Part shown: in pieces, positions 1 to 64,000 of the stretch
How positions within the stretch are numbered: the stretch's first letter is position 1
Layout of the letters: every line of letters starts with the position of its first letter
Notes under the pieces: generated by a model
Databases searched by the model: none
What the model saw: only the letters and a program-made list of their open reading frames with translations
Told to the model about the DNA's origin: nothing
Assembly (NCBI GenBank): GCA_950097015.1
Contig: CATNEN010000029.1
Coordinates: 5,022,001-5,086,000, forward strand
Direction of reading: 5' to 3'
Length of the DNA: 64,000 nucleotides
Origin: Macrostomum hystrix
Lineage: Eukaryota; Animalia; Platyhelminthes
Translations under genes and position numbers: made by a program

Positions 1-25
1 TGGCCCTTGCCTGGCCTGCCAATTC
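1..25 (-). CDS. FoxF: FoxF next exon (partial, runs off the window)
   Basis: Acceptor ctgcag| at 27-26 joins in phase 1 to give LPK-G-IGRPGKGH, matching the FoxF wing GLGRPGKGHYW. Intron 26-1079. Confidence 0.88.
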
Positions 26-324
26 CTGCAGGATGTTAGCGGATGTAGACTTTCACTGCTGTCTTTACTCAATGGCGAATTGATGATAAATATGATCATA
101 ATAGAAACATATCAGAAACAATCGATGTGGCTTGTCAAGGAAGATTCATAGTCGGCGTTAGCAGGCAATGACGCATCACTTGGCGACAATCAACCCGCCT
201 GCGGCCAGTGGGTAGGCTATTCTGTCTATGCTACTCGTAGTTATGCCTATAGGAACACACTCATACAGGTGGATATACTGCTCAGGCTTCTCAGACTTAA
301 GCCGTGTAACTATAGCTCAATGTG

Positions 325-460
325 CCTTTGGCGGCTGGTCCTTGAGGGCGTAAATCGCGCAGCAAGCCCCCAAGCCTTAGCTCTCCGCAGCTGCGCCCCA
401 AATGAATGCGGCCACGCCGCGGAATCGAGCTCAGAGACCTTGGTGTGATCTGCCAAGCTA
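325..460 (-). mobile_element. SINE family 2, 5' half, in the FoxF intron
   Basis: caaatgaatgcggccacgccgcggaatcgagctcagagaccttggtg matches the family 2 head in reverse. Confidence 0.62.
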
Positions 461-1079
461 AACTATTTATAGTTTAGGTGTCTTAAAATAGCAGAAGCTG
501 AATCTTCATGATGGCAAATTTAAATTTCAGGGCCTAAGTTTTGCTAAGAAAAGTGCCCGCAGAAGCGCCGTGAATATCAGGCTCCGTGTCGCATAGCAAA
601 ATGTGGCTGTCCGTTAAAAATCAGTAAGAGAAAACGGTAAAAGAGAAGACAATCATTCATTATAGATTGTCCTGGCTGAGGCAGCTGAATGTGAATTACT
701 GTGTGACAGCGGCTGCAGAAGACTGATTAATAAAGCCGAGAGCGTTCAGCAAGGTGCAGTACCTTCGTGCCCCCCGTCGATTCGATGCAGACATTCGAGG
801 CAGATTTTGTGGGAAAATCAGCCAGCAAAAGGCTTCCAGGACCGGACAAATCCTTCCAAGAAAAATGGGAGATTTCTTTTTCATCCGCACACCAAGAAAG
901 CGGCCCCCGCTGCGACTAACTGCGGGCGGCATCGAAAACTTTCACAATCCCCCGGAGCCATTAGAAGATAAAGACGGCAAAACTCCGCTGGCAAAATAAA
1001 CTGAAAATCCCAGGAAGATTGGCGAAAAATACCAAAGATGGCAACCCTTTACTATGCTGTGCGCGATTAGCACACTCAC

Positions 1080-1313
1080 CTTTGGGCAGCTTGATGAAGC
1101 ACTCGTTCAGGGACAGGTTGTGCCTCACCGAATTCTTCCAGCCCTGGTATTGGCCGCGGAAGAAGGCAAAATTCTCCTGCAGATATTGATAGATTTCGGC
1201 CAGTGTGCAGCGGCGAACTGGCGACGACTGGATGGCCATGACAATCAGGGCGATGTACGAGTAGGGCGGCTTCTCCGACCTCCGGCCTGCCCCTGCTGCT
1301 GCGGCTGCTGCTG
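1080..1313 (-). CDS. FoxF: FoxF forkhead transcription factor, exon encoding most of the forkhead domain
   Basis: Translates as [65 protein letters not shown], a FoxF-type forkhead sequence. Donor G|gtgagt at 1080/1079. Acceptor tatgcag| near 1314 is one of several tandem CAGs, so the 5' boundary may shift by 3-9 nt. Confidence 0.92.
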
Positions 1314-1324
1314 CTGCATAGTAC

Positions 1325-2630
1325 AATAGTAGGAGTGTGAGAAATGGAATAGTAGGAGTGTGAGAAATGGAATAGTAGGAGTGTGAGAAATGGAATAGTA
1401 GGAGTGTGAGAAATGGAATAGTAGGAGTGTGAGAAATCGAATAGTAGGAGTGTGAGAAATGGAATAGTAGGAGTGTGAGAAATGGAATAGTAGGAGTGTG
1501 AGAAATGGAATAGTAGGAGTGTGAGAAATCGAATAGTAGGAGTGTGAGAAATGGAATAGTAGGAGTGTGAGAAATGGAATAGTAGGAGTGTGAGAAATGA
1601 AACATTGTAGAAATGAAATGGAATAGTAGAAGTGTGAGAAATGGAATAGTAGGAGTGTGAGAAATGGAATAGTAGGAGTGTGAGAAATGAAACATTGTAG
1701 AAATGAAATGGAATAGTAGAAGTGTGAGAAATGGAATAGTAGGAGTGTGAGAAATGGAATAGTAGGAGTGTGAGAAATGGAATAGTAGGAGTGTGAGAAA
1801 TGGAATAGTAGGAGTGTGAGAAATGGAATAGTAGGAGTGTGAGAAATGGAATAGTAGGAGTGTGAGAAATGGAATAGTAGGAGTGTGAGAAATGGAATAG
1901 TAGGAGTGTGAGAAATGGAATAGTAGGAGTGTGAGAAATGGAATAGTAGGAGTGTGAGAAATGGAATAGTAGGAGTGTGAGAAATGGAATAGTAGGAGTG
2001 TGAGAAATGGAATAGTAGGAGTGTGAGAAATGGAATAGTAGGAGTGTGAGAAATGGAATAGTAGGAGTGTGAGAAATGGAATAGTAGGAGTGTGAGAAAT
2101 GGAATAGTAGGAGTGTGAGAAATGGAATAGTAGGAGTGTGAGAAATGGAATAGTAGGAGTGTGAGAAATGGAATAGTAGGAGTGTGAGACATGGAATAGT
2201 AGGAGTGTGAGAAATGGAATACTAGGAGTGTGAGAAATGGAATACTAGGAGTGTGAGACATGGAATAGTAGGAGTGTGAGAAATGGAATACTAGGAGTGT
2301 GAGAAATGGAATAGTAGGAGTGTGAGAAATGGAATAGTAGGAGTGTGAGAAATGGAATAGTAAGAGTGTGAGAAATGGAATAGTAGGAGTGTGAGAAATG
2401 GAATAGTAGGAGTGTGAGAAATGGAATAGTAGGAGTGTGAGAAATGGAATAGTAGGAGTGTGAGAAATGGAATAGTAGGAGTGTGAGAAATGGAATAGTA
2501 GGAGTGTGAGAAATGGAATAGTAGGAGTGTGAGACATGGAATAGTAGGAGTGTGAGAAATGGAATACTAGGAGTGTGAGAAATGGAATAGTAGGAGTGTG
2601 AGACATGGAATAGTAGGAGTGTGAGAAATG
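1325..2630. repeat. Minisatellite, 23-bp unit GGAATAGTAGGAGTGTGAGAAAT
   Basis: About 55 near-perfect tandem copies starting ~10 bp from the FoxF acceptor. Confidence 0.97.
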
Positions 2631-2926
2631 GAACACTGAGACTGTGAGAAATGGAACCCTGAGACTGAGAAATGGAGCCCTGAGACTGTGAGAAATGGAA
2701 CCCTGAGACTGTGAGAAATGGAGCACTGAGACTGTGAGAAACGGAACCCTGAGACTGTGAGAAATGGAGCACTGAGACTGTGAGAAACGGAACCCTGAGA
2801 CTGTGAGAAATGGAACCCTGAGACTGTGAGAAATGGAGCACTGAGACTGTGAGAAATGGAGCACTGAGACTGTGAGAAATGGAACACTGAGACTGTGAGA
2901 AATGGAACCCTGAGACTGTGAGAAAT
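2631..2926. repeat. Minisatellite, 23-bp variant GGAACCCTGAGACTGTGAGAAAT
   Basis: Abuts the previous array and shares the TGTGAGAAATGGAA core. Confidence 0.95.
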
Positions 2927-3254
2927 GTAATCTTTAATTCACAAAGTGCGCTGACATAATTGTGCTTCCTGGAAGCCAGGAAGTAAATTTCGATGGCAGG
3001 TTGGGAGACAAATTCGACCTTGGCTTAGGGAAACAGACTTGACATTGGTAATGTGCAGTGTTGTCTGCTGCAGATCAAACATAGTCAAGGCAACCAAAGT
3101 TAGCATTGTCAGTTGGTTTGTCAGCCAAAATTTAGAGACAAGTTATGACGCATATTTTCACAGATAGATAAACCACATGATCGTCATGAAACAATTCCTT
3201 CACATGTGATTTACCATTGCATATAGTCTAATTCTGCTATCAACTGTTTTATTA

Positions 3255-3987
3255 TGTTCTGTTCTCTTCTCTTCTGTTCTGTACTGCTCTCTTCTGTTCT
3301 GTTCTGTTCTCTTCTGTTCTGTTCTGTTCTGTTCTCTTCTGTTCTGTTCTGTTCTGTTCTGTTCTGTTCTGTATTGTTCTGTTCTGTTCTGTTCTGTTCT
3401 GTTCTGTTCTGTTCTGTACTGTTCTCTTCTGTTCTGTTCTGTTCTCTTCTCTTCTGTTCTGTTCTGTTCTGTTCTGTACTGTTCTCTTCTGTTCTGTTCT
3501 GTTCTCTTCTCTTCTGTTCTGTACTGTTCTGTTCTGTTCTGCACTGTTCTGTACTGCTCTGTTCTGTTCTGTTCTGTACTGTTCTCTTCTGTTCTGTTCT
3601 GTTCTCTTCTCTTCTGTTCTGTTCTGTTCTGTTCTGTACTGTTCTCTTCTGTTCTGTTCTGTTCTCTTCTGTTCTGTACTATTCTCTTCTGTTCTGTTCT
3701 GTTCTGTTCTCTTCTGTTCTGTTCTGTTCTGTTCTGTTCTGTACTGTTCTCTTCTGTTCTGTTCTGTTCTCTTCTCTTCTGTTCTGTACTGTTCTGTTCT
3801 GTTCTGCACTGTTCTGTACTGCTCTGTTCTGTTCTGTTCTGTTCTGTACTGTTTTGTTCTGTTCTGCACTGTTCTGTTCTGTTCTGTTCTGTTCTGTACT
3901 GTACTGTTCTGTTCTGTTCTGTACTGTTCTGTTCTGTTCTGTTTTCTTCTGTTCTGTACTGTTCTGTACTGTTCTGTACTGTTCTGT
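3255..3987. repeat. Pentanucleotide microsatellite (GTTCT)n with GTACT/CTTCT variants
   Basis: Direct inspection. Confidence 0.97.
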
Positions 3988-4284
3988 GTTGCCAATAAGT
4001 TAATTTCGCAAACCTTCAGCTCTCACTAAGAATGTAACTTTTTAGCGATCGCACATTTCTTAAACCGACTGTATAGACTTAATGAGCATTTCATTAATAA
4101 TTAATTCGATTCGTACTGCAAAAAAGACACTTTAATTTGAAAATAGATTCGGTCAAATATTTTATTTTATGCGCCATGAAAGCTTTACAAGCAAATCCCA
4201 CTTTCTTCACACTTTGATATAATTCTGATGCTGGCTTGTTTGTTCTGTTCTGTGTATTATATTGCTGTTATGAATCACAGTGAA

Positions 4285-4405
4285 ATTCCATTTCTCTCAG
4301 TCTCATTCCATTTCTCACAGTTCTCATTCCATTTCTTACAAGTCTCATTCCATTTCTCACAGGTCTCATTCCATTTCTCGCAGGTCTCACTCCATTTCTC
4401 ACACA
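4285..4405. repeat. Short degenerate array, inverted relative of the 2631-2926 unit
   Basis: Units of ttccatttctcacag-tctca are the reverse complement of tgagactgtgagaaatggaa. Confidence 0.8.
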
Positions 4406-5149
4406 GTCTGATTCGTATTTCTAACAGTCTTATTCAGTTTTAGCGTAAAATATGTACTTTACTAGAAGTAGATGTACTCCAACTATGTTTAGGCCTAGCC
4501 CAATACCAAACAATTGTATATTAGCTGTTTAAATATGGTTGGGTGTTGCGTCTATGGGCTGAACAGGGACACCGACTGCAAACTGGGTCAAGTCTAAATT
4601 TTGTACATAAAATTTATCAAGAGAAGAAATTAACCTGTAGTTTCTAATTAAGGAACTGACAACTGACAGCTGTTTCACTTGTAAACACGGCAGATGCGTG
4701 GCAAAAAACAATGAGCGGAAGTGATCTAATTGAACAGTGCTGAATGTGCAGGATTTCGATGATAATTCACAATCATCCCATCTAATTAGACACAAGGCGA
4801 CACGAATATCTAATTTAGCCTAATCCATGTGAATATTGACAAATTTAGCATTTTTTGTTAAATTCTGGGCGGAATTTTGCCAGAAATTAAACTATTTATG
4901 GACTGGGAGGATTTGAGCACACAGGTGGGCGCAGGTGCCCAGGTAGCAACGGAATGTTCTAAGCGGCTAAAAATTGCGTGGAAGGCTGAGTTAGTAGGCC
5001 GTGTGTTAGCTCTTCAAAGTCTCAACTTCAGTCTCACAGTTGGTGAGTGCCTTGAGACTTTTCAATTTAATAGAAATTATCATTATGATATTGGAAAATT
5101 CACCGTAAAGCTGGAAATTGCCTTCAGCCTAAAATTTTCCCAATTCAGA

Positions 5150-6170
5150 ATATTTCCCAAATCTTTCCAAAACTTCCCAAATCTACAACTTTCCCCAATC
5201 TAGAACTTTCCCGAATCTAGCAATTTCCCAAATCTAGATATTTCCCAAATTTTGAAATTTCTCAAATCTAGAACTTTCCAAAATCTAGAACTTTCCCGAA
5301 TCTAGCACTTTCCCAAATCTAGCACTTTCCCGAATCTAGCACTTTCCCGAATCTAGCACTTTCCCAAATCTAGCACTTTCCCGAATCTAGCACTTTCCCG
5401 AATCTAGCACTTTCCCAAATCTAGCACTTTCCCGAATCTAGCACTTTCCCGAATCTAGCACTTTCCCGAATCTAGCACTTTCCCGAATCTAGCACTTTCC
5501 CGAATCTAGCAGTTTCCAAAATCTAGATATTTCCCAAATCTTGAAATTTCTCAAATCTACAACTTTCCAATATCTAGAGCTTCCCAAATCTACAACATTC
5601 CCAAATCTACAACTTTCCCAAATCTACAACTTTCCCAAATCTACAACTTTCCCAAATCTACAACTTTCCCAAATCTACAACTTTCCCAAATCTACAACTT
5701 TCCTAAATCTACAACTTTCCCAAATCTACAACTTTCCTAAATCTACAACTTTCCCAAATCTAGAATTTCCCAAATCTATAATTTCCCGAATCTAGAGCTT
5801 CCCAAACCTACAACTTTCCCAAATCTAGAACTTCCCGAATCTAGAAATTTCCTAAATCTAGAACCTTCTCAAATCTACAACTTTCCCAAATCTACAACTT
5901 TCGCAAATCTACAACTTTCCCAAATCTACAACTTTCCCAAATCTACAACTTTCCCAGATCTACAACTTTCCCGAATCTAGAATTTCCCAAATCTACAACT
6001 TTCCCAAATCTACAACTTTCCCAAATCTACAACTTTCCCAAATCTAGAACTTCCTGAATCTAGAAATTTCTTAACTCTAGAAATTTTCCAAATCTAGAAA
6101 TTTCCCAAATGTCTAAATTTTTCTAAACCTATGAACTTCCTGAATCGAGAACTTTTCTTAATCTAGAGCT
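5150..6170. repeat. Minisatellite, 17-bp unit TTTCCCAAATCTACAAC / TTTCCCGAATCTAGCAC
   Basis: Homogeneous blocks of two variants with degenerate edges. Confidence 0.93.
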
Positions 6171-6307
6171 TTGCCAGATTCCAAATTTCTAACGCAGCTG
6201 ATGCTGATTAAATCAAGAAATAAACAATTATATTTTTCAAGGGCATAACTTATTTCCTTAGAGCTGAGCTAAAAACTGCTGACCTATTTCTTAATCTGAA
6301 ACTCTAC

Positions 6308-6598
6308 CTGCGAATGAGAAGCGAAAGGTGTGGAAGATATGAAAATCAATTCCTTCGATCTCTTGCCTTGACTTTTATCGCCATGGTCGCTGGTGTCCTC
6401 TTCGGTGTCGGCTGCTGCTGCTGCTGCTGCCTGCTTGTCTGGCGGTGTCGCAGCCTCCTCCACCGGCCTAGTAGGCATCAGCGAGTCAGCCCAGGCAGCT
6501 CCGAGATTCGCAGACTCCGTTGGTTCCGCTTTGACGCTGTCGGCAAATTGACAACCGCCTGCGGCATGTTGAGATTGTGGAATCGGAAGGCGTTGTAA
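6308..6598 (-). CDS. Probable FoxF N-terminal exon (low complexity, polyA, acidic)
   Basis: Open frame LQRLPIPQ...SVKAEPTESAN...DKQAAAAAAADTEEDTSDHGDK. Candidate acceptors at 6599 (phase 0) and 6559 (phase 1). Donor uncertain (6307 cag|gtagag). Confidence 0.4.
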
Positions 6599-6640
6599 CT
6601 GAGACTGAGATTTTTATAATTCAAAATGAGCACAGCTCAC

Positions 6641-6707
6641 CGAAATGGTCAACATAGCATGATCTGCTGTTGCCATTTGATGGCAGTTGGCTCAACAGGC
6701 AGTGCGA

Positions 6708-6755
<48 letters not shown>

Positions 6756-6803
6756 AATAAACTGTCCGGAGCGACCAGCCGTGCTAGGCCCAACATAGTC
6801 CAT
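6641..6803 (-). CDS. FoxF: Probable FoxF first coding exon with a polyQ tract
   Basis: ATG in strong context (ATAATGG). Reads MDYVGPSTAGRSGQFI-Q15-PSH...VDHF, then donor G|gtgagc in phase 1, compatible with the phase-1 forkhead acceptor. Linkage to FoxF is inference. Confidence 0.5.
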
Positions 6804-7311
6804 TATTTAATATAAATTGAAGATCTCCGAGACGAGACGGACCGCAGGCCGGAGGAGGGGAAGGTCAGTGCGGCTGCAGCGGCGCCCTCTCTGTGTGTCG
6901 CCCCGGATGGTTCAAGGCAGACAAAACAGTGGAGTAAACACACCTGGATAAGTCAAGTGCTGCCTGTTGGCCCCTGAGCCTACCTGTCCCTATAGCAGGC
7001 AGGGAGTTTGTGTATACCTCTGTATCGTGTGTATACTAAATCACCGTCTCCCCTACTATCCGTTCGTGTGTGTGCGCGAGTGTGTGTTGTTGTCTGCCGG
7101 CCTCTGTTTATTCACCCGCGTGAGAGAATTTACATTTTTTAAAAGCCCCCTCCCCAACCTAATCCAGCCTCGGGGGCCGCCCAAAATTGGTTGCCAGGTG
7201 AGTTAGCGATGGAGCGACTGTCATTGGGTGTTACAGACACCTGTGCAGCTTCGTCCAATCAGAGAATGCCGCCAGTGAATTTAGTGGTCAATGACCAGTG
7301 CTCTGACCAGC

Positions 7312-8353
7312 CACCTCTAATAATCCATTTACACATTCTAATCCATTTACAAATTCAAATCCATTCACACATTCTAATCCATTTACACATTCTAATCCAT
7401 TTACAAATTCAAATCCATTCACACATTCTAATTCATTTACATATTTATACACTCTAATCAGTTCACACATCTACTAATCCATTTTACATATTCTAATCCG
7501 TTCACACATCTACTAATCCATTTTACACATTCTAATCCGATCACACATATACTAATCCATTTTACACATTCTAATCCGTTCACACATCTACAAATCCATT
7601 TTACACATTCTAATCCGGTCACACATCTACTAATCCATTTTACATATTCTAATCCGTTCACACATCTACTAATCCGTTCACACATCTACTAATCCATTTT
7701 ACACATTCTAATCAATTCACACATCTACAAATCCATTTTACATATTCTAATCCGTTCACACATCTACAAATCCATTTTACATATTCTAATCCGTTCACAC
7801 ATCTACTAATCCATTTTAGACATTCTAATCAATTCACACATCTACAAATCCATTTTACACATTTGAATCCGTTCACACATCTACTAATCCGTTCACACAT
7901 CTACTAATCCATTTTACACATTCTAATCAATTCACACATCTACAAATCCATTTTACACATTCTAATCCGTTCACACATCTACTAATCCATTTTACATATT
8001 CTAATCCGTTCACACATCTACTAATCCATTTTACACATTCTAATCAATTCACACATCTACAAATCCATTTTACACATTCTAATCCGTTCACACATCTACT
8101 AATCCATTTTAGACATTCTAATCAATTCACACATCTACAAATCCATTTTACACATTTGAATCCGTTCACACATCTACTAATCCATTTTGCTCATTCTAAT
8201 CCGTTCACACATCTACTAATCCATTTTACATATTCTAATCCGTTCACACATCTACTAATCCATTTTACATATTCTAATCCGTTCACACATCTACTAATCC
8301 ATTTTACATATTCTAATCCGTTCACACATCTACTAATCCATTTTACATATTCT
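7312..8353. repeat. Compound minisatellite, ~39-bp unit (CTAATCCGTTCACACATCTA + CTAATCCATTTTACACATT)
   Basis: Alternating 20- and 19-bp subunits. Confidence 0.93.
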
Positions 8354-8902
8354 ATGCGGTTACTTAATTTGGCCTTCAAAAGTTTATCCGTTCAAGCATG
8401 GAAAAAACAGCAGTCGTTTCTGAATAAAATATTGCGTTGGGATTTTCAGTTTGGCTATAAATAGCTCGCAATTTGTTTGTCCGTCATTGAATTTTGTTGT
8501 CTGAAATTGTTTTCATGGAAACTTTAGCCAAATACATTCAGTGTTTTTTTTCAGACTCAAAAGAGATTTTTGCTTCGCAAAATCTGCCAACACATGAGTC
8601 CATTGTGTTGAAGCCGAAATGGAGGGCTTGTTTGGAAATGGCTGAGACGTGATTTGGATAAATGGCCAGATACCCTAATATGGTGAAGCTGTTGAGCAGA
8701 TTCAAAAGATGCCTCCCCAAAAAATTGTCTGATCCTCGTCTGGTCTGAGGATGAGTTCGAAAACAAAATCTTATACTTTGCCAAACAAAATATTTTGATT
8801 ATCCGATTATAGAAATTTCCAAATTTAAAGCTAAATGCACCTCAGCTGCATTATCATTTTTGGTTGGGGAAGGAAATATTAAAGTCTTTGAGAATTCCCA
8901 CA

Positions 8903-9589
8903 CAAGAGACACCTGTAGAAATGGCCCCTACTAACCTGTTGGATAGAGAAGAGACACCTGTAGAAATGGCCCTACTAACCTGTTGGATAGAGAAGAGACA
9001 CCTGTAGAAATGGCCCCTATATAACCTGTTGGATAGACAAGAGACACCTGTAGAAATGGCCCTACTAACCTGTTGGATAGAGAAGAGACACCTGTAGAAA
9101 TGGGCCTACTAACCTGTTGGATAGACAAGAGACACCTGTAGAAATGGGCCTACTAACCTGTTGGATAGACAAGAGACACCTGTAGAAATGGCCCTACTAA
9201 CCTGTTGGATAGAGAAGAGACACCTGTAGAAATGGCCCTACTAGTCTGTTGGATAGACAAGAGACACCTGTAGAAATGGCCCTACTAACCTGTTGGATAG
9301 AGAAGAGACACCTGTAGAAATGGCCCTACTAACCTGTTGGATAGAGAAGAGACACCTGTAGAAATGGCCCTACTAACCTGTTGGATAGAGAAGAGACACC
9401 TGTAGAAATGGCCCTACTAACCTGTTGGATAGACAAGAGACACCTGTAGAAATGGGCCTACTAACCTGTTGGATAGAGAAGAGACACCTGTAGAAATGGG
9501 CCTACTAAACTGTTGGATAGAGAAGAGACACCTGTAGAAATGGCCCTACTAACCTGTTGGATAGAGAAGAGACACCTGTAGAAATGGCT
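8903..9589. repeat. Minisatellite, 44-bp unit AGAGACACCTGTAGAAATGGCCCTACTAACCTGTTGGATAGAGA
   Basis: About 15 tandem copies. Confidence 0.96.
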
Positions 9590-10283
9590 CTTCTAATACT
9601 ACAGGTATTTTGTTCAAAGCGATCCAACGGCTAGTTGGTAATCCGGAGGTCAGAATCCGGAGGTCAGATTAGCCATAGAAATCCGTCAACTAGTTTGCCA
9701 GTTTGTCAGAAGGATCCGAAAAGACAGATTTGGGATTGTCGATTCGCGGTCGCTACAGTTCCCCTCCACCCCCAGCCACCAGTCCTTTTTGTCAGTTTGT
9801 TTTGACGAACGGACCCCGAAAATGGCGTAAGATTGGAGCCATGCAGTAAGAGAGGGCTTAGACTGAAGCACCATGTCAGGTAGTTCAAACGCCTCCAGCT
9901 CTACTGATGACGATCATTCACCATTTTCCGACGCAGAAAAATCTGGCTTTCCTCTGACACTCTAGCAGACCTCTTTGTCTACATCACTAGCTTTTGTTTA
10001 TAGCATACTGGTTCCTAGCGATTTCTGTTCAATATAATCAGACTAGGAGCCTTAATACCTGTAAATATTTATCCCAACCGTGCGCCAGAGATAAATTAAA
10101 AGATGCTTTTCCACTCTCTTTTTGGTTTTCGCAAAGCTTCATTGGGATCTGTTATGAAATAAGCAGTCGCACAAGGTGCTTCAGTGGGAGAAAACTGCGG
10201 ATTAGCCTAGATATTTCGCTAGGTTGAGAATTCAGGAAATGTTTGGGAACTTTAAATATCCTCCACCACTATGAACTATGGGA

Positions 10284-12128
10284 TATCACAGTCTGGGAGT
10301 GGATTCAGTGGGTTGGATAACACAGTGCGTGGGAGTGGATTCAGTGGGTTGGATAACACAGTGTGGAGTGGATTCAGTGGGTTGGATAACACAGTGTGTG
10401 AGGAGTGGATTCAGTGGGTTGGATAACACAGTGTGGGAGTGGATTCAGTGGGTTAGATAACACAGTGTGTGTGGAGAGGATTCAGTGGGTTGGATAACAC
10501 AGTGTGTGGGAGTGGATTCAGTGGGTTGGATAACACAGTGTGTGTGGAGTGGATTCAGTGGGTTGGATAACACAGTGTGGAGTGGATTCAGTGGGTTGGA
10601 TAACACAGTGTATGTGGAGTGGATTCAGTGGGTTGGATAACACAGTGTGGGAGTGGATTCAGTGGGTTGGATAACACAGTGTGTGTGGAGTGGATTCAGT
10701 GGGTTGGATAACACAGTGTGTGGGAGTGGATTCAGTGGGTTGGATAACACAGTGTGTGTGGAGTGGATTCAGTGGGTTGGATAACACAGTGAGGAGTGGA
10801 TTCAGTGGGTTGGATAACACAGTGTGTGGGAGTGGATTCAGTGGGTTGGATAACACAGTGTGGAGTGGATTCAGTGGGTTGGATAACACAGTGTATGTGG
10901 AGTGGATTCAGTGGGTTGGACAACACAGTGTGTGTGGGAGTGGATTCAGTGGGTTGGATAACACAGTGTGTGTGGAGTGGATTCAGTGGGTTGGATAACA
11001 CAGTGAGGAGTGGATTCAGTGGGTTGGATAACACAGTGTGTGGGAGTGGATTCAGTGGGTTGGATAACACAGTGTGGAGTGGATTCAGTGGGTTGGATAA
11101 CACAGTGTATGTGGAGTGGATTCAGTGGGTTGGACAACACAGTGTGTGGGAGTGGATTCAGTGGGTTGGATAACACAGTGTGTGTGGAGTGGATTCAGTG
11201 GGCTGGATAACACAGTGTGTGTGGAGTGGATTCAGTGGGTTGGATAACACAGTGTGGGAGTGGATTCAGTGGGTTGGATAACACAGTGTGTGGGAGTGGA
11301 TTCAGTGGGTTGGATAACACAGTGTGGAGTGGATTCAGTGGGTTGGATAACACAGTGTGTGTGGAGTGGATTCAGTGGGTTGGATAACACAGTGTGTGGG
11401 AGTGGATTCAGTGGGTTGGATAACACAGTGTGTGGGAGTGGATTCAGTGGGTTGGATAACACACTGTGTTGGAGTGGATAACACAGTGTGTGGGAGTGGA
11501 TTCAGTGGGTTGGATAACACAGTGTGTGAGAGTGGATTCAGTGGAGTGGATAACACAGTGTGTGGGAGTGGATTCAGTGGGTTGGATAACACAGTGTGTG
11601 AGAGTGGATTCAGTGGGTTGGATAACACAGTGTGTGAGAGTGGATTCAGTGGGTTGGATAACACAGTGTGTGTGAGAGTGGATTCAGTGGGTTGGATAAC
11701 ACAGTGTGTGTGGAGTGGATTCAGTGGGTTGGATAACACAGTGTATGTGGAGTGGATTCAGTGGGTTGGATAACACAGTGTGGGAGTGGATTCAGTGGGT
11801 TGGATAACACAGTGTGGGAGTGGATTCAGTGGGTTGGATAACACATGTGTGGAGTGGATTCAGTGGGTTGGAAAACACAGTGTGTGAGAGTGGATTCAGT
11901 GGGTTGGATAACACAGTGTGGGAGTGGATTCAGTGGGTTGGAAAACACAGTGTGTGGGAGTGGATTCAGTGGGTTGGATAACACAGTGTGGGAGTGGATT
12001 CAGTGGGTTGGATAACACAGCGTGTGTGGAGTGGATTCAGTGGGTTGGATAACACAGTGTGTGTGGAGAGGATTCAGTGGGTTGTATTACACAGTGTGTG
12101 GAGTGGATTCAGTGGGTTGGATAACACC
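10284..12128. repeat. Minisatellite, 33-38-bp unit GAGTGGATTCAGTGGGTTGGATAACACA + variable (GT)n linker
   Basis: Invariant 28-bp core with a slippage-variable GT linker. Confidence 0.96.
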
Positions 12129-12558
12129 GTGCAGGTTATGATAATGATATTGCTGAGTAACAAAGAAGGTCAGGAACAAACAATTGAAGCTTCTTTTAAA
12201 TGAAATTTACTGACCTGACAATTGCTGAAATATAAAAAAAATATTTTTTGCGCGATTACAAGAAAATGTTTTTTATGTCCGGTAGTGATGCAAATGATCA
12301 TCAACTCTTGTCAATTAAATAAGTAAACACTCTTCAATGTTATTACTTTAAACGAAAATACACAGAAAAATAATTGTCAAACTAGACTGCTAGCTCAAAA
12401 ATCGGAGTAGGAACAACTAGAATTGTGAAATCGATTTAGACAAATTAGCAAAAAATTGTAAGACAGAATGACAGACAAGCGGGCAGACAGCGAGTATGAA
12501 ATATGAAATAAATTTGGTTCTGAACAACGGACCTCTCTTTAATCAAAGCAGTTTCAGA

Positions 12559-15034
12559 TTACATTGGGAAGATGTAGGCGCAGATAGCACTGTACGCGTT
12601 CTTCTCATTTGTGCAGAATTCGTTGAATTCCTCGAATCCCAATAGCTGCGAGTCCTGAGTCTGCGGCTGCGATGAGAGAGATCGTTGATGAAAAACCAAC
12701 TCCACCAACTCTCTACATCTACTCACTACTCAACTCCATCTACTCACTACTCAACTCCATCTACTCACTACTCAACTCCATCTACTCACTACTCAACTCC
12801 GTCTCCTCTATCGTCATTTCAGGCGAAAGGAGCTGCACTCACAGTTCCGTCAGTAGATTCAACAGCCACAGCGTGTCCATTGCTGTCTTCTACTCGGACC
12901 TGGACTCCGGAGGCAGCCAACGCCTCGCTTGCCGTCTCAGCTTTGTCGTCGGCCACAAAGCTGCGCACGAATCGGCGAAACTCGGCTCTGGGGACGCACC
13001 TGCAGCCGGCCGGGTCCATCACGTCGAATAGCGCTGCGAAGGGCAAAGGGCCATTTAGCAAAGAAGTACACCATTTTACCAGCAGTACAACTTTTCACTC
13101 ATATTATGAACTTCAGGTGTCACTCATTAATTCTTCATGTGTCACTCATAAATTCTACAAATGTCACTCATTTATTCTTAAGGTGTCACTCACTACTGCT
13201 TCATGTGTCACTCCATCATTCTTCAGGTGTCACTCATTAATTCTTCAGGTGTCACTCATTAATTCTTCAGGTGTCACTCATTAATGCTTCAGGTGTCACT
13301 CATTAATGCTTCAGGTGTCACTCATTAATGCTTCAGGTGTCACTCATTAATGCTTCAGGTGTCACTCATTAATGCTTCAGGTGTCACTCATTAATGCTTC
13401 AGGTGTCACTCATTAATGCTTCAGGTGTCACCGCTTAATGTTTCAGGTGTCACTCCATCATTCCTCAGGTGTCACTCGATCATTCTTCTGGTGTCATTCA
13501 TTAATTCTTTAGGTGTCACTCAATGATTCATTAGGTGTCACTTTATCATCCTTCAGTTGTCACTAAATGATCCTTCAGGACAATCTCAGGTGTCACTCAA
13601 TGATCCTTTAGGTCCAATTATCCTACAGTCAGTACCTGAATTTCTTTCGCAAGAATTCAAAGAAGCACACCTTGAATTCTCTCCGCTTCTTCGACACTGC
13701 CCACCCGGTTGCTGAGCATCATGAGCCTGACGAAGCCGTCAAACTTCAGGCAGTTGGTCCGGGCGTCAGAGAACGCGTAATACACCGAGCGCATGTCTGA
13801 TTCCTCACGCCGCAGCTGGGACTCAGGGTACAGCTCAATAAACTCCTGAGCATGATACGGCAAGCTAAGTCCGTTTGGGATTTTATCGTTGATTTAATCA
13901 CTATCCTATTCTTCTTTCCCCTTCCAATCTTCCTTCCCCTTCCACTCTTCCTTCCCCTTCCACTCTTCCTTCCCCTTCCACTCTTCCTTCCCCTTCCACT
14001 CTTCCTTCCCCTTCCACTCTTCCTTCCCCTTCTACTCTTCCTTATCCTTCCACTCTTCCTTATCCTTCCACTCTTCCTTCCCCTTCCACTCTTCCTTATC
14101 CTTCCACTCTTCCTTATCCTTCCACTCTTCCTTCCCCTTCCACTCTTCCTTCCCCTTCCACTCTTCGTTCCCCTTCCACTCTTCCCTCCCCTTCCACTCT
14201 TCCTTCCCCTTCCACTCTTCCTTCCCCTTCCCCTAAGACAAAGTTCTTATATTAAATAACATGAAAAAGCTCGCTGAATACTACTGACAAAAATAAGTAG
14301 GGCGTTTCGATTAGGCAAAAAATGCTTTCTTAGCTCTTTGATCATTTAAAAGGATGACAAAATTGCAGCTTTGGCTAGTTACACCAAGAAGGCAGTCTCT
14401 GTACACTTCATTTGATAAAATGACTTGATTTCTGCATTGAATTCTCAGTGTAAGACCATAAAAATGTCAGCCTTCTAAGCCTTTTGTTTTTCTGCGGCTC
14501 TGCTAGCTAGCTCTTAGTCAAATACGACCAGAGTAATATTGGCAGCACACGTGTTCCTTACCTTGAAGCTAATATAGCGCTTGCCTTTGCCAGCCTTCTT
14601 AAACATTTCCTCCAGCTTAGCCATCTGGTCCTCCGACACTGCAAAAGCAGAGGGAGAGAGAAGAGAAAGTGCTCAGGACCCGAGCAAGTGCGCAATGACT
14701 AGCTGAGAGTGGGAATACAAATTTCTAGAATCCATTCTCATTTGTTGCCCGCAGTACTTTACTGCAGCATGGCTGTTGCCACTGGATTGCTGTGAGTATC
14801 CGCACTATCTATGCGCTTGGATCTGGCCATCCGCCTGCTTATCTCATCCCATTTCCTATTCTAAGACGCATTACTCTTCTAGCTGTTGTTTATCTATCAG
14901 TCTGATCACAGTCTGTGTGACTACTCACTCCTAAATTATCCCGCCCCAATTATCCGGGTGGACTCACGCGTGTGCCGCTCCATCAGGCAGACTCGCCGCC
15001 TAGCCGAAGCTCCATTGCCGCAGCTGTTGCCCAT
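12559..15034 (-). CDS. NCS/recoverin/calcineurin-B-like four-EF-hand protein, 186 aa, 5 exons
   Basis: Exons 15034-14968, 14638-14562, 13845-13671, 13033-12900 and 12666-12559, all GT-AG and phase-consistent. Protein MGNSCGNGASARRRVCLMERHTLSEDQMAKLEEMFKKAGKGKRYISFKEFIELY...GSVEEAERIQALFDVMDPAGCRCVPRAEF...LLGFEEFNEFCTNEKNAYSAICAYIFPM*. Spacing parallels NCS-1 ([27 protein letters not shown]). Confidence 0.8.
12705..12800. repeat. Minisatellite, 21-bp unit CATCTACTCACTACTCAACTC (NCS-like intron 4)
   Basis: About 4 copies. Confidence 0.88.
13105..13605. repeat. Minisatellite, 22-bp unit CTTCAGGTGTCACTCATTAATG (NCS-like intron 3)
   Basis: Perfect core with degenerate flanks. Confidence 0.92.
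13905..14230. repeat. Minisatellite, 18-bp unit CTTCCTTCCCCTTCCACT (NCS-like intron 2)
   Basis: Direct inspection. Confidence 0.93.
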
Positions 15035-15639
15035 GCGGTCAGAGTACTGAAGACTAAGCTGCTGCTGCTGCTGCTGCTGCCGCGGCTGTTGAAAGTGGCA
15101 ATCGAAACAGAGAGAGAGAAAGGAACTTTTTAGGTAAGTTACAAAATTAGTTTCAATAATAAATTTTCTAACCCGATGCGCAATTAAGACTCTATGCGGC
15201 GCACCCAGCCACAGGTTAGTAAAAGAATTTTTCTTTTGGGGTCACATTCTCTCCTCCCACCATTCAACCCGCCCTCAATTGGTCAATCTGTGGTTGGCCT
15301 GCTTTGCAAAGAGTCGCATTCCATTGCTTTTGTGTGCGTGTGTCAAATTGACGGCCTGCTATACTATAGGCATAGTTTGAACCCCACTCGCTCTATATGG
15401 AACTATTGGTTCGTCCGCCCTTGCTTAAATTTTTGAAAATTATAGACAACTTGAAATTTTCTGCCCGTTATATATTATAATACGAAAAATATAAATATTA
15501 GGATACTTTTTTAAAGATTGTGAATTCAAACTCTTTAGCTTGCTCAACCTTTGGCTTCTCAGCAGAAAGGTCTCCTTACCCCTGCCTCCAAATGTCTTCC
15601 TCACTTCCCATTGCTCATGCCTCACAATTAACCTTCCAA

Positions 15640-15985
15640 TGCCCTCACCCTCACCCTCTCCATGCCCTCACCCTCTCCATGCCCTCACCCTCTCCATGCC
15701 CTCACCCTCACCCTCTCCATGCCCTCACCCTCACCCTCTCCATGCCCTGACCCTCTCCATGCCCTCACCCTCTCCATGCCCTCACCCTCTCCATGCCCTC
15801 ACCCTCTCCATGCCCTCACCCTCTCCATGCCCTCACCCTCTCCATGCCCTCACCCTCACCCTCTCCATGCCCTCACCCTCACCCTCCCAATGCCCTCACC
15901 CTCACTCTCTCCATGCCCTCACCCTTACCCTCTCCATGCCCTCACCCTCACCCTCCCAATGCCCTCACCCTCACCCTCTCATGCA
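15640..15985. repeat. Minisatellite, 17/23-bp unit CCCTCACCCTCTCCATG
   Basis: Variable number of CCCTCA subunits. Confidence 0.92.
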
Positions 15986-16479
15986 CCCTCACCTTCTGTC
16001 ATTATTCAGTCTGGTTTAGCTTCATGTCGTACCATATTCGCAGAGAATTTTCTCTTCGAGTAGAACAAAAGACTGACGCCAACGCCCTTTAGCCGCCCCC
16101 ACAATCACCCGAGCTGCTGAGCTGTTCTGAGACACTTTGCTTTTATGACACAACAATAAAATATTTCTATTCTATTAAGAAAGAGGCCACATTGAAGGGC
16201 GTAGGGGGAAGGGAGGGTCATCAGATGTGACCCTCAGCTAGATTTTACCTGTGTCAACAAGCTGCAAATGATCTTTCTCACACTACTCAGACTGAGGAAT
16301 ATTCTATGTGAGCTGAATGCCAGATAGAAGTGACAGAACTGTGAGATTCTTTGAGTTCATACTAGCACTGAGTCACACTCAATCTGGACTATGAACGAAA
16401 TAACTATTCTGAGATCAAAAGTGGGAAGACAGGGTAGATTAAGATTTTGATTAAGGAGAATAGAAAATTTGGCAGATGG

Positions 16480-17270
16480 GAGATTTGAGGAGAGGGAAAG
16501 ATTGGGCAGAGGTGGAGATTTGTGAATGGGGAAGATTGGGAAGAGGGGAAGATTGGGGAATGGGGAAGATTGGGGAGAGGGGAAGATTGGGGAGAGGGGA
16601 AGATTGGGGAGAGGGGAAGATTGGGGAGAGGGGAAGATTGGGGAGAGGGGAAGATTGGGGAGAGGTGAAGATTTGGTAGATGGGGAAGGTTTTTGGAAGA
16701 GGGGAAGATTAGGGAGAGGGAAGATTGGGGAGTGGGGAAGATTGGGAAGAGGGGAAGATTGGGGAATGGGGAAGATTGGGGAATGGGGAAGATTCGGCAA
16801 TGGGGAAGATTGGGAAGAGGGGAAGATTTGGGAATGGGGAAGATTGGGAAGAGGGGAAGATTGGGGAATGGGGAAGATTGGGGAGAGGGGAAGACTGGGG
16901 AGAGGTGAAGATTTGGGAATGCGGAAGGTTTAGGAAGAGGTGAAGATTAGGGAGAGGGAAGATTGGGGAGTGGGGAAGATTGGGGAATAGGGAAGATTGG
17001 GGAATAGGGAAGATTGGGAAGAGCGGAAGATTGTGGAATGGGGAAGATTGGGAAGAGGGGAAGATTGGGGAATTGGGAAGATTGGGGAGAGGGGAAGATT
17101 GGGAAGAGGGGAAGATTAGGAAGAGGGGAAGATTAGGAAGAGGGGAAGATTATGGAGAGAGGAAGATTGGGTAGAGGGGAAGATTAGAGAGAGGGAAATG
17201 TTCAGGAAGAGGGGAAGATTGGTGAATGGGGAAGATTGGGAAGAGGGGAAGATAGGGAAGACGGGAAGAT
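16480..17270. repeat. G-rich minisatellite, 17-bp unit GGGGAAGATTGGGGAGA
   Basis: Two G3-4 tracts per unit. Confidence 0.94.
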
Positions 17271-17807
17271 TAACCAGAGTTTAAGCAGAGAGGGAAGAAG
17301 CTGGCTCGTAAAAATATTTAAGAAAATGGGATAGTTGTTTGAGGAAAAGTAAAATAATACGATAGACAATATTAGATGGCACCTAGGATTGAAATAGATA
17401 TTTGGCCGTGAAATATTTCATATTTTATTCTCTCCAGCGTCTCAACTGGCCTTTGGCAGGTCTCGTTGCTCAGGAAAAGAAATCGCGTGTCACTCATATA
17501 AATATTCCAACAAAAGAAGTAGGAGAATCATGAATCATGATGTCGTGATGTCTCGCGTGGACATTATGGTGTCAGGTGTTTCGGGGCTGTAGAGAAAAGA
17601 TCTCTGTCAAACGTCAATGACGTGTTGACTTCTGTAGGGAAATTGCCCAGGAGAAAATCAGTCTGTTCCCCACCCTGCAGAACTGCACATTTCTTTCTTT
17701 GACGCAGAAAACAAACCAATGCACTTTTGTGGGCGCCTCTATTGACTCAGAAATAGATTGGTATGTGGCTGTCGGTGAGTTCATCAAAGGACACCTGCAC
17801 CTTTCCG

Positions 17808-18125
17808 AGTGACAGACTGCAAGAATGTTATCCGGGTGACAGACTGCAAGAATGCCATTCGAGTGACAGACTGCAAGAATGCCATTCGAGTGACAGACTG
17901 CAAGAATGCCATTCGAGTGACAGACTGCAAGAATGCCATTCGAGTGACAGACTGCAAGAATGCCACATTGACAGACTGCAAGAATGCCACATTGACAGAC
18001 TGCAAGAATGCCATTCGAGTGACAGACTGCAAGAATCACACCCGAGTGACAGACTGCACCGATCACACCCGAGTGACAGACTGCACCGATCACACCCGAG
18101 TGACAGACTGCACCGATCACACCCT
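17808..18125. repeat. Minisatellite, 27-bp unit GAGTGACAGACTGCAAGAATGCCATTC
   Basis: Includes shortened and variant units at the right end. Confidence 0.92.
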
Positions 18126-18659
18126 AGTTGCAATACGAGATGAGAATGGAACAACAAAAACCTTTGAAAATATTTTAAATATGAATATTAAAAAACTCCG
18201 TTAGGTATGCATTGCTGATAAGTACATTGTATTATATGTGATTCTAATAATTATTTTTTAAGCACATTGTAGTTAGGCTTTGATTTGATTCCGGATCAAA
18301 CCGAGAAAAACTGGTGCAAGCAATACACTTATGAAAATTAAATTTCTAAGAAAAAAGCACAAAACAGGATTCAGACATAATCAGCGGATTATTTTATTGT
18401 GGTTAAAATCACTGCAGCCAATCAAATGCATTCTCGATACAAAGAGGATTATGCAAGCTTTTGACTCGACTCAACTCAGTCTATATTTGAGCAGTCAATC
18501 TGATTAAAGTTGGGTAAAACTGTTCGCCAGCTGATCTCCCGAATCCCAGAAATTCAGAGCTGTTTACTCAAATTTCCTACCAACTTTGCGGATTAGGACA
18601 GCACTCGTGCACTTGACTCGGAACAACACACCCACCTTGCTAAAACACTGCCTACTCAC

Positions 18660-19148
18660 ACCCACTGACCCTTCATCTCCCCCTGACTCACTGGATCTCA
18701 CCCTCTCCCACGGACCCTTCATCTCCCACTGACTCACTGGATCTAACCCTCTCCCACGGACCCTTCATCTCCCCTGACTCACTCCGGATCTCACCCTCTC
18801 CCACGGACCCTTCATCTCCCCTGACTCACTCCGGATCTCACCCTCTCCCACGGATCCTTCATCTCCCACTGACTCACTCCGGATCTCACCCTCTCCCACG
18901 GGCCCTTCATCTCCCCCTGACTCACTCCGGATCTCACCCTCTCCCACCGACCCTTCATCTCCCCTGACTCACTCCGGATCTCACCCTCTCCCACGGGCCC
19001 TTCATCTCCCACTGACTCACTCCGGATCTCACCCTCTCCCACGGGCCCTTCATCTCCCCCTGACTCACTCCGGATCTCACCCTCTCCCACGGACCCTTCA
19101 TCTCCCACTGACTCACTCCGGATCTCACCCTCTCCCACGGACCCTTTA
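18660..19148. repeat. Minisatellite, 47-48-bp unit CCCTTCATCTCCCCTGACTCACTCCGGATCTCACCCTCTCCCACGGA, block 1
   Basis: Same unit as 20305-21245. Confidence 0.95.
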
Positions 19149-19784
19149 TCCGCTAAGATTCAAAGCGGTCCATTAAAGCCTAGATAGGTGACTCAGATCA
19201 GACACAGTCGAGTTGGCAGCGGTAAAAAGCTCTCATGGTGTCAATGGGAATAATCTAGTTGAGAAAATGGCGGCCGACTAGCAGGTCGTCTCGACTGAGG
19301 ATTGTTGACTGAGGCAAAGCAAGATGAGTGGGGAGAAACAGTCCCTTAAGATTTCGGCAAACATTAAGCATTTCAAAGAAATAAGTTTCCTTTGTGTCAA
19401 TCAACCACAAGTAGAATCCACTTGAAAATTAGCGAAATGCGCCCATGATCTAAATGCGCATGTTGCATTAAGTCCATTCGGAACGGACGCGGCGCAGATC
19501 ATTAGAATTAAATCATTCTCCTAAGGACACGAAAATTCAATAAAGCTTCGCTGCTCTTTTCCCAGCTTAAATGATTCATTTACGGCCCGCAAAACATTTC
19601 CCGCGTTCTTCAGACATCCACAAGAAAAATTAGGAAGACATTCGCCGCAAATCTATAATGAAATATTAGACTAATTTTATAAGTCCGGACAAAATCTTAG
19701 AATTGCTTGGTGAGCTGACCGAGATTTGATAGCAAAATTATAGAAATTGTTGACTACAGGAATCAACGAATACCGAAATCTCCG

Positions 19785-19940
19785 GAAATCTCCGGATTTA
19801 GAAATCTCCGGATTTAGAAATCTCCGGATTTAGAAATCTCCGGATTTAGAAATCTCCGGATTTAGAAATCTCCGGATTTAGAAATCTCCGGATTTAGAAA
19901 TCTCCGGATTTAGAAATCTCCGGATTTAGAAATCTCCGGT
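19785..19940. repeat. Minisatellite, 16-bp unit GAAATCTCCGGATTTA
   Basis: About 9 perfect copies. Confidence 0.93.
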
Positions 19941-20304
19941 GACTCATTCAGAAACATTATCAGGCACCTTAAATACCTACAAATCATAGATGCAATTTTC
20001 TAAAACACTTTAACATACTCGCGGACAATCTGAATTTTGCGCAATCATAATTGGAAATGAAAAAGCAAAAAATGACAATTAATAAACCTCCCAATACTTT
20101 AGTCGACAATTGGCTGAGCACATTGCCAAACTAAAAGGCATGCCTGCCTGATTGCACAAAAAACTGGAACATTGTTTGGAAAACATTTTGTTCGCAACAA
20201 AGTCTAAGATATTTCTTGCTGGTGCAACCTTTTTGCGCAGAAGACTTAAAATTAACATGCATTTTTATGGAGAGCAAGTCGGAAGAATTTACAGCAAAAA
20301 TCTT

Positions 20305-21245
20305 ACTTCCCACTGACCCTTCATCTCCCCCCTGTCTCACTCTGGATCACACCCTCTCCCACCGACCCTTCATCTCCCCCTGTCTCACTCCGGATCTCAC
20401 CCTCTCCCACCGACCCTTCATCTCCCCTGACTCACTCCGGATCTCACCCTCTCCCACCGACCCTTCATCTCCCCTGACTCACTCCGGATCTCACCCTCTC
20501 CCACGGGCCCTTCATCTCCCCTGACTCACTCCGGATCTCACCCTCTCCCACGGGCCCTTCATCTCCCCTGACTCACTCCGGATCTCACCCTCTCCCACCG
20601 ACCCTTCATCTCCCACTGTCTCACTCCGGATCTCACCCTCTCCCACCGACCCTTCATCTCCCACTGTCTCACTCCGGATCTCACCCTCTCCCACCGACCC
20701 TTCATCTCCCACTGTCTCACTCCGGATCTCACCCTCTCCCACCGACCCTTTATCTCTCACTGTCTCACTCCGGGGATCTCACCCTCTCCCACCGACCCTT
20801 CATCTCCCCTGTCTCACTCCGGATCTCACCCTCTCCCACCGACCCTTCATCTCCCCTGACTCACTCCGGATCTCACCCTCTCCCACCGACCCTTCATCTC
20901 CCCTGACTCACTCCGGATCTCACCCTCTCCCACGGGCCCTTCATCTCCCCTGACTCACTCCGGATCTCACCCTCTCCCACCGACCCTTCATCTCCCACTG
21001 TCTCACTCCGGATCTCACCCTCTCCCACCGACCCTTCATCTCCCACTGTCTCACTCCGGATCTCACCCTCTCCCACCGACCCTTTATCTCTCACTGTCTC
21101 ACTCCGGGGATCTCACCCTCTCCCACCGACCCTTCATCTCCACTGACTCACTCCGGATCTCACCCTCTCCCACCGACCCTTCATCTCCCCTGACTCACTC
21201 CGGATCTCACTCTCTCCAACTGACCCTTCATCTCCCCCTGACTCC
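20305..21245. repeat. Minisatellite, 47-48-bp unit, block 2
   Basis: Same unit as 18660-19148. Contains an internal higher-order duplication (the ccgggga variant recurs about 334 bp apart). Confidence 0.95.
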
Positions 21246-21869
21246 ATGAAGTCCGTCTGGTTAGTCGTTACAGTTGCTCTTATCTGGTCTCATCCGTCAT
21301 TCTGCTCAAATCTCTGCTATTTCAGACTGACTACTAGCTAAATATCTGCTTCGATCCATGTCGGCCAGGACTCATAGAAATTCTTATAAAATTCGCCGTA
21401 GAAAAACAAAATCCCAAGAGATTTCCGAATTTGCTTCAGACGGGGAAGTTGAAATTGTGTGAGGAGAAGGCCGAGGAAATCATCAATCAGTTACTAGAAT
21501 TCGTCAAACTTTGCTATTGCATGAAATACAGAGAGAAAGATTAATAGTTCGTGCTTTTTCATCCAACTTCTTAGAAAAGCAAAATACCCTTTGCACAGTA
21601 AATTTATTTTTGTTTTGCAAATTTCAGTTTTGATTTAAATATTACTTATAAAAAATATCATGACAAATTAGTAAATCATTATTTATTAAATTAAATATAT
21701 ATCATTGAGTAGAATGTTGTCTTAATGACAGATATGATAGCATTTGTACCAAGCAAGTAGCTCATGTCTATTTTACATTTTTAGTGCAGGAAATATTATT
21801 GCTAGCAATAATAATAAGAAACCTCCAATATACTAGTATATTGTTACTGTCCGTTGATTCTTATTCTAA

Positions 21870-22150
21870 CAGCCAATCAATGTCAAGGGAGGAGAATAGT
21901 TGTTGCAATACGAAGCAACCAATAAGCTTTAAGAGTAGTGAGGTGGGTGATGTTTAAGAAACAGCCAATGAGCGGTCAGGGTAATGGGGTGGGTGCTGCG
22001 AAATGAAGCAACCAATGAGCGTTTGAGATCAAATGGGTGGATAGGGTAAATGTTACAAAAATGAGCGGTTAAGGTAGTGAGGTGGTTGCTTAAAATTCAA
22101 CAACCAATGAACGTTTGAGTAGTGAGGTTGATGGTGCTCATAAAACCGCT
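21870..22150 (+). promoter_or_regulatory. Degenerate ~46-bp repeat carrying phased CCAAT (NF-Y-type) boxes
   Basis: CCAAT at 21873, 21919, 21965, 22012 and 22104, and AAAAT at the equivalent ~22058 position; spacing 46-47 bp. Regulatory function is inference. Confidence 0.45.
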
Positions 22151-22659
22151 AATTAGCAGGGAATAAAATGAAATTATGATCAGGCAAGAGAATACATTCA
22201 GTAGTGTACTACAGGCAAATAAGCAGATTTAGCTCTATTATCGAGGTAGGATAAGCTGGAAACTCAATTTTTAAAAGCAAGGCCGTAACTATGAGTACTT
22301 GCCTATGAGAGAGGAGGGTTGAGAGGAAGGGCTTTCAACCCAACTATGATTCTTTTCGGCAACGTAGTCCGTACAGATTGTTGTTCGTCAATAGAATAGT
22401 TTTCTGCATAACACCTTTCTCCTAGACCTGGCTGGGTTTTAAAGCTAAAGCTCGCTTCCTTCCTACCTTGCAATCCATCGTTGAAGAGAAGTTGGATGGC
22501 GGTAATAAAAAGCTCCATCAAAACAGAAAGTTGTCAGCAGTCGGCGGCCCTTGTTGTTGGCTTGCGGAATGAAACAAATTAAATTAATTTTAAACTAATC
22601 TGTGCATTAGAAAACGTTAAATTAAACACGTGCGAACTAAAAGCTAGTATACTAGATGC

Positions 22660-23438
22660 AGACAGACGACAGATGGACTGGAGACAGGTGGACTGGGGAT
22701 AGGTGGGCTGGGGATAGGTGGACTGGGGACAGGTGGACTGTAGACAGGTGGACTGGAGACAGGTGGACTGGAGACAGGTGGACTGGGGATAGGTGGGCTG
22801 GGGATAGGTGGACTGGGGACAGGTGGACTGTAGACAGGTGGACTGGAGACAGGTGGACTGGAGACAGGTGGACTGGGGATAGGTGGGCTGGGGATAGGTG
22901 GACTGGGGATAGGTGGACTGGGGATAGGTGGACTGGGGACAGGTGGACTGTAGACAGGTGGACTGGAGACAGGTGGACTGGAGACAGGTGGACTGGGGAT
23001 AGGTGGACTGTAGACGGGTGGACTGGAGACAGGTGGACTGGGGATAGGTGGACTGTTGACGGGTGGACTGGAGACAGGTGGACTGGGGATAGGTGGACTG
23101 GGAATAGGTGGACTGGAGACGGGTGGACTGGAGACAGGTGGACTGGGGATAGGTGGACTGGGAATAGGTGGACTGTTGACGGGTGGACTGGAGACAGGTG
23201 GACTGGGAATAGGTGGACTGGAGACGGGTGGACTGGAGACAGGTGGACTGGGGATAGGTGGACTGTTGACGGGTGGACTGGAGACAGGTGGACTGGGGAT
23301 AGGTGGACTGTTGACGGGTGGACTGGAGACAGGTGGACTGGGGATAGGTGGACTGGGAATAGGTGGACTGGAGACGGGTGGACTGGAGACAGGTGGACTG
23401 GGGATAGGTGGACTGGGAATAGGTGGACTGGAGACAGG
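22660..23438. repeat. Minisatellite, 15-bp unit GGTGGACTGGAGACA / GGTGGACTGGGGATA
   Basis: Direct inspection. Confidence 0.96.
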
Positions 23439-23633
23439 AGAAGCCTATTTCTAATGATTAAAGACAACAATAAAAGCTTTTAGTAATGCACGAGCAAGAA
23501 AAGAACTGCCCGATAGGACAAAAGTGCTTCCCAGCTCCCAGGATATATTCTGGAACAGGGGACCAGTTTCTTAAAAATGGGCTGAAAAGCTCGGCAGAAA
23601 AGTTTTGAATTTCCAAAGAGCAACGCGTCGGGT

Positions 23634-24779
23634 TTAGCGTCGACACGCGGCCCGAATCCGGCGCACAAATTCACGGCGAAACTTCTTTGCCACCAAGCAG
23701 TAGAGAAAGAAGTTGGCAGAATGATTGGCGTACATCAGCAGCTCCGTGCACGTCTGCGCCAGGTGGTAGCGCGCGAAGAACACTGTGTCGTTGTTCGTCT
23801 CAAAGTTGATGACAGAAGACAGAGAGCTGAACACTTTCAGCACGGTTATCGGCAGGGAGGTGAAGATAAAAAAGAATGACACCAGCAGCAGCATCAGGGT
23901 CACCTGGTTGACGCTGCGGCTGAGGCCGCTGTTCTGATGACTGTGTTGCGACCGGGCCAGCGGCCGCGACTGCAAGTGACCGTACATTGTGGTCGACGCG
24001 CCGAACGCCTGGCTAGAGATGGCGGCTCCTCCGCCGACGGTGGCAGCCAGCGCCAGCGGGCGCAGCCGAACCGACTCACTGGCTTCGGCATTTAACTGGC
24101 CGGAGTAGAGCTTCTTGGAGATGTACAGCTTCCGGATGATGAGGATGTTGCACACGACCAGGATCGAGATGGGAATCAGCGAGTACAACAGAAAGTCCAG
24201 CCAGGCCAGCGGCTGTTTCAACGAGGCGAAGCCCGGGCGGAGGTCGCAGATTCGGTGCGTCCTGTTCGAGCCCGGGCGCCAGTGAAAGTCGTACACGTCT
24301 AGGACGTAGAACCAATGGGCGTTGAGCATCAGGCAGACGGCCAGTAGGCCGCCGATGATGCGTCGGGTGCGGCCAACGGCTGTGTTCGGCGAAGGCAGCC
24401 GGGAGAGCAGCACGAAGACGCGCTCCAGAGTGACGGCTGCGATGAGGAACACGCTGAAATATGTGGCCATTGTAGACAAGAAATTGCTGCCGATGCACAA
24501 CTCTCGACTAAGGACTGAGCAGTCGTGGCCGAGCAGGCACGAGATCCAAGACTTCAGCAGGCCAGACAGCAGGGTGACCTGGTCGGCCACGCTCAGCACA
24601 AGCAGGTAGTTGTGCGTGCCGTTGCGCCTGACGTGACTCATCAGCATCCAAGCGGAGAGACAATTGGCAATGGATCCAACCAGGAGTAACATGGGACTGC
24701 CCACCCAGCAGAGCCATTTGGCGGCACGGAACTCCCAGTGCAGACTGTAAATCAGCAGCTCTTGGTCGGCTAGGGACAT
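23634..24779 (-). CDS. Single-exon class A GPCR, peptide-receptor-like (FMRFamide/myosuppressin-receptor-like group), 381 aa
   Basis: Seven hydrophobic segments with TM1 GSIAN, TM2 LSVAD, TM3 TLERV, TM5 LLYSLIP, TM6 FTSLP and TM7 NHSANFFLY followed by KKFRREF. Confidence 0.9.
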   Translation of the reverse strand: MSLADQELLIYSLHWEFRAAKWLCWVGSPMLLLVGSIANCLSAWMLMSHVRRNGTHNYLLVLSVADQVTLLSGLLKSWISCLLGHDCSVLSRELCIGSNFLSTMATYFSVFLIAAVTLERVFVLLSRLPSPNTAVGRTRRIIGGLLAVCLMLNAHWFYVLDVYDFHWRPGSNRTHRICDLRPGFASLKQPLAWLDFLLYSLIPISILVVCNILIIRKLYISKKLYSGQLNAEASESVRLRPLALAATVGGGAAISSQAFGASTTMYGHLQSRPLARSQHSHQNSGLSRSVNQVTLMLLLVSFFFIFTSLPITVLKVFSSLSSVINFETNNDTVFFARYHLAQTCTELLMYANHSANFFLYCLVAKKFRREFVRRIRAACRR

Positions 24780-24925
24780 TCCTGAGAAGGTTGAGAGCGA
24801 GCTCTTGTTAGAAATTAAGAAGCCTGTGCTACTTTTAGTAAATAAGCGAGAAAGTTTAGATAAACGAGCGATCTAGTATTGGTTGCTGATAAAAGCAGTA
24901 GACTATTTTGAAAAAAAACCAGTTA

Positions 24926-25101
24926 GATTTTGAATAGGTCCAGTTGGCTTTTGAATAGGTCCAGTTGGCTTTTGAATAGGTCCAGTTGGCTTTTGAATAG
25001 GTCCAGTTGGCTTTTGAATAGGTCCAGTTGGCTTTTGAATAGGTCCAGTTGGCTTTTGAATAGGTCCAGTTGGCTTTTGAATAGGTCCAGTTGGCTTTTG
25101 A
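24926..25101. repeat. Minisatellite, 21-bp unit TTTTGAATAGGTCCAGTTGGC
   Basis: About 8 perfect copies, plus an isolated monomer near 26341. Confidence 0.95.
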
Positions 25102-27186
25102 ATTCGTCCAGTAGTCAAATATATTTAGAACTAAATGCAGTTGTCAACATACATAGCCGTAGATAATGGTTTATTATATTTTCTTATTTATATACTTGTA
25201 CTCTAAAGTACAAGTGAGTCGACAAAATGGGCTAGGAACCGAGCCGTTCCCCTGCATGTGAATTATTAGTTCAAAAGGCAACAGATGGCGCATTTCATAA
25301 CTTTTTAGCACTAATATTTTACATATTTGTCTCTCTCAGAAGACACTTCAAAAGAATAAGAAGCAGTGCGAGGACAGAGGTTAGCGCTAATTACCTGATT
25401 GCTATCTCGAAGAAAGTTGCTCTGGGCAATTAGATAGTTTAGTTAGCAAAAAGAAGGTCTGCTTTAGTCAAGCGAGTCAGCTGAATCACGTTCAATTGAT
25501 ACCCGCGATGCGAATGAAGCCGATATAGCAGAATGCCAACGGATTATATTCTTTGGAGAAAGGGAAAAAGAAGGATAAAGCCGACTTTGAGAGACTAGGA
25601 GAGAAATTTATCTGGCGCAGGGTACAGGAGTGAGCAGGCGAGATGTCGAATCGTCACGGCCTTGACGGCAGCCAATGACATCCTGGCGAAGGCTGAGAGA
25701 CGCGGAAGGCACGCAATGCAGGCAGGGACAGATCGTCGATATGATTGGCCTGCTAATATTGTAGTAGCGCGCATTTCATTTTAACAAGAAGACAGATTTG
25801 CGCAGGAAATAGAAATATTAATTTTCCAATTTTATTCTTCTAGGTAATCGTCTAGATTACAGTTTTTGCCTTTCTTCTTTGGAGCAATCTCAGCACAGTC
25901 TCGCCATCTTCAGCTCTGCCCTCATAGAAGCTCTGTTCATTTTTCTGAGCTGTGACGCGATTTATGAGGAGGAATATACCAGGTCCTAATCCCCTTCTCA
26001 GATCCCACCTCTGCGCCCTTTAGACAACTTCCTGAGGATTTAGCCAGCATCGGAGGGGATTAATTTAGTTGGCCAGATTGCGCAGGAAATTATTGCAAGC
26101 GGATTGCTGCAGATCCGGCGGGCAACACAGCGGATGAGAACTACGGATTGTTATTAATTTGAACGGTGTAAGAATTTGCCACGCGCCGTGTGTTGTCTGT
26201 TGACATTCGAATTCGAAATTCTGTTAGAATTCGCTAGAGTCAAACACATCATCAGAATCTATTGTACAGACATACAGAAGTTATAAAAAAGAAATAAAAA
26301 AAATTTTACTTCTTGCACTTTGTTTAACCGATTTTGTAAATTTGAATAGGTCCAGTTGGCTTTTGAGTCGGGAAAGACTTAGTGATACGTAAACGTTACA
26401 TATTAAAATTGACTTGGGGATGTAATTCATTTCCTTATTGAAAACCTATACGATGAAGTACAAAAGTAAATTTTACTAAAGTCTTATCTTTGTTTTAACC
26501 GCCGCAATTTATAAAATGTTTCGTGAAGTTCGACACCTAAAAAAAGAGACAATTTTTTTCAAGAAAATATACTTATTCCTTGTCTTTTTGTTTTGAAGTA
26601 GTATTCGAAGCAGTAATAATTGAAAATCAAAGTTTTATTCAGTCTTCGGATACAGTCTTCGGGAAACAACTATTTTTTGTAATTGTAATAAACATAAAAA
26701 GTGAAAAGTTTTTATAATTTATAAGCTAGATATCTATGAGGAATAGCTACATTACGAGATAAGTTAACATAACTGCTCAGTTAATATTAAATTGAAAGAT
26801 CGCTGATAAACTCTCATGCAGGCAATAACTAAGTGAGTGACATATAATTACATAAAAAGTTTAAATACCAAAGGAATAAATAATAAGCAACTATTGCGAT
26901 TAGTACATTTAAACACGACCACTTTAATAGGTTAAAGTAACAGCTAGTGAAGATTATTAAAGAGAAGTTTAACCCCACGACACTAGCTTACAATAAAATA
27001 GAGAACTTTTTTGTTAAAATTACGTTCAAAAGCCAATATATGTCCCATGTCTCACGCAATTGTAAAACATAAAGTGCATATATAATTTGTAGATGCGACA
27101 CCACGGTTCCTATGTGCGCGAATATTTCATAAATTTATTTTTTAAATGTGTCCTAAATTCTGAGCTATTCTAGTTCCTGCTTAGAT

Positions 27187-27470
27187 TGTAGCCTTGTGAG
27201 TTGTGATTTGAGCTTCGGACTCTCGACTTCATGGTCGGGGGTTCGATTCCCGACTCCACTGAAACAACCTGTGTCCTTCCGTCCAGTGATGCCACTCAGA
27301 CGCATCTCCGCCGGGATGGAGTACAGATGGCGAGCATCTCGTTCTGAGTGGCCTCCCCCCAGTCCATGGACTGAACAGGCGTACGCAGTCCATTCAGATG
27401 CGGCGCGCAATAGCTGCGGCTGTGCTGTCGGCTGCACAATCTGGCCCAATTGTGGCAGGTTTAATCAAAT
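27187..27470 (+). mobile_element. SINE family 1 copy with the CORE region replaced
   Basis: Head and 3' domain match family 1. About 80 nt of the body is replaced by ~70 nt bounded by the inverted repeat GCCACTCAGA/TCTGAGTGGC. Confidence 0.8.
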
Positions 27471-27559
27471 ATGATTTTTTTGTTTTTTATTAATTTTATA
27501 TATACTCGTATATAGTCTTCCATATAAATATATGTCGTGTTAATATAGAAACCTGACCT

Positions 27560-27720
27560 AGAGGTCAGGAGCTCGAATTTCAGCATTCGAATTAAAACCC
27601 ATCATTGATCCTTGAGCAAGACCGCATCCATTCCACTTGTGCTTCAGTTCACTCACCAGTATAATATAGGTACCAGCATTAGTTACCTCCCTAGTACAGC
27701 TGTGCGCATACAGACTATGG
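27560..27720 (+). mobile_element. Older, diverged relative of SINE family 1
   Basis: ggtcaggagctcgaatttcagc B-box region; tccttgagcaagacc...tgcttcagttcac...ggtaccagcattag CORE remnant. Confidence 0.6.
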
Positions 27721-28545
27721 AAGCAGAAATTATAATAGCTCCATGTGTCTTTTTTTTTAATTTGCAGATTCCCTACAAGATATATAAGATAATACAGCAT
27801 TAATAGCAATTAAAAGTACATTGCCGGAGACAGTTCTCTCAGTTCCACTAGAAGACGGAAGCCGGTAAGGCAAATTTACGGTTCACCGCTGCAGTATAAT
27901 GAAGAGCCAGTAGATATCTGTAGTGCCGGACCTGCACCATTTTTATATATGAAAGATTTCGCTTGAACCATTCAACATGGATTTTAAATTGCATCAAGTC
28001 TGGAAGAATCAGACTAAAACTTGGGGAATGTAAAACTTGGGGAGTTTGAAGTCTGTGGATATGAAATTTAAAACCGATTTTAGACCGAAAAGGGCATCGA
28101 GATTTCTCATTTATTACAAAAATGCATCAATTTTATGGAATTTTAATCCTACGAGCAACATGTACAACTAGGTGAACTAAAGCACCGGACGAGAAGCTTT
28201 AGAATATATTTTCATGGCCTAATTTCAGAGCTTACTAGTGATCTTTAACGAAAAATACATGGCTCTCTCATAGCTTCATTAATTGTCTTCTGCTTGTAGG
28301 CAAAAGATCACAAAAGTGCATTTGGGCTGCCCAAATTGGTTGCAAAAATACGAAGCCACTGTCTATGGCCTGTCTTCTATTTTCGTCCTAAAGAGCTTGA
28401 AAAATTATGCTTAAATAGCTAATACTGGTACCCATTTTGCTTATTTTGCCTAATGATTTGATGAGACCGTTCGTCAAAAAAAGTAAAAACTACACTTCGG
28501 TGTTCCGAACACGTCAAATTAAGCCAATAATAATAGAACAAAGGA

Positions 28546-31500
28546 ATGGCCGCCGCTTCGTCAGAATTTGAGATATACAATATGCCATACGATGCTCCAC
28601 ATGAGGTTAGTACTTAACTAATAGGTCGGTACTTCGTATTTCAGTACAATTAAGGAAAATGAATTTTGTTCTTAAATAAGACACTTTCATACGCAATGTT
28701 TCAGTTCGCTCAGAGATTTTTCGTAAAATAAGGTACCAGCATTAGTTAAAGTATAAATTAGAATAGGTGTGGCGCACCTATCGTCGGATTCCACGGATTT
28801 TCAGAATGCAAATATATGTAAGTCGATCATTTACACGTTCAATCCGACCTCTTTGACAGCTGATCGAGCTGTGGGTGACAGACATTATTCAAGGCCGACC
28901 TCATCTAGTGAGAATAAACGAGGAAAAGCCGCCGCTTGTCTTTGTCTACGAGGTGCTAATCTTTGTATTTAATGTGGTCCTGCTGTTGCTGATAACCATT
29001 CTAGCGATCATTGAGGCCAGGTAAGTTCCGCAGTCATGTTAGTCAAGAGAGCTGTGAGTCATGGATGATAGTCAGGAGAGCTGTGAGTCATGGATGATAG
29101 TCAGGAGAGCTGTGAGTCATGGATGATAGTCAGGAGAGCTGTGAGTCATGGATGATAGTCAAGAGAGCTGTGAGTCATGGATGATAGTCAAGGAGAGCTG
29201 TGAGTCATGGATGATAGTCAAGAGAGCTGTGAGTCATGGATGATAGTCAAGAGAGCTGTGAGTCATGGATGATAGTCAAGAGAGCTGTGAGTCATGGTAG
29301 TCAAGAGAGCTGTGAGTCATGATAGTCAAGAGAGCTGAGTCATGGATGATAGTCAAGAGAGCTGTGAGTCATGGATGGTAGTCAAGAGAGCTGTGAGTCA
29401 TGGATGATAGTCAAGAGAGCTGTGAGTCATGGTAGTCAAGAGAGCTGTGAGTCATGATATAGTCAAGAGAGCTGAGTCATGGATGATAGTCAAGAGAGCT
29501 GTGAGTCATGGATGGTAGTCAAGAGAGCTGTGAGTCATGGATGGTAGTCAAGAGAGCTGAGTCATGGATGATAGTCAAGAGAGCTGAGTCATGGATGATA
29601 GTCAAGAGAGCTGTGAGTCATGGATGATAGTCAAGAGAGCTGTGAGTCATGGATGGTAGTCAAGAGAGCTGTGAGTCATGATAGTCAAGAGAGCTGTGAG
29701 TCATGGATGATAGTCAAGAGAGCTGTGAGTCATGGATGATAGTCAAGAGAGCTGTGAGTCATGGATGATAGTCAAGAGAGCTGTGAGTCATGGATGATAG
29801 TCAAGAGAGCTGTGAGTCATGGATGATAGTCAGGAGAGCTGTGAGTCATGGATGATAGTCAAGAGAGCTGTGAGTCATGGATGATAGTCAGGAGAGCTGT
29901 GAGTCATGGATGATAGTCAAGAGAGCTGTGAGTCATGGATGATAGTCAGGAGAGCTGTGAGTCATGGATGGTAGTCAAGAGAGCTGTGAGTCATGGATGA
30001 TAGTCAAGAGAGCTGTGAGTCATGGATGATAGTCAAGAGAGCTGTGAGTCATGGATGATAGTCAAGAGAGCTGTGAGTCATGGATGATAGTCAAGAAAGC
30101 TGTGAGTCATGGATGATAGTCAGGAGAGCTGTGAGTCATGGATGATAGTCAAGAGAGCTGTGAGTCATGGATGATAGTCAGGAGAGCTGTGAGTCATGGA
30201 TGATAGTCAAGAGAGCTGTGAGTCATGGATGATAGTCAGGAGAGCTGTGAGTCATGGATGGTAGTCAAGAGAGCTGTGAGTCATGGATGATAGTCAAGAG
30301 AGCTGTGAGTCATGGATGATAGTCAGGAGAGCTGTGAGTCATGGATGATAGTCAAGAGAGCTGTGAGTCATGGATGATAGTCAGGAGAGCTGTGAGTCAT
30401 GGATGATAGTCAAGAGAGCTGTGAGTCATGGATGATAGTCAGGAGAGCTGTGAGTCATGGATGATAGTCAAGAGAGCTGTGAGTCATGGATGATAGTCAG
30501 GAGAGCTGTGAGTCATGGATGGTAGTCAAGAGAGCTGTGAGTCATGGATGATAGTCAGGAGAGCTGTGAGTCATGGATGGTAGTCAAGAGAGCTGTGAGT
30601 CATGGATGATAGTCAGGAGAGCTGTGAGTCATGGATGATAGTCAGGAGAGCTGTGAGTCATGGATGATAGTCAAGAGAGCTGTGAGTCATGGATGATAGT
30701 CAAGAGAGCTGTGAGTCATGGATGATAGTCAAGAGAGCTGTGAGTCATGGATGATAGTCAAGGAGAGCTGTGAGTCATGGATGATAGTCAAGAGAGCTGT
30801 GAGTCATGGATGATAGTCAAGAGAGCTGTGAGTCATGGATGATAGTCAAGAGAGCTGTGAGTCATGGATGATAGTCAGGAGAGCTGTGAGTCATGGATGA
30901 TAGTCAAGAGAGCTGTGAGTCATGGATGATAGTCAAGAGAGCTGTGAGTCATGGATGATAGTCAGAGAGCTGTGAGTCATGGATGGTAGTCAAGAGAGCT
31001 GTGAGTCATGGATGATAGTCAAGAGAGCTGTGAGTCATGGATGATAGTCAAGAGAGCTGTGAGTCATGGATGATAGTCAAGAGAGCTGTGAGTCATGGAT
31101 GATAGTCAAGAGAGCTGTGAGTCATGGATGATAGTCAGGAGAGCTGTGAGTCATGGATGATAGTCAAGAGAGCTGTGAGTCATGGATGATAGTCAGGAGA
31201 GCTGTGAGTCATGGATGATAGTCAAGAGAGCTGTGAGTCATGGATGATAGTCAGGAGAGCTGTGAGTCATGGATGATAGTCAAGAGAGCTGTGAGTCATG
31301 GATGATAGTCAAGGAGAGCTGTGAGTCATGGATGATAGTCAAGAGAGCTGTGAGTCATGGATGATAGTCAAGGAGAGCTGTGAGTCATGGATGATAGTCA
31401 AGAGAGCTGTGAGTCATGGATGATAGTCAAGGAGAGCTGTGAGTCATGGATGGTAGTCAAGAGAGCTGTGAGTCATGGATGATAGTCAAGAGAGCTGTGA

Positions 31501-33392
31501 GTCATGGATGATAGTCAAGAGAGCTGTGAGTCATGGATAGTCAAGAGAGCTGTGAGTCATGGATGATAGTCAAGAGAGCTGTGAGTCATGGATGAGTAGT
31601 CAAGAGAGCTGTGAGTCATGGATGGTAGTCAAGAGAGCTGTGAGTCATGGATGGATAGTCAATGAGAGCTGTGAGTCATGGATGATAGTCAGGAGAGCTG
31701 TGAGTCATGGATGATAGTCAAGAGAGCTGTGAGTCATGGATGGTAGTCAAGAGAGCTGTGAGTCATGGATGGTAGTCAAGAGAGCTGTGAGTCATGGATG
31801 ATAGTCAGGAGAGCTGTGAGTCATGGATGATAGTCAAGAGAGCTGTGAGTCATGGATGATAGTCAGGAGAGCTGTGAGTCATGGATGATAGTCAAGAGAG
31901 CTGTGAGTCATGGATGATAGTCAGGAGAGCTGTGAGTCATGGATGGTAGTCAAGAGAGCTGTGAGTCATGGATGATAGTCAAGAGAGCTGTGAGTCATGG
32001 ATGATAGTCAAGAGAGCTGTGAGTCATGGATGATAGTCAGGAGAGCTGTGAGTCATGGATGATAGTCAAGAGAGCTGTGAGTCATGGATGATAGTCAGGA
32101 GAGCTGTGAGTCATGGATGATAGTCAGGAGAGCTGTGAGTCATGGATGATAGTCAAGAGAGCTGTGAGTCATGGATGATAGTCAGGAGAGCTGTGAGTCA
32201 TGGATGATAGTCAGGAGAGCTGTGAGTCATGGATGATAGTCAAGAGAGCTGAGTCATGGATGATAGTCAAGAGAGCTGTGAGTCATGGTAGTCAAGAGAG
32301 CTGTGAGTCATGGTAGTCAAGAGAGCTGTGAGTCATGATAGTCAAGAGAGCTGAGTCATGGATGATAGTCAGGAGAGCTGTGAGTCATGGATGATAGTCA
32401 GGAGAGCTGTGAGTCATGGATGATAGTCAAGAGAGCTGTGAGTCATGGATGGTAGTCAAGAGAGCTGTGAGTCATGGATGATAGTCAAGAGAGCTGTGAG
32501 TCATGGATGATAGTCAAGAGAGCTGTGAGTCATGGATGATAGTCAAGAGAGCTGTGAGTCATGATAGTCAAGAGAGCTGAGTCATGGATGATAGTCAAGA
32601 GAGCTGTGAGTCATGGATGATAGTCAGGAGAGCTGTGAGTCATGGTAGTCAAGAGAGCTGTGAGTCATGGTAGTCAAGAGAGCTGTGAGTCATGATAGTC
32701 AAGAGAGCTGAGTCATGGATGATAGTCAGGAGAGCTGTGAGTCATGGATGATAGTCAAGAGAGCTGTGAGTCATGGATGGTAGTCAAGAGAGCTGTGAGT
32801 CATGGATGATAGTCAGGAGAGCTGTGAGTCATGGATGATAGTCAGGAGAGCTGTGAGTCATGGATGGTAGTCAAGAGAGCTGTGAGTCATGGATGGTAGT
32901 CAAGAGAGCTGTGAGTCATGGATGATAGTCAAGAGAGCTGTGAGTCATGGATGGTAGTCAAGAGAGCTGTGAGTCATGGATGATAGTCAAGAGAGCTGAG
33001 TCATGGATGATAGTCAGGAGAGCTGTGAGTCATGGATGGTAGTCAAGAGAGCTGTGAGTCATGGATGGTAGTCAAGAGAGCTGTGAGTCATGGATGATAG
33101 TCAAGAGAGCTGTGAGTCATGGATGGTAGTCAAGAGAGCTGTGAGTCATGGATGATAGTCAAGAGAGCTGAGTCATGGTAGTCACAAACGCGATCCCACA
33201 CGCAGATGCGGCATAGCTATGCAGAGCTTACAGCCATTGATCATCCAGGCCATCGACGCAGCCCAGTTAGTAGAGCCGACGCCGCTGCCACAGGCCAAAC
33301 GAATCTCTTACGGCATGGAGGCGCAGAGTAGCAAGAATTATAATTTGGCACTCACTGACGCATTGTTGAATCAGACTGCCAAAAATAGTTAA
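28546..33392 (+). CDS. Orphan single-pass membrane protein, 152 aa, 4 exons
   Basis: Exons 28546-28605, 28767-28817, 28860-29020 and 33206-33392. Donors gttagt, gtaagt, gtaagt; phases 0,0,2 all consistent; in-frame TAG upstream of the ATG. TM segment LVFVYEVLIFVFNVVLLLLITILAII. No family recognised. Confidence 0.72.
29040..33183. repeat. 4.1-kb minisatellite, 29-bp unit ATAGTCAAGAGAGCTGTGAGTCATGGATG
   Basis: About 140 copies filling ~99% of intron 29021-33205. Confidence 0.98.
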
Positions 33393-34107
33393 TAGCCAAT
33401 CTGGATATGTTTACTGTATAAATATTTAGAGGACCTTACTGACCGTACGAGTATGGTGTACGCTGAATTTGTAAGTTTAACTGCTATAAATGTTCAATTT
33501 TCTATCAATTTAGCCAAATATTCTAATGATCAAACCAATCCCATCTGAGCATGAGCAATTACAACGGAGTTTTATGTGCATATATATTACTAGCTTAATA
33601 AAGATAATAATAATATAATAATAATAATAACAATTGCAGGAGGGCTGCGGGCAATGACACAAGCCTTGTCTCCCCAAATATTAATTCGACCCCAGAGACG
33701 TTGGTGCCGAGAGGTCTAGTGTACGACAAGCATAGAAACAGAAATCTAGCAGTAATTATCTTCCCATTGCTTCCAACAGAAGCATTTCTCTTTGACAAAG
33801 AAGAGAAGATTGAGGCTGATGTACAAACTACGAGTATACATACTAGAGAGGTTGATGCCAGCTGTGCGCTGTCAAATGTTAAACTGACTGAACGAACAAC
33901 GGACAAATGTAATGCAATCCAGATCTGAGTTCAAATATAATAAATTCCTCCATTTTAGAGAATTCATTTGCACTTTGGCTTCTATGTAGATTCAAACAAA
34001 TAAGCTGTGAAATCGATTCTCTTCTCTAATTATACGCACATATATTGAGCTATCTAGCTGAGCAATTCATTCAGCATTCCAATGGAAAAGGATAGAATTT
34101 CGATGTT

Positions 34108-37100
34108 TTAATCTCTAGGGCTCAAGTTTAGCACGCCCAGGCCCGGGATGGATCGAACTCCGCGGTCAGGCCAATCGCCGCAGCCGACAAACGCGAAGGC
34201 GCCATCTCCGCTTTCTCGCCAGGCGGTTAGCGTCGCTGGCGCCAGCTTGTGAACGGCGGCACTGAGCAGTGAGGACTCGTCGCCTACATCGGCGATCACT
34301 AGCGAACTGAAGATGGGAGCAGCGAGTGATGGAGGATGAGCAGGATTCAGTTGAGTAGTCAGGGAATTTAGGGAACTAGGTTGAGCAGTTTGGGGATTTA
34401 GGGAGCTGGGTTGAGCAGTTTGGGGATTTAGGGAACTGGGTTGAGCAGTTTGGGGATTTAGGGAACTGGGTTCAGCAGTCTGGGGATTTAGGGAACTGGG
34501 TTGAGCAGTTTGGGGATTTACGGAACTGGGTTGAGCAGTCTGGAGATTTAGGGAACTCAATCTACCAGTTTGGGGATTTAGGGAACTGGGTTCAGCAGTT
34601 TGGGGATTTAGGGAACGGGTTCAGCAGTTTGGGGATTTAGGGAACTAGGTTGAGCAGTCTGGGGATTTAGGGAACTGGGCTGAGCAGTTTGGAGACTTAG
34701 GGAACTCGTTTGAACAGACTGGAGCATTTGGGAACGCAATTGAACAGTCATCCAGTTGCGGAATGGAAAGCCTTCCAGCATGGCAACTAGAAGCACACAC
34801 CTGCTAGTGAGCCCTCCGCAAAGACCGCTAAGCTGGTCGAAAAGCGCTCCAGATCCTTCCAGATCCCAGTCAGCTCGGCTAGCCGAAGCTCCATCAGCCG
34901 ACTCAGATTCCTCCGACGAAGCGAGCTGTAGCGCCAACAGACGGTCGCACAGGCGGAAGGAGGCCTGCAGGGCGGGCACGTCGGAACCGGCCTGGGCCAT
35001 GACCTGCAGCAGACCGATCTGGCGCAGAAAGGCTCGCCTTTCGCGGCCGGCTCCGCCACACACGGCCATCAGCGGGCAGGCCCGCGAGGCAAACGCGTGA
35101 CGGCCGGCTGGCCGACCAGCTCCCAAACGCCGGGCCAGAGGCGGCGGCAGGGGGTGACGACCGCAGCGGACTGCGAGGCGGTCGCCGAACTCCGGCCTAG
35201 TGTAGCCTCTCTGCACGCTGGCCAAAGCCAATGAGCAGAGAAAGTCGGCGTTGCTGACGGCGTCCACGCATTTGAACAGCTGCATGGCGTGAGCCGGCAG
35301 AGATTCGAACAGCAGCTCGAATATTCTCAGCGTCAGCTTGTAGACGGCTTCAACGCTAACTTCGATGTCGGCATTTAACGCAGCCAGCTGTCGGGTGGTG
35401 AAGCTGCAGCTGCGCCGACCGATGGTCAAACTTAGCAGCTCAGGCGCCAGTCGGTTAGCCGTCTCAATCAGTGTTGGCGCCCTCCGCTGCTGCTGCTGCT
35501 GGCTCTGTCGCCTGTGCGGTGTCCGAAGTCTGGTGTCGACAAAGTCGCTGCTGCACCAGCTGCTGCTGCTGTTGCCGTTGTTATTGTTGTTTCCAGAATT
35601 CGCTGCGCGATAATTGTGAGCAGTGTTATTGGCTGTACTTGGGGTGTTAACACCGGAGAGACTGAGCAGCAGCGAACTGACAGTGACGTCGTCGTCGTCG
35701 TTCAAGTCGCCGTCCTGAATTGGGGCCGCAAGGGAACTTCTATAGTTGGTAAATCAAATCTTACTCACCAATGCGAAATTTATTTCAATTCACTAATTGA
35801 GTCTGACTGTGAGAATTACATATTACTGAAGCAAAGTTACTGACAGATATCAGAGACACGGAATTACTGACGGATATCAGAGACACGGAATTACTGACAG
35901 ATATCAGAGACACGGAATTACTGACAGATATCAGAGACACGGAAATACTGACGGATATCAGAGACACGGAATTACTGACAGATATCAGAGACACGGAAAT
36001 ACTGACGGATATCAGAGACACGGAATTACTGACAGATATCAGAGACACGGAATTACTGACGGATATCAGAGACACGGAATTACTGACAGATATCAGAGAC
36101 ACGGAATTACTGACGGATATCAGAGACACGGAATTACTGACAGATATCAGAGACACGGAATTACTGACGGATATCAGAGACACGGAATTACTGACAGATA
36201 TCAGAGACACGGAATTACTGACGGATATCAGAGACACGGAATTACTGACAGATATCAGAGACACGGAATTACTGACGGATATTAACTAACATAGAATTAC
36301 ATACACATACCAGCTGACGCAGAATGACTGACAGATATTAACTGACAAATAATTACAACGGATATTTACTGACACAGAATTACTGACGGATATCAGATGA
36401 AACAGAATGACTGACGGATATTAACTGACACAGAATTACTGACGGAAATTAGCGGACACACAGAATTACTGACGGATATTAACTGACAAATAATTACAAC
36501 GGATATTTACTGACACAGAATTACTGACGGATATCAGATGAAACAGAATTACTGACGGATATTAGCTGACACACAGAAGTACTGACGGATATTAGCTGAC
36601 ACACAGAAGTACTGACGGATATTAGCTGACACACAGAATTACTGACGGATATTAGCTGACACACAGAATTACTGACGGATATTAGCTGACACGCAGAAGT
36701 ATTTTTTATCGCTACATTGACACAGAAAATTAACTATAATAGATTGAAAATTAATAAGAGACCTACAAAAAAAGAAAAACTCCAGCAACTCGTTTATTAG
36801 CTCAATTTATTACCAGGCAAGATGGACTTGATGTCTAAAAGCGATGAAGACTGGATTAAGGCGGTCCAGACTTTCTAATTATCTAAATGGAAAAGGACAA
36901 TTTAGTTTAAAAGCATGTCATAAATTTCTGAGATTAGAGACAAATAATGCACAGCATTTTAAATAGATGTCATTTGATAATTAACTAATCGCATAAAGCA
37001 GCAAAAATGCGATTTTAGAAGTGCAATTCTCCGGATTTACGTATTTATGCAAGACATAGACATCTTTGATATTCGGTTTCGTTATGTGTCGTTAAAAATG

Positions 37101-40100
37101 TTCACATTTCTTGTTATTTGTAATATCAAATGAATACTTGACGCCCTGATCATTACCCATATTTTATGAGAGTTCTGTATGTAAGGTGACTCATTTTTAT
37201 CATAGATTTGACTGGTGTATGACTTTATTATACAAATTTGCTGTTGGTTTTATCATAGACCATTCAGTAGGCTTAACAAGTGAGCTGCAGAGAAGACCAG
37301 ACGATACAGATTTGACCATAGACAATTGGAAGTTTGACCATAGAGAAATAAGTCAGAGGCTCGTTAGAATCATTATTCTATGGCTATTCCTTAAGCGTTG
37401 TCCGAGCTGAACGAAAAAAGTTTAAGCTAAACCGTTTGACATGCTGAAGGAATGACTCATTTGTCAGAAGAAACTGTGTAACTAGTCCTAAAAAATAGAA
37501 CTGAAAAGCTCACACTCGAGCTGGGAACTGCAGAAGAGCTGCATCAGTCAGCTGGAAAATCCGTTAGTCACTAATGATTACCTCTCATTTGCAGAACAAG
37601 CTCTCAGTATAGCTACATACTGATAGCTTCCTTCACCGACCGTTACCTTTCTGAGAGCTTAACGAACAGGTCAGAAGGGGATGTACAGAATTAGACAGAT
37701 GGTCAGAGAGAAGGCAGTTAAAAAAGACTTCCATTACTAGCCATAGCTCTCCGGCTTAGCCCTAACTAAATTACAACTAGAAAAGACAAAAAAGATAAAT
37801 TACAATGTGCTTTTTAAAGAAGACTAGAATAAAGAAGACTAGAAAAACATTTCCGAAGTGAAAATGATACATCTGTAATACAGTAAGACAAAATCTCAAG
37901 CACTATCTCGAGATATTGCATGCACTTATCCAACATGAGCAGAAAGCAAATAAACTCACTTTGCTCACCCCACTGCACAGGGTAGAAAAGGAGCTGCAGC
38001 CACCCTGCATACCCACTGCAGCCACCCTGCATACCCCACTGCAGCCACCCTGCATACCCCACTGCAGCCACCCTGCATACCCCACTGCAGCCACCCTGCA
38101 TACCCCACTGCAGCCACCCTGCATACCCCACTGCAGCCAACCTGCATACCCCACTGCAGCCACCCTGCATACCCCACTGCAGCCACCCTGCATACCCCAC
38201 TGCAGCCAACCTGCATACCCCACTGCAGCCACCCTGCATACCCTAATGCAGCCACCCTGCATACCCCACTGCAGCCACCCTGCATACCCCACTGCAGCCA
38301 ACCTGCATACCCCACTGCAGCCACCCTGCATACCCTAATGCAGCCACCCTGCATACCCCAATGCAGCCACCCTGCATACCCCAATGCAGCCACCCCGCTT
38401 ACCCAATGCAGCCACCTAAATTACCCAACTGCAGCCACCCAACTTACCCCACTGCAGCCACCCTGCATTCCCCACTGAAGCCACCCCGCTTACCCAATGC
38501 AGCCACCCCGCTTACCCACTGCAGCCACCCAAATTACCCAACTGCAGCCACCCTGCATTCCCCACTGAAGCCACCCAAATTACCCAACTGCAGCCACCCA
38601 ACTTACCCAACTGCAGCCACCCTGCATTCCCACTGAAGCCACCCACATTACCCAACTGCAGCCACCCAACTTACCCAACTGCAGCCACCCTGCATTCCCC
38701 ACTGAAGCCACCCTGCATTCCCCACTGAAGCCACCCTGCATACCCCAATGCAGCCACCCTGCATTCCCCACTGAAGCCACCCTGCATACCCCAATGCAGC
38801 CACCCTGCATACCCCAATGCAGCCACCCTGCATACCCCAATGCAGCCAGCCAACTTACCCCACAGCAGCAACCCCGCATACCTCACTGCAGCCACACTCC
38901 ATACCTACTGCAGCCACCCCACCTACCCACTGCAGCCACCCTGCATACCCCACTGCATCCACCTTGGAAACACAATTGCTTACCACCTGTTGTCGCCTTG
39001 CAGTAAGGAAGCGGCCAAGGGCCTGCCGATTGCACTGGGCGTGGAAGCCTCGCTGCTTAGTGTGCGCCAGCGCCGCCTCCAGGCCAATGCTGTCAGCCAG
39101 GCCGCTTACGAGCGCCTCAGCAGCGGCCACCTGATTGGCGTACAGCTGTCGTGCCCGGTCCAAAGACTCATTGACGCCTTGCCTGACGGCGCCGATGCGC
39201 TGGGCGTGCATAGTCAGCCGGCCGCGGCCGTAGCGCATCTCCGGATTGGCCAAAACTTCGAAGCGGGCGCGAAGACGCGGCAACGCCGGCTCGTCTAATG
39301 CGCGCCGCAAATTAGCAAACAGAGGATGCTGCAGCGCGGCCAGCACCCGGCTCAGCGGCTCCAGGCGACCCAGCATGTGGTGCAGGTAGATGATGCGGTT
39401 AATGCGGGTGCGGGCGACGTTGACGGTTGGCGGCAGGCGGGAACGACGACGGCAGAGAGAATTGATGCAGTTGAAGTAGGAGAACTCGGCGAGCTCCGCG
39501 CGCAGCGACTTGTAAGAATGATTTTTGTAATTCAAGATGTGCAAATGCTCTACTAATAGTAGCCTCAGGCATGTTTAGAGACTGCAGTTTAACTTTTCAT
39601 ACGGTTTTCGAATTAGCTTTTGAGAATACCAGAAGATGCAAATGAGCTTCTCAGAACACGAGAAGACATATAATATTGTTACAGTAATTTTAAATGTAGG
39701 GGTGAGTGGCAGAGCGGTTAGCACGTTTGCCTCTCGCACCAAGGTCCCTGAGCTCGATTCCGCGACGAGGCCACATTCATTTGGGACGCAGCCGTGGAGA
39801 GAAGGCTTCAGGCCTGTCATGCGAATTAATCACTTGAGGGCCAACCTCCAAGACACAGTGAGAGTGAGAAAGTCAGGGCAGATGTACACACCTGTTTTGA
39901 GCGATGGACAGAATTGCCTCCTCGCTGGCTGCGGGTCAAGTGTCACTAAATGTGTGCCATAGCCCGCAGCCCTCCTGCAATCATTATTATTATTTTTTAA
40001 GTTCAAATGTATTTTATTACCTACAGCGCAAATCTCAAGTACTACTGTAATATCGCGATGGACTCTGACGAAAGCATGAGTAAACTAGTTTGACTGCTCG

Positions 40101-42526
40101 TATCAGTTACTCAGAGATAGCTATGAGCAACGGGTTTCACGATTGCAGTCACATTTTCGAAGATACCTGTGTGACCCAGTAAACTAGAGCATGCTCACCA
40201 ACCTGCAGAATAGTTGGACTCATTCTCAGCTCCTCAACACAGTCCTGCCTAGTCCGAATGGAATGTGCATCAGTTAGCGGCTGCAGCAGTGACATCCGGA
40301 GCAGGCGGGCCCCTCCGCCAGTCAGGGTATAGTTGAGCACAGAGAACAGATTGCCTCCGACTCGGCCGTCTAATGACTGAACTAGCTCTAGCTGACTGCA
40401 AGGAATAGCAAATACAAGTAATTAAATCGATGCTGCAACTGAGACTGATATATCCTCTAATTTCCTTAATACTTAGTTCTATTATAGAGGCCTTCGGGCA
40501 AGATAAACGCTGTCCACTTATCGTTCGCATTATCAACTCAATGGGATTGTTTTATCGCATTTTTGTCTATGGCTAAACCCTGTTCAACATGTAGCACAGC
40601 AGATGAACTAACTTTCAAAGCCTGTCCGACGTCAGCATCTTCGAAATATTCAGGCGATTCTTGGCCGTGGCACTGGTGGCACTGGTGACAAGGGCAACTA
40701 ACTAATATTAAACCACTATAGCGAAAGCATTGGTTTAATAATAAATATACTTTATATTATATAATCAACAATAATAGCCAAAATGATTATACTATTAAAC
40801 TTTGTGAGCACATGTTTTCTAATTCTGTAAGTTATTTCAGCGGATCATCGGATTTTCATGGCGATTGGTTGAATCAGAAAAGATGGAAAACATGTAAGTA
40901 TTTGAAATACCCTGTAGTATTTCTATTGTTAAGCAAAGAAGAGAATCGTTTGCGGTATATGAGAAACAATTTGACAAGCAGATTAGAAGTTAAAATACCG
41001 AGCAGTGCTGTAGTCCATAATGAGCGACGCCGAATGAGCATTGTAAGCTAACTGAACACTTTCATCGTCGAAGACAGTATCCAATTGCATCTCCGAGAAG
41101 CTTTCAAGCACTGCGCAGGAGTAAAATATGAAATTGCACACAGGCAGTTGCTGCAGGACCAGCCGACTGTCGGGATGGCAAACCCGGCGTACAAATGCTC
41201 TACCGTCAGCTTCGTTGAATAAGCTCCTTGGCGCCGAGACGATTCTACAATCGGGAAATTTGTCAGCTAGTAGGCGAAATAGTTCATAGACTTCTGAGTC
41301 GCACAGCGTGTCCGGCAGCAGTACAATCGACGGATCGAACCAGCACACCAGGCTGAGAGTCTTCTGATAGGCCAAGCAGTCCGTCAGCTTCACAATGTCC
41401 AACCGGTTGATCTCCAAGTCTAGCACGGCGATAGCCAGATCACGTGACCTGGTGCCCCGACCCTCGCTGATGGCCATACAGCGGGCCGGGTCCGACGGGC
41501 AGCGCCAATTCTGCTGGCTCTTGGACTCGGAGGAACGGCCTGCCATGGAATGGAGACAATTACGTCATCTCAGAGCAGTTAGATATCTTCTCAAATGGGA
41601 TAGAAAACTGTTAAAAGGACTAGAAGACTAGAAACCGTATGATTAAAGTGAGCAATTGCTGATGAGTAGATGTTTCTGTTGAGTCTGAGCAAATGCTCAG
41701 AGCTGACAAATATCTCGAAGTTTGAGCAACCGCTCACTTTTTGCATGAACAAAGATTTATCTCAAACTTCAAGCAAATTGCTCAGTCGCTTAGAACTATA
41801 GATATAGAATTGGTATGAAATCCCTTTCCTTTTCTTACCTTTCTTTCCCTTTCTGACGTGAGTCAATACTCAAGATGCGAGCGTTAGCTTTATTCTTACT
41901 GAATTTAGTCTTTCGTCAAGTTCGAGCAAAGGCTCAATTTATTGATATGGCCTAACATTATTCAGTGTTCAAGCAAAGTATTAGACCCGAATTTTATATT
42001 AGTGTACACATTTTGGATTTTTGAGCATTTTACCAACTCCATTTACTCTCGCCGCTTTCCAAAAGACATTAAAATTAATATGCTTCACGAGGAGAGTACA
42101 AAAACTAACTGCAACCCATTTATGATTTGTGACGCTCTAAACAAATGACAGAAACATTTTACCTGTACTAACTAATGGCGAAGTCATCACTTTGAAAACG
42201 TTGGAAGCTGCAGTGACGCCGACACCACCGATTCCCAGTTGCAAGGCCGCAGATGCGGGTGCAGGCAAATCAGAAAATCTGGCAGTAGCCGAGTTTTTCC
42301 GCTTGATTGTCCCCCTTTGACTGTAGCTTCGATGTGTAGCATCGGAGGCAGTTGCTGCTGTAGCAGCTGAGCGCAGCGCAGTCAAGTAGCTACTGTTGTT
42401 GTTGCTGCTACTGAGCTGACTGCTGTAATCATCAAGTTCCAGACTGCTGGCCCTATGTGCACCACGTAATAAGCTTTGAGTAGCAGAGGCAGCTGATGGT
42501 GCCCGGCAATTATGGTGCCGTTTCAT
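34108..42526 (-). CDS. MSH4: MSH4-like (MutS-gamma) protein with degenerate ATPase domain, ~911 aa, 6 exons
   Basis: Exons 42526-42163, 41539-40999, 40395-40203, 39508-38984, 35714-34801 and 34306-34108 total 2736 nt, open frame, GT-AG. MSH4-type motifs: MAISEGRG, RSLFNEADG, LELV...LFSVLNYTLTGGGARLLRMSLLQPL, RIIYLHHML, AVRQGVNESLDRARQLY, YTRPEFGDRLAVRCGRHP, LRQIGLLQVMAQAGSDVPA. Confidence 0.85.
34355..34730. repeat. Minisatellite, 30-bp unit GGGGATTTAGGGAACTGGGTTGAGCAGTTT (MSH4-like intron 5)
   Basis: About 12 copies. Confidence 0.93.
35838..36700. repeat. Minisatellite, 27-bp unit AGAGACACGGAATTACTGAC(A/G)GATATC, grading into ~30-bp variants
   Basis: Perfect to ~36290 with alternating A/G units, then degenerate. 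Confidence 0.93.
37985..38960. repeat. Minisatellite, 23-bp unit GCAGCCACCCTGCATACCCCACT
   Basis: Starts ~25 bp inside the intron from the MSH4-like exon 4 donor. Confidence 0.95.
39696..39997 (+). mobile_element. tRNA-derived SINE family 2, in MSH4-like intron 3
   Basis: A box TGGCAGAGCGG, B-box-like GAGCTCGATTCC, distinct body (ttgagggccaacctc...gagaaagtcagggcagatgtacacac) and an (ATT)n tail. Homologous copies at 57600-57957 and 325-460. Confidence 0.78.
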
Positions 42527-44778
42527 AGCTGAAATACCAAAGTACAAACTGCTGTCACTGCTGTTTTCCTAGCTTTCAATGAAAATTTTAGAACGATCTT
42601 AAATGTTACAAAAAGTTATAAGTTAATAATAATTTTTCTAAACTAAGTCACTGGAATAGCTAAAGTTTCGATATTTTGTATATCCTTGTATGGATTCCCT
42701 GCAAAATATATTCAAATGCTAGCAACTTAGACTTTGGATTAAAAAATGTAGACATAATTTCATATGTTGTATTTAGCTATATTTCTAACTAAAAGCAATA
42801 AATAAACTTATAAATACCTATACTACTATGAAAACTAAAAATACTTAGTGTTAGCAATCTAGGCTCAACACATTTTGTAAAAAAGAATATTAAGTTTTCA
42901 TTTTTCACTATAATTGCTTTGCTCCAGCTGCTTGACTACATTTTCTAATTTCCATAAAGGCTTAGTACAAGAATACAATCCAATTTGGTAACAGCCACTT
43001 CAGTAACAACTGCTTTGGCCATTTGAATGTCTTACAGTTATGATGTAATAACTTAACAGTAGTAAATTTTATCTAAGTTCTGCTATTATTAACTATTATT
43101 AAACTTTACACACAATAAATACAGTTTTATGCATTTTTCTTTTCTCTTCTTTCTGTCAATATTTGACTTTCAGTTTATTTACAAGCAAGATTTATATATT
43201 TTGCATATATGAAAAATACTTCACATGTACTAAAGCTTTTAGAATACTTTATTATTTCACAAATACTATACAAAACCAAAAAAATTGAAGAATAGAGAGT
43301 CAAATATAAAACATAGTATTATTGGGGACATCATCATATAACATGCATATATCTATTGTCAAAAAGGTATTAATTACATTAAATCTATAAAATGCTTAAT
43401 GACAATTAGTATTCTAGTGGCAAATAGTATAAATTCCTTAAAACTAATGTAAAATGCAAAAAAATTGTAGTACATTCACTACTAGATTTATTTCATGGTG
43501 AAGTTTGTAGCGCGACGTTTATTGTATTATATATATATTGCATTGCCGATTATAAATAGCATCTGAAAACTATTCAGTAATTAAAATCACTCAAACATAA
43601 GTAATAAAATAAAGCAACCAACCTGCTACTCCCAATCTACTCTAAGTGGTAAAACATTTTATTTTCATCCGCACCGGCGCAAACGTGTGTCTTACATTTT
43701 AAATTACTCTTTCGTTCACATTTAGCGTGAAGAAATAAACAAACAATACACTTCTTTTTTATTAAAAGTTTAAATCAAAGACGTTTGATAATAATTGTTT
43801 ATTATGATTTTTTCTGATGTTGATTTAATGCTAAATCTAACTTTGATAAGTAAACAGCTATTTTTAACTTTTGTCCTAATGATCGTGATAGATCAATATA
43901 TTTTCCAAGGAGCAGGTGCTACAGCTTGATCACATTGCGGAATAAAGGTAGAGAGTCTATTTTCTTTATTAATTTTATTTAGCAAGCATAATATTGGTTC
44001 ATGTAGCGTCCTATTTTGCATTCTAATGTATGTATCTCTGTTTAGAGTTTAAATGTCTTAACATTAAAGATCATCAAAAGTTCCGTTTGCTAAATTTGAC
44101 TAGCCTAGAACTAAGTAGAAATTACGATCTTGAGATATTTCATTCCATTTTAATTATTTTCTAGGTTATATAAACATTTTGGCGGAAAAGTTATTTTCTT
44201 AAAAGATTTTGAAATGGAAACGTAAAGATTGTACTAACTTTTCGGCTATTTGACTAAAAAAATTCTTTACTATCGAAATGTCAATCTGCTAACCTAAAAA
44301 TTATACAAAACAAATTAGCTAAGAAAAAAATTGAAGTTGAATTTATATTTTATAGACCTTAAATTAAAAGCTTTTGTGGATTATCAATACAAATTCGATT
44401 CTCGAATTGCTGGAACTTCCGCGCCTTTTGTATGGATGTCCAGAATTTTAGTGCCAGCCTGCAAATTCTGCCCAAGCAAGATAACTAAATTCCATGTATT
44501 CACATTGGAAAGGAAAGGTAAGAATGTGGCAGGCCTTGTTCGTTGTCAGTGTGAATAGAAGCTGGAAATACTATTTTAGCATAGTTTCTAGCACACCGTG
44601 TAAGAAAAATTTATCTAAAATCAATTTTGATTTATGAGTCACTGCGCGTCTTCGAGAATTTTTTAAATTTATTATTTAGGAGTGCTTTAATTGTCATTGT
44701 TTTTCTCTCGTGGAAATAACACATCTTGTTACATTTGTGTCTTTAATACATTTGCATTCAAATGCCTTGCAGCAAGTT

Positions 44779-47263
44779 ATGGCACCTCTTCGTTGGGGAA
44801 TCTGCGCCACTGGCAAGATCTCACAGGACTTTGTCAATGCTCTAGCATTGAGTCCAGAGAATCACACTGTTGTGGCTGTTGGTGCTCGGGATCCAAAAAA
44901 GGCGCAAGAATTTGCGGCTCGATTCGGCATCAAGACCGTTGTAGATACATGCGAGGCACTTGGCTCGTGCGAAGATGTTGGTGAGTTAAACTATTTGTGC
45001 AATGTTGGTTTTAAACCAATCTAAACCTTCGAAGAGCGCATACTACAGTCAGCTGTTAGTCTAAAGTGAACTGTATAGCTGCGTACTTTAACAATACTCA
45101 AACATTGCTTCCACATTATCCATTTCGCGCAAAGCCGATCGAGACTGAGTCGGCACGAAAACGAAGCGTGATTATAGAAGTTTGAGATCGAGTTCAAGTT
45201 GAAGCAATTGACTCACGTATATGAAAAATGTTTAACTCATGAATCACGCTCAATTACAAGGCGGTGGCGTGACTGCCCCTAATCTTATCACGTGTTTTCT
45301 TACCAATCCTGAGTTCGGGTCAATGCGTTGAACTATTTGCAGGCCACTAAGTGAAACAGATCTACATGTTTATCTAATACTCGCATTGCCTCTCTAAAGA
45401 CCTGAATTCTTATCACGATTTTGTGAGCCTCTACCACTATTATTCCTGTCTAAAAGTTCAACTAGCGTTATTGTGAACAATTTTAATCGAAAGTAAGTAT
45501 TGCAACAGTCGGTCGTTTGAATCTAACATTAGGCATGATCGAAGAATCAAGAATTAACGTTGCTTTTACAAGAAAACTACTAGCAGTAGTTTTCTCTTAA
45601 TTTCGACACCGCGCAGACGTAGTCTACATAGGCAGCCTCACCTACGTTCACTACGAGCAAGCGACTCACTATCTGAAGGCCGGCAAGCATGTGCTCTGCG
45701 AGAAGCCGATGACCCTGCTCCCAGAGCAGACCGCTGAGCTCATGGCCCTGGCCAAGTCTGTCAACCGCTTCCTCATGGTGGCCCTGTGGAGCCGCTTCTT
45801 TCCTGCTTACACTCGACTGCGTCAGGCTGTGACGAGCGGCGAGCTGGGCACCGTGCGGCTGGTGCAGGCCAACTTCTGTCTGCCTCAGCCTGAAGAGGTT
45901 CGCCTGCTGGAGAAGCGACTGGGAGGCGGCACACTGTTCGACTTCGGCGTCTACCTGGCCCACCTGGCCTGCTGGGTGTACGGCGGCGAGCGTCCGGTCT
46001 CCATCACGGCCGCCGGGCACCTCAATGACACTGGCGTTGACCGCAGCGGCAGCATGATTCTTAAGTGAGAGCGTTTCAGATATCTTTTTATAGTGCAAGT
46101 CAATAATTCTAAAACAGAAAACTATATTTATATATATACTTGTTAATTTCTACTATTGATAAAATTTATATAAAACATATATTTTTCTCAGATACTCCGA
46201 CAATCGTCTGGCCTCCCTAACTTGGAGTCTGGACTGCGGACCAGCCGCCACAGCCCATATCCTTGGCGATAAGGGTACTGCTACGGTGGGTCATTAATTT
46301 TATACAGCCTTTGAGAGTGTCTTGAAAATTGGTTTGGGGTGGAGTTGCAATTTAATATTTGGAGTAGATCCATAGCAAGCAATTCTGCCCATCTCGCTGG
46401 CTCTTGGAAACACGCTCAATGATACGAACGCAGGCACACATTCGCAGAGGGTCTAAATCTGCACGAGAAATTTTCATATTCTCAAGCATTGTACATGACT
46501 TTCAGAGCTCAGGGATGTGAAGCTATTGATCATGTGCATAAATATTGGGGACCTTGGGGAATCACTTAAATCTTTAAATTCCTATTTGCTACGTATCGTG
46601 TACGTATCGTTTGACGCTATTGGTCCAAAGCTGTCACGTGATAGACCCTTCTTCCAATAAAGACATCCGTTCTTGTATTGCTAATATTAAGAAAGGTGGG
46701 GAATTCTAAATTTGCGCATTTTTAGAACGTACTTATTTTACTTAAAGAATAGGGTACCATGTGGGACAATTTTATGTATGGTTCATTGACAATGCATGCT
46801 TCCAGCTCGGAGATTATGTTTGGTGCGCCACAAAGCTCACCATTAACGGTGAGCAGCTGCACTTCCCGACTCAGCCTGTACGCGAGGGAGAGAAGTTCAA
46901 CTTCTATGAGTGCGGTGGTCTCCTGTATGAAGCTGACCATGTCAAGGATTGCTTGGAAAAGGGTAAAGCATTGTTCATTTTGTACGGATTTAGACGGATT
47001 TGACGGATTTAGATTGTAGTTTATGAGCATTTTGGGCGGACAACGCAGGTGTAGTGGACTGCGAGATGACTTCCATTTTCGATCGACCGGTGCGGTGCGA
47101 TTATTGTACTCTCAGCTATTGCCAATCATGACTATGAACCGAAAATCTTGCAGGTCTAATTGAGAGTCCGATACTGCCCAACTCTGACTGCCAGCTGATT
47201 CACGACATCCTGGCCGAGGGGCACAAGCAGTTGGGCATTGACTACCACAATCTGAATGCCTGA
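44779..47263 (+). CDS. DHDH: Dimeric dihydrodiol dehydrogenase / D-xylose 1-dehydrogenase (Gfo/Idh/MocA family), copy 1, 336 aa
   Basis: Exons 44779-44980, 45617-46064, 46192-46285, 46806-46962 and 47154-47263 (1011 nt). Motifs LRWGI...G.IS.DF, VVAVGARD, HVLCEKP, WSRFFP, GGGTLFDFGVY, GVDRS, LYEADHV..CL..GLIESP. Confidence 0.93.
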
Positions 47264-48846
47264 ACAGCCCAATAGCCTCTAGGAGCCATGCTTGAGAAAC
47301 GACTTTAATTAATTATACTAACTTTTATCACTAAAATTATAAACTATATTAATATTCAGAACCGATCGAGAAAAAAGGCCGACAGTACTTCTATCTTTGC
47401 AGTAGTAATGTCAGGACTTTAAATTTCACGATACTTCCGATCACTCAAAAAGAAAAAATCTGCGATAGATTAATTTATTTGACATCTTGTATTTTTTCAT
47501 GGGACAGATTTCCTCAAAAAGTTTCTCGATCTGCTCCAACTTGTTTTTAGAGTAATTGCTATATTAGTCAACGAAATTTCGATCGAAACTTTTTGATTCG
47601 ACAAATACTTTAGCAATGACCATGCACTGCGCTTGCGGCAATCGCAAATCTGAACAATATTAAATACAAATATACTCGAATTTAGAATTACGACTTTGAA
47701 AAGATCGAAGCCACTTAACAAATAAATAATAATTTTCTTTCACTTAATGATCAGAATGAGTAGAAGATAATTGAGTAGATAATTGATATCGTATATATAA
47801 GTTGTCCATGATATAGCAGATAACTTTTTGAATCAAGTACACTAAGCGAAATAACAAGGAAATTATTGGTGTTATGCTGATAATGGTCGTTGCAATAGTA
47901 AAACACATGGCGCAATAAAGTTTTCCGGCTTGGAACGATAGCGCGATTTTAAATTGGCACTTTTTCTGGGAAGCATTATCATCTAATAATGTCATTATAA
48001 GCTAAGCTAATCTATGTATTATTTTTATGTAGCATTGTCACAATAAGATTTTCGATTTATAGCACTTCGAGTAGGCCTAGCCTTACAGCGTCAATTAGAC
48101 TAAGCCCAAAAATTATTTTTACATCTAATTATTTTCCAAATTAGACTCTTACATGAAATATTATTAGCACATTTGAGTGAGGAGGTACTGAAAAGACTGA
48201 ATTGAAAGATACAACTAAAAGATATTAGCTATCTGTTTGATTTCTAGCCTTCTGTCGGTGTACTGTTGTTTTTCTGTGTTAATTTATGTATATTCATCAT
48301 ACCTGTATACTTTAATTTACAGTGCCATTAAAATCATCACCTACTTTAAAAAAGTTTTTAGTTACTGTTTTACTGTTTAAAGATAAATTCAATCTCTTCA
48401 TTCACATCAGAGGGGATGGGTAGAAAAATAGGTGCCAGCATGTCAGCAATTGGGTACATGGACTGGTGGCTGGCACCCTATCCTAGACTAGTGGTATGCA
48501 GAATTTAGAAGTGTTAACTGTAGGCTCTGTAGCTATGCCACCAACTTACCCAACAGACCCATTTTATATGTTATCTCTAATGGTATAATGCAGCATTTAA
48601 TTAGCTTCATTAGCAATGCCATGCTACAGGGATACTTCACAATACTAAAGAGTTGAAAACAGGTATTCTAAAAATATTTATTCTTTTATAAATAAGCATA
48701 GAATTGAATCTTTCACTTTTTTTCCTAAGTGATCTAATGATTTAGTAAATAAAGCATTTATCTGTAAACAAATCTGAAACTTTAGAAATTGTACTTTTAA
48801 AATGTAAAAGCTTTTTACTTATTACTTATTACTTTTTACTGTGTAA

Positions 48847-49163
48847 TTAATAATAATTAATAATAATTGATTACACCTGCCCCAATTGGGTCAGATGTGC
48901 AGCCAACAGCACAGCCGCAGCTAATGCGCAGCGCATCTGAAGGCTGCGTACAGCTGTTCAGTCCACGGACTGGGGGGACGCCACACCCACCTTCAATTAT
49001 CCCAGCTGATGCTGGTACCCATTTAACAGCTGGGTGAACTGAAGCAATGCAGAGTTAAGTGTCTTGCTAAAGGACGCAAATTGTTCCGGTGGAGTCGGGA
49101 ATCGAACCCCCGACCTTCAAGTCGTGAGTCCGACGCCCTAACCACTAGGCTACAACCTCTACC
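48847..49163 (-). mobile_element. Full-length tRNA-derived CORE-like SINE (family 1) with 12-bp TSD
   Basis: Head with A box TAGTGGTTAGGGCG and B box GGTTCGATTCC. Central GTCCTTTAGCAAGACACTTAACTCTGCATTGCTTCAGTTCACCCAGCTGTTAAATGGG aligns by eye with the MIR CORE domain. (TTA)-rich tail. Direct repeat TTTACTGTGTAA at 48835-48846 and 49164-49175. Confidence 0.88.
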
Positions 49164-49232
49164 TTTACTGTGTAAATATAAAGGTACAGGTTATTAATCC
49201 GACACCCATTTGCTTTACATTTTCTTGCAGTA

Positions 49233-52200
49233 ATGGCACTTCTGCGTTGGGGAATCTGTGCCACTGGCAAGATCTCACAGGACTTTGTCAATGCTCTAGC
49301 ATTGAGTCCAGAGAATCACACTGTTGTGGCTGTTGGTGCTCGGGATCCAAAAAAGGCGCATGAATTTGCAGCTCGATTCGGCATCAAGACCGTTGTAGAC
49401 ACATGTGAGGCACTTGGCTCATGCGAAGATGTTGGTGAGTTGCAATTTGCAGTAGCTATGCATTTTTTATAATTTTACTTTAGCTATAGACCATTATAGC
49501 AGTTGCAAAGAATCAACTTTGTAAACTTTAGTGGATCAAGGAATTTTGTAATCATAAAAGAATTGACCTTTTTTATTCAAAACTCACTTTAAATGCAAAA
49601 ATATCTGTAGCTACTTTAATTTGTATCGAGGGTGTTGTAGTCTAGTGGATAGAGCGTCGGACTCACGACTTGAAAGTCGGGGGTTCAATTCCCGACTCAA
49701 CTGGAATAATTTGTTTTAATATATAGTATACATTTTTTCAAATCCACAGACATAGTCTACATAGGCAGCCTCACCCATGTGCACTACGATCACGCGCGCC
49801 ACTATCTGAAGGCCGGCAAGCATGTGCTCTGCGAGAAGCCGATGACCCTGCTCCCAGAGCAGACCGCTGAGCTCATGGCCCTGGCCAAGTCTGTCAACCG
49901 CTTCCTCATGGTGGCCCTGTGGAGCCGCTTCTTTCCTGCTTACACTCGACTGCGTCAGGCTGTGACGAGCGGCGAGCTGGGCACCGTGCGGCTGGTGCAG
50001 GCCAACTTCTGCCTGCCTGTGCCAGAGGTTGCCCGACTGCAGCAGAAGAAAATGGGCGGTGGCACACTGTGCGACTTCGGCGTCTACCTGGTCCACCTGG
50101 CCTGCTGGGTGTACGGCGGCGAGCGTCCGGTCTCCATCACGGCCGCCGGGCACCTCAATGACACTGGCGTTGACCGCAGCGGCAGCATGATTCTTAAGTG
50201 AGATGTTCTTGTCACAACGGGTGTCCTTGTCCCCAATCCTCAGTGTCTGAAAATAGGTATTCCCCAATCCCCTGTGTCTGAAATAGGTATTCCCCAATCC
50301 CCAGTGTCTGACAATAGGTATTCCCCAATCCCCAGTGTCTGACAATAGGTATTCCCCAATCCCCAGTGTCTGACAATAGGTATTCCCCAATCCCCAGTGT
50401 CTGACAATAGGTATTCCCCAATCCCCTGTGTCTGAAATAGGTATTCCCCAATCCCCAGTGTCTGACAATAGGAATTCCCCAATCCCCAGTGTCTGACAAT
50501 AGGAATTCCCCAATCCCCAGTGTCTGACAATAGGAATTCCCCAATCCCCAGTGTCTGACAATAGGTATTCCCCAATCCCCAGTGTCTGACAATAGGAATT
50601 CCCCAATCCCCAGTGTCTGACAATAGGAATTCCCTAATCCCCAGTGTCTGACAATAGGTATTCCCCAATCCCCAGTGTCTGACAATAGGAATTCCCCAAT
50701 CCCCAGTGTCTGACAATAGGTATTCCCCAATCCCCAGTGTCTGACAATAGGAATTCCCCAATCCCCAGTGTCTGACAATAGGAATTCCCCAATCCCCAGT
50801 GTCTGACAATAGGTATTCCCCAATCCCCAGTGTCTGACAATCGGTATTCCCCAATCCCCAGTGTCTGACAATATGTATTCCCCAATCCCCAGTGTCTGAC
50901 AATATGTATTCCCCAATCCCCAGTGTCTGACAATAGGTATTCATAGGTATTCCTCAATCCCCAGTGTCTGACAATAGGTATTCCCCAATCCCCAGTGTCT
51001 GACAATATGTATTCCCCAATCCCCAGTGTCTGACAATAGGAATTCCCCAATCCCCAGTGTCTGACAATCGGTATTCCCCAATCCCCAGTGTCTGACAATA
51101 GGTATTCATAGGTATTCCTCAATCCCCAGTGTCTGACAATAGGTATTCCCCAATCCCCAGTGTCTGACAATATGTATTCCCCAATCCCCAGTGTCTGACA
51201 ATAGGAATTCCCCAATCCCCTGTGTCTGAAATAGGTATTCCCCAATCCCCAGTGTCTGACAATAGGAATTCCCCAATCCCCAGTGTCTGACAATCGGTAT
51301 TCCTCAATCCCCAGTGTCTGACAATAGTTTTCCAGACTATTTCTTTAACGCATTAACACCCACAGGTACTCTGGTGACCGACTAGCCTCTCTTACATGGA
51401 GCCTGGATGTCGGTCCGGCCACAGCGGCACTTGTGCTCGGCGACAAGGGAACACTGAAGGTAATACATTATTTTACTATGCTCAGTTTGTAGAAGATATC
51501 CAAATAAACGTAGTCTAAAAAGTCTCAGAAGTGTTTTTTTTAATAGCTTAATACACGCTAATGCACGCTACTTACAGTAGAGGTTGTAGCCTGTAACAGG
51601 AAGGTCGTAGCCTTGTGGTTAGAGCGTCGGACTCACGACTTAAAGGTCGGGGGTTCGATTCGACTCCACTGTATCGATTTGTGTCCTTAAGCAAAACTCT
51701 TAACTCTGAAATGCTTCAGTTCACCCAGCTGTTAAATGGGTACCAGCATTAGCAGGGGTAATTGAGGGTGGGTGTGGCGTCCCCCCAGTCCATGGACTGA
51801 ACAGCCGTACGCAGTCTTCAGATGCGCCGCGCAATAGCTGCGGCTGTGCTGTCGGCTGCACATCTGGCACGATCGGGGCTCTTTAAATTTCCTGCTTCAT
51901 ATAATACATTTTGTTAGTCCCTTCGACCGATATGTAACGAAAGAAATGAAACTAATCACATCTTCGTCTGCTCGGACACATGAAACTTATCCGCCTGCAG
52001 ATGGAGAACTATTTCTGGTGTCCCATCAAGCTGACGCTGAATGATCAGCTGATCCACCTGCCAACTAAGCCCGCTCGAGAGGGCGAAAATTTCAACTTCT
52101 TTGAAAGTGGCGGCCTTCTCTACGAAGCCGAGCACGTTAAAGAGTGCCTAGACAAAGGTGAGATTATTAGCTATAAGCCATATGCATGAAATATGGCTTT

Positions 52201-55200
52201 AGGATTCTAAGAAATGGGCCTAATTTCTAGGACAAAAACTGTTGGATTCTAGGAAAAATGGCTGCAGTAGGAAGTAAGAAATTTGCTCGTGGCATTTTAG
52301 TAAATTTGGATACAGGCTTCTAAGAAATATGGCTGTAGCATTCTTGGAAATTTGGCTTTAGGATTCTAGGAAATGATAGTTCGAATTTAAGAAAGGTGGC
52401 TGTAGGAATCAAGGAAATATAGAGATCTAGGCAATGTTTGTAGCATTTTTTATTTCCAGTTTTGGAATTCCAACAAAATTTACCCATCGAATTCCAGATA
52501 ATGTTTTGTTCATCGAATTCAACTATATAAGTCTGTAGGATTCAAAGATTTTTCCTATCGTCTTCTAGGAAATGTGTCTGTACGGTTCTAGAAAAGTCTG
52601 TAGGACCTTCGAAAATTTTTTTCCTTATTATCCTTGATAAAATCATTACATGTATTAGCGAATTCTCTCCGCAAGGCTGCTTCAGTTAGATCAAAGCAGA
52701 TTCTAGCCAGCAATTTCGTCTGTTCGCACCTGGGGGCAGATTCACCTGGCCAATTCCCAACTGCGTCAACAAGCGGTTTCGAATGGTCCAAAGAATCTCC
52801 TAGAATCCTAGATGGTCACGCTTTTAGGAGGCCTTTTTCTAAGGGAGTTTTGTATCGTTTTGTGGGATTAAAGATTTTTTTCTGAGGAAAAAGTATAATC
52901 CTTCTACCAAGCAGCTTCTAGATTTATGGCCTGGAACGGGAAGTGGCTGTATCTATATCCCTGCTCGCAGGCTTTAATTGCCAAAACTGTTGCTTTTTTA
53001 TGTTCCGCTAAGCCTTCATTCCTTTTGATGACAAGGGAGTCTAAGTTGAGTTGTTTTATGCTCAAAAGACTAGTCATTTTGTTCCCATGTTTATCTAAGG
53101 TAATTAAGTGCCTGGATAATCGCCTCTCTTACCTGGCATCAGACTAATTACGCAGCAAGAGAATGGATAAGAAACAGGTTGAGTTTGAGTTTGCGGCCTA
53201 GATTATATTGTGCGGCAAATGCAAGGGCTAATGCTTGTTTATAGGAGTTAGGGGGTTTGTTTTTTTTCTTGACGGGCAAATCGTCAGATACCGTAGAAAA
53301 CGTTAGAATTCTACAGCCACATTTCCTAGAATCCTATAGCCACATTTCCTAGAAACCTATTGCCACATTTCCTAGAGTCCTATAGTCACATTTCCTAGAA
53401 TCCTATGGTCACATTTCCTAGAATCCTATAGTCACATTTCCTAGAAACCTACAGCCATTTTTTCCTAGAATCCTATAGTTACATTTCCTAGAATCCTATA
53501 GCCGCATTTCCTAGAATCCTATAGCCATATTTCCTAGAATCCTATAGCCGCATTTCCTAGAATCCTATAGCCATATTTCATAGAATCCTATAGCCACATT
53601 TCCTAGAAACCTACAGCCATTTTTTCGTAGAATCCTATAGTTACATTTCCTAGAATCCTATAGCTGCATTTCCTAGAATCCTATAGCCATATTTCATAGA
53701 ATCCTATGGCCACATTTCCTAGAATCCTATAGCCATATTTCATAGAATCCTATAGCCACATTTCCTAGAAACCTACAGCCATTTTTTCCTAGAATCCTAT
53801 AGTCACATTTCCTAGAAACCAACAGCCATTTTTCCTAGAGTCCTATAGTCACATTTCCTAGAGTCCTATAGTCACATTTCCTAGAATCCTATGGTCACAT
53901 TTCCTAGAATCCTATAGTCACATTTCCTAGAATCCTATAGCCACATTTCCTAGAATCCTATAGCCACATTTCCTAGAAACCTACAGCCATTTTTCCTAGA
54001 ATCCTATAGTTACATTTCCTAGAATCCTATAGCCATATTTCATAGAATCCTATAGCCACATTTCCTAGAATCCTATAGCCATATTTCATAGAATCCTATA
54101 GCCACATTTCCTAGAAACCTACAGCCTTTTTTTCCTAGAATCCTATAGTCACATTTCCTAGAAACCAACAGCCATTTTTCCTAGAGTCCTATAGTCACAT
54201 TTCCTAGAATCCTATAGTCACATTTCCTAGAATCCTATAGCCACATTTCCTAGAAATCTACAGCCATTTTTTTCCTAGAATCCTTTAGTCACATTTCCTA
54301 GAATCCTATAGCCATATTTCCTAGAATCCTATAGTCACATTTCCTAGAATCCTATAGCCACATTTCCTAGAATCCTATAGCCACATTTCCTAGAATCCTG
54401 TAGTCACATTTCCTAAAAATCTACAGCTATTTTTTTCCTAGAATCCTATAGTCACATTTCCTAGAAACCTACAGCCATTTTTCCTAGAGTCCTATAGTCA
54501 CATTTCCTAGAATCCTATAGTCACATTTCCTAGAATCCTATGGCCACATTTCCTAGAATCCTATAGCCACATTTCCTAGAATCCTATAGTCACATTTCCT
54601 AGAAATCTACAGCCATTTTTTTCCTAGAATCCTATAGTCACATTTCCTAGAATCCTATAGTCACATTTCCTAGAATCCTATAGCCACATTTCCTAGAATC
54701 CTATAGTCACATTTCCTAGAATCCTATAGCCACATATGATTAAATCTTATTGAAACAATTCCTAGAAACCTACAGTCATTTTTCTAGAACCACGCAGCTA
54801 TATTTAAAAGAATCTAACGGACCCGTCTTCTACAATCCTGCATTGATTTTCTAAAATCCTATATGCATTTTCTAGAATCCTACATGCATTTCCTAGAACC
54901 ATACATGTATTTCCTAGAACCATACATGTATTTCCTAGAACCATACATGTATTTCCTAGAACCATACATGTATTTCCTAGAACCATACATGTATTTCCTA
55001 TAACCATACATGTATTTCCTAGAACCATACATTCATTCTCTAGAACCCTATATACATTTCCTAGAATCTTACATACATTTCCTAGAATCCAACATGCATT
55101 TCCTACAATCCTACAGACATTTTCTACAATCCTACAGACATTTTCTAGAATCCTATATACGAGTACATTTCCTAGTAATCCACTACATTTCTTTGAATCC

Positions 55201-55463
55201 CACTCAATTTCTTAGAATACAAATTGTTTCCTAGAATCGTACATGGGTTTACTAGAATTCTACATACTCATTTAGCCACGCAGCCATAATCGATGATCCC
55301 AAAAGCACTGCAGCCCATTAAACAGTACAGTACTCGGATGCCTCACCTTGCAGGCCTAATCGAGAGTCCACTTCTGACGCACGCTGAATGCCAACTGATT
55401 CACGACATTCTTGCCGAGGGGCACAAGCAGTTGGGCATTGACTACCACAATCTGGATGCCTGA
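49233..55463 (+). CDS. DHDH: DHDH tandem paralog, copy 2, 336 aa
   Basis: Exons 49233-49434, 49750-50197, 51366-51459, 52001-52157 and 55354-55463. Exon lengths (202/448/94/157/110) are identical to copy 1 and the frame is intact. Confidence 0.93.
49628..49710 (+). mobile_element. SINE family 1, head-only fragment in DHDH2 intron 1
   Basis: gtagtctagtggatagagcgtcggactcacgacttgaaagtcgggggttcaattcccgact matches the family 1 head. Confidence 0.75.
50225..51327. repeat. Minisatellite, 31-bp unit GGTATTCCCCAATCCCCAGTGTCTGACAATA (DHDH2 intron 2)
   Basis: Fills ~94% of intron 50198-51365. Confidence 0.96.
51577..51880 (+). mobile_element. SINE family 1, near full-length copy in DHDH2 intron 3
   Basis: Same head, CORE-like body and 3' domain as the 48847 copy. 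Short duplication of the 5' end (gttgtagcct...gtcgtagcct); no tail. Confidence 0.85.
52185..52620. repeat. Degenerate inverted copies of the 23-bp DHDH2 intron 4 unit
   Basis: gctttaggattctaggaaatg and ggaaaaatggctgcag are reverse complements of units in 53300-54740. Confidence 0.72.
53300..55260. repeat. Minisatellite, 23-bp unit CCACATTTCCTAGAATCCTATAG, with a 21-bp derivative CATACATGTATTTCCTAGAAC at ~54880-55030
   Basis: Direct inspection; the core array is 53320-54735. Confidence 0.94.
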
Positions 55464-55934
55464 AACACTTCCGCGATTCAATTTATTCATTGCAATGTGT
55501 TTAGGCGCTATTAGTTTAGCCAAACATTATTAGTGAAACATTATTGCTTAAGCAATAGAACTCTTGACTAGTTTGATTTCTTGATTTATTTGATTTATTA
55601 AATTCAAAACCGGTTTAAAATTTAAACACAGCCTTTTCAATAAATGTTAAACTCGGCTAGGATTTTAATTTAACGAAAAACACCCTTTTGATGAAAGGAT
55701 TATCGTAATTTTAATTTGAACTTTTTTTCTGCTGTTTCTTACTTACTTCTTTTCAGCCTCGAGTTTGCTCTCAGTAAAGCTTTAGTTCGGAGAAGTTACC
55801 TCTTGTTCACATTTCCTTGGTTTGTCTTCTTTTGTAATCCGAGATGATATCAATAGTATCTGGTTAACTGTGGGTGCACTGCTATTCATAGTTAATGACA
55901 ATCTGCATGGGTACCATCACGCAGCAACTAAATA

Positions 55935-56260
55935 GTGCAAGGATTCAGATCTGGAATCGTAGCTGGAGTCATAGCTGGAATCGTAGCTGGAGTCAGCTGG
56001 AATCGTAGCTGGAGTCAGCTGGAATCGTAGCTGGAGTCATAGCTGGAATCGAAGCTGGAGTCAGCTGAAATCGTTGCTTGAGTCATAGCTAGAATCGTAG
56101 CTGGAGTCATAGGTGGAATCGTAGCTGGAGTCATAGCTGGAATCGAAGCTGGAGTCAGCTGGAATCGTAGCTGGAGTCATAGGTGGAATCGTAGCTGGAG
56201 TCATAGCTGGAATCGAAGCTGGAGTCATAACTGGAATCGTAGCTAGAGTCATTGTTGGAA
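55935..56260. repeat. Minisatellite, 24-bp unit GCTGGAATCGTAGCTGGAGTCATA (dimer of a 12-mer)
   Basis: Direct inspection. Confidence 0.92.
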
Positions 56261-56329
56261 TTGTAGCGGAAGACACGGCTAAAATCGAAGCAGAAGACAT
56301 GACTGCAGTTATCGTATCCAAATTAATTG

Positions 56330-56980
56330 ATGAAATCGAAGCAGAAGACGGCCAGAATCGCAGTAGAAGACTTGACCAGAATTCCATGACCAGTAGAAGT
56401 CATGCCTAGAATCGAAGCAAAATACATGGCTCGTATGGATTGAAGCAGAAGGCATGGCCAGAATCGCAGCAGAAGACTTGGCCAGAATCGCAGCAGAAGA
56501 CTTGGCCAGAATCGCAGCAGAAGACTTGGCCAGAATCGCAGCAGAAGACTTGGCCAGAATCGCAGCAGAAGACTTGGCCAGAATCGCAGCAGAAGGCATG
56601 GCCAGAATCGCAGCAGAAGACTTGGCCAGAATCGCAGCAGAAGACTTGGCCAGAATCGCAGCAGAAGACTTGGCCAGAATCGCAGCAGAAGACTTGGCCA
56701 TAACCGCAGCAGAAGACTTGGCCAGAATCGCAGCAGAAGGCATGGCCAGAATCGCAGCAGAAGACTTGGCCAGAATCGCAGCAGAAGACTTGACCAGAAT
56801 CGCAGCAGAAGACTTGGCCAGAATCGCAGCAGAAGACTTGGCCAGAATCGCAGCAGAAGACTTGGCCAGAATCGCAGCAGAAGACTTGGCCAGAATCGCA
56901 GCAGAAGACTTGACCAGAATCGCAGCAGAAGACTTGGCCAGAATCGCAGCAGAAGACTTGGCCAGAATCGCAGCAGAAGA
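56330..56980. repeat. Minisatellite, 24-bp unit GAAGACTTGGCCAGAATCGCAGCA
   Basis: About 22 near-perfect copies. Confidence 0.95.
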
Positions 56981-57449
56981 CGTATTTAGTATCTAGAATT
57001 TTCGCATCCTCCGTAGAATTCTGCAGCCTAATATTGTTTTTTGCAAGCACTTTTATCCGTATTTTCTTCTTCTAAGATGCTGCAGCGAGACTATAATCTA
57101 TATTTTTGCATTTGCCTAGAGACTAAAGGCGCGTTAAAAATGCATCGGCTCCTTTCATAACGAAAATCTCATAATTATTCCTGTCTTTGAAGTGTGTGCA
57201 AAATTCTGGAAAGAAAGCTCTCAAGCTTTGATAAGAGCTACTTTGATTCTGGTTTATGAGCAACAGAAATCACTACCTATTTTTGCTCACCTATTTCATC
57301 TACTTCTTACATCTAAAGCAGTATGACTAGGCAAAGGTAGTCACATCTAAGACGAGGTCTATTTTTCGACCGTTCAATCCATGGACAAAGTTGAAACAGT
57401 ATATCTTGTCAGTATTCTTATAGTTTGTAGTCCAGGAAAGTTTTAGATC

Positions 57450-57565
57450 TGAGCTTGGGTCTCTGACCAAGTGGTCAGGAGTTCGAATCCCAGCTCATGA
57501 AAAACTATACGTGTCTTCGAGCGAGACAATCTGTGGCGGCCAACCTTCCAGTCCATGGACTGAAT
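57450..57565 (+). mobile_element. Older SINE family 1 relative, internally deleted
   Basis: ggtcaggagttcgaatcccagc, then gtgtcttcgagcgagac, then ccagtccatggactgaa. Confidence 0.55.
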
Positions 57566-57599
57566 AGACCTTAGAAGCCTTTGAATACACTACGCGATA

Positions 57600-57957
57600 G
57601 CTGGAGCAGTGGACACTGGCATTTGGTGACACTAGACCCGCAGCCAGCGAGGAGACAGTTCTGCCCAAACCCAATCCGCTTACGTACTCCTGAGCACACA
57701 CGCACACAGATACTGTACTCAGGCACACGCTCTCACAAGTGTGTACATCTGCCCTGACTTTCTCGTCGTCAGGCAGTGTACGCTCTCTCACTGTGCCTTT
57801 GAGGTTGGCCCTCAATGGTGTAAAATGCACGACAAGACCCTAAAGCCTTCTCTCCGGGGCTGCGTCCCAAATAAATGTGGCCTCGCTGCGGAATCGAGCT
57901 CAGGGACCTTGGTGCGAGAGGCAAACGCGTTAGACCGCTCTGTCACCCACCCATCTA
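57600..57957 (-). mobile_element. SINE family 2 copy with internal insertions
   Basis: Reverse complement matches the 39696 copy: gcggaatcgagctcagggaccttggtgcgagaggcaaacg, gaggttggccctcaa, gtgtgtacatctgccctgactttctc, gacccgcagccagcgagga. Confidence 0.75.
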
Positions 57958-58511
57958 TTATACAATCACTATATTATAAAATATGGGTTTGACAGACTCA
58001 TAGGAGCATGGAGCAGCAATTTTTGTTCAGATAAACTATAGCTGCTCACAAGCAAGACCTGCAAGCATTCTTGCGATGCATGCAGCCCACCCTAGCTCCC
58101 GGATGCTTGAACAAATGCAGCAGCACAGCAATGGCCGCTCTGACAGGAATACAGATAGCAAACAGCTTGACTGGCGGGGGCTACGACGTGCCTGTAGAAA
58201 CTTCATGGCCCTGTGAGATGATATGCCAATCTGATGAGAATATTCTAGGATTAGGAAGTCCAGAGGTGTCTGTTAGATGCTCCCACATCTTACGGAACAG
58301 CTGCAGATTCGCTTCAATGGGGGGTCAGACAAGTCGACTAACCTGTCTGCAATAACTTTCGCTTTTCTCTCTCTCTCTCACTCTCTCCCCTCCCAATGCA
58401 GCCCCGGGACCAATTGCGGTGGGCGAGGGGCTGATTATAAATAAAAGTGCTAGGACAGAGTGACGCTCGCGTTTAGACTGCTTAGGAGGATCATTAGCAT
58501 CATCTGGCAAC

Positions 58512-59702
58512 ATGGTGCTAGGTAAAGCTCTACTGGCCTACCATATTGTGTTAGGCACCGTGTTTACATTTGGCTTTGTCGGCAATCTGCTAGTTCTGCT
58601 TGTGATCTTGTCGCTCAAATCGCCGGCAAATGCTGTTACCAATATCTACGTGCTTAACCTGGTCATTGCCGACTCGCTCCACCTTCTGTCGATACTGCCA
58701 TTTATTCGCCTGTCCATTGTGAAGTCGTGGCTCTGGGGCAACTTTCTGTGCAAGCTGTTCTTCATGAACCACTTTGCTAACTCCAATGTCACCATCTACA
58801 TCATCACCGCCATGAGCTTCGATCGCTACAAGGCCGTGGTGTCGCCGTTCAATTCCGCCCGCTACCGCACCAAGAAGTTCGCCGTCATCCTTCTAGTCTG
58901 CCTCTGGCTCCTGAGCTGTCTAGTTGTAGCGCCGATCTACCTGAACGCCTACGTCGATTCCTTGGAAATGCGTCGCAATGTCACGGACGCCAACGGTACG
59001 ATAGTTGAGGAGCTGCGCCTCGTCTACAGGTGCCTGCACCCAGCGTTGGGCTCAGTTAACCGATCCGAGGGCCTGCTCAAGAAGCTGTTCACCGACACCT
59101 ACTATTTCAGCCGCTACGTGTTTGTCACTGGCTGTGTACTGCCCGGCGTCCTACTCTGCACCTTCTACGCATTGATTCTGCGCAAGCTCTGGCAGATGAA
59201 ACGGTCGCGCGCCTCCGGAGCCCAATCGCAGCAGCGCTTTGAAAAGGTCACCATTCTGGTGGTGGCTGTGGTCACCTTCTATCTGGTCTGCTGCCTGCCC
59301 CACTGGGTCTACATCAATGTGGTCGTTGAGATGAGCGAGTCCATCCGAGCCTGGGCGCCCATTGTGAGCCACATCACCACCCTGCTTGGCTACGTGAACA
59401 GCGCTGGCAATCCTATTCTGTACGCCTTCCTCAACGATAGCTTCCGCGCCTCACTGCGCGCCATCGTGGCCCGCCGTCTGCCAGCCGGTTGGCGGGGCGC
59501 CGGCACCGACGCAGCTGGCGTCAATAACAATCGCAAAGCCGGCGACGACAATGCCGCTGTGGGTCTGCGGGACGCTGCCAACGATGACGAGCCGCTGCCA
59601 CTGCTACCCGGCGGCGCCGCATTCAACACCAGCAACGGCTTGAACTTGGACAAGGCTTCAGTCGGAGTTGATACCCGCATCACTGAGACAGTCATCGATT
59701 GA
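58512..59702 (+). CDS. Single-exon class A GPCR, somatostatin/allatostatin-C/opioid-receptor-like, 396 aa
   Basis: GFVGN in TM1, VTNIYVLNLVIAD in TM2, CK...MSFDRYKAV, CWLP-like CCLPHW, and YVNSAGNPILYAFLNDSFR in TM7/helix 8. Confidence 0.9.
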   Translation: MVLGKALLAYHIVLGTVFTFGFVGNLLVLLVILSLKSPANAVTNIYVLNLVIADSLHLLSILPFIRLSIVKSWLWGNFLCKLFFMNHFANSNVTIYIITAMSFDRYKAVVSPFNSARYRTKKFAVILLVCLWLLSCLVVAPIYLNAYVDSLEMRRNVTDANGTIVEELRLVYRCLHPALGSVNRSEGLLKKLFTDTYYFSRYVFVTGCVLPGVLLCTFYALILRKLWQMKRSRASGAQSQQRFEKVTILVVAVVTFYLVCCLPHWVYINVVVEMSESIRAWAPIVSHITTLLGYVNSAGNPILYAFLNDSFRASLRAIVARRLPAGWRGAGTDAAGVNNNRKAGDDNAAVGLRDAANDDEPLPLLPGGAAFNTSNGLNLDKASVGVDTRITETVID

Positions 59703-60949
59703 GCATTGACATAGCGACCGCGGACAGAAGCGCAGTCAGCCGAAAGAAAGTTTTTGTTCGTTATATAGTTTTTTGCCATTCTTAACAGCAGAAGACCATG
59801 TGCGGATTTCAAATACCCACAGATTTATTTTTTCAGTATCTCCCAAAATATTTAAGCCATTAAGAAGAAACCATTCTTACGATGAAAGTTAGTTCATAGA
59901 AAAGGGCGGAAAAATTGGATTCAGAATGTGGACTTTCACAATAATCGGTCCTTCGTGTAGTAGGCTGTGGGTATTTTAAATACCCGTGGTCTTTCCCCAG
60001 GGGAAATTGCGTGGACTGTTAAAGGCGAAAAATTAGAATGGTTTCAGTGTCAGCTTGTCGGTCCACTAGTCAGTTTTAGAAGAAGTAAAGGAGCGTTTGT
60101 TTTGTCAGCTGTTATTTTACTGACAAATTCTTTAAGTCGTCATTTTGCTTCTCGTGTAGTGTTGTTTGCTAGGAGATTATTATCATGCGTCTCGAGAAAG
60201 CATTCGTGTACTCGCATGATGAAGCTGCCCTCCCGCACGAACAAGAGAGTCTTAAAGACGAAAGGAAATTGAGAAACTGGCGAGCTCAAAGCCTTCTCTG
60301 GCTTTTTTGTGTGGCGGAAATTAAAAAGTAAAGGCCGTTTCCGGTTCAGCGCGGATTCCTTCTCATTTTTGGTCCCCAATTTTCCGTATTGTTTCTAACT
60401 GCACTTCTTCTGTCGACCAGCAATGCCAGTTAAGCATTGCACATGGCTTTGTTGTAGTACTTGTGTCCTATTATCCACATTTGTAGCATTATTCTGTCTG
60501 TCTTAGCAAATCTATTTTCAAAACAAAGCGCTACTGTCAGTGTTGTTCTGTCATTTCTGTCTGTATTGTTGCCAAAGGCTTTAAAAAACTATTTCCATTT
60601 TTATTTATTATTAAATTTGTTCTATTAAACGTAGTCATAGTGATAGCTGTTTAATTTATTCGTCAGTAAACTCTGTTGTGAGTCATCAAATTAATAGATT
60701 AGAAAGATGCTATGTTTAATATATTTCTGCACTATAGTTTTAGTTTGTGTTCAAACCAAAGCACTGATTCGCTTTCCTGTCTTACAATTATTAACAGTTG
60801 AATATTGTTAATAAGCTATACGTGGATATTTCAAATTACCAATTTTTTCTTAGTGTAGTCTTTATAGCTAGTAGACAAAGTGGACACCAGGGTAGGTAAG
60901 GTCGGCAAAAAGTACTAAAGTATTCAAAAAATAGATATTAAAGATAGAT

Positions 60950-61085
60950 TGATAATAATGATAATAACGCATTACAACTGCCCCAATTGGGCCTGATGCG
61001 CAGCCGACAGCACAGCCGCGGCTACTGCGCTGCGCATCCAAAGGCTGTGTACAACAATTCAGTCCATGGACTGGTGGGGATGAGA
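60950..61085 (-). mobile_element. SINE family 1, 5'-truncated copy
   Basis: Reverse complement of the family 1 3' domain, including CAGTCCATGGACTG, cccaattgggg and a TTA tail. Confidence 0.78.
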
Positions 61086-61479
61086 GGCGCCGTGCCTGCA
61101 CAAATTTCTACCCCAGCAAAAGTACATAAAAAACCCAGTGAATCTTGTTTGAGATCTACACTAGAAAATTCATAAATGGAAAACGCCATGCAGTGGGAAG
61201 ATATCATCTTTTGCCAACGTGATTGCATGCAAATTTGAGGAGAGAATAATATGCGAGGCCGAAATCTGCTTTCTGAGTTCCTTCGGGATCTGGATCAGTT
61301 CTCAGTCTCAATGATTCTATTTTATCTCACTATTTCACTCCCTATCGTATGCGTCTCAACTGTCTCAGTCATTGGTGATGAATTATGAAAGGCCTATGGC
61401 ACTGAAAAAGATTGATTTTCTGATAGCAGCTCCACTAGATTCTCGCTCAGAATTGCAGCACTGTGTTTCGCTGCTTTAT

Positions 61480-61690
61480 TAACTCACGACTTAAAGGTCG
61501 GGGGTTCGATTCCTGATGACATTGGGACAATTTGTGTCCTTTTAGCAAGACACAACTCTGCATTGCTGGAGTTCAACCAGCTGTTAAATGGGTCCCAGAA
61601 TTAGTTGGGGTAGTTGAGAATGGGTGTGGCGTCCCCCCCAGTCCATGGACTGAACAGCCGTACGCAGACTTCAGATGCGCCGCGCAATAT
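61480..61690 (+). mobile_element. SINE family 1 copy, truncated at both ends
   Basis: ctcacgacttaaaggtcgggggttcgattcc, then the CORE-like body and the palindrome. Confidence 0.8.
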
Positions 61691-62129
61691 ATTTATAAGC
61701 AACTTCAGCATGGCTGTTTTTGTTTCTAACAACCAAACTGGAGACAAAAAAGTAATTCTAGTGTCCTCTCAGCCTTCTAAACCAGCACAAGTAGTGCAGG
61801 CAAACTAGTAAAGTGCTCTATTTTATTTCATCGATTAGCATTTTGCAGTCAGTTTGAGCTCTAGGAGCAGTTGGCAGAACTTAGGAACGTAAACATTTTA
61901 ACTCTGGGTCTCAGTGTTTTGTGTGCTTCAATACGGACTGAAATATTCAAATGCAGTTTCTTTTTTTAGTATTTATTATAGCTGTCTGTGTTCATTTTAC
62001 ACCCTAGCTGTAACTATTACACTCAAACTAGTCGGCTAGTAAAAGCTGAGGAAATGGAGAGTAAGACAAAGCAGGTAAAAATGATGAAGATAGATAAGTA
62101 GACGCATGGACTACAAGTAATATAGTTGT

Positions 62130-62240
62130 GCGAGATGCACAGTGGCACAGCCTCAGCAATTGCGCAGCGCATACAAAGGCTGTGCACATCTGTTCAGTCC
62201 ATGGACTGGGGGAAGCCGCCAGTCCATGGACTTCTCTATC
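62130..62240 (-). mobile_element. SINE family 1, 3' fragment with a duplicated palindrome
   Basis: gcgcagcgcatac..ggctgtgcac..gttcagtccatggactggggg, followed by a second cagtccatggact. Confidence 0.65.
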
Positions 62241-62329
62241 CCAGTGAGAAGTGTGACTGGTTGGCACTAAAGCCACAAGCGAGAAATCAGAGAACAGCAT
62301 AGTGCAGAGAGCTACCGGAGAAAACGACA

Positions 62330-62505
62330 CGGGAGAAACAGATGGGGGGAGAAAGACAGGGGAGAAAGACAGGGGAGAAAGACAGGGGAGAAAGACAGGG
62401 GAGAAAGACAGGGGAGAAAGACACGGGAGAAAGACACGGGAGAAAGACACGGGAGAAAGACACGGGAGAAACAGATGTGAGGAGAAAGACAGGGGAGAAC
62501 GACAG
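62330..62505. repeat. Purine-rich 14-bp repeat GGGGAGAAAGACAG / CGGGAGAAAGACA
   Basis: Direct inspection. Confidence 0.88.
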
Positions 62506-63029
62506 ACATATAGAGTAGGAGAGAAGCAGAATTCTAGACTCAGCCGAAAATATGTGCGTTGCATACTCAGCAGTCAAGAGCTCACTCTTGTAGATCCTCA
62601 GGACGTGAGCAAGTCCTCTAAACTCCCAATGCCTAGCGGGATGGCGAGACGAAGCAGAGAGCAATACACAAGGGCTGTCGAGGTAAAAATCACTTTTGCA
62701 ACTCCTAATTTTAGTCGAATATGTGTCCCAATGTTTATTGCTGTTCTGCTTCTAGCCTGCGGTTACCAGGCAGTAAAACTGCATAAACTAGCTTAGTTGT
62801 TTTCTACTCGTATATTAAGAAGTAATTCAAGCGATTGAGGCGTTGAAATGGTTCCAAACAACCAAGAAGCATACATCAGAGTATTTCAAACTGCGAGTCA
62901 CAATATCAGCGCGACGGCTCGGAATAATTTACGACTGAGTTTTTAATCTTTCTTTGTTTTACTTCTTTGCTTTCTTTTTTTACTAGCAAAATTTCACGCA
63001 ACAATTACTTTGAGACTATATACAGGGTA

Positions 63030-63165
63030 AAGAGGTATAGAGAGTAGGGAGAGAGGCATAGAGAGTAGCGAGAGAGGAATAGAGAGTAGGGAGAGAGGAA
63101 TGGAGAGTAGGGAGAGAGGAATGGAGAGTAGGGAGAGAGGAATAGAGAGTAGGGAGAGAGGCAAA
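63030..63165. repeat. Purine-rich 21-bp repeat GAGAGTAGGGAGAGAGGAATA
   Basis: Direct inspection. Confidence 0.85.
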
Positions 63166-63509
63166 GAGAGTTGGGGGTGGTAAGGAGAGTTGGGAGAGTG
63201 ACTGAGGATGAGAGGGGATTGGGGAGTTTTATCCCACTCCTTATCCAGTGAATTACCAGTCTTTCTTCCCCAGTAAAAAACAACTGAGATCTGACTGCTT
63301 TTTACAGTTTCGTTGCACTTAAAATATTGCGTGAGCTGATTTCATATTGTGGTCTCAAACCTGAAAAGCTTTTCAGAGAAGTTCTGAAGTGTCTGAGAAG
63401 TGTTATTAGAGTTGTCCATTTAGCCTTTTAATCACCACAGTCTGTGCGTCACTCATTCCTTTTTTCTATTGAACTTGCCTCTGCAATCTTTTTTAATCGA
63501 CGGAGCTTA

Positions 63510-63690
63510 TCGTCCAGGACTTCGTGAGTTCGAATTTCAGCCAAAAGAGAAACTGATTGTGTGCTTGGGCGAGACACCTAATTCCCGATTGATTCCATTT
63601 ATTCAGCTGCTAAATTTCCTTTGGTATCAGTCCATGGACTGAGCAGTTGTACACAGCCACTTACTGTACATCTGCAGTGTGTACAACTTC
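63510..63690 (+). mobile_element. Older SINE family 1 relative
   Basis: gagttcgaatttcagcc, tgtgtgcttgggcgagacacctaa (CORE-like), cagtccatggactgagcagttgtacacagcc. Confidence 0.6.
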
Positions 63691-64000
63691 TTTCAACAAC
63701 GGTGCAGCAGATTCTTACTCTTTGAAAAAAAACAAAGAAAATATTTTCGGATTTTAACAAATCACAGGTTAAAAAATCTAGCAGATTAAAAGTGGCCCGC
63801 CGTTATCTAAAATAAAAAAGTGAAAATTTCTCAAATGCAGTCTAGCACAGCTGATATTTCACTTTTGTACAGTAAAAATTGTACTGAAAAGGGGCAGAAC
63901 TAGTTTCCTAATCGCGGGCTTCCGTCTGCAGGGAGACGGGGCGACAGGTTTAAAGTGGATTAACTCCAGTAAGAAATCAATAAATCAGAGATTTTAAGTC

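What the first reader, a model, noticed from the sequence alone, without database searches (positions are those of the whole stretch)
34108..35714. MSH4-like gene with an intact frame but an inactivated ATPase (candidate pseudo-ATPase MutS-gamma subunit)
Seen: the spliced ORF aligns to MSH4 through the connector, lever and clamp, and up to RPEF..L.V..GRHP. Where MutS proteins carry Walker A (ITGPNMSGKST) it reads VCGGAGRERRA (35031-35057), with no Lys or Ser. The STF signature is replaced by an acidic/Ser insertion. Walker B (SLILIDELGRGT) reads SLVIADVGDES (34276-34299), losing the catalytic Glu. The FATH motif reads FVGC, and the protein stops ~20 aa later, so the C-terminal helix-turn-helix dimerisation region is missing. 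Flanking scaffold motifs (LRQIGLLQVMAQAGSDVPA) and all six exons remain in frame over 912 codons. Established: MSH4-MSH5 forms an ATP-driven sliding clamp on meiotic recombination intermediates, and these motifs are essentially invariant. Inference: loss of every catalytic motif without frameshifts suggests selection for a non-catalytic role, such as a scaffold, a dominant-negative subunit or half of an asymmetric clamp, rather than ordinary pseudogene decay.
Basis: partly seen in the sequence, partly recalled or inferred. Interest (0 to 1): 0.8.

Follow-up and report, generated by a model that had tools for sequence, protein, structure and literature searches.

The report
Expressed, conserved ATPase-dead MSH4 in Macrostomum
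A Macrostomum flatworm transcribes, splices and keeps under purifying selection an MSH4 meiotic-recombination gene that has lost every ATP-binding and ATP-hydrolysis residue and its C-terminal dimerisation end, so this MutS clamp subunit apparently works without its own ATPase.

Summary
The six-exon, 912-codon model is open. Transcriptome-like contigs carry both 3' junctions exactly as predicted, 34306/34801 and 35714/38984.

Walker A reads GGAGRERRA instead of GPNMSGKST. The Walker B Glu and the FATH His are gone. Only 26 residues follow the FATH position, against a median of about 160. No alternative exon in the window supplies the motifs.

The nearest relative is a Macrostomum lignano protein with the same six exons, the same upstream neighbour, the same dead motifs and the same truncation. 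dN/dS against it is 0.15 (95% interval 0.12-0.19) at dS of about 1.3. Domain V gives 0.24 and domains II-IV give 0.06. This is not a pseudogene.

The gene sits inside the MSH4 clade (100/99), and the predicted fold is MutS.

New here: all ten tapeworm and schistosome MSH4s keep GK[ST] but lack the catalytic Glu and the His. The erosion therefore looks flatworm-wide and stepwise.

Most likely this is a non-catalytic clamp subunit that leaves nucleotide switching to MSH5. MSH5, a second MSH4 copy and gonad expression could not be tested.

The parts
42163..42526 (-). Exon 1 (ATG at 42526; disordered Ser/Ala-rich N-terminus, codons 1-121)
   Evidence: ORF plus GT donor. M. lignano has the same exon. 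Not covered by the laid stretch, but X2 contig length (2821 nt) equals the model plus about 22 nt of 5' UTR and 61 nt of 3' UTR (inference).
40999..41539 (-). Exon 2 (MutS connector, domain II)
   Evidence: Weak Pfam MutS_II hit. tblastn to canonical MSH4s E=5e-17 and 81% identity to M. lignano. GT/AG sites.
40203..40395 (-). Exon 3 (start of MutS domain III)
   Evidence: Pfam MutS_III 46.3 bits, above the 34.1 cut-off. GT/AG sites.
38984..39508 (-). Exon 4 (lever and first half of clamp)
   Evidence: Transcript contigs of X2, X3 and X4 cover 38983-39510 and join it to 35713/35714.
34801..35714 (-). Exon 5 (clamp insert, lever return, first half of domain V)
   Evidence: Contigs of X1-X4. Alignment to Taq MutS.
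34108..34306 (-). Exon 6 (Walker B remnant, FATH remnant, stop at 34110-34108)
   Evidence: X2 contig joins 34306 to 34801 and runs unspliced through the stop to 34047.
35463..35714 (-). Acidic and Asn/Ser/Gln-rich insert of about 85 residues at the tip of the clamp hairpin (codons 542-625)
   Evidence: Present in the mRNA. Present but poorly conserved in M. lignano, dN/dS 0.38. pLDDT below 50 in the model. Other MSH4s have about 19 residues in this segment.
35031..35063 (-). Walker A remnant VCGGAGRERRA (Gly to Glu, Lys to Arg, Ser to Arg, Thr to Ala)
34971..35030 (-). Post-P-loop helix and strand FLRQIGLLQVMAQAGSDVPA, retained scaffold
   Evidence: 19 of 20 residues identical in M. lignano. 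Local dN/dS 0.02-0.07. pLDDT 96-98.
34830..34919 (-). Acidic/Ser insertion followed by the helix that replaces the STF signature (EGSGALFDQL)
   Evidence: pLDDT below 50 for the insertion, with a helix after it.
34273..34305 (-). Walker B remnant SLVIADVGDES (Asp kept, catalytic Glu lost, GRGT lost)
34180..34197 (-). FATH remnant FAFVGC (His lost); the protein ends 23 residues later
34307..34800 (-). Intron 5, mostly a 30-bp x 12 minisatellite (34350-34717)
   Evidence: Skipped in the X2 contig, GT..AG on the minus strand. TRF.
35715..38983 (-). Intron 4, with 27-bp x 30 and 23-bp x 42 minisatellites
   Evidence: Skipped in X2, X3 and X4 contigs. TRF.
44710..46068 (+). Divergent upstream neighbour, a GFO/IDH/MocA oxidoreductase (synteny marker)
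   Evidence: Pfam on window ORFs. The same neighbour lies upstream of the M. lignano copies.

Best explanation
This is the Macrostomum orthologue of MSH4, one of the two subunits of the meiotic MutS-gamma clamp. It is a living gene that no longer has a nucleotide site of its own.

Shown:
- It is transcribed and spliced.
- It descends from MSH4.
- It keeps the MutS connector, lever and clamp under strong purifying selection.
- Its domain V keeps the P-loop-fold scaffold but has lost the Walker A Gly-Lys-Ser/Thr, the adenine-contacting Asn, the Walker B Glu, the switch His, the STF signature and the C-terminal helix-turn-helix end.
- The same state is fixed in M. lignano.

Inferred:
- The protein still embraces recombination intermediates through its lever and clamp as a structural half-clamp.
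- The ATP/ADP switch is carried by its partner MSH5 alone. This would resemble heterodimeric ABC ATPases that have one degenerate and one consensus site.
- The loss was stepwise. Tapeworm and schistosome MSH4 keep ATP-binding residues but lack the hydrolysis residues, so a flatworm ancestor probably already had a non-hydrolysing MSH4 site. The Macrostomum line then lost binding as well.
For: Transcript and splicing: one 2821-nt contig joins 34047-34306, 34801-35713 and 38983-39510. The 35714/38984 joint appears in three runs. No run covers the unique intron sequence at 36700-37990.

Open frame of 912 codons.

Orthologue in M. lignano with identical exon structure, the same divergent GFO/IDH/MocA neighbour and the same dead motifs (GGAGQDRRD, SLVIVD-VGNQ, FAFIGC, same end).

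dN/dS (NG86 estimates; 95% bootstrap intervals):
- whole gene: 0.15 (0.12-0.19), with dS about 1.3-1.6
- domains II-IV: 0.06
- lever return: 0.05
- domain V: 0.24 (0.16-0.36)

In canonical and neodermatan pairs domain V is the best-conserved part. Here the order is reversed, 71% against 86% identity.

Phylogeny: inside the MSH4 clade at UFBoot 100 / SH-aLRT 99, on a stem of 2.16 substitutions per site. The best tree unites it with neodermatan flatworm MSH4 (55/84; FastTree 96).

Structure: AlphaFold2 model of the M. lignano orthologue has pTM 0.78 with a confident domain V core. Foldseek matches MutS, MSH2 and MSH3 at E about 1e-29.

All 10 neodermatan MSH4s read GK[ST] plus DD or DG plus no His. 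Of 65 non-flatworm MSH4s, 56 have GK[ST]+DE+TH, and the rest look like truncated or mis-spliced models.
Against: MSH5 of Macrostomum was not found or examined, so the partner and its intact ATPase are assumed.

The C-terminal helix-turn-helix that holds MutS dimers together is missing, and the STF signature that completes the partner's site in trans is also gone. Both speak against a conventional heterodimer.

In yeast the Walker A allele msh4-G639A behaves like a null (PMC3828297), so ATP binding by Msh4 is needed there.

No tissue information: transcription in the gonad is not shown.

A second, canonical MSH4 elsewhere in the genome is not excluded. The evidence is only that none appears among the 150 best HMMER representatives or in the word searches.

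Only one other species was available, and dS is near saturation.

One of three M. lignano copies has two 1-bp deletions.
Confidence: 0.68

Rival explanations
1. Neofunctionalised ex-MSH4. After losing the ATPase and the helix-turn-helix dimer contact, the protein no longer pairs with MSH5. It acts alone or with another partner as an ATP-independent DNA-binding or scaffold protein, possibly outside crossover designation.
For: Only 26 residues remain after the FATH position. The STF signature is lost. An 85-residue acidic disordered insert sits at the DNA-facing clamp tip. The stem branch is extreme, at 2.16. Purifying selection fits any retained function.
Against: Lever, connector and clamp residues that are near-invariant in MSH4 are almost all kept, and they are the most constrained parts. 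This is what a clamp partner needs. Single-copy orthology and conserved synteny give no hint of a freed duplicate.
Confidence: 0.2
2. Divergent duplicate. A canonical MSH4 exists elsewhere in Macrostomum genomes and does the normal job. This copy is a regulatory or dominant-negative paralogue.
For: M. lignano is a recent polyploid with three loci of this gene. The whole genome could not be searched here.
Against: All three M. lignano loci are the degenerate type. No flatworm-like canonical MSH4 other than tapeworm sequences appears among the 150 best representatives of 1.8 billion proteins, a library that includes the M. lignano proteome. The word search with a tapeworm MSH4 found none (low sensitivity). 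The best tree has one flatworm clade.
Confidence: 0.08
3. Decaying pseudogene, or an assembly or annotation artefact that hides canonical motifs.
For: Every catalytic motif is gone. Domain V evolves four times faster than the rest. One M. lignano copy is frameshifted.
Against: The frame is open over 912 codons in two species separated by dS above 1. dN/dS is 0.15, with an upper bound of 0.19. Spliced transcripts carry identical motifs. There is no alternative exon.
Confidence: 0.03

Closest known systems
Canonical MSH4 (yeast Msh4, human MSH4), a subunit of MutS-gamma
   Same: Descent: inside the MSH4 clade at 100/99. No mismatch-binding domain I. Connector, lever and clamp architecture. RPEF..GRHP and the post-P-loop helix are retained. 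MutS fold.
   Different: Walker A Gly-Lys-Ser/Thr, the adenine Asn, the Walker B Glu, the GRGT motif, the STF signature and the FATH His are all replaced. About 140 C-terminal residues including the helix-turn-helix are absent. An 85-residue insert sits in the clamp.
MSH4 of neodermatan flatworms (Schistosoma, Echinococcus, Taenia, Hymenolepis, Schistocephalus, Spirometra, Anoplocephala)
   Same: Same phylum, and sister in the best tree. Walker B Glu and switch His are lost (DD or DG; TA, SS or TN). The clamp region carries Ser/Asn-rich insertions.
   Different: Neodermatan proteins keep GK[ST], the STF signature and a long C-terminus, and their domain V is still their best-conserved domain. 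They look able to bind but not hydrolyse ATP. The Macrostomum protein looks unable to bind it.
Heterodimeric ABC-type ATPases with one degenerate nucleotide site (for example CFTR; PMC5626490, abstract listed)
   Same: MutS domain V is an ABC-class ATPase that works as a dimer with two composite sites (established knowledge). In CFTR one site hydrolyses ATP and the other is inactive. One dead and one live site is the arrangement proposed here.
   Different: This is a functional analogy only. Degenerate ABC sites usually still bind ATP, whereas here the P-loop itself is destroyed. The live partner site (MSH5) has not been seen.
Engineered yeast msh4 and msh5 ATPase alleles (PMC3828297)
   Same: [quoted passage not shown] The MSH4 site is therefore the more dispensable one.
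   Different: The ATP-binding allele msh4-G639A is null-like in yeast. Macrostomum carries Glu (Asp in M. lignano) at the second P-loop glycine and still keeps the gene under selection.

Membership tests
MutS family (fold and domains II-V) | MutS domain III (core/lever) recognisable by profile | tested here: met
   PF05192 at 46.3 bits against a cut-off of 34.1 on exon 3. It is also the precomputed Pfam hit for the M. lignano orthologue.
MutS family (fold and domains II-V) | MutS domain V (ATPase) recognisable by profile at the curated threshold | tested here: not met
   PF00488 scores only 25.6 bits against a cut-off of 30.2, and covers profile positions 12-46 of 188.
MutS family (fold and domains II-V) | Overall three-dimensional fold | tested here: met
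   AlphaFold2 model of orthologue P0152 has pTM 0.78. Foldseek matches E. coli MutS and human MSH2/MSH3 at E about 1e-29, TM 0.5-0.6. This is a model, not a structure, and its alignment consists of canonical MSH4s.
MSH4 orthologue group | Phylogenetic placement inside MSH4, apart from MSH3, MutS and other homologues | tested here: met
   The MSH4 clade that includes the window protein has UFBoot 100 / SH-aLRT 99. No named MSH5, MSH2 or MSH6 was in the tree; outgroups were one MSH3, bacterial MutS and unnamed eukaryote-like rows.
MSH4 orthologue group | No N-terminal mismatch-binding domain I | tested here: met
   No PF01624 hit on any exon product or on P0001. The N-terminus is disordered.
MutS-type ABC ATPase (functional class) | Walker A GxxxxGK[ST] | tested here: not met
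   Reads GGAGRERRA in the window and GGAGQDRRD in M. lignano.
MutS-type ABC ATPase (functional class) | Walker B hhhhDE with catalytic Glu | tested here: not met
   SLVIADVG: Asp kept, Glu absent.
MutS-type ABC ATPase (functional class) | Switch His of the FATH motif | tested here: not met
   FVGC in the window, FIGC in M. lignano.
MutS-type ABC ATPase (functional class) | C-terminal helix-turn-helix dimer contact | tested here: not met
   26 residues after the FATH position, against a median of 162. The transcript runs through the stop codon. No downstream exon was found by tblastn.
MutS-gamma complex | Heterodimer with MSH5 and meiotic expression | not testable with these tools
   No MSH5 seed sequence or eukaryote genome search was available. 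Supplementary tables of three Macrostomum expression papers do not list the gene.

The most novel reading that the evidence does not exclude
Flatworms run MutS-gamma as a single-engine clamp. MSH4 first became a bind-only subunit (the Neodermata state). In Macrostomum it then became a nucleotide-free subunit, in which the conserved acidic residue and Arg-Arg pair of the former P-loop hold domain V in a fixed, nucleotide-independent state. This would be natural proof that crossover designation needs only one of the two MutS-gamma ATPase sites, and in Macrostomum perhaps not the canonical domain V dimer contact either.
Probability: 0.35. Interest if true: 0.85.

Novelty: new variant of a known kind. 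Interest (0 to 1): 0.68.

Why it matters
MutS-gamma is thought to become a sliding clamp on recombination intermediates when both subunits bind ATP, and these motifs are close to invariant across eukaryotes.

A naturally ATPase-dead MSH4 kept under purifying selection would show how much of the nucleotide cycle the complex really needs. So would the series from canonical, through hydrolysis-dead (tapeworms, schistosomes), to binding-dead (Macrostomum).

M. lignano, which carries the same gene, is listed as a transgenesis-capable model (PMC5730564 and PMC7053086, abstracts). The question can therefore be tested directly. I found no paper in the held library that reports this.

Tried and rejected
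- Alternative exons supplying GKS/T, DE, TH or the helix-turn-helix: tblastn of five canonical MSH4s against all 64 kb found nothing credible beyond the six exons.
- Assembly error: independent contigs agree with the window.
- Other Macrostomum orthologues: word-based searches with P0152, with a tapeworm MSH4 and with exon 5 returned only the M. lignano cluster or nothing. The test of selection therefore rests on one species pair.
- MSH5: no seed sequence could be obtained. The PDB copy gave no MSH4 or MSH5 match, and none of the looked-up representatives was an MSH5.
- Apparent Walker A losses in other MSH4 hits (P0054, P0081, P0100, P0102): these are intron-retention or missing-exon gene models, or they still have GKST.
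- Expression class of Mlig008393 and Mlig032607: absent from the text and from the held supplements of three papers.
- Differences between the window and the organism B transcripts: three synonymous and four conservative replacements, too few to test.
- Rfam scan and inverted-repeat search of the locus: nothing.
- Position inside MSH4: flatworm monophyly is in the best tree but only at 55/84, so I do not treat it as established.
- Earlier notes of this scan contain nothing on MutS genes.
Full report
**What is in the sequence.** The minus strand between 42526 and 34108 carries a six-exon gene. Joining 42526-42163, 41539-40999, 40395-40203, 39508-38984, 35714-34801 and 34306-34108 at GT..AG sites gives 2736 nt, which is 912 codons with a single terminal stop.

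- Pfam recognises MutS domain III above threshold on exon 3. Domain II and domain V score only weakly, below threshold.
- phmmer against solved structures aligns exon 5 to Taq and E. coli MutS and to human MSH3, across the lever and the start of domain V.
- That alignment puts GGAGRERRA where MutS has GPNMAGKST. The flanking RPEFGDRL..GRHP and FLRQ..AQ.GS.VPA are kept.
- The motif coordinates are 35063-35031 (Walker A remnant), 34305-34273 (Walker B remnant) and 34197-34180 (FATH remnant).

**Is it transcribed, and are the junctions right?** I laid contigs of four public runs on 34000-39999.

- One 2821-nt contig of run X2 lies on 34047-34306, 34801-35713 and 38983-39510.
- The 35714/38984 joint is also present in X3 and X4.
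- The contig runs unspliced through the stop codon into the 3' UTR.
- No run covers the unique part of intron 4 (about 36700-37990), so these runs behave as RNA.
- The 1120 nt of the contig that lie beyond the laid stretch match the 1098 nt of exons 1-3 plus a short 5' UTR. This is an inference, not something shown.
- Two mismatch-free contigs of X1 and the X2-X4 contigs cover the Walker A region.
- The seven coding differences between window and transcripts are three synonymous and four conservative replacements, none of them in a motif.

Assembly error and mis-splicing are therefore excluded. tblastn of five canonical MSH4 proteins against the whole window finds the six exons and nothing else. 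There is no hidden exon for Walker B, FATH or the helix-turn-helix.

**Whose gene is it?** An exhaustive HMMER search of 1.8 billion representatives gave one close hit, at 82% identity over the query. All other hits were at or below about 41% identity (most 25-38%) and scored far lower.

- The close hit is a hypothetical protein of Macrostomum lignano. Its 90% cluster holds further copies.
- The M. lignano locus has the same six exons with the same phases.
- It has the same divergent upstream neighbour, a GFO/IDH/MocA oxidoreductase.
- The next-best hits are named MSH4 in a snail, a chytrid, a sea anemone, birds, insects and tapeworms.
- In an IQ-TREE PMSF analysis of 41 sequences, the Macrostomum proteins fall inside the MSH4 clade (UFBoot 100, SH-aLRT 99). 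They sit on a very long stem of 2.16 substitutions per site.
- The best tree unites them with schistosome and tapeworm MSH4, but only at 55/84 (96 in FastTree).
- No named MSH5, MSH2 or MSH6 sequence could be included in the tree.

**Is it decaying?** No. Codon comparisons against M. lignano give:

| Region | dN/dS (NG86) | 95% bootstrap interval |
|---|---|---|
| Whole gene (873 aligned codons) | 0.15 | 0.12-0.19 |
| Domains II-IV | 0.06 | 0.04-0.09 |
| Lever return | 0.05 | 0.02-0.11 |
| Domain V | 0.24 | 0.16-0.36 |
| Exon 6 alone | 0.39 | 0.19-0.71 |

- For the whole gene, dN is 0.19 and dS is 1.3-1.6. dN/dS ranges from 0.11 to 0.15 depending on the method.
- The segment around the former P-loop is among the most conserved, at 0.02-0.07.
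- The dead motifs themselves are shared: GGAGQDRRD, SLVIVD-VGNQ and FAFIGC. The protein also ends at the same place.
- Two of the three M. lignano loci are intact and differ at dN/dS 0.37.
- The third locus has two 1-bp deletions in exon 5. This is either a redundant copy dying in a polyploid or a long-read assembly error.

**Where has constraint moved?** In every canonical or neodermatan pair I compared, domain V is at least as conserved as domains II-IV, with one exception (for example 91 against 84, 85 against 70, and 76 against 64% identity). The exception is the deep schistosome-tapeworm pair, at 40 against 44%. In Macrostomum the order is clearly reversed, at 71 against 86%.

Of the columns that are at least 85% conserved among 75 other MSH4s, those outside the nucleotide site are almost all retained. 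Those that line the site are replaced: N718, N735, M736, G738, K739, the STF Ser and Phe, the Walker B Glu and Leu, and the FATH Thr.

**Structure.** An AlphaFold2 model of the M. lignano orthologue was built with 78 homologues as its alignment. It has pTM 0.78.

- The strand order of the P-loop domain is predicted up to the FATH strand.
- pLDDT is 96-98 for the post-P-loop helix.
- Confidence is low for the acidic insertion before the former signature helix, and for the 85-residue clamp insert.
- Foldseek matches E. coli MutS and human MSH2/MSH3 at E about 1e-29.

The model leans on canonical sequences, so it shows that the fold is compatible. It does not prove it.

Only 26 residues follow the FATH position, against a median of about 160. 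The helix-turn-helix that holds MutS dimers together (established knowledge of MutS structures) is therefore absent.

**A wider pattern found on the way.** In the same alignment, all ten neodermatan flatworm MSH4s (eight tapeworm, two schistosome) show a partial version of the loss:

- They keep GK[ST] and the STF signature.
- They read DD or DG for the Walker B Asp-Glu.
- They read GL[CS]T or CHNT for GRGT.
- They have Ala, Ser or Asn for the FATH His.

Among 65 non-flatworm MSH4s, 56 have all three motifs. The remaining deviants are truncated or mis-spliced models.

Loss of the hydrolysis residues therefore looks general in the sampled flatworms, and Macrostomum has gone one step further by losing nucleotide binding too. 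Whether the first step happened once cannot be decided, for two reasons. The replacing residues differ between lineages. Planarians, polyclads and catenulids were not sampled.

**How it most likely works.** The shown facts are descent from MSH4, expression, selection and the destruction of the nucleotide site.

From these I infer a non-catalytic clamp subunit. The lever and clamp still encircle the recombination intermediate, and the nucleotide switch is left to the partner. This resembles ABC-class dimers with one degenerate site; in CFTR, one site hydrolyses ATP and the other is inactive (PMC5626490, abstract).

Yeast genetics already show that the Msh4 site is the more dispensable for hydrolysis. 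msh4-R676W is wild type while msh5-R685W is null. However, the binding allele msh4-G639A is null-like (PMC3828297). The Macrostomum state goes beyond what yeast tolerates.

The loss of the dimer contact and of the trans-acting signature keeps a second reading alive, in which the protein has left the canonical heterodimer. I rate the half-clamp reading at about two in three. The neofunctionalised reading gets one in five, an undetected canonical paralogue under one in ten, and pseudogene or artefact a few per cent.

**Limits.**
- MSH5, a genome-wide search for a second MSH4, tissue expression and any biochemistry were out of reach with these tools.
- Selection rests on one species pair with dS near saturation.
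- No paper in the held library reports degenerate MSH4 motifs in flatworms. That is not proof of novelty.

Noticed in passing
alignment A1; proteins P0051, P0026, P0038, P0187-P0191, P0194, P0196: All sampled tapeworm and schistosome MSH4 proteins keep Walker A but have lost the Walker B catalytic Glu (DD or DG), the GRGT motif and the FATH His. MSH4 looks bind-only across parasitic flatworms.
   Followed up: partly
L003:13938-14837 (M. lignano NIVC01000995.1): The third M. lignano copy of the gene has two single-base deletions in exon 5, giving a stop at codon 606 (annotated as the 606-aa protein P0151). This is either a real pseudogenised polyploid copy or a long-read assembly error.
   Followed up: partly
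window 34350-34717, 35837-36682, 37994-38963: Introns 4 and 5 of the gene are largely filled with minisatellites (30 bp x 12, 27 bp x 30, 23 bp x 42). The 23-bp array runs up to about 20 bp from the exon 4 donor.
   Followed up: no
window 39600-39999 (intron 3): Hundreds of contigs at 90-95% identity pile up here, with summed depth of 1400-3300 in X2-X4 and many internal joints. This indicates a highly repeated, transcribed element family. There was no Rfam hit and no inverted repeat.
   Followed up: partly
window 35463-35714: An 85-residue acidic and Asn/Ser/Gln-rich disordered insert sits exactly at the exon 4/5 boundary, in the clamp hairpin. Neodermatan MSH4s also carry 40-75-residue Ser/Asn-rich insertions in the clamp, but before the preceding strand.
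   Followed up: partly
window 23634-24779 (-) and 58512-59702 (+): Two single-ORF rhodopsin-family GPCR genes (Pfam 7tm_1, E=3e-17 and 2.5e-41).
   Followed up: no
window 44710-46068 (+): A GFO/IDH/MocA oxidoreductase gene lies divergent to MSH4. The same arrangement occurs at two M. lignano loci, so micro-synteny is conserved despite dS above 1.
   Followed up: yes
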